Notes under the pieces: generated by a model
The model's database searches: none
Told to the model about the DNA's origin: nothing
What the model saw: only the letters and a program-made list of their open reading frames with translations
NCBI GenBank assembly: GCA_018304385.1
Contig: JAGVWJ010000018.1
Coordinates: 1-27,149, forward strand
Reading direction: 5' to 3'
Source: Candidatus Micrarchaeota archaeon
GTDB taxonomy: Archaea; Micrarchaeota; Micrarchaeia; Anstonellales; Bilamarchaeaceae
DNA length: 27,149 nt
Position numbers and translations under genes: made by a program
Shown here: positions 1-27,149 of the stretch, piece by piece
Layout: each line of letters begins with the position of its first letter
Numbering within the stretch: the first letter of the stretch is position 1

Positions 1-1
1 T

Positions 2-241
2 AGGGTTGCAGGAAGATTTGTAATAGGTGGAGTAGCAATAATTAGAGATGATTTAGCTTATGGATATGATGACAGCGGTAATATAGTAAGTTCTGTTACT
101 GATATTCCTACAGGTGTCATCCCTCTTCATCCATTTATCGCAGAAGACGTATCCCCTTCTACATATGACTGGATAAGAATTCGCAGATACATTGACCCAG
201 AACCAACTAGTTTATTAGGAGAAGAACAAGAGGCACCCTAA
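2..241 (+). CDS. 3' end of a 5'-truncated gene; probable DUF2341-type surface/secreted protein C-terminus
   Basis: Frame 2 is open from base 2 to TAA at 239-241 and ends ...TYDWIRIRRYIDPEPTSLLGEEQEAP. This resembles the 'DWxRVRKYxxPEP' tail of DUF2341 proteins. Not in the ORF track because the start is outside the window. Confidence 0.5.
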   Translation, partial: RVAGRFVIGGVAIIRDDLAYGYDDSGNIVSSVTDIPTGVIPLHPFIAEDVSPSTYDWIRIRRYIDPEPTSLLGEEQEAP

Positions 242-242
242 A

Positions 243-596
243 CTATTTTCTAACTTTCTTTTTTGATAGTTTCTTTGTTACTTTTCCAAAAACAACTGGT
301 TTTTCTAATTGTTTGTTTTCTACCCTTCTTTCTTGTTCTAGTTTCTGAGTAGTAAATTCATCGACATGTTTCTTTTTAACAAAATACAAAAATAGTAATC
401 CACCTGCTGCAAATAATAAGATAGCTATAATGTATTGCTGCAATGTAAGAAATAGTAATACAACAACTAGCAAAGCAGATAAAATAACATCTTTATTAAT
501 AAGCGGCAAACCAAGCCTTTGATTTTTGTATAAATACGTTACTAAAACAATAATCGCAGCACCCATCAAAAACGCAAATATCAATGCAAGAACCAT
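243..596 (-). CDS. Small membrane protein (2-3 TM helices, basic C-terminal tail)
   Basis: 117-aa ORF with hydrophobic N-terminal segments and a Lys-rich tail; co-oriented 22 bp downstream of pit. Confidence 0.6.
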   Translation of the reverse strand: MVLALIFAFLMGAAIIVLVTYLYKNQRLGLPLINKDVILSALLVVVLLFLTLQQYIIAILLFAAGGLLFLYFVKKKHVDEFTTQKLEQERRVENKQLEKPVVFGKVTKKLSKKKVRK

Positions 597-618
597 ATTA
601 AGAAGACCAAATTAAAGT

Positions 619-1617
619 TTAAAAACCCAATACTAGTGCACCAATTTTGTAAGCTAGGAATCCAAGCAAAATAGATACAGGAATTGTTAATACCCAACCA
701 ATAAGAATCTCGCGTAATACGCTAGCACGCATTGCGTGACCTCCCTTTGCAGCGCTTACGCCTATTATTGATCCTGAAACAGTTTGTGATGTACTTAACG
801 GTGAGCCAATTGCAGATGCACCAGCAACAACAAGCGCAGCGCTCGTTTCTGCAGCAAATCCTTGCCATGGCTTTATTCTTGCAAGTTTAAAACCCATTGT
901 CTTAACAATGCGCCAACCACCAAATAGCGTGCCAAATGAAAGTGCTAAGAATGTAACTAACTTTAACCAAAAAGGAATTGCTTCACCTGGTGTTGCCATA
1001 TTGTAAAATATAAACATCGCAATCAACAATCCAGTTGATTTTTGCCCATCATTTGCGCCATGAGATATAGAAAAGAATAATGAAGAGAGTACTTGTAATT
1101 TTTTAAAATATATATTTGATATGTGTTGTGGTACATTCCTAATAACCCTCAATATAATCGCAACAAATATTATAACTCCAATAAACGCAATCAGTGGTGC
1201 AATAGCCATCGGTATGAGTGTTTTTCCTAATACATTCTCCCATTTAACTACTTCTATACCACGTGCAGCAATCGCCCCACCGATTAATGTGCCTATTAGT
1301 ACTTGGGTTTCTGATATCGGTATCCCCCTTCTATAAGTTATTATTTCCCAAACCATGCCGCCGAGTATCGCGGCAATTACTAAAAATCCAGAAACTACTG
1401 TTGGATCTATTAATCCTTTTCCAATTGTTGCAGCTACTGCCTCACCTAAAAACATCCCAATCAAATTCCCAAAGGCAGCGAGCATAACTGCTTGCATTGG
1501 CGTAAGCACGCGTGTTGCAACAACTGTTGTAATTGCATTTGATGCGTCGCTAAAACCACTCCAAAAAGTCCAAAATAGCACTAGTGCAACCGCGATTAAA
1601 AATACTATTTCTATCAT
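619..1617 (-). CDS. pit: PiT family inorganic phosphate transporter
   Basis: PiT signatures 'GFSDASNAITTVVATRVL', 'SHGANDGQK', 'GGWRIVKTMG' and 'PLSTSQTVSGSIIGV'; multi-TM; adjacent to DUF47. Confidence 0.93.
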   Translation of the reverse strand: MIEIVFLIAVALVLFWTFWSGFSDASNAITTVVATRVLTPMQAVMLAAFGNLIGMFLGEAVAATIGKGLIDPTVVSGFLVIAAILGGMVWEIITYRRGIPISETQVLIGTLIGGAIAARGIEVVKWENVLGKTLIPMAIAPLIAFIGVIIFVAIILRVIRNVPQHISNIYFKKLQVLSSLFFSISHGANDGQKSTGLLIAMFIFYNMATPGEAIPFWLKLVTFLALSFGTLFGGWRIVKTMGFKLARIKPWQGFAAETSAALVVAGASAIGSPLSTSQTVSGSIIGVSAAKGGHAMRASVLREILIGWVLTIPVSILLGFLAYKIGALVLGF

Positions 1618-1626
1618 TGCCTAACC

Positions 1627-2253
1627 TTATGAGTACTTCAATCTAATATCTAAAATTACATTGCTTACGTCTTCACATTTATCTGTTATTATCTCTAAAT
1701 ATTCGTAAATTTCTTTTAGTTTTATTATCTCTATTGGGTTCTTTAGTTCAAATAACTTTGATATCTCAGTATATAACAGATCATCAGCAGCGTTCTCCAG
1801 CTTGTGTATTTCTATGCAGTTTTTTTCCATATCCTCTTTTTTAAGGTCCTTTATATCATTCATTGCATCATTTATGTGTTTAACTTGCTCAGCAATTATC
1901 TTTGCGAATTCCTTCATAGTAGGTGTCGGCTTCTTTATTTTATATAAGTAAATTCTGTTTACTGTAGCGAATATATAATCGAGTACATCATCATAAAAGC
2001 TTGTTAATCTACTTATGTCTTCGTGATCTAGTGGTGTAACCAGTGTTTGGTTTAGTCTGTAGTATATATCATGAACAATGGTATCACCATTATGTTCTAA
2101 ATCTTTAATTTTTTTTCTTTTTTCTTCGATCTTTGAAAAATTTATCATTAACTCAGAAAATACCTTTGAAGCTTCCGCTAGATTTTCAGATTGTTTTGCA
2201 AATAGCTCGAAAAATATCTTATCCTGTGGTATTATCCATTCTTTAAAACCCAT
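1627..2253 (-). CDS. DUF47 / PhoU-like phosphate transport regulator
   Basis: 'IKDLEHNGDTIVHDIYYRLNQTLVTPLDHEDI' and 'EIHKLENAADD...ITDKCEDV' are typical DUF47 repeats; classic DUF47-pit pairing. Confidence 0.9.
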   Translation of the reverse strand: MGFKEWIIPQDKIFFELFAKQSENLAEASKVFSELMINFSKIEEKRKKIKDLEHNGDTIVHDIYYRLNQTLVTPLDHEDISRLTSFYDDVLDYIFATVNRIYLYKIKKPTPTMKEFAKIIAEQVKHINDAMNDIKDLKKEDMEKNCIEIHKLENAADDLLYTEISKLFELKNPIEIIKLKEIYEYLEIITDKCEDVSNVILDIRLKYS

Positions 2254-2283
2254 GCTATACCCCCCATGCTCATCGCCAAATAC

Positions 2284-2718
2284 CTATCTCACCAATTCAT
2301 CAGCTTTAAAGTTTCGTTCACAGTAGTGACAGCGAAATCCTTGTTCTTCTTTGCTAAATATTCTCTCTGCATGCTCCGTGTTACATATACAATTCGGATT
2401 TGGGCAAATTCCCACTTTCTTTAGTAGGTTTGGTATTTCCACCTCTCTTTTCTCTACTACTTTCCCGTTTTTTATTATGTTTATAGTAGATTGCGGGGCC
2501 ATCAAGGCAACCAAATTAGTTTGTTCCTCATTTAAGAAAGTGCCTTCTATTTTTACTATGTCCTTCTTGTTTAATCTTTTGCTCGGTACATTCATAACCA
2601 AGGCAACGCGGCCAGCACTGTTCTTATCTATACCAAGCATCTCAACTACTTTTTTTCCTTTTCCTGCACGAATATGGTCTATCACTGTTCCATTTTCTAT
2701 TGGTTCTACATTTAACAT
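2284..2718 (-). CDS. pyrI: Aspartate carbamoyltransferase regulatory subunit
   Basis: 'IENGTVIDHI', 'KKDIVKIE' and Zn ligands 'CPNPNCI...CHYCE'. Start moved to the ATG at 2718 (MLNVEPIENG); the track's extra 22 aa overlap a hairpin-rich leader. Confidence 0.93.
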   Translation of the reverse strand: MLNVEPIENGTVIDHIRAGKGKKVVEMLGIDKNSAGRVALVMNVPSKRLNKKDIVKIEGTFLNEEQTNLVALMAPQSTINIIKNGKVVEKREVEIPNLLKKVGICPNPNCICNTEHAERIFSKEEQGFRCHYCERNFKADELVR

Positions 2719-2924
2719 CTGTGTCTTCCCCCTATTTCCTAATTGTTGCATTGCAACAATAGGCATCTTGTCACTTTGTGACAAGCTTGTCTCCTTCTTA
2801 CGAAGCCATCGTTTTACTTATGAAGCCTTTAGTGACGCGATACCCCTATTTTCTTTATGGTCGCGTCGGCCGTTTTATATATTTCTTATGTAACAGAAAC
2901 TCATGACCGCAAATCCACAACCAA

Positions 2925-3812
2925 TCAATTACTTAGCACGTAATCTATAATAGCCATTCTTACTGGTATGCCGTAATGCGCTTGTTCGAAATATCTTGCT
3001 TTATCGCTTGTGTCTACTTCTTCAGAAATTTCATTTATTTTTGGGAGTGGACTTAGTATTACAATGTCCTTTTTTGCATTTTGGAGATGCCCCATATTTA
3101 GCATAAATTGTTCTTTGACTCTTTTGGCTTCATATGGGTCCGCAAATCTTTCTTCCTGAATTCTACAAATATATAATACATCAGCATCTTCAAAGCTGAG
3201 ATCGCTTTTTGTTTTTATTTTTGCCTCGAATTTTTCTTCTATTTCCTTTACCAGTTTTGGTTCTAATTCCAGACCTTTTGGCGAGATTAAAGTAATTTTT
3301 GCACCAAACATTGCGAGTGCATAAACAAGTGATTGCATGGTTCTTGCATGTCTTAAATCTCCGGCTAATGAAATATTCATATTCGCTATTTTTCCCTTTG
3401 TTTTTCTTATTGTAAATAAATCGATTAACGCCTGGGTAGGATGTTGGTTTCCCCCATCACCTCCATTTATTACAGGTGTATTAACTACGTCAGCGGCTAA
3501 TCTCGCCGCGCCTTCCTTTGGATGTCTTATAACAAGTATATCAGCATAACCACTGATCACCTTGACAGTATCCAAAAATGTTTCTCCTTTTTTTATTGAG
3601 CTTGTTTCTGGCGTGAAATCTATATAATTCATGCCTAAGCGCAAGGCTGCTGATTGAAAACTTAATCGTGTACGAGTACTAGGTTCAAAAAATAGTGTTG
3701 CAATTATCTTATCGTATTTTCTTTTTGCTTTTCCTTTAGCCATATCTTCAGCTAAATCCAAAATTTTTTCAATTTCTTTTTTCTCTAGGTCTCTAATCGA
3801 TATCAAATCCAT
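2925..3812 (-). CDS. pyrB: Aspartate carbamoyltransferase catalytic subunit
   Basis: 'FFEPSTRTRLSF', 'KGET', 'INGGDGGNQHPTQALIDL', 'GDLRHARTMQSL', 'RIQEERF'. Confidence 0.97.
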   Translation of the reverse strand: MDLISIRDLEKKEIEKILDLAEDMAKGKAKRKYDKIIATLFFEPSTRTRLSFQSAALRLGMNYIDFTPETSSIKKGETFLDTVKVISGYADILVIRHPKEGAARLAADVVNTPVINGGDGGNQHPTQALIDLFTIRKTKGKIANMNISLAGDLRHARTMQSLVYALAMFGAKITLISPKGLELEPKLVKEIEEKFEAKIKTKSDLSFEDADVLYICRIQEERFADPYEAKRVKEQFMLNMGHLQNAKKDIVILSPLPKINEISEEVDTSDKARYFEQAHYGIPVRMAIIDYVLSN

Positions 3813-3863
3813 TTATTGCACCATAATATCTTGTAGCCCAAGCTTTATATTTATTTGTTAGTT

Positions 3864-5288
3864 TCATTTTATCAATAAGACTATTATTATCACTACAAGC
3901 AGAATAAACAGAAGGAATATTGCAACCCATTTCAATCTATTCCATGATTGATTGACCTGCCTAGTGACCTTTTTATCGTGCGCTATGTTTTGTCTAGTAC
4001 TTTCATCCCAATATGTTCTTCTCTCTAGTGGCAGTTTGCGTATTGCAGGTCCGCCAACAAACTCAGTTCTCCTCCATTCAGTTTTTTCGTAATATTTTGA
4101 AAGCAGCGTTTGGTTTATTTTTGATTTAACCTGCTCATCACTTGCAACATCCATAAAGCTTCTTGGTGGAGCAATCATTGTTTTTACTGGGTTAAATGGT
4201 CTACCAGTTTCGTCAAGCGCAGAAACAAATGCAATACCATTTCCAAGCATAGGAATTTCCTTTTCTAAATCGTATTCTTCTGACGGAGGGAATGCATTTG
4301 CAATCCCCCGGATATCAGCAAGCTCATTTTTTGTAAATGCGCGCAATGCAAACTCTATCTTGCAGCCTAACTGCTCAAGGATCTTTTCAGGAATGTCCTC
4401 TGGGTTTTGCGAGCTGAAAAAAACACCAACACCTTTGCTGCGGATTTGCTTAAGGATGGTTATTATTAAATTTACAAGATTTGGATTTGCATCCTGAAAC
4501 AAATAGTGTGCCTCATCAATAAATACAATTAATTTTGGCTTGCTAACATCTCCAACATCAGGCAATTCATTGAATAGCCTGTATATTACAAAAGACATTA
4601 ATATCGCCAGAATATCGCTTCGCCTACGCCAATCAGATAAATTAATTACATTAATTCCTTGCATTAAGTCTTCTATTTGCACAGCAGGTTCACCAAAAAA
4701 TTCGTTCATACCTTCTCCTATTGCTATTTTTACCTGTCTTAGAATAATGTTTATACTGCTAGCATGCGCGCCTTCTATTGCACCAGGTGTTTTTGCAATA
4801 AATTCTAATAGATTTTTTAAATCAATCAAATCAGTTAATGCGATATCCTTTGCCTTTGCATATAAATACGATATCCTCAGATTACTTTCTTGAGTTGAAT
4901 TTAATTTTAATATTCTTGAAATTAACACAGGATCAATATCACTTAACCTTAACCGAAATGGAACAAAGCGTTGCGAAACAGACCAATAATTAGTTTCGAA
5001 TCCTTCTGGTGTGTAGCTTAGTTTCATTTTTTTAGCTCGCTCGAGCGCTTTTTCCGAATTGTTTGGAAATGCGAAACCAGAAATATCCCCTTTTAAATCT
5101 CCTAACAAAACCGGAATGCCTTGTTCTGCGAGCTTTTCTACAATAACTTGTATTGCACGTGATTTGCCTGTACCAGTGCTACCACCAACCATACCATGCA
5201 AATTAAGAGTCTTTAGCGGAAGATTAACCTCGATATCTATTATTTTCTCTTTTTCTAGTCCTTTACCAATAAATATGTTTTCTGTCAT
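3864..5288 (-). CDS. DUF853/YjgR-type HerA-FtsK superfamily ATPase with C-terminal TM anchor
   Basis: Walker A 'HGMVGGSTGTGKS', 'DLKGDISG', Walker B 'VFIDEAH', 'QIRSKGVGVFFSSQNPEDIP'; hydrophobic C-terminal helix. Confidence 0.8.
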   Translation of the reverse strand: MTENIFIGKGLEKEKIIDIEVNLPLKTLNLHGMVGGSTGTGKSRAIQVIVEKLAEQGIPVLLGDLKGDISGFAFPNNSEKALERAKKMKLSYTPEGFETNYWSVSQRFVPFRLRLSDIDPVLISRILKLNSTQESNLRISYLYAKAKDIALTDLIDLKNLLEFIAKTPGAIEGAHASSINIILRQVKIAIGEGMNEFFGEPAVQIEDLMQGINVINLSDWRRRSDILAILMSFVIYRLFNELPDVGDVSKPKLIVFIDEAHYLFQDANPNLVNLIITILKQIRSKGVGVFFSSQNPEDIPEKILEQLGCKIEFALRAFTKNELADIRGIANAFPPSEEYDLEKEIPMLGNGIAFVSALDETGRPFNPVKTMIAPPRSFMDVASDEQVKSKINQTLLSKYYEKTEWRRTEFVGGPAIRKLPLERRTYWDESTRQNIAHDKKVTRQVNQSWNRLKWVAIFLLFILLVVIIIVLLIK

Positions 5289-5339
5289 ATAACCTTTCCG
5301 ACAGTTACTCTTTTAATTCTGTATATATGAATTATTTGC

Positions 5340-5909
5340 ATGGGCAAGCTTATAATATTTGAAGGGCTCGATGCTAGCGGGAAGGGTACGCAAATAGATT
5401 TATTAAGGTCAAAATTTAACTGCACTGTTTTCAAATACCCTACTCATTCATTTTCAATTCTCGATGCTTATTTAAACAAAAAAATAGAAATAGATCGCAA
5501 GGCGCTTTTTCTTTTGTTTCTTGCTGATATTGCAAATGAGCAGCAAAAGTTAAGCGTTGCTTTAGCGCATTATGAATATGTTTTTGTTGACCGCTATGTT
5601 TTTTCCACTATCGCCTACGAGCTAGATAGTATTACTTACCAAAAGGCAAAAAAGATCGTAAGCGAAATTGATTTTATTAAGCCAGATAAGGTAGTACTAC
5701 TTGATATAGATTCGAAGACTGCGCAAACTCGCAAAATAAAACAGAAAAAGCTTGATCGCTATGAGGAAAATGCCACTTATTTAGAAAGCGTTCGTAAGAA
5801 TTTTCTTAAGCTATATGAAGATAAATTTTTAGCAGAGTGGCATAAGGTTGATGCGATGCGCAGTGTGGATGAGATACATAAAGATATTTTAAATGTTCTG
5901 AAGAAATGA
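5340..5909 (+). CDS. tmk: Thymidylate kinase
   Basis: P-loop 'IIFEGLDASGKGTQ', 'FVDRYVFSTIAY', 'KPDKVVLLDI'. Confidence 0.9.
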   Translation: MGKLIIFEGLDASGKGTQIDLLRSKFNCTVFKYPTHSFSILDAYLNKKIEIDRKALFLLFLADIANEQQKLSVALAHYEYVFVDRYVFSTIAYELDSITYQKAKKIVSEIDFIKPDKVVLLDIDSKTAQTRKIKQKKLDRYEENATYLESVRKNFLKLYEDKFLAEWHKVDAMRSVDEIHKDILNVLKK

Positions 5910-6006
5910 TTATCTACCTTTTCTTAAGGTTATTTCTAATCGTTAGAAAGCTTCATGTAGTGAGGCATGAAGATATTGGAAATATATGTTTGCTCCGTTA
6001 ATCTAG

Positions 6007-6085
6007 TGTCTTTTTTGATATATGTTGCTCCAAGGGCAAAAACGACGCAAAAGCCCTGAGAAAAAACTTGTCAAAAGACGGACAT
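6007..6085 (+). other. tRNA intron 1 in the D-loop (approx. position 15/16), ~79 nt
   Basis: Intron ends pair (GTCTTTT 6008-6014 / AAAAGAC 6073-6079), leaving a 3-nt AGT bulge and an imperfect ATCT/GGAC helix (relaxed BHB). Internal hairpin AGGGC/GCCCT. Boundary uncertain by ~1 nt. Confidence 0.75.
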
Positions 6086-6130
6086 CCCGGCCAAGGATGC
6101 AGGACTTTCAATCCTGTAACCCGGGTTCAA

Positions 6131-6188
6131 AATTTTAGGAGAATGACCTTTATTGGCGGTTTTGGGCCGCCTTTTCCTAAAAGGCGGA
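6131..6188 (+). other. tRNA intron 2 in the T-loop (approx. position 58/59-59/60), ~58 nt
   Basis: Insertion between TTCAA and ATCCCGG; ends pair as TTTTAGGAGAA / TTTTCCTAAAA; the BHB central helix is poor. Boundary ambiguous within the A-run. Confidence 0.75.
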
Positions 6189-6192
6189 ATCC

Positions 6193-6203
6193 CGGACGGA
6201 GCA
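6193..6203 (+). repeat. att-like core copy 1 (CGGACGGAGCA = last 11 nt of tRNA-Glu)
   Basis: Identical 11-mer at 9224-9234 and 10198-10208. Confidence 0.75.
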
Positions 6204-6264
6204 TTTTAGTTTTTCGTATCAAAAAACGGAAGTTATTTAAATATAACTTACGTAAATTGATACT

Positions 6265-7164
6265 ATGAAGATTTTTCCAGAGTTGTCAAAAAACGCATGG
6301 ATAATACTACTTACTCTCAGTTATAACTCTGGAACAGCTGCTCAAATCGCTAGAGAATCAAGCCTTCGCTTAAATCGCATCTCGGAAGCCTTAGATAAAC
6401 TCGAGGAATTTAAAATAATAAAAGACAGAGGAAGAAAACAGCAACTTTCATTAGACTCAACGATGAAAATTACCTTAAGCAAACTCTTAGTAGGTAACTC
6501 CAGAGATAATCTGGCAGAATCACTTGAAGGAAAAAGGCTTAACGTTCTTTTTCAAATCCTTGAAAGCTATGACACGGTTAAAAAATTAAATCTCATTACC
6601 GGATATTCTGTGCCTACAATAAAAAGAATATTGAATAGCTTTCAAAGAGACTTGCTCGTATACCAACCCAAGAAAAGTATTTATAAAATACGTGATGAGT
6701 TCTTACCTAAAATCAAAGAGCTTTATTCGTCATTTTTTGCGTGTTTTGTCGAGAGACTTCAGGGTCAAAAGATAACCTGGAAGAGGATTCTTGCCTTCGG
6801 TAATCGTGTTCTCCTTAAATCCGCTCAATCAGAATTACCTGATTTTGTTCATACTGCATTTAGCCTATTCCACAGATATGGCATTGGTCTCATTCTGACA
6901 AGTGATAATTATTTTGTAAATAAAACAGAGGTTACAAGAGAAGAAGTATTTGTACATGCGCTTGTCTTTTCAATCAATGATGAACGGTATATGCTTTACT
7001 GCAAACTTTTTGCCGACTTGAATAAGTTGACTCTAAAAAAACTGAAAAACTTACCCGCCATTTTTAGAGTTGAGAAGGAGGTGACTTCAATTTTTGAATT
7101 CCTTAGTAAAAAACCATTACCGCAAGAGTATATTGAGTTGAGGCGAGATTATGAAAGAGGTTAA
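6265..7164 (+). CDS. Winged-helix protein; putative antitoxin/regulator of the downstream nucleotidyltransferase
   Basis: Two HTH-like segments ('TAAQIARESSLRLNRISEALDKL', 'VKKLNLITGYSVPTIKRILNSF'); overlaps the next gene by 14 nt. Confidence 0.65.
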   Translation: MKIFPELSKNAWIILLTLSYNSGTAAQIARESSLRLNRISEALDKLEEFKIIKDRGRKQQLSLDSTMKITLSKLLVGNSRDNLAESLEGKRLNVLFQILESYDTVKKLNLITGYSVPTIKRILNSFQRDLLVYQPKKSIYKIRDEFLPKIKELYSSFFACFVERLQGQKITWKRILAFGNRVLLKSAQSELPDFVHTAFSLFHRYGIGLILTSDNYFVNKTEVTREEVFVHALVFSINDERYMLYCKLFADLNKLTLKKLKNLPAIFRVEKEVTSIFEFLSKKPLPQEYIELRRDYERG

Positions 7165-7933
7165 ACTATACCGAAAAGAAGACCTGATAAACGACTTAAG
7201 TGCAGTGGGCAAACGTCTGTCTCGAACAGTTTCGATTTATCTGATTGGCGGTTGTGCAATGTCTCTTAAGGATCTCAAAGAATTTACAAAAGACGTTGAT
7301 ATCATATTCACTTCGCTAGATGATCTTAATCTCTTTGAGAATGAACTAATAGCAATAGGATATGAAAGAACTCTGAAGACGCAAGTGGAATATGATCAGT
7401 TAGGTGCTTCCTCAATTCTAAGGCATACAGAACGGGCAGGTTTTGATCTATTCCATATGAAAGTCTGCAATATGCTCAGCCTCTCTGATGAAATGGTTAA
7501 ACGCTCCTCAAGGTATGATAAAATGGGCAATCTGGAGGTTTTCCTGATTTCAAACGAAGATATTGCACTATTCAAGGGAATAACAGAAAGGCCACGAGAT
7601 ATAGACGACATCTCACTATTGATAAATGCAGATAGACGAAATTTTAACTGGAACACAATCAAAGAGGAATGTGCTTCGCAGAAAGAGCATCTGAAAATCG
7701 AAGGTCATCTGTATAACCGATTGCTAGAACTTTTTGAGAAATATCAGATACGGGCGCCTATACTTTCATGGCTGAAAAATCGTGATAAGAAGGATATTCT
7801 CCATGATGTTTACGAACATCGTTTGAAGGAAGGGTTTACCCATGATCAGATAGTTGAACAATTTATTAAAGATGGATTTAGCAAAAAAGAAATCGCTGTG
7901 CTGGACAGATTTGGAAAGAAAAATAGAAAATAA
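7151..7933 (+). CDS. DUF6036/AbiEii-like nucleotidyltransferase (type IV TA-like toxin)
   Basis: Pol-beta superfamily motif 'LIGGCAMSLKDLKEFTKDVDII' (GG...TxDxD) and C-terminal 'ALFKGITERPRDIDDI' (K...R.D..D). Confidence 0.8.
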   Translation: MKEVKLYRKEDLINDLSAVGKRLSRTVSIYLIGGCAMSLKDLKEFTKDVDIIFTSLDDLNLFENELIAIGYERTLKTQVEYDQLGASSILRHTERAGFDLFHMKVCNMLSLSDEMVKRSSRYDKMGNLEVFLISNEDIALFKGITERPRDIDDISLLINADRRNFNWNTIKEECASQKEHLKIEGHLYNRLLELFEKYQIRAPILSWLKNRDKKDILHDVYEHRLKEGFTHDQIVEQFIKDGFSKKEIAVLDRFGKKNRK

Positions 7934-7935
7934 AA

Positions 7936-7956
7936 TTTACTTTTATGTAAAGTAAA
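7936..7956. terminator. AT-rich inverted repeat between convergent genes, possible bidirectional terminator
   Basis: TTTACTTT-TATGT-AAAGTAAA immediately after the NTase stop codon. Confidence 0.3.
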
Positions 7957-7981
7957 CAGAATCTGCAATCTAGACAATATA

Positions 7982-9049
7982 TCATTTTGCGCTTACATAA
8001 AATTCATCAAGATATGTTATACTTGTTAATTCCTTTATCTTTGCAGCTAACTGTGCCTTCAGTCTTATCATTGCTATCCATGCAGCTACTGGTGTATCAC
8101 AACTTAATAATCCTGATTCAAGTGATGCAAGTGTTTTGCCTCCGAAATTTGATCCTCCGAACGAAACGTTTTCTGCTGCAATTTCGTAATTTCTTAGAAT
8201 TTGTTCTGTGCTATACCAAGAAGCTGCAACCACTGCATTAGAAGATTGAAATTTATCCATCATAAAATTACATAATGCCAAATAAAAATCATCTTTTCTT
8301 GATTTCCACAATCTTTTATATAAACTTCTATTTGGGTAATCTTTATTTGATGTTGTAATAGCTCTAGCATCTTTATATAAGTTCCATAATGTTCCAAATG
8401 CTCCTAGCACATTGTTTCCAGTATTAAGTGTTACTACTGCCAATGCTTTGTAGGTTGGATTAGCATTCCAACTATATTTCTCCCCAAGTACAAGCATAGC
8501 TGTTCCAATAACTGGACCAGCTAATTGCCACAGCGCCCAAATTTCAGTTGATCTTAGTGATTCTGGTTTCTCTTCTGTTAAGCCAGCTTTGTATTTAGCT
8601 GATCTTATAATCCTTTTCCAAAAAGGCGCGAAAATTCCAAATGCTTCAATAAGCGCCGGTAACGCACGTGCGCTAATCTCCCAACCAATTCCGCTCGTTC
8701 TAGTATAGCTGCTATAGCCGTCTATTGCTACGCCTACTCCAACTCCTGCACCTATGCCGAATAATGCACCATTTCTTACATTTTTATAATCACTAAGTTC
8801 TTCACGCTGTTCAATATGTTCTTGATATTTTGTAAACACATCAGAATACCGAGTTGCCCACTTTCCTAAAAATAATTTTATTGGAGCATCTAGAGCATCA
8901 ACCCCACTGCCCGAGAAACCACTTTTAATATCAAAGCATACTTCTCCACTTATTCGATCTGCTATCTCTCTGTAGGACAAAACTCTAGTTATTGGTCTTT
9001 TGTGTTGCTTTTCACAACTTAATGAAACGTTTTTTATGAAGGTATTCAT
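7982..9049 (-). CDS. Hypothetical membrane protein (3-4 hydrophobic segments)
   Basis: Long ORF; start likely at the ATG at 9049 (MNTFIK) rather than 9088. Gly-rich hydrophobic segment 'GALFGIGAGVGVGVAI'. No family recognised. Confidence 0.7.
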   Translation of the reverse strand: MNTFIKNVSLSCEKQHKRPITRVLSYREIADRISGEVCFDIKSGFSGSGVDALDAPIKLFLGKWATRYSDVFTKYQEHIEQREELSDYKNVRNGALFGIGAGVGVGVAIDGYSSYTRTSGIGWEISARALPALIEAFGIFAPFWKRIIRSAKYKAGLTEEKPESLRSTEIWALWQLAGPVIGTAMLVLGEKYSWNANPTYKALAVVTLNTGNNVLGAFGTLWNLYKDARAITTSNKDYPNRSLYKRLWKSRKDDFYLALCNFMMDKFQSSNAVVAASWYSTEQILRNYEIAAENVSFGGSNFGGKTLASLESGLLSCDTPVAAWIAMIRLKAQLAAKIKELTSITYLDEFYVSAK

Positions 9050-9215
9050 AATAATATTATATACACATATAATTATAAATAGTAACATTATTGTAGCCTC
9101 TAACAGAGCTTGGAAGAAGCGAGTAAGCTTTGCTAATCTTTAAATATGTCATCTGCAATATCTTGCATAAACATGCTGGATGTTGTACGAAATAAACGGA
9201 TTATTAGTCCAGAGC

Positions 9216-9234
9216 TAATAGAACGGACGGAGCA
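9216..9234 (+). repeat. 19-bp direct repeat copy A (TAATAGAACGGACGGAGCA), contains the tRNA 3' core
   Basis: Exact match to 10190-10208; last 11 nt (12 including the following T) match tRNA 6193-6204. Confidence 0.9.
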
Positions 9235-9271
9235 TATCTATTTTTTACCTCTTCTTAACAAAGATGAACTT

Positions 9272-10177
9272 ATGATGCGTGAACTAACTCTAGAAGAAGC
9301 GAAACCTATCTGGGACAGCTTTGTTCCTGAAAAGCAGGTATGGACTGACGATTGGGACATTCGAGTAGCAATATGTAAAGAATATGACTACAGACCACTT
9401 ATTTTATATGATGGAAAAAATTTCTTTCCATTACAATCTGAACCTGAAAATAATTTCTATTCAATCCTTGGTGGGATAAGTGTAGAGAAGAATTACATCA
9501 CTTTCGATCCTGAGTTTATGAAAACAACTAGAGAGATTCCTGAAAACATATATTTTGATTTCCTAATTGACAAGTTCGATGGTTGCACAGAAGGTGTCTG
9601 CCCACAATTCTTCATCAATCTCACTAACATAAACAACATAGAAGATTATATCAAACGCTTTTCCAAGAAGCATCAGAAAAATTTTAAGAGATCTTACAAA
9701 CAGTTTGGAGAGTACGAATTCGTAAAACAAGGAACGCTCAAAGAGTTGGAAAATCTTAATATAAATATATTTGGAGAAAAATCAGATTTTGTTTCTGAAG
9801 ATAGAGGATGCTACGACATTCTTGATAAAGACTCGCGAACTGAATACTGGTCAATAATTAAAGATGGTGAAGTCGTTTCAATAATCCAATGCTTCTTCTA
9901 CAATCGCACTGTGTCAGTATGTGTCTGGGGGACGAATGGAAAGTATACTGATACTCTAAAAGTAATGTTGGCAGAGGGAATAGCATTGGCTAAAAACAGG
10001 CATTGTACGAGAATTGATTATGCTCCAACATACTCTAGTTGGAAACACTTTTATCGTTTGGATAGTGCACCATTGTGGAGATACAAACGTGGCAACATTC
10101 CAGACTCAGTTGATATAATAGAATATGGGATTCCACCAGATGAACAAATCAGGCTAACTGCTGAAGGGGGATTATAA
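9272..10177 (+). CDS. GNAT superfamily (FemAB/Acetyltransf_6-like) acyltransferase
   Basis: 'FFINL...IEDYIKRFSKKHQKNFKRSYK' helix motif, then 'WSIIKDGEVVSIIQCF' and 'IALAKNRHCTRIDY'. Start placed at the ATG at 9272, downstream of the repeat; the track's 9146 start runs through the repeat. Confidence 0.65.
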   Translation: MMRELTLEEAKPIWDSFVPEKQVWTDDWDIRVAICKEYDYRPLILYDGKNFFPLQSEPENNFYSILGGISVEKNYITFDPEFMKTTREIPENIYFDFLIDKFDGCTEGVCPQFFINLTNINNIEDYIKRFSKKHQKNFKRSYKQFGEYEFVKQGTLKELENLNINIFGEKSDFVSEDRGCYDILDKDSRTEYWSIIKDGEVVSIIQCFFYNRTVSVCVWGTNGKYTDTLKVMLAEGIALAKNRHCTRIDYAPTYSSWKHFYRLDSAPLWRYKRGNIPDSVDIIEYGIPPDEQIRLTAEGGL

Positions 10178-10189
10178 ATAATATTGGGG

Positions 10190-10208
10190 TAATAGAACGG
10201 ACGGAGCA
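10190..10208 (+). repeat. 19-bp direct repeat copy B (TAATAGAACGGACGGAGCA)
   Basis: Exact match to 9216-9234; 12 bp after the GNAT stop codon. Confidence 0.9.
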
Positions 10209-10218
10209 ATAACTATTT

Positions 10219-10703
10219 TTAAAGCGTTTGTACTTCGACTATTGCATCTCTTTTTAATACAATTGCTATGGGTACGTCTTTTTGCCGACCGATTGCTCTT
10301 CTAACTCTATGCGCCGCGCCTTCTCCAAATCTTTTTAGGATATCTCCAATTATCCCTACCTCAAGATCGCTAGTTAAAACAACTTCATAGCCCAGCTCTC
10401 TTAAAACGTCAGATAATCTGGAATCTTGTCCTAATCCATCAAAACTATCTAAAAAAGAGTTGCTAAAAAGCGGGTCCATTCCGTAATATCTGGTCTGTGC
10501 CAGTTATCATTTTCAACTGTGCCTGATGCATCTAGCACTTTAGCTTCTTCTTTAATTCTTGTAGCTATGACTTTGCCATCTGGGCCTGCGTAAGCCTCAG
10601 CAATTCTGCGATCCGCTGCAAGAAATATACCATCTTGTCTGGAGGCTCTAGGTCTTTTATCCATAGCCTTTCCATGGTAAAACGTTCTACATACTAAAGT
10701 CAT
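10219..10703 (-). pseudogene. ADP-ribosyltransferase-like gene split into two overlapping frames (10449-10703 and 10219-10479)
   Basis: The upstream frame has 'FYHG...GIFLAADRRIAEAYAG..GKVI...KVLD'. The downstream frame has 'LRELGYEVV' and a terminal beta-strand 'IAIVLKRDAI'. A -1 shift on the U6 run before the first stop fuses them. Confidence 0.55.
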
Positions 10704-10799
10704 TTTTATCAGTTATTTATCACACTTCCTATATTTAAATCTTGCTTCTTAGCTAGTTTTTAATAAATATTTATTAACCTTATTTTTCTAAGCATAATC

Positions 10800-10961
10800 A
10801 TGGCAAAAATTGAGAAATCAAAGAAGCTTCCTTCTGCTAAAAAACTACAACTAAAAAAGCAACTAAAGCAGCTTGAAAACCAGGCAGAGCATGATCCGCG
10901 AAAGCTTAACTTCTTTTTGCATGAGGAAATAGCGCAGATAAAGAAACAGGTAGATTCATAG
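10800..10961 (+). CDS. Small basic helical protein (53 aa)
   Basis: ATG 10800 to TAG 10961: MAKIEKSKKLPSAKKLQLKKQLKQLENQAEHDPRKLNFFLHEEIAQIKKQVDS. Fills an intergenic gap; below the track's length cutoff. Confidence 0.55.
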   Translation: MAKIEKSKKLPSAKKLQLKKQLKQLENQAEHDPRKLNFFLHEEIAQIKKQVDS

Positions 10962-11063
10962 CCTTCTTTATTTTTTTAGTACTGTGGTAGAAAATAGAAA
11001 GGTATTTAAATCCCAAATGAGTGATTATATTAACATTTTGTCTATTAGTAAATAGGTATTCAT

Positions 11064-12725
11064 ATGCCACGAAGACATGCTAATCCAAACCAACTTTCAT
11101 TATTTGCACTTAGCCCAGCCGTAGCTCCAGCAGTACAACCACGAATTATTCCACCACCATTGATAGATAGGCCAGCCACTAGCCACCAGCCACCAGCTAA
11201 TAGCAGTAGCCTACTAGCCCCTCGCAGCGAACCATTGCGCGATTATCAAATAGAAGCAATTGCGTTTGCCAAACAGCATGGAAGCGCTATAATAGTATTG
11301 CCAACTAATACTGGGAAAACAGAGGTAGAATTTCATTTAGCAGCAGATGTTTTAGAACAAGGTAAGGTAATTTGCGTAGCAGAAAAAACATTACTTTGCG
11401 AGCAGCATTTTAGAGAAGCAAAAGAAAGAATCAGATTAAAAGAAGATGAGGTAGTACTTGCAATTGGAAACAGCAGAGAACGTGCAGCAGATAAAAAATC
11501 ATTTTATGCTAATGCTAGATTAATAATTGGCACGCCAGAAACGCTTGTTAATGACATAGCAAGTGGTGCGCTTGATCTAAAAGACGTTAAATTGGGATTA
11601 TTAGATGAGGTTCATCATACGCAAGGCAATGATGCATATGCTAAGCTTGGCGCAATGTTAGCCTCTGTAAACATAAATCGTGTTGGTTTATCTGCCTCGC
11701 CTGCAGAAAGCGGTGATCGCTTACAAGCATTATTAGAAATGCTTCAAATAAGCATAGGTGCTGATGCAGTATTTATTAGAACAGATAAAGATACTGAAAA
11801 ATATGTAAGAAAACCAGCTGAGATAAAGGTTTTTGTTACCCTTGAGGATGAAAGAAAGCGTGCGCTAACACTCTTATTTCGAATAGCAGGAGATATTTTT
11901 GGAAATATGCTCGCTAGTGCTCGCACAGCCAGATTAGGATCTTTAACCGCAAATTATTCTTTTTCGAAATTTCGCTTGCCATTGCATGAGGAATTAGAAA
12001 ATGGACATAGTATAGTTGATGATGCTTGCAAGCGCTTGCGAGGAAAAAAGCCATGGGATCTTAGCGAATCAGAACGCGCAATTTTTGATGCAATGAAATA
12101 TCATGCAGCGCTTTGGAAGATTACCAAGTGTTATGATTATCTTGCCCGCATTGGAAGCGAGGAATTCAACGAGTTTGCTGGAAAAATATTGGAAGATAGA
12201 AAAACAAAAGCAGCAGAACTTATAAGAGATGATGGAAGATTTAGAGAATGTGTTCGTGTAGCAGCAACGCTATCAGATCATCCAAAAACTGATGCTATAT
12301 TGCGCTTATTAGCAAGCAATGACAGGCAGGGAATAATATTTGTAGAAACGCACGCACACGCGAGACGACTAGCCAATTTTTTAAATGAGCATGGGATTAG
12401 TGCTCATGAACTTTTAGGAAGCAGTGGAATGACTAAGAAAAGACAATCAGGAGTCCGCGCGGATTTTGAAGCTGGAAAATATCGCATCTTAGTAGCAACA
12501 AGCGTTGCAGAAGAAGGATTGCATTTGCCAGTATTGCATACTGGGATATTCTATTCTCCAGCACATACCAGCATAAGTTATCAGCAAAGACGCGGCCGTG
12601 TTCGTGATGCTGAAGGCAGGGTATTCATATTAATTGCAGATGAAACCAGTGATGTTTCATTATATTACGCTACGCGTGGAAGGGACAGAAGCGTGGCAAA
12701 GGCTTTAGAAGGTTTAAGGGCTTAA
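11064..12725 (+). CDS. SF2 helicase, Hef/FANCM (ERCC4-related) family, helicase domains only
   Basis: Q motif 'LRDYQ', 'IVLPTNTGKT', 'GTPETL', 'LDEVHH', 'LSASP', 'LVATSVAEEGL', motif VI 'QRRGRV'; no nuclease domain. Confidence 0.8.
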   Translation: MPRRHANPNQLSLFALSPAVAPAVQPRIIPPPLIDRPATSHQPPANSSSLLAPRSEPLRDYQIEAIAFAKQHGSAIIVLPTNTGKTEVEFHLAADVLEQGKVICVAEKTLLCEQHFREAKERIRLKEDEVVLAIGNSRERAADKKSFYANARLIIGTPETLVNDIASGALDLKDVKLGLLDEVHHTQGNDAYAKLGAMLASVNINRVGLSASPAESGDRLQALLEMLQISIGADAVFIRTDKDTEKYVRKPAEIKVFVTLEDERKRALTLLFRIAGDIFGNMLASARTARLGSLTANYSFSKFRLPLHEELENGHSIVDDACKRLRGKKPWDLSESERAIFDAMKYHAALWKITKCYDYLARIGSEEFNEFAGKILEDRKTKAAELIRDDGRFRECVRVAATLSDHPKTDAILRLLASNDRQGIIFVETHAHARRLANFLNEHGISAHELLGSSGMTKKRQSGVRADFEAGKYRILVATSVAEEGLHLPVLHTGIFYSPAHTSISYQQRRGRVRDAEGRVFILIADETSDVSLYYATRGRDRSVAKALEGLRA

Positions 12726-12731
12726 TAATCT

Positions 12732-14030
12732 ATGGAAAAAAGGCTTTTTCATCTTATTATTTTGGCATTTATTATTCGCATAATCCCCTTGCTAGCTATT
12801 GCATTTTTAGGAACAAATAATGCGCTTTATGATGGCGATTCTGGTAGCTATACTGTAATGGCAAAATCATTTGCAAAAGGCGATATTTTATTTAAAGAAG
12901 AGGAGGCACGTTTATCAAGTTTTTCTAGAACTCCAGGATATCCTATATTTTTAGGTATTTTTTATTTTCTTTCTTTAAGCGATACTTTTATTGCGTTTAT
13001 TCAAATAATAATTGATTGCGCAGCGCTATATTTTATTTATAAAACTGTTGATACTGTTTTTGGCAATAAGGCAGCGTTTTTTGCCTCTTTGCTTTATGCA
13101 TTGAATCCTACAATGATCTTATTCTCATTTAAAATTCTCACAGAGAGTTTGTTCAATTTTGTTTTTATTACTGCGAATTATTATTTTGTTCGTTCTTTAT
13201 ATAAAAATGAGAAATCAGAACTTACAGTTGGCATTCTTTTTTCTATATTAAGTTTAATCCGGCCTGTTGGCATATTTTTTTCATTAACATATGCACTGGT
13301 TCTATTTGCTAAAAATCGAAATTTGAAATCAGCCTTCTTATTATTTATACCATCGCTTATACTGCCAGCACTTTGGATGATAAGAAACCAGCAGGTTCTT
13401 GGTTATTTTATAATATCTGCTATACCAGAAGTTAATGTACTTTGCTGGCAAGCAACATTTTTAGCAAATGATAATGTTGATATGGAAAAATGGGGCAAAT
13501 TTATAGATGAATATAAGGTAAAGGATTACACTGAATGTAATCGGTTGCCTTATGAAAAAGTGCATGAGGGTGCGCCCATTGCGACTAAGTTTATTTTAGA
13601 TAACTTTGGTCTTTATATTAAATATTTTGTTAAAGCAGTGATTCTTTTCTTCGCGCCAGCAACGCCAAACTACGTGCTATCTGCATTCGGCGTAGAGGGA
13701 CAGGTTGTTCATTTCTCTGAAGTGTTATTCAAAATTGGCTTGGATTTTGGTAAAATAGTAAGCATAATTGCAGAACGTCCGCTTTATCTTGCTTTATTTG
13801 CGCTTTCAGTTATTTATGAATTAATTTTGTATTACCTTTTTGCTAGCGCTTTATTAAAACTGATAAAAGAAAAGAAGCATAATTATCTATTGCTGCTTTT
13901 AGCATTGTTATTCTTATATACTATAATTAGTGCTGGGCTCGTAAGCATGTTTTCATCTTATAGATATAGAATGCCTATAGAAATATTCTTGATAATAATT
14001 GCGTCTTATTATAAATTTACTAAAAATTAG
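12732..14030 (+). CDS. GT-C fold membrane glycosyltransferase (GT39/PMT/ArnT-like)
   Basis: Multi-TM with 'DSGSY', 'RTPGYPIFL', 'ILTESLF', 'LIRP' and C-terminal 'RYRMP'. Confidence 0.8.
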   Translation: MEKRLFHLIILAFIIRIIPLLAIAFLGTNNALYDGDSGSYTVMAKSFAKGDILFKEEEARLSSFSRTPGYPIFLGIFYFLSLSDTFIAFIQIIIDCAALYFIYKTVDTVFGNKAAFFASLLYALNPTMILFSFKILTESLFNFVFITANYYFVRSLYKNEKSELTVGILFSILSLIRPVGIFFSLTYALVLFAKNRNLKSAFLLFIPSLILPALWMIRNQQVLGYFIISAIPEVNVLCWQATFLANDNVDMEKWGKFIDEYKVKDYTECNRLPYEKVHEGAPIATKFILDNFGLYIKYFVKAVILFFAPATPNYVLSAFGVEGQVVHFSEVLFKIGLDFGKIVSIIAERPLYLALFALSVIYELILYYLFASALLKLIKEKKHNYLLLLLALLFLYTIISAGLVSMFSSYRYRMPIEIFLIIIASYYKFTKN

Positions 14031-14034
14031 AATT

Positions 14035-14178
14035 TTAATTCATTCTCTTCTCTGGGGGTTGCATAAATCTGTCTGTTTGTCCTACCCTCTGAACAAATTT
14101 TACTGAAGAGAAACTGTTTTTAACACCCACATCCCTAAGATATTTATCAGTTGCTTCTCTTGCCCTATATAACTGCAT
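14035..14178 (-). CDS. Small protein (47 aa)
   Basis: MQLYRAREATDKYLRDVGVKNSFSSVKFVQRVGQTDRFMQPPEKRMN, preceded by a strong SD GGAGGT (14185-14190); divergent from the PhoU-like gene. Confidence 0.55.
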   Translation of the reverse strand: MQLYRAREATDKYLRDVGVKNSFSSVKFVQRVGQTDRFMQPPEKRMN

Positions 14179-14275
14179 TTTTTTACCTCCTTTTCTTTTC
14201 TGCTCTGTTTATATGCCGAAAGCAGTATTTATATACTTATCGTATATAGAATATAGTTTAATATAAATCTATATA

Positions 14276-14309
14276 GTGCCAGGGGGCAAGCCCCCTAGCG
14301 CAACCCCCA
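14276..14309. repeat. GC-rich palindromic element copy 1 (intergenic, upstream of the PhoU-like gene)
   Basis: GTGCC-AGGGGGCAAGCCCCCTAGCGCAACCCCCA; 29 nt identical to 14789-14817. Confidence 0.9.
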
Positions 14310-14327
14310 GCTTTTTTTAGTGATTTT

Positions 14328-15260
14328 ATGAAAGAATACCGTCGAATCCAAAAAACTGGAGAATCCACATTTATTGTTTCGTTGCCTAAAAAGTGGGCAA
14401 GTTTAAACAATGTTGATAGAGGTACAGAGGTAATGATACAAGAGAACGAAGACGGTTCTCTGACGCTTGCAGTAAAGTACCAGAAAGGTGAAAGCAGCTG
14501 CACCATACACCAGTCTTCTAGTATAGATCGAACCATTCAGAAGATAATTGCCGCTTATCTTGCAGGTTATGAGAAAATCGTATTAAAAGGCAAGGACGCA
14601 GCAGTCATATGTGAGGATGCAAGATCAAAGCTAAGCGGCTTGGAAATCATTGACGAAAAAGCCGATGAAGGTATATTAAGCGTTCTTTCCAAAGGTGATG
14701 AATTTAGCATAGATGATCTTCTTACAAGAATGCACTCTATTAGTCTTACAATGTTTTCTTTGGTTACCAGAAGCTTGCAGGTGCCAGGAGGGGGCAAGCC
14801 CCCTAGCGCAACCCCCACGGAATTTGGTTTGGAAAAAGAGGTTTCCAGAAGAGAAACAGAGATTGATCGGCTTTTTGCCTTGGCATTAAGAACAATAAAT
14901 ACTCAATCAACAAAGCTTTCGCTTGCAGTATGCAAAGCCAGAGTGGCAAAGACATTAGAGCGCATTTCAGATCATGCAGAATTGCTCTATCAAGAGCTTA
15001 GTGACAACAAACAGATTTTAAACGCTATAACTCAGTTGAGAGATGTATACTCTGAAGTTTTTGAAAATTTAATGCAGATTGAGAACAAGGAAGCATCAAT
15101 ATTAAAATTAGCGTCTTATCAAAAGGAAATTAAGAATATTATAAAAAAATCAGGCCTGTCTTTAAGGCCTGCGTTAGAGCGTTGTCTAAGAATTAGCGAT
15201 TATCTACTAGATCTTGTTGATATTACAGAAGATATCGCAGCCATTCAAAATAAAAAATAA
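14328..15260 (+). CDS. phoU: Archaeal phosphate uptake regulator (AbrB/SpoVT DNA-binding domain + PhoU repeats)
   Basis: N-terminal 'RRIQKTGESTFIVSLPKKWA...GSLTL'; PhoU helices 'ETEIDRLF', 'AKTLERISDHAE', 'LERCLRISDY'. Confidence 0.85.
   Translation: MKEYRRIQKTGESTFIVSLPKKWASLNNVDRGTEVMIQENEDGSLTLAVKYQKGESSCTIHQSSSIDRTIQKIIAAYLAGYEKIVLKGKDAAVICEDARSKLSGLEIIDEKADEGILSVLSKGDEFSIDDLLTRMHSISLTMFSLVTRSLQVPGGGKPPSATPTEFGLEKEVSRRETEIDRLFALALRTINTQSTKLSLAVCKARVAKTLERISDHAELLYQELSDNKQILNAITQLRDVYSEVFENLMQIENKEASILKLASYQKEIKNIIKKSGLSLRPALERCLRISDYLLDLVDITEDIAAIQNKK
14781..14817. repeat. GC-rich palindromic element copy 2, in-frame inside the PhoU-like CDS
   Basis: GTGCC-AGG-AGGGGGCAAGCCCCCTAGCGCAACCCCCA, translated as VPGGGKPPSATPT. 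Confidence 0.9.
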
Positions 15261-15265
15261 AAAAA

Positions 15266-15496
15266 TTATTTTCTCTTCTTTTTCTCTTCTTTTGGTCCTT
15301 CGCTTGCAGGAGCACCACTTTTTAGATCTTCAATCGCTACAAGTACAAATATCAATCCAAAAAATACCAGTCCAAGTACCAATCCACCGGCAACTACTGT
15401 TAATACGGCTGGCTGAAACGTTTCAGGCCATACGAATAGCAGTGAACCTGCAACTATTAATAACACTGCTCCACCTAGTAAATATGTTCCTCCCAT
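15266..15496 (-). CDS. Small two-TM membrane protein
   Basis: 76 aa with two hydrophobic helices and a basic tail; SD GAGGTGA at 15503-15509. Confidence 0.7.
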   Translation of the reverse strand: MGGTYLLGGAVLLIVAGSLLFVWPETFQPAVLTVVAGGLVLGLVFFGLIFVLVAIEDLKSGAPASEGPKEEKKKRK

Positions 15497-15602
15497 TAAT
15501 AATCACCTCTTTTGAATTTACTTCCATTCTAAATATTTATAAATATTATCCTTTCAATTCACTATGGACTTTTCTGTTTAGATTGTAATATATTGAGGTG
15601 GA

Positions 15603-17618
15603 TTGATGGAAATTGTATTGTTTGCATTCTTAGCAGGTGTTATAACGCTTTTATATGCGGGGTGGCTTGTCTATAAAATTTTAAATGCATCAAAAGGAAA
15701 TGAAAAGATGCAGAATATCGCCGCTGCGATTCAAGAGGGAGCAAACGCATTTTTATCAAGGCAGTATAAATACCTTGCAGTAATTGCTCTTATTGTAGCA
15801 GTATTGATCTATTTCTTTATTGGATTTAATACCTCTATTGCATTTTTAGTTGGCGTAATTTCCAGTGCGCTTGCAGGATATATAGGAATGCAGGTTAGCG
15901 TTCGCACTAATTTACGTGTAGCAGAAGCAGCAAAAACTGGTTTGGCAAAGGCATTGTCATTATCATTTAGCGGCGGTGCAGTTACTGGTATGGCGCTTGC
16001 TGGTTTAGGCTTAATTGGTATAAGCACACTCTATTATTTATTTGGCAGTTTATTACCGCTTATTGGTTATGGGTTTGGCGCATCGCTTATTAGCTTGTTC
16101 GCGCGTGTTGGCGGAGGCATTTATACCAAAGCAGCTGATGTTGGCGCGGATTTAGTTGGCAAGGTTGAAAAAGGCATTCCAGAAGATGATCCTAGAAACC
16201 CTGCTGTAATTGCAGATAATGTTGGCGATAATGTTGGCGATTGCGCTGGTATGGCTGCTGATGTTTTTGAAAGTTTTGTTGTAACTGTTATTGCTGCAAT
16301 GCTTCTAGGTGCAACAGGGGCTGCATTATTTGGCAGTGATAAAAGTACATTCATTAATCTTCCATTAGCAATTGCAGCTCTTGGCGTGCTATCTAGTATT
16401 GCTGGCAGCTTCGCTGTTCGTGTAGGAAAGGATAAAAATATCATGAGAGCATTTTACAAAGGCATTGGATTAACTGCATTTGTTATGATTGTTTTATCCT
16501 ATTTATACTTGTTTAATTATTCAGGAATAGATGCTAGCGTGCAGAATAATCTATTTGTTAGTATAATAATTGGCGTGCTTGTAACTGCATTAATATTTTG
16601 GATAACTGAATATTATACTGCTAAAGAGTATGCTCCTGTTAAGGAGATTGCAAGGCAATCGCAGACTGGCGCGGGTACAAATCTTATTTCTGGTCTGGCA
16701 ATAGGCATGCAAAGTACGCTTTTTCCTGTTTTGCTTATTGTTGTTGCATTAGCATCATCTTATTATGTTGGCGGTATTTATGGCACAGCGCTTGCAGCAG
16801 CAGCAATGCTTTCTCTTAGCGCAATAGTTATTGCAATAGATGCATATGGTCCAATTACTGATAATGCTGGCGGTATAGCTGAGATGAGCGGCTTGCCTAA
16901 TAGCGTGCGTAAGATAACTGATGAGTTGGATGCAGTAGGCAATACAACTAAGGCAACTACTAAAGGATTTGCAATTGCTGGTGCAGCGCTTGGTGCGCTT
17001 GCATTATTCGCTGCATTCGCAGAAGAAGTGCATATAGAATCTGTTAATCTGCTTGCGCCTGCAACTACAATTGGTTTATTCATTGGCGCGCTTTTACCAT
17101 TTTTATTTTCCAGCATGCTTATGAAAGCAGTTGGCCGCGCAGCAGATGAAATAGTTCGCGAGGTTCGCCGCCAGTTTAAAGAAATAAAAGGTTTAATGCA
17201 AGGAAAGGCAAAACCAAATTATGCTAAATGCGTCGATATATCAACTAAAACAGCATTGCGCGAGCTTGTTATTCCTGGCGTTATTGCAGTTGCAACTCCT
17301 TTGCTAGTTGGTTATTTGTTTGGTGCGCAGGCACTCGCAGGACTACTTGCCGGAACAATTGCTAGTGGATTGCTATTAGCATTGTTTATGACAACTGCAG
17401 GCGCAGCATGGGATAATGCTAAGAAGCTTATAGAAACTGGCTTATATGGCGGAAAAGGAAGCGATGCACATAAGGCTGCGATAGTAGGCGATACAGTTGG
17501 CGATCCATTAAAGGATACTGCTGGACCAGCGTTAAACGCATTAATAAAGGTAATTAACACTGTTTCACTTGTTTTTGGTTCTATGATACTGGCAAATTCA
17601 TTGAATTTGATTGGGTGA
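15603..17618 (+). CDS. hppA: Membrane-bound proton-translocating pyrophosphatase (K+-independent type)
   Basis: 'GGGIYTKAADVGADLVGKVE', 'DNVGDNVGD', 'DAYGPITDNAGGIAEM', 'GNTTKA', 'GDTVGDPLKDT'; SD GAGGTG at 15595-15600. Confidence 0.96.
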   Translation: MMEIVLFAFLAGVITLLYAGWLVYKILNASKGNEKMQNIAAAIQEGANAFLSRQYKYLAVIALIVAVLIYFFIGFNTSIAFLVGVISSALAGYIGMQVSVRTNLRVAEAAKTGLAKALSLSFSGGAVTGMALAGLGLIGISTLYYLFGSLLPLIGYGFGASLISLFARVGGGIYTKAADVGADLVGKVEKGIPEDDPRNPAVIADNVGDNVGDCAGMAADVFESFVVTVIAAMLLGATGAALFGSDKSTFINLPLAIAALGVLSSIAGSFAVRVGKDKNIMRAFYKGIGLTAFVMIVLSYLYLFNYSGIDASVQNNLFVSIIIGVLVTALIFWITEYYTAKEYAPVKEIARQSQTGAGTNLISGLAIGMQSTLFPVLLIVVALASSYYVGGIYGTALAAAAMLSLSAIVIAIDAYGPITDNAGGIAEMSGLPNSVRKITDELDAVGNTTKATTKGFAIAGAALGALALFAAFAEEVHIESVNLLAPATTIGLFIGALLPFLFSSMLMKAVGRAADEIVREVRRQFKEIKGLMQGKAKPNYAKCVDISTKTALRELVIPGVIAVATPLLVGYLFGAQALAGLLAGTIASGLLLALFMTTAGAAWDNAKKLIETGLYGGKGSDAHKAAIVGDTVGDPLKDTAGPALNALIKVINTVSLVFGSMILANSLNLIG

Positions 17619-17622
17619 AAAC

Positions 17623-17826
17623 ATGCTTTACTGCCCTAAATGCAAAAAAGAGGTTGTAATATTTGGAGTTTCTTCTGGCGCATCAGATGCAGATGAGATA
17701 GCGAAATCTGCGCGAGATGCAGCAGAAAAAGATGGCAAGCTGATTTTGTTTAATCCACCGCCATTTGGGCCATACACCTGTCCTAATTTTTGTATGACTA
17801 AATTAGTTGAGAAAAAGGGAAAATAA
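17623..17826 (+). CDS. Small zinc-ribbon protein
   Basis: MLYCPKCKKEV...YTCPNFC (CxxC...CxxxC); ATG at 17623, directly after the hppA stop. Confidence 0.65.
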   Translation: MLYCPKCKKEVVIFGVSSGASDADEIAKSARDAAEKDGKLILFNPPPFGPYTCPNFCMTKLVEKKGK

Positions 17827-17851
17827 ATATTTATCTATTCTTATTTAACCC

Positions 17852-18937
17852 ATGCAGCGCATCATTCTTCACATAGATTTCGATTATTTCTACGCACAGG
17901 TAGAAGAAACTGTTAGGCCTAATGCAAAAAATAAGCCAATAGTTGTATGCATGTTCTCTGGTAGAACCGCAGAGAGTGGAGCAGTTGCAACCTGTAATTA
18001 TTTAGCAAGAAAATTTGGAGTAAAGGCAGGTATTCCAATAATAAATGCAAAGCGCATGCTTAAAGATATAGAAGCGTTATTCCTTCCAGCAAACCATCAA
18101 CTCTATGCAGAAACTTCTTATAAAGCAATGGAAATTCTAGAACAATTTGCAGATAAATTTGAACCAGCGAGCATTGATGAAGCATTTTTGGATGTAACGA
18201 AAAAAACAAATTCTAACTTCGCTAAAGCGAAAGCGCTAGCAAAAGAAATCAAAAAGGAAATAAAAAAGAAACTAAATCTTACCTGCAGCATTGGCGTAGC
18301 ACCAAATAAATTAGTTGCAAAAATAGCTAGCGATTTTCAAAAGCCAGATGGGCTCACAATAGTAAAACCAGAAGAAGTCGATTCTTTTCTTGGCTACTTG
18401 GATGTTGATAAAATTCCAGGTATTGGAAAGAAAACAAAAGAATATTTGGAAACACTTAGTGTAAAAACTGTTTCTGATCTAAAAAATCATGATCCAACTG
18501 ATATTGTAGAGAAATTCGGAAAGAACATTGGCGCATGGCTTGTTCGGGCAGCTCGAGGCGAAGATGATTCAGAAGTCGGCATTATTCAAGATCAAAAACA
18601 AATAAGTAGGATTGCAACACTTAAACGAAATTCGCGCGATTTTGAAGAGTTTGTAGGTGATATTGATTATTTAATTAATGACGTAGTCAGTGAATTAAAA
18701 GATCGCGATCTCTTATGCGAAACAGTTGGAATAATTGCAATAGATGAGGAATTGCAAACAATAAGTAGATCGCGCACATTGCAAAGGCCAACAAATAACT
18801 TAGATGAGATAAAGCGAATAGTACATGGGCTGTACAAAGAGTTACTATCTCAAATTGCTAAGGATATTCGTCGTATTGGGGTTAAAGTCGAGAAGTTGCA
18901 GAGCAAGGCAGGACAAAAAACTTTAGGCGAATTTTAG
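17852..18937 (+). CDS. dinB: Y-family DNA polymerase IV (DinB/Dpo4)
   Basis: 'ILHIDFDYFYAQVE', 'ATCNYLARKFGVKAG', 'SIDEAFLD', 'SIGVAPNKLVAKIASD', 'IPGIGKK'; C-terminal PIP-like 'QKTLGEF'. Confidence 0.96.
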   Translation: MQRIILHIDFDYFYAQVEETVRPNAKNKPIVVCMFSGRTAESGAVATCNYLARKFGVKAGIPIINAKRMLKDIEALFLPANHQLYAETSYKAMEILEQFADKFEPASIDEAFLDVTKKTNSNFAKAKALAKEIKKEIKKKLNLTCSIGVAPNKLVAKIASDFQKPDGLTIVKPEEVDSFLGYLDVDKIPGIGKKTKEYLETLSVKTVSDLKNHDPTDIVEKFGKNIGAWLVRAARGEDDSEVGIIQDQKQISRIATLKRNSRDFEEFVGDIDYLINDVVSELKDRDLLCETVGIIAIDEELQTISRSRTLQRPTNNLDEIKRIVHGLYKELLSQIAKDIRRIGVKVEKLQSKAGQKTLGEF

Positions 18938-18991
18938 TGACACATATTTAAATATAGCGTAATCTAAATATTTTAAGGCGATCGTGAGAAT

Positions 18992-19399
18992 ATGCAACTT
19001 CCAGAGAGCCCTATACGTAAAAAGATAAAAACTACAAATACGCTAGCTAATATGTTAGAATCAGTTGAGCCGATTAACTTTGCTAATAATCTAAATGATA
19101 TAGATACTATTTCTAGCTTTAAAGCAGATTGGGATGTTGAAAAATACGAGAAAAAAGAAAAAGAAATTCCAGAGTTGCTCTACCACATTTTGAAAAAAGA
19201 ATCTAATACTTTTACAAAGCTGGTTAAGCGCGATTATTTTGAAGAAGATGCTTGGCTAGTTACTATTAATAATAAAGAATTTGATTATTTATCTGATTTT
19301 GGCCATGATTTAGTTGAAGACATACCGCCATTTGTAAAGATTCATGTTCCTAAGATATTTGTAAGAACGCTAGCTTTGCCAATGATTGGAAATCATTAG
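18992..19399 (+). CDS. Hypothetical protein
   Basis: 135-aa ORF filling the gap; 4-nt convergent overlap with the next gene; no motif recognised. Confidence 0.55.
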   Translation: MQLPESPIRKKIKTTNTLANMLESVEPINFANNLNDIDTISSFKADWDVEKYEKKEKEIPELLYHILKKESNTFTKLVKRDYFEEDAWLVTINNKEFDYLSDFGHDLVEDIPPFVKIHVPKIFVRTLALPMIGNH

Positions 19400-20940
19400 G
19401 CTACTGCTTTCATTCTAGCTCTAGAGTGACCGGTAAATCTAGCGAATCTAACTACTTTTTCATCTTCCATTTGTCTTAGACAAAATTGCTTATATAAATT
19501 CAAAACATTAGATGGATTTCTCCAAGTTCTAGCTTCTTCTTGCGTAAACAGCTCTTTACCAGTAGTTTCTTTAAATGCTTTTTCTGTTTCTTCAATCTTT
19601 TTAGCCCATTTTGTTTCTATTTGTCTTTCAGATAATTGGCTGCTAAAACCTCTTTCGGTTGCCTCAATAATTGCCCTGAATAACAGGTCTTTAATATGAA
19701 ATCTTACTAGTTCTGCATGGTGCGAAGGTATTCTAGTATTTTCATCCTTTTTGTCATTCTTTCCTTTTTCGCTTTCTTCTAATTCACATATTCTTAAGGT
19801 TCCTTTAGCGAGCATGCTTGCCTTTGTTAAATATGGGCTTACTGTTTGCTTAGCATTTTTTGGTTCTTCTTTTCTTTTTATTTTTAATGCCTTTGCAATT
19901 TCTAATGAGAAGATAAAGCGCAGCGGTATGGAATTTGAAAGTGGAGGGGTAATCCTTTCTATTTCCAATTTGATTTTTTCTCTTTCTTTTTCTTCTTCAG
20001 TTCTTAATAATAATTCTGTATAAGCTCTTTCTGTATTTCCGACTCCGTCCAAGTATTCTTTGTTTAATTGTTCACGCCATCGCTCCCATTTTCCATCTAT
20101 GGTATGGCCAGTGGACGTTACAGCTTGCAGGTCCATTTCCACTATTTTTGCAGTAAGTGACTGCATTGTATGCGCCATTAGAAATTTTAATTCAAGTATG
20201 TGAAATCCGCCATTTCTTAAAATACCATGTGCTTCTTTACCCAAACCTTCTATATTAGAGGCAATCTCATCAACAGCCGCCTTGTATCTTTCGATTAATA
20301 CCCGTGCTTCTTCTGGAAAACCAAAATCCTTCATAATCTCTAATACACGTTTGCACTCATCACTATTAGCCGCACGCTTCTTTGCGCTTGCATAAACCTC
20401 TTCAGGCATTATATCATAAACAGCTGAGCATTGCTCCAGATCAGTAAGTTTTGTAGGGAATAAACTTGCCATCCAATTTAGATATGGGCCAAGAATGCCT
20501 TCTAGTTTTGCAACGCCCCATTCTAGTATGTTTGCTTCTTTATGCCCTATTATTAGACTTTCTCCGTATTCATGTACAGCTACCTTATCCCTAAATGGTG
20601 GATGAAAATAATCCTTAAAATAATCAACAACCACAAATCGCAAAGGCTCGCCAATAACCTCGCCAGTTAGCGGATGGCATTTAAAAATAGTAAATCCAGG
20701 TCCCCATTCCAGCATTTTCTTTGTTAGATGGCTTCTTCTAATTGCTGCGTATTCGAATTTTAAGCCGTGCGCTTCGTATGTTTCTTTTTTCGCTTTCGTA
20801 TATAAACCAGTGAAAAAATCTACTAACTTTAGATAGAGTTGTAGGCTTAGCTGCTGTGTGAGAACTAATCTTTGGCTAAGCTCTAGTTTTTGCGTCATTT
20901 GTAGCTGCTGGCTGAGCGTTTGTCTAAGCGTTAGTTCCAT
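19396..20940 (-). CDS. Orphan protein with sigma-54 Region-I-like Q/L-rich N-terminus and an HExxE...H...E motif
   Basis: N-terminus MELTLRQTLSQQLQMTQKLELSQRLVLTQQL; internal 'VAVHEYGESLIIGHKEANILE'; mostly helical remainder. Confidence 0.7.
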   Translation of the reverse strand: MELTLRQTLSQQLQMTQKLELSQRLVLTQQLSLQLYLKLVDFFTGLYTKAKKETYEAHGLKFEYAAIRRSHLTKKMLEWGPGFTIFKCHPLTGEVIGEPLRFVVVDYFKDYFHPPFRDKVAVHEYGESLIIGHKEANILEWGVAKLEGILGPYLNWMASLFPTKLTDLEQCSAVYDIMPEEVYASAKKRAANSDECKRVLEIMKDFGFPEEARVLIERYKAAVDEIASNIEGLGKEAHGILRNGGFHILELKFLMAHTMQSLTAKIVEMDLQAVTSTGHTIDGKWERWREQLNKEYLDGVGNTERAYTELLLRTEEEKEREKIKLEIERITPPLSNSIPLRFIFSLEIAKALKIKRKEEPKNAKQTVSPYLTKASMLAKGTLRICELEESEKGKNDKKDENTRIPSHHAELVRFHIKDLLFRAIIEATERGFSSQLSERQIETKWAKKIEETEKAFKETTGKELFTQEEARTWRNPSNVLNLYKQFCLRQMEDEKVVRFARFTGHSRARMKAVA

Positions 20941-21018
20941 AATTAGTATCTATGTTGTAATAATTTTAAAAGCATGCTCATAGCTCACTGCCCAGGGCTC
21001 ATTGCTGAAGGCAGTAAA

Positions 21019-24000
21019 CTATCTTCTCTCCCCATAATCCTTTATGAATCTGCGATATTCGTTTAGAAGTTCCTCTGTTATGCTTGCCTTTCTCTTAGAA
21101 ACTACAGATAAGACCATTTCAGTTGTTAATGCTGTAGCCCTACCAGCAAGCTTTTCGCGAAGCGCTTCCATTTTTGCTGATTGACAAGCGCTTGCAATAT
21201 CAGCACCGCTGAATCCTGGTGTAGCCTCTGCTAATTTATTAAGATCAGCACCTTCAGCAAACTTGCCTAAGTGGATCTTAAACATATCTACCCTGCCTTT
21301 AAGATCTGGTGGAGGGATATAAAATATTTTATCAAATCTTCCAGGACGTAAAATAGCTGGATCTAAAAGCACTGGTTTATTTGTTGCTGCGATAACTACA
21401 ACACCCTTTAGTTCTTTTAGTCCATCCATCTCAGTTAAAAACTGCCCAAGTATTTCAGAGCTTCCAACACTGCGTGCAGGTGCAAATGTTTCTATTTCAT
21501 CTACGAATACTATTGCAGGTGCGTTTTCGCGCCCACGATTAAATGTTTCTTTAATAATGGTAACTGCTTGTGTATACCCTTGTTTCATAAGCTCTGCAGC
21601 GCTGAGCGTTTGGAAACTACATTTAAGCTCAGTGCTAGCTGCCTTAACTATAAGTGTTTTACCGGTACCAGGTGGTCCAAACAAAAGAATACCTTTGCTT
21701 GGTTTTACTTTAAACTCTTTCATCTCTGCTTCATGTAATAGTGGCAGTTCAATTGTTTCAAGCAATGCCTGTTTAACCTGATCCAAACCTGCTACGTCTT
21801 GCCAGCGCGTTGCATCTTCTTTTTTCTCCTCAACCTTTCCACCAACGCGTCGTTCGAAATCCATCTTGAATTGTTCATAAGTTTCTAGGCTCGCCAGGCT
21901 TGTGCTTGGTTTAATGCTTTGGACAACTGTCATCAAGTGCTGCATGGAAATCGGCACAATAGCACCAGTTGTGCTTGCTTCTTTTGCAGCCATTTTTATT
22001 GCCTCTTGTGTTACGTTCTTTAGATCAGCACCACTAAAGCGCTCTGTTTTTGCAGCTAATTTATCCAAGTCAATATCATTGGCAAGTGGTACTTTCTTTA
22101 GATGAACCTTTAATATTGCCTTGCGCGCATCTTTATCTGGTACGTGCATATAAATTATTTTATCAAATCTTCCAGGTCGCAAAAGTGCAGGATCAAGTTG
22201 GTCAGGTAGGTTTGTTGCGCCAATTATCATAAGCGGTTTTTTATCATTTTTGAGTCCATCCATTTCTTGCAATAACACACTAAGAACGCGTGGCGTAACT
22301 TCATCAGTGCTATAACCGCCACGTTTTTTTCCAATGCTATCTATTTCATCAAAAAATAGAATTGAAGGCGCACTCGCACGTGCTAATTTAAATATCTCTG
22401 AGACATTTTTTTCGCTATTATGTGCAAAAATTCCCCCAAAACCAGCAACAAAATTTTGGTTTGGCTCAACAGAGATATCATAAACAAATTCTTCATCTTC
22501 AACACGCTTAATTTCTTCAACGCGATCTAAATAAACATCGTTTTCTATCATTTCTAAAAACTCTAATTCTTCTTCCATTCCGCTAGCAGCTAACATTTCC
22601 TTTCCTATAGATGTAGAAACATTCCATTTTGGTAAGTTATTGGTAATAATAGACTTTAAGTTTCCAGTTATTGGTACTTGTTCGCTTCTTGCCCATTTAA
22701 CATTTTTTATATATTCTTGTAGTTTATTGTTTCTATAAGTATCAAAAAATCCAATTTGACTGAACTTATTTAGCCAATTATGTCCAGTAAACATAATTCT
22801 TGTAGATATATTACCAGTCCATTCTTTTTTCTCATAAATACTTCCAACTATTCCAAAATATAATAGCATATAAAGTGTGTCATTCGCCAATTGTTTGCTA
22901 ACAGTGCTTGCTTCAATCATTCCAACATTATGCTTATTCGTATAGAAGCTTCCATCACCGCTAAAGTAACCTCTTAATAGTGCACTAATATTTTCTTTGC
23001 TAAATGTAAAAGCTATCTCCGGAACTTTCTTCTTGTCTGCCCCATCTTCTAAACATAAAATATATCTAAAAAATACATAAAGTGGTCTAGATCCAATATA
23101 AATATCCGCACCATTTCCTTTTTTGTAAATAGTTACATGGCCAAAAAGTTCTCTACATAGATCTACAATTTTTTGTGATTCCTTATAAGAAGTACTTATT
23201 CTTACTGTGTCCTTTCTATTATAGCTACCCTCAGCAATCCATAGGCCTATGAACGTAGCTAGTTTTTCGTCTATTTTGATTATACCAGGTAGTCTTTTAC
23301 TTCCTGCCCCAATTAAAATGTCATTTTCGTTAAAACTTATTCTAGCTCTTTTCATAAGTTCCAAAAATAATTTTATTCTTACCCCTACCTTTCTTCTTAT
23401 AACACTTTCTAAATAACTTGTCTTGTTATAGCCAAGAATATTCGCAACATTCTCCTTCCCTAATTTTTCCATCGCTTCCTTTATGTATCGTGCAGCGTTT
23501 TTTACAAATAACCCGTGATCACTTTCCTCTAATTTTTCAAGGAAGTTTATTTTGGTAATTGGTTTCTGAGAAAAATTAATTTTATTTGGAATTGCGATAT
23601 AAGATATCTTTGGAATCAATTTTGAAGTTTCAATACTTTCTATTTTTGTACCGTTTAATGTGAAAAGTGAATGGTCACCAGTTACTTTTATTCTTCTCCC
23701 AGTTCGTGTTTTTATTTCATAAAGCGGAGAACTGCGGGCATGTTTTATGTGGCCAGTAATATCTTTGAAATTAGTTTTTCCATGCGAATCGAAACATAAT
23801 ACCTTTGCATTTATTTTATTCTCTACAATATTATCGATTCTTTCGAACTTTATTTTTCCATCTTGTTCTATAATTAATTTCTCTGATCCCGGTAGTGATT
23901 CTCCAAACCATTGAGATAAAATATCGCTTGCCTTAATATAATAAAATCCGTATTTCAATTCTTTGGCTAATGCGCGCATAAGCATTGTTTTACCTGTACC

Positions 24001-25197
24001 TGGTGGCCCAAACAAAAGAATGCCAGAAGGAGGTTTTATCCCATAAGTATATGCAAGTTCTTTTCTTTCAAGTGGCATTAGAATTGCATCACGTAATTCT
24101 TGTTTAACATCCTCATAACCACCAAGGTCAGCCATTGATTTTTCAGAACTGCCAGCAGCAAGATCCTGCAAACCAAACTTGCCAAATGTAGCAGTGCGCT
24201 CAGCGCGCCTTGCTTCTTCTTCTCTTGAGATTTTTATTCCAAAAGAATCCAATATTCCAACAAAAGCAATAGTTGCACCAACTACGAATGCAATTTCAAT
24301 TCTAAATGTACCAGGTACAAGTGTGCTAAATCCATAGTACATTCCAACAATTAGTAGCAACGCCAGGCTTGCAATTGCCTGCGACCATTTTCCTTTAATA
24401 ACTCCAGATAGATAACCAACCAGATAAAGTGCGATTGACCATCCGATTAACTGTAACAAACCAGTATCTCTAAACAATATTTTTACTATAGTGTCCATTA
24501 TATGGCCTAATGCAGCATTTAAATTACCTAATTTTTCAAATGAAAAAAGTGAACCAAGCGCGCCAGCAATAGCAGAAGGTACATCTTGAATCTCAACAAC
24601 AGGTTTGCTTATCTTAAGGCTGTCTTCTCCTGGTTTATATAAATCTAAATTTGCTGGTAAATATGCATTATTTGGAATAAGCCATATTGCTGATAAGAAT
24701 AAAATTAGCATTACTGATGGAATGGATATTGCAATACTTTTCTTAGAACCAAAGAGCATTGTACCAATTGTCATTCCTAAAACAGTAACCCACCCAAAAA
24801 ACGGAAGGTTACCAAAGCTAAATGGCGCCATTGTTAATATCTGTACAAAGGATATTATGAGCCAGTTTTTGTCCATTGTAAATAGTACAACAGCAATTAG
24901 CAAGGTAAATATTAAACCAAAAACTGTGCTTTGATATGCTACAGCAGGAAATGCGAATAGCATGCTTAGTAATGTGCCAAACCAAGGCATCTTATATCCG
25001 ACAAAACCACATACTGCTGCGAGTATAAATACTAAATAAACTGGATAAAAAGGAATTGCAGCTAATAAAAATAGTGCTCCTAAAAAAACAATTAGTGAAT
25101 GCCACATGCCTTCGTTTTCTTGCATCATTCTTAGGTACGCAGAAACCTTTTGTTCTGTTAGGCTTTTTCCTTGTAGTCCTTGCATTGATGGCGCCAT
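21019..25197 (-). CDS. Polytopic membrane-anchored tandem AAA+ ATPase (CDC48/p97-like D1-D2), intein-containing; mature ~898 aa
   Basis: About 320-aa multi-TM N-terminus; two 'GILLFGPPGTGKT' Walker A motifs; Walker B 'FFDEID' and 'FVDEIE'; two SRH motifs 'ATN...DPALLRPGRFD'. Confidence 0.9.
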   Translation of the reverse strand: MAPSMQGLQGKSLTEQKVSAYLRMMQENEGMWHSLIVFLGALFLLAAIPFYPVYLVFILAAVCGFVGYKMPWFGTLLSMLFAFPAVAYQSTVFGLIFTLLIAVVLFTMDKNWLIISFVQILTMAPFSFGNLPFFGWVTVLGMTIGTMLFGSKKSIAISIPSVMLILFLSAIWLIPNNAYLPANLDLYKPGEDSLKISKPVVEIQDVPSAIAGALGSLFSFEKLGNLNAALGHIMDTIVKILFRDTGLLQLIGWSIALYLVGYLSGVIKGKWSQAIASLALLLIVGMYYGFSTLVPGTFRIEIAFVVGATIAFVGILDSFGIKISREEEARRAERTATFGKFGLQDLAAGSSEKSMADLGGYEDVKQELRDAILMPLERKELAYTYGIKPPSGILLFGPPGTGKTMLMRALAKELKYGFYYIKASDILSQWFGESLPGSEKLIIEQDGKIKFERIDNIVENKINAKVLCFDSHGKTNFKDITGHIKHARSSPLYEIKTRTGRRIKVTGDHSLFTLNGTKIESIETSKLIPKISYIAIPNKINFSQKPITKINFLEKLEESDHGLFVKNAARYIKEAMEKLGKENVANILGYNKTSYLESVIRRKVGVRIKLFLELMKRARISFNENDILIGAGSKRLPGIIKIDEKLATFIGLWIAEGSYNRKDTVRISTSYKESQKIVDLCRELFGHVTIYKKGNGADIYIGSRPLYVFFRYILCLEDGADKKKVPEIAFTFSKENISALLRGYFSGDGSFYTNKHNVGMIEASTVSKQLANDTLYMLLYFGIVGSIYEKKEWTGNISTRIMFTGHNWLNKFSQIGFFDTYRNNKLQEYIKNVKWARSEQVPITGNLKSIITNNLPKWNVSTSIGKEMLAASGMEEELEFLEMIENDVYLDRVEEIKRVEDEEFVYDISVEPNQNFVAGFGGIFAHNSEKNVSEIFKLARASAPSILFFDEIDSIGKKRGGYSTDEVTPRVLSVLLQEMDGLKNDKKPLMIIGATNLPDQLDPALLRPGRFDKIIYMHVPDKDARKAILKVHLKKVPLANDIDLDKLAAKTERFSGADLKNVTQEAIKMAAKEASTTGAIVPISMQHLMTVVQSIKPSTSLASLETYEQFKMDFERRVGGKVEEKKEDATRWQDVAGLDQVKQALLETIELPLLHEAEMKEFKVKPSKGILLFGPPGTGKTLIVKAASTELKCSFQTLSAAELMKQGYTQAVTIIKETFNRGRENAPAIVFVDEIETFAPARSVGSSEILGQFLTEMDGLKELKGVVVIAATNKPVLLDPAILRPGRFDKIFYIPPPDLKGRVDMFKIHLGKFAEGADLNKLAEATPGFSGADIASACQSAKMEALREKLAGRATALTTEMVLSVVSKRKASITEELLNEYRRFIKDYGERR
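22417..23898 (-). mobile_element. Intein with LAGLIDADG homing endonuclease (494 aa)
   Basis: Inserted at QWFGE|SEKNV. Begins SLPGSEK and ends 'VYDISVEPNQNFVAGFGGIFAHN' with +1 Ser. Block B 'IKVTGDHSLF'; endonuclease motifs 'FIGLWIAEGS' and 'LLRGYFSGDGS'. Confidence 0.95.
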
Positions 25198-25372
25198 GAA
25201 GGATTTGGGAAGATGTATATTAAAATCTTTTCTAATGTATTTCTGGAAAGCGATGAGCTATGGACCAAACGTTTGCTCACTGCCCACTGCTAAAAGCTGA
25301 GGGCCATATTTTTAAGGTTTTAGTTACATAATATTATTAAAGTTGGTTATTACTGTTTAGAGAAGGTAATGC

Positions 25373-27149: not shown

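Follow-up and report, generated by a model that had tools for sequence, protein, structure and literature searches.

We found that the array at positions 6193–10208 of the 27,149-nucleotide stretch of Candidatus Micrarchaeota DNA analyzed here (the window) is probably a remnant of an ordinary kind of tRNA-targeting island and not a new integron-like system. We consider it quite probable, judging from sequence comparison, that the array downstream of tRNA-Glu(UUC) represents integrase-less leftovers of tRNA-targeting islands, which would have accreted stepwise at the tRNA and then decayed. By its homology, the 3-kb insert next to the tRNA (unit E) belongs, in reduced form and without an integrase, to a family of islands that target tRNA 3' ends, because its gene pair, leader, and right arm recur in an integrase-bearing island of another genus (G117). 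The comparison genomes G001 and G002 represent two other species of the same genus. The features of the locus are as follows.

5340–5909, + strand: tmk, thymidylate kinase (PF02223, E 2.6e-26), which is conserved on the left side of the tRNA-Glu site
5992–6203, + strand: tRNA-Glu(UUC) gene; the spliced exons give an ARAGORN tRNA-Glu(ttc) cloverleaf
6193–6204, + strand: repeat copy 1, the attL core, made up of the tRNA's final 11 nt and a T
6204–9215, unstranded: unit E, 3-kb integrase-less insert, homologous to the G117 island and absent from G001 and G002
6216–6243, + strand: conserved leader, BRE/TATA-like promoter before the wHTH gene, GTATCAAAAAACGGAAGTTATTTAAATA
6265–7164, + strand: wHTH protein with an HVO_2833-like C-terminal domain (PF24271, E 3.6e-7, under the curated cut-off; weak HTH_36)
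7151–7933, + strand: DUF6036 nucleotidyltransferase (NTase)-fold protein (PF19502, E 1.1e-8)
7982–9088, − strand: orphan protein of 368 aa, with stretches that are hydrophobic and rich in Gly
9135–9215, + strand: right-end arm of E, with TATA-like AATCTTTAAATAT, CTGCAATAT...ACATGCTGGATGTTG, and a short hairpin before the core
9216–9234, + strand: repeat copy 2, attR of unit E, in which 8 nt from the end of the element precede the 11-nt core
9272–10177, + strand: FemX/MprF-like tandem-GNAT protein, 301 aa, sole gene of the 974-bp unit
10190–10208, + strand: repeat copy 3, distal attR-type 19-mer
10219–10703, − strand: small gene of the right flank, outside the repeat-bounded units; this contig has it in split form

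The first-pass annotation had reported the same 11-mer at three gene boundaries in one orientation, and a genome-wide search confirmed this. In the window, CGGACGGAGCA lies at 6193–6203, 9224–9234, and 10198–10208, each time on the + strand; the 1.53-Mb assembly contains no further copy, and allowing up to one mismatch revealed no additional site in the window. The proposed extension of copies 2 and 3 to a common 19-mer was exact (TAATAGAACGGACGGAGCA, at 9216 and 10190), as were the units of 3031 bp (copies 1 to 2) and 974 bp (copies 2 to 3), whereas copies 1 and 2 share 12 bp (the 11-mer and one T). The three copies recur, with identical spacing and at ∼100% identity, on eight contigs that come from different ENA and Logan samples, and the repeats are thus real. 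The repeat is short, and nothing else favors chance repeats or an assembly artefact, a reading with virtually no probability left: it is ruled out by the shuffles (0 of 100 reached three copies, compared with a chance expectation of 0.07), the genome-wide count, and the identical layout in the eight independent assemblies.

The tRNA-Glu gene is composed of exons at 5992–6006, 6086–6130, and 6189–6203, separated by a D-loop intron (6007–6085, 79 nt) and a T-loop intron (6131–6188, 58 nt), and neither ARAGORN nor Rfam detected the unspliced gene in the window. The 15-nt last exon contains the whole 11-nt repeat, so that, as had been noted earlier, the duplicated core is downstream of the T-loop intron and within the last exon. 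The locus is a concrete case of an integrative element in a tRNA last exon with a T-loop intron ending just 4 nt upstream of the core. The accompanying idea of a special intron bypass by the recombinase found no support: the island family also hits intron-free tRNAs, using 12–16-bp cores at their 3' ends, and no intron-specific mechanism is required. The locus is thereby relevant to the idea of Randau and Söll that tRNA introns protect from integration, which PMC3488258 applied specifically to Micrarchaeota (ARMAN-2). A family requiring just the terminal 11–16 bp is unhindered by any known intron position.

There is very little prospect that copies 2 and 3 serve as functional 3' exons of split or trans-spliced tRNAs. 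The tRNA genes of this organism are heavily disrupted, and ARAGORN detects only four in the genome, which would suit such an arrangement; however, the copies hold just three of the five T-stem bases and are preceded by AGAA where ATCC is expected, which makes a T-stem impossible in them. Further, a whole-genome search revealed no matching 5' pieces because the 11-mer and its partner sequences are confined to this locus.

Comparison with the two relatives revealed empty sites. The order tmk then tRNA-Glu(UUC) is kept in both G001 and G002, and E is absent from both. In G002, tmk and tRNA-Glu are followed by the core, the flank TATTTATTT, and then the FemX-like gene, placing the breakpoint at the repeat; in G001, the tRNA is followed by an unrelated gene. 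The flank to the right of copy 2, TATCTATTTTT, matches the sequence after the G002 tRNA-Glu as well as the native trailer of a tRNA-Glu from another archaeon. Because the relatives have empty sites and integrase-bearing homologues share the same end sequences, the repeats are best read as attachment-site duplications left by site-specific integration at the tRNA 3' end, as the first-pass annotation had suggested. Synteny with G002 stops at copy 3, to the right of which the gene order is unlike that in either relative, and no distal repeat was found 3' of the FemX-like gene in G002.

The leader of E is nearly invariant (27 of 28 nt) among this genome (G000), G005, and G117. The wHTH homologues (44–58% identity) invariably adjoin an NTase gene, and from this pairing the wHTH and DUF6036 proteins probably form a toxin-antitoxin-like pair. 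No match to AbiE-type (AbiEi/AbiEii) or other defence models was found; PADLOC gave no hit for the NTase and weak HTH hits for its partner. The DUF6036 gene is patchily distributed (36 of 176 genomes of the order), with frequent internal stops, and was not found in G001 or G002. The orphan protein had no Pfam, NCBIfam, or PADLOC hits and a marginal PHROG match (E 0.046), and its only homologues are two fragments in one other genome. Profile searches of 6204–10208 revealed no recombinase gene (no PF00589 or PF16795 match), in agreement with the earlier statement that both units lack one.

Evidence for the parentage of E came from islands elsewhere in the order. The G117 island begins at tRNA-His and continues with an integrase (PF00589 and zinc ribbon), the leader, wHTH, NTase, and ABC-transporter cargo; after its right arm, homologous to 9135–9215, a 15-bp stretch of the tRNA-His end recurs at a distance of 8.1 kb from its first copy. 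Thus, E matches this island at both ends, through the leader, wHTH, and NTase on one side and the right arm on the other, and another contig of this genome (C51) has a second right end of the family, to which the same arm also aligns. E keeps both island ends and, as the integrase is missing, would be a reduced, non-autonomous derivative. The island integrase is a tyrosine-type protein of ∼400 aa with a C-terminal zinc ribbon; tRNA-adjoining integrases with 12–16-bp tRNA 3'-end repeats recur in G013, G111, G016, and G081, and G001 is among the 73 of 176 genomes of the order that have the integrase family. No match to it appeared in the 89%-complete G000, and the only PF00589 gene of this genome (contig C15) is unrelated to it. 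Full-text literature searches on integrases and integrative elements returned no description of this integrase family, and as far as these searches reach, the widespread island family in the order is undescribed.

Decay is common in the family, with frequent pseudogenes: in G005, the wHTH and NTase pair directly follows tRNA-Asn, the integrase is absent, and stops interrupt the NTase gene. In G016, a 6-kb integrase element is followed by a 938-bp unit with a single methyltransferase gene, the two lying between three cores; the left ends are homologous, and there are right arms of ∼75 nt on either side. Some remnants in the order are single genes or ∼65-nt hairpin-plus-core units.

The 301-aa protein of the 974-bp unit had been called a GNAT protein. 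It has no Pfam hit, and the AF2 model (pLDDT 67, two disordered stretches) gave FemX, aminoacyl-tRNA-dependent peptide synthases, and MprF as best Foldseek matches (E 2.5e-6, TM 0.47–0.5), and the predicted fold is of the FemX-like tandem-GNAT type. The open reading frame at 9146–10177 has a spurious N-terminal extension that covers copy 2; orthologues begin at the ATG at 9272. The gene was found in 22 of the 176 genomes. Among 17 loci examined in relatives, most place it downstream of a tRNA, and a copy of the tRNA end frequently directly precedes the gene; in other genera it sits inside variable repeat-bounded regions at a different tRNA. Accessory status fits the FemX-like gene better than that of a stable flank. 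The unit lacks the ∼80-nt right arm found in E and its relatives and has in common with E's end only 8 nt and the core.

These results are consistent with the following scheme. The last 11–12 bp of tRNA-Glu(UUC) would act as attB for the Micrarchaeota island family; an island would recombine its own core with the tRNA end, duplicating the core at 6193 and 9224, and its arrival would displace the former tRNA neighbor, the FemX-like gene, by 3 kb. E would subsequently have lost its integrase, retaining at its left end the leader and the wHTH/DUF6036 pair, and at its other end the right arm. The 974-bp unit would most likely be an older accreted unit with copy 3 as its old attR, newer arrivals entering at the tRNA and older units shifting outward. 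No excision product or circle was seen, and the integrase-mediated origin of the insert is inferred from homology. The island explanation draws on the unique repeats, the empty sites, the G117 homology, the recurring tRNA-integrase pattern, and the right end on C51, together with the wide distribution of the integrase family in the order, the decay in G005, the tandem array in G016, and accretion of the tycheposon kind. The missing distal repeat in G002 and the missing ∼80-nt arm in the 974-bp unit count against this scheme. The age of that unit is further questioned by the 8 extra bases shared by copies 2 and 3 (TAATAGAA), because neutral drift of the 8-mer would be expected in a unit older than the split from G002 (74% protein identity). 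Mobile elements often escape binning, and in a genome 89% complete, the integrase may be merely unassembled; with no cognate integrase found in the assembled genome, the array is probably now fixed.

We regard as improbable a rival reading in which copy 3 is not a separate integration and the FemX-like gene is plain flank. The 19-mer would then stem from a secondary rearrangement of E's attR, which would also be improbable whether integrase-mediated or illegitimate (e.g. a second copy of E that was later deleted). The identity of the 19-mer in copies 2 and 3, including its 8 element-derived bases, agrees with this, as do the G002 locus without a distal repeat and the altered gene order beyond copy 3. 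However, neither a second copy of E nor a scar is visible, and the repeat-bounded setting of the FemX-like gene in other genera argues against plain flank.

The first-pass annotation had instead favored an undescribed integron-like system of cassettes mobilized in trans. An integron-like platform, in which single genes are captured between att-type repeats behind the tRNA and moved in trans, seems to us unlikely. Like integrons, the array has tandem small gene units with recombination-site-like repeats between them, and the 974-bp unit is one gene between perfect 19-mers; the G016 methyltransferase unit, located behind an integrase element and flanked by arms, the arm-plus-core units on both sides of the FemX-like gene in G101, and the presence or absence of that gene precisely at the tRNA-Asn end (G112 compared with G096) point in the same direction. 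In contrast to integrons, there is no IntI-type or other integrase at or near the array, no attI, and no Pc cassette promoter; the units end in 8 nt and the tRNA core with no attC-type imperfect palindrome, and they share no attC-like structure, a short hairpin being present only before copy 2. Moreover, the three-gene unit E is homologous to islands encoding their own tyrosine integrase, of which it is a cut-down member, the 974-bp unit has 8 nt and the core of E's end but not the arm, and arrays elsewhere resemble decay products. Nor was mobilization in trans borne out: besides the missing cognate integrase, no presence/absence variants of the units were found among the eight assemblies, and one metagenome scan, whose coverage may not extend to the source samples, detected no circle junction. 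A broader version also strikes us as doubtful, in which tRNA 3' ends are gene-capture platforms across the order and family integrases in trans stack or shuffle core-bounded non-autonomous units. It is similarly doubtful that such units would range from three-gene modules through single genes (FemX-like; the G016 methyltransferase) to the ∼65-nt hairpin-plus-core units, and that the short terminal core would be an adaptation making the abundant tRNA introns useless as protection.

The island explanation places the locus among known systems. Islands whose tyrosine integrase remains intact upon integration (archaeal pNOB8-type, bacterial P4-like) likewise insert at tRNA 3' ends between direct repeats, with the integrase beside the tRNA, as in the relatives, and with accessory-gene cargo; unlike these, the copy here has no integrase, and its very short core of 11–12 bp is limited to the terminal exon of a tRNA with several introns. 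CIMEs (cis-mobilizable elements) and the tandem accretion of integrative elements in bacteria are reviewed in PMC5704250. Like CIMEs, the units here are att-flanked, without recombination genes, and in tandem with related elements at one attachment site, but the defining trait of CIMEs is mobilization by the integrase of a co-resident element; here no integrase of the island family was matched in G000, and mobilization was not seen. In the tycheposons of Prochlorococcus, repeated integration at tRNA sites leaves partial tRNAs and degraded elements (bioRxiv 10.1101/2020.12.28.424599). Both systems have a streamlined host genome, older elements displaced outward, and partial tRNAs left behind; they differ in domain of life and integrase lineage, in the intron-split tRNAs here, and in the reduction of some remnants here to single genes or hairpin-plus-core units. 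Islands of this family are likely a main route of accessory genes into the tiny Micrarchaeota symbionts.

Among the three species of the genus, the carrier of the insert is also the one with the most tRNA-Glu introns, an anecdotal observation at n = 3: the G002 gene lacks a D-loop intron and differs in its T-loop intron, and the G001 gene is without a T-loop intron. Finally, the right-flank gene, which has a weak ART-PolyVal match (E 0.19), is an intact 185-aa open reading frame in other assemblies, which have 73 nt more at window position 10454.

The repeat array and its surroundings comprise the following features, in window coordinates.

5992-6203: tRNA-Glu(UUC), with D-loop and T-loop introns
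6193, 9224 and 10198, + strand: copies 1, 2 and 3 of the 11-mer CGGACGGAGCA (the core)
6204-9215: unit E, a 3-kb insert encoding a wHTH protein (weak HVO_2833_C match), a DUF6036 nucleotidyltransferase-fold protein (NTase) and an orphan protein with hydrophobic stretches
9135-9215: right arm of unit E
9272-10177, + strand: FemX-like gene, the one gene of the 974-bp unit between copies 2 and 3
10219-10703, - strand: small gene with a weak ART-PolyVal match only
11064-14030: DEAD/ResIII helicase and PMT_2 glycosyltransferase

The assembly (1.53 Mb in 65 contigs, the window being contig C44) has no copies of the core other than these three, and a scan of the window at up to one mismatch returned no further match (0.07 expected by chance). 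Copies 2 and 3 have the 19-mer TAATAGAACGGACGGAGCA in common, copies 1 and 2 have 12 bp in common, and the spacings are 3031 bp (copy 1 to copy 2) and 974 bp (copy 2 to copy 3). Because the same three copies, with the same spacing and ~100% identity, are found in eight contigs from different public samples, the array reported in the first-pass annotation is real and not an assembly artefact; no presence/absence variants in that population are visible among the eight contigs. Beyond copy 3, degenerate cores were found at chance level only, and a genome-wide screen for other short-range repeats gave output too noisy for use.

Neither ARAGORN nor Rfam reported a tRNA in the raw window. Manual splicing of 5992-6006, 6086-6130 and 6189-6203 yielded a canonical tRNA-Glu(UUC) with a 79-nt D-loop intron, a 58-nt T-loop intron and a last exon of 15 nt. 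The core corresponds to the last 11 nt of this tRNA (three T-stem bases, the 3' acceptor strand and the discriminator) and, as the first-pass annotation had also held, lies inside the last exon, with the T-loop intron upstream of everything duplicated. The locus clearly illustrates integration into the last exon of a tRNA gene split by introns. With its intron search on, ARAGORN found just four tRNA genes in the whole 1.53 Mb, and therefore nearly all tRNA genes of this genome must be disrupted in a manner that standard finders miss; an ε2 splicing endonuclease of broad specificity and many non-canonical introns have been documented in Micrarchaeota (PMC3488258).

Comparison with two genomes of the same genus, G001 and G002, bears on the origin of unit E, which is an insertion. 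In G002, tmk is followed by tRNA-Glu(UUC) and, 45 nt past the tRNA, by a homologue of the FemX-like gene; the tRNA flank in G002 reads core + TATTTATTT and agrees with that to the right of copy 2, core + TATCTATTT, so that G002 provides an unoccupied site with its breakpoint at the repeat. In G001, an unrelated gene follows tmk and tRNA-Glu. Neither DNA nor proteins of unit E were found in G001 and G002, and DNA-level searches of both for unit E and the region right of copy 3 gave no match because the species are too diverged. The trailer TATCTATTTTT of another archaeal tRNA-Glu, from a metagenome, is identical to the copy 2 flank. Judged from the order of sequences at these sites and from this trailer, copy 1 looks like an attL (tRNA, core, element) and copy 2 like an attR (element, core, native-type trailer). 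A simple inversion relative to G002 was rejected, since no core copy is inverted and the flanks differ on both sides.

The NTase is patchily distributed (36 of the 176 genomes of the order), and its closest relatives, at 62-68% identity, are in other genera, several of them with internal stops. No PADLOC model matched it, and nothing was found for DUF6036 in a PDB sequence search and a literature search. Family searches with the orphan gene gave no match beyond a marginal PHROG hit (E 0.046); its homologues are fragments in one other genome only, and Atlas search scores were low. The wHTH/NTase pair recurs in the relative G117 within an 8.1-kb island beside tRNA-His, in the order tRNA-His, 395-aa tyrosine integrase with a C-terminal zinc ribbon, 28-nt leader, wHTH, NTase, MacB/FtsX-CARDB-ABC transporter set, ArsR-type regulator, right arm and 15-bp tRNA-His-end repeat. 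Its leader is the same as that of unit E, and its right arm is homologous to window 9135-9215. In another relative, G005, the same leader and pair lie 4 nt past tRNA-Asn, with no integrase and a broken NTase gene. What is new here, as far as the literature searched shows, is this lineage-specific island family, along with the terminal-exon integration described above.

The island integrase family occurs in 73 of the 176 genomes, with as many as ten copies in one genome; G001 has it, and it was not detected in G002 or in the window's own assembly (89% complete), against which tblastn with the G117 integrase gave no match. The single PF00589 gene of that assembly, on contig C15, was rejected as a trans-acting candidate, having no similarity to the island integrase. 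Further elements in relatives are as follows.

G013: integrase element by a tRNA, 14-bp repeat, 5.5 kb
G111: integrase element by a tRNA, 16-bp repeat, 18 kb
G081: tRNA-Asn, integrase, ~7 kb, then arm and core
G016: tRNA-Glu(CUC) with three cores

The pattern in these elements is an integrase adjoining the tRNA and 12-16-bp repeats of the tRNA 3' end, and short terminal cores are also found on intron-free tRNAs. A short core is therefore a property of the family, and the special bypass of the T-loop intron that had been ascribed to the recombinase is not needed: the intron is simply upstream of the duplicated part.

We also examined the gene of the 974-bp unit, which has no Pfam match. An AlphaFold model from 16 orthologues (pLDDT 67) matches FemX, aminoacyl-tRNA-dependent peptide synthases, MprF and VipF (E 2.5e-6, TM ~0.47-0.5), and the product is accordingly modeled as a tandem-GNAT fold. 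An exact-protein look-up of the 301-aa product returned no record, probably owing to a longer start used by callers. The gene is present in 22 of the 176 genomes. Two other genera have it behind tRNA-Asn(GUU), with variable inserts of 12 nt to 8.4 kb between tRNA and gene and often a copy of the tRNA-Asn end 65-90 nt ahead of its start. In G112 it stands between the tRNA and genes c76/c77; G096 lacks it and has a single short repeat unit between that tRNA and c76/c77. In G101, arm-plus-core units flank the FemX-like gene on both sides. In some genomes (G112, G002) its start is just 12-45 nt past the tRNA gene, which leaves little room for a promoter of its own, so that the gene may conceivably be co-transcribed with the tRNA or linked to it in function.

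A close structural parallel to the array in the window is found in G016 (L104, G016:C1, 805-7750), where an integrase element of 6 kb precedes a 938-bp unit whose one gene encodes a DNA methyltransferase. The 12-bp tRNA end marks the boundaries of both units, which share homologous left ends and ~75-nt right arms; the 938-bp unit looks like a miniature non-autonomous element. In the mechanism that we propose, an island would enter at the tRNA 3' end by ordinary site-specific integration and the integrase would then be lost from the inserted unit; new elements would arrive at the tRNA as older units move outward and decay. Such accretion has been described for tycheposons (bioRxiv 10.1101/2020.12.28.424599) and likewise for bacterial CIMEs (PMC5704250), and the facts on the FemX-like gene and the G016 array fit it. 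Three points fit this mechanism less well: the eight bases ahead of copies 2 and 3 that derive from the element show no difference, whereas divergence would be expected of a distal unit older than the G002 split; the distal repeat is absent in G002; and the 974-bp unit is without the ~80-nt right arm. The unit could instead stem from a secondary rearrangement involving the attR of unit E, or from a recent independent acquisition.

The locus is best explained by ordinary tRNA-3'-end integration, integrase loss and accretion; the integron-like cassette system proposed in the first-pass annotation is not supported, although the repeats and the tRNA on which it was built stand. Mobilisation in trans likewise gained no support, with no cognate integrase in the 89%-complete assembly, no variants among the eight contigs and no circle or empty-site junction in one metagenome scan. 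Excision of unit E would give ...ATCC + core + TATCTATTT, and its circle TAATAGAA + core + TTTTAGTTTTT; when metagenome sequences were scanned for the core with a T-run flank, 40 loci came up, most of them bacterial terminators, with no circle junction or empty site of the species; the source samples and near-identical records may lie outside the scan.

To the right of copy 3, the small gene is split at 10454 in the window contig; other assemblies have 73 more nt at that point and an unbroken ORF of 185 aa. Several assemblies break at 10359, and the breaks near this gene suggest strain heterogeneity. Within 11064-14030, the helicase has matches among defence-system helicase models (PbeA, E 3e-23). 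Because neither it nor the glycosyltransferase has an orthologue in G001 and G002 (best matches 28-31% identical), the variable region may reach beyond copy 3.

Contig C51 of the same assembly (1441-1560, L120) carries another right end of the island family. It is ~90% identical over the ACATGCTGGATGTTG region and terminates in GTTCGACAGGAGCG, a tRNA-like core that differs from that in the window and has no second copy in the assembly; the contig end cuts away the element body. The TATA-like motif AAYCTTTAAATA, ~85 nt before the core and oriented towards it, is kept in three right ends of the family (window 9135-9147, L120 1458-1470, L075 15141-15153). It could act as promoter for a displaced flank gene or, once the element is circular, for the integrase. 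Tandem units of ~55-70 nt lie directly behind tRNA-Asn in another genus and behind tRNA-His in G117 (L058 12182-12380, L049, L055, L056, L113, L117; L075 15300-15390). Each ends in the last 11 nt of the tRNA; ahead of these lies a hairpin, and its outer stem base-pairs with the core's left part, with compensatory changes in 3 of 13 predicted pairs.

The three species of the genus all differ in the introns of their orthologous tRNA-Glu(UUC) genes: G002 (L026) has a T-loop intron only, unlike that in the window, and G001 (L087) has a short D-region insert and no T-loop intron, which indicates fast intron turnover. The 3' part of the T-loop intron (window 6152-6189) is a conserved ~35-nt module, GTTTTGGGCCGCCTTTTCCTAAAAGGCGGAA, which also ends, on the 3' side, inserts at different positions in several other tRNA-like genes, on contigs C40, C16, C54, C20, C55, C38 and C33 of the same assembly and in relatives, and its hairpin, CCGCCTTTT-CCT-AAAAGGCGG, covaries (variants GTGCC/GGCAC).
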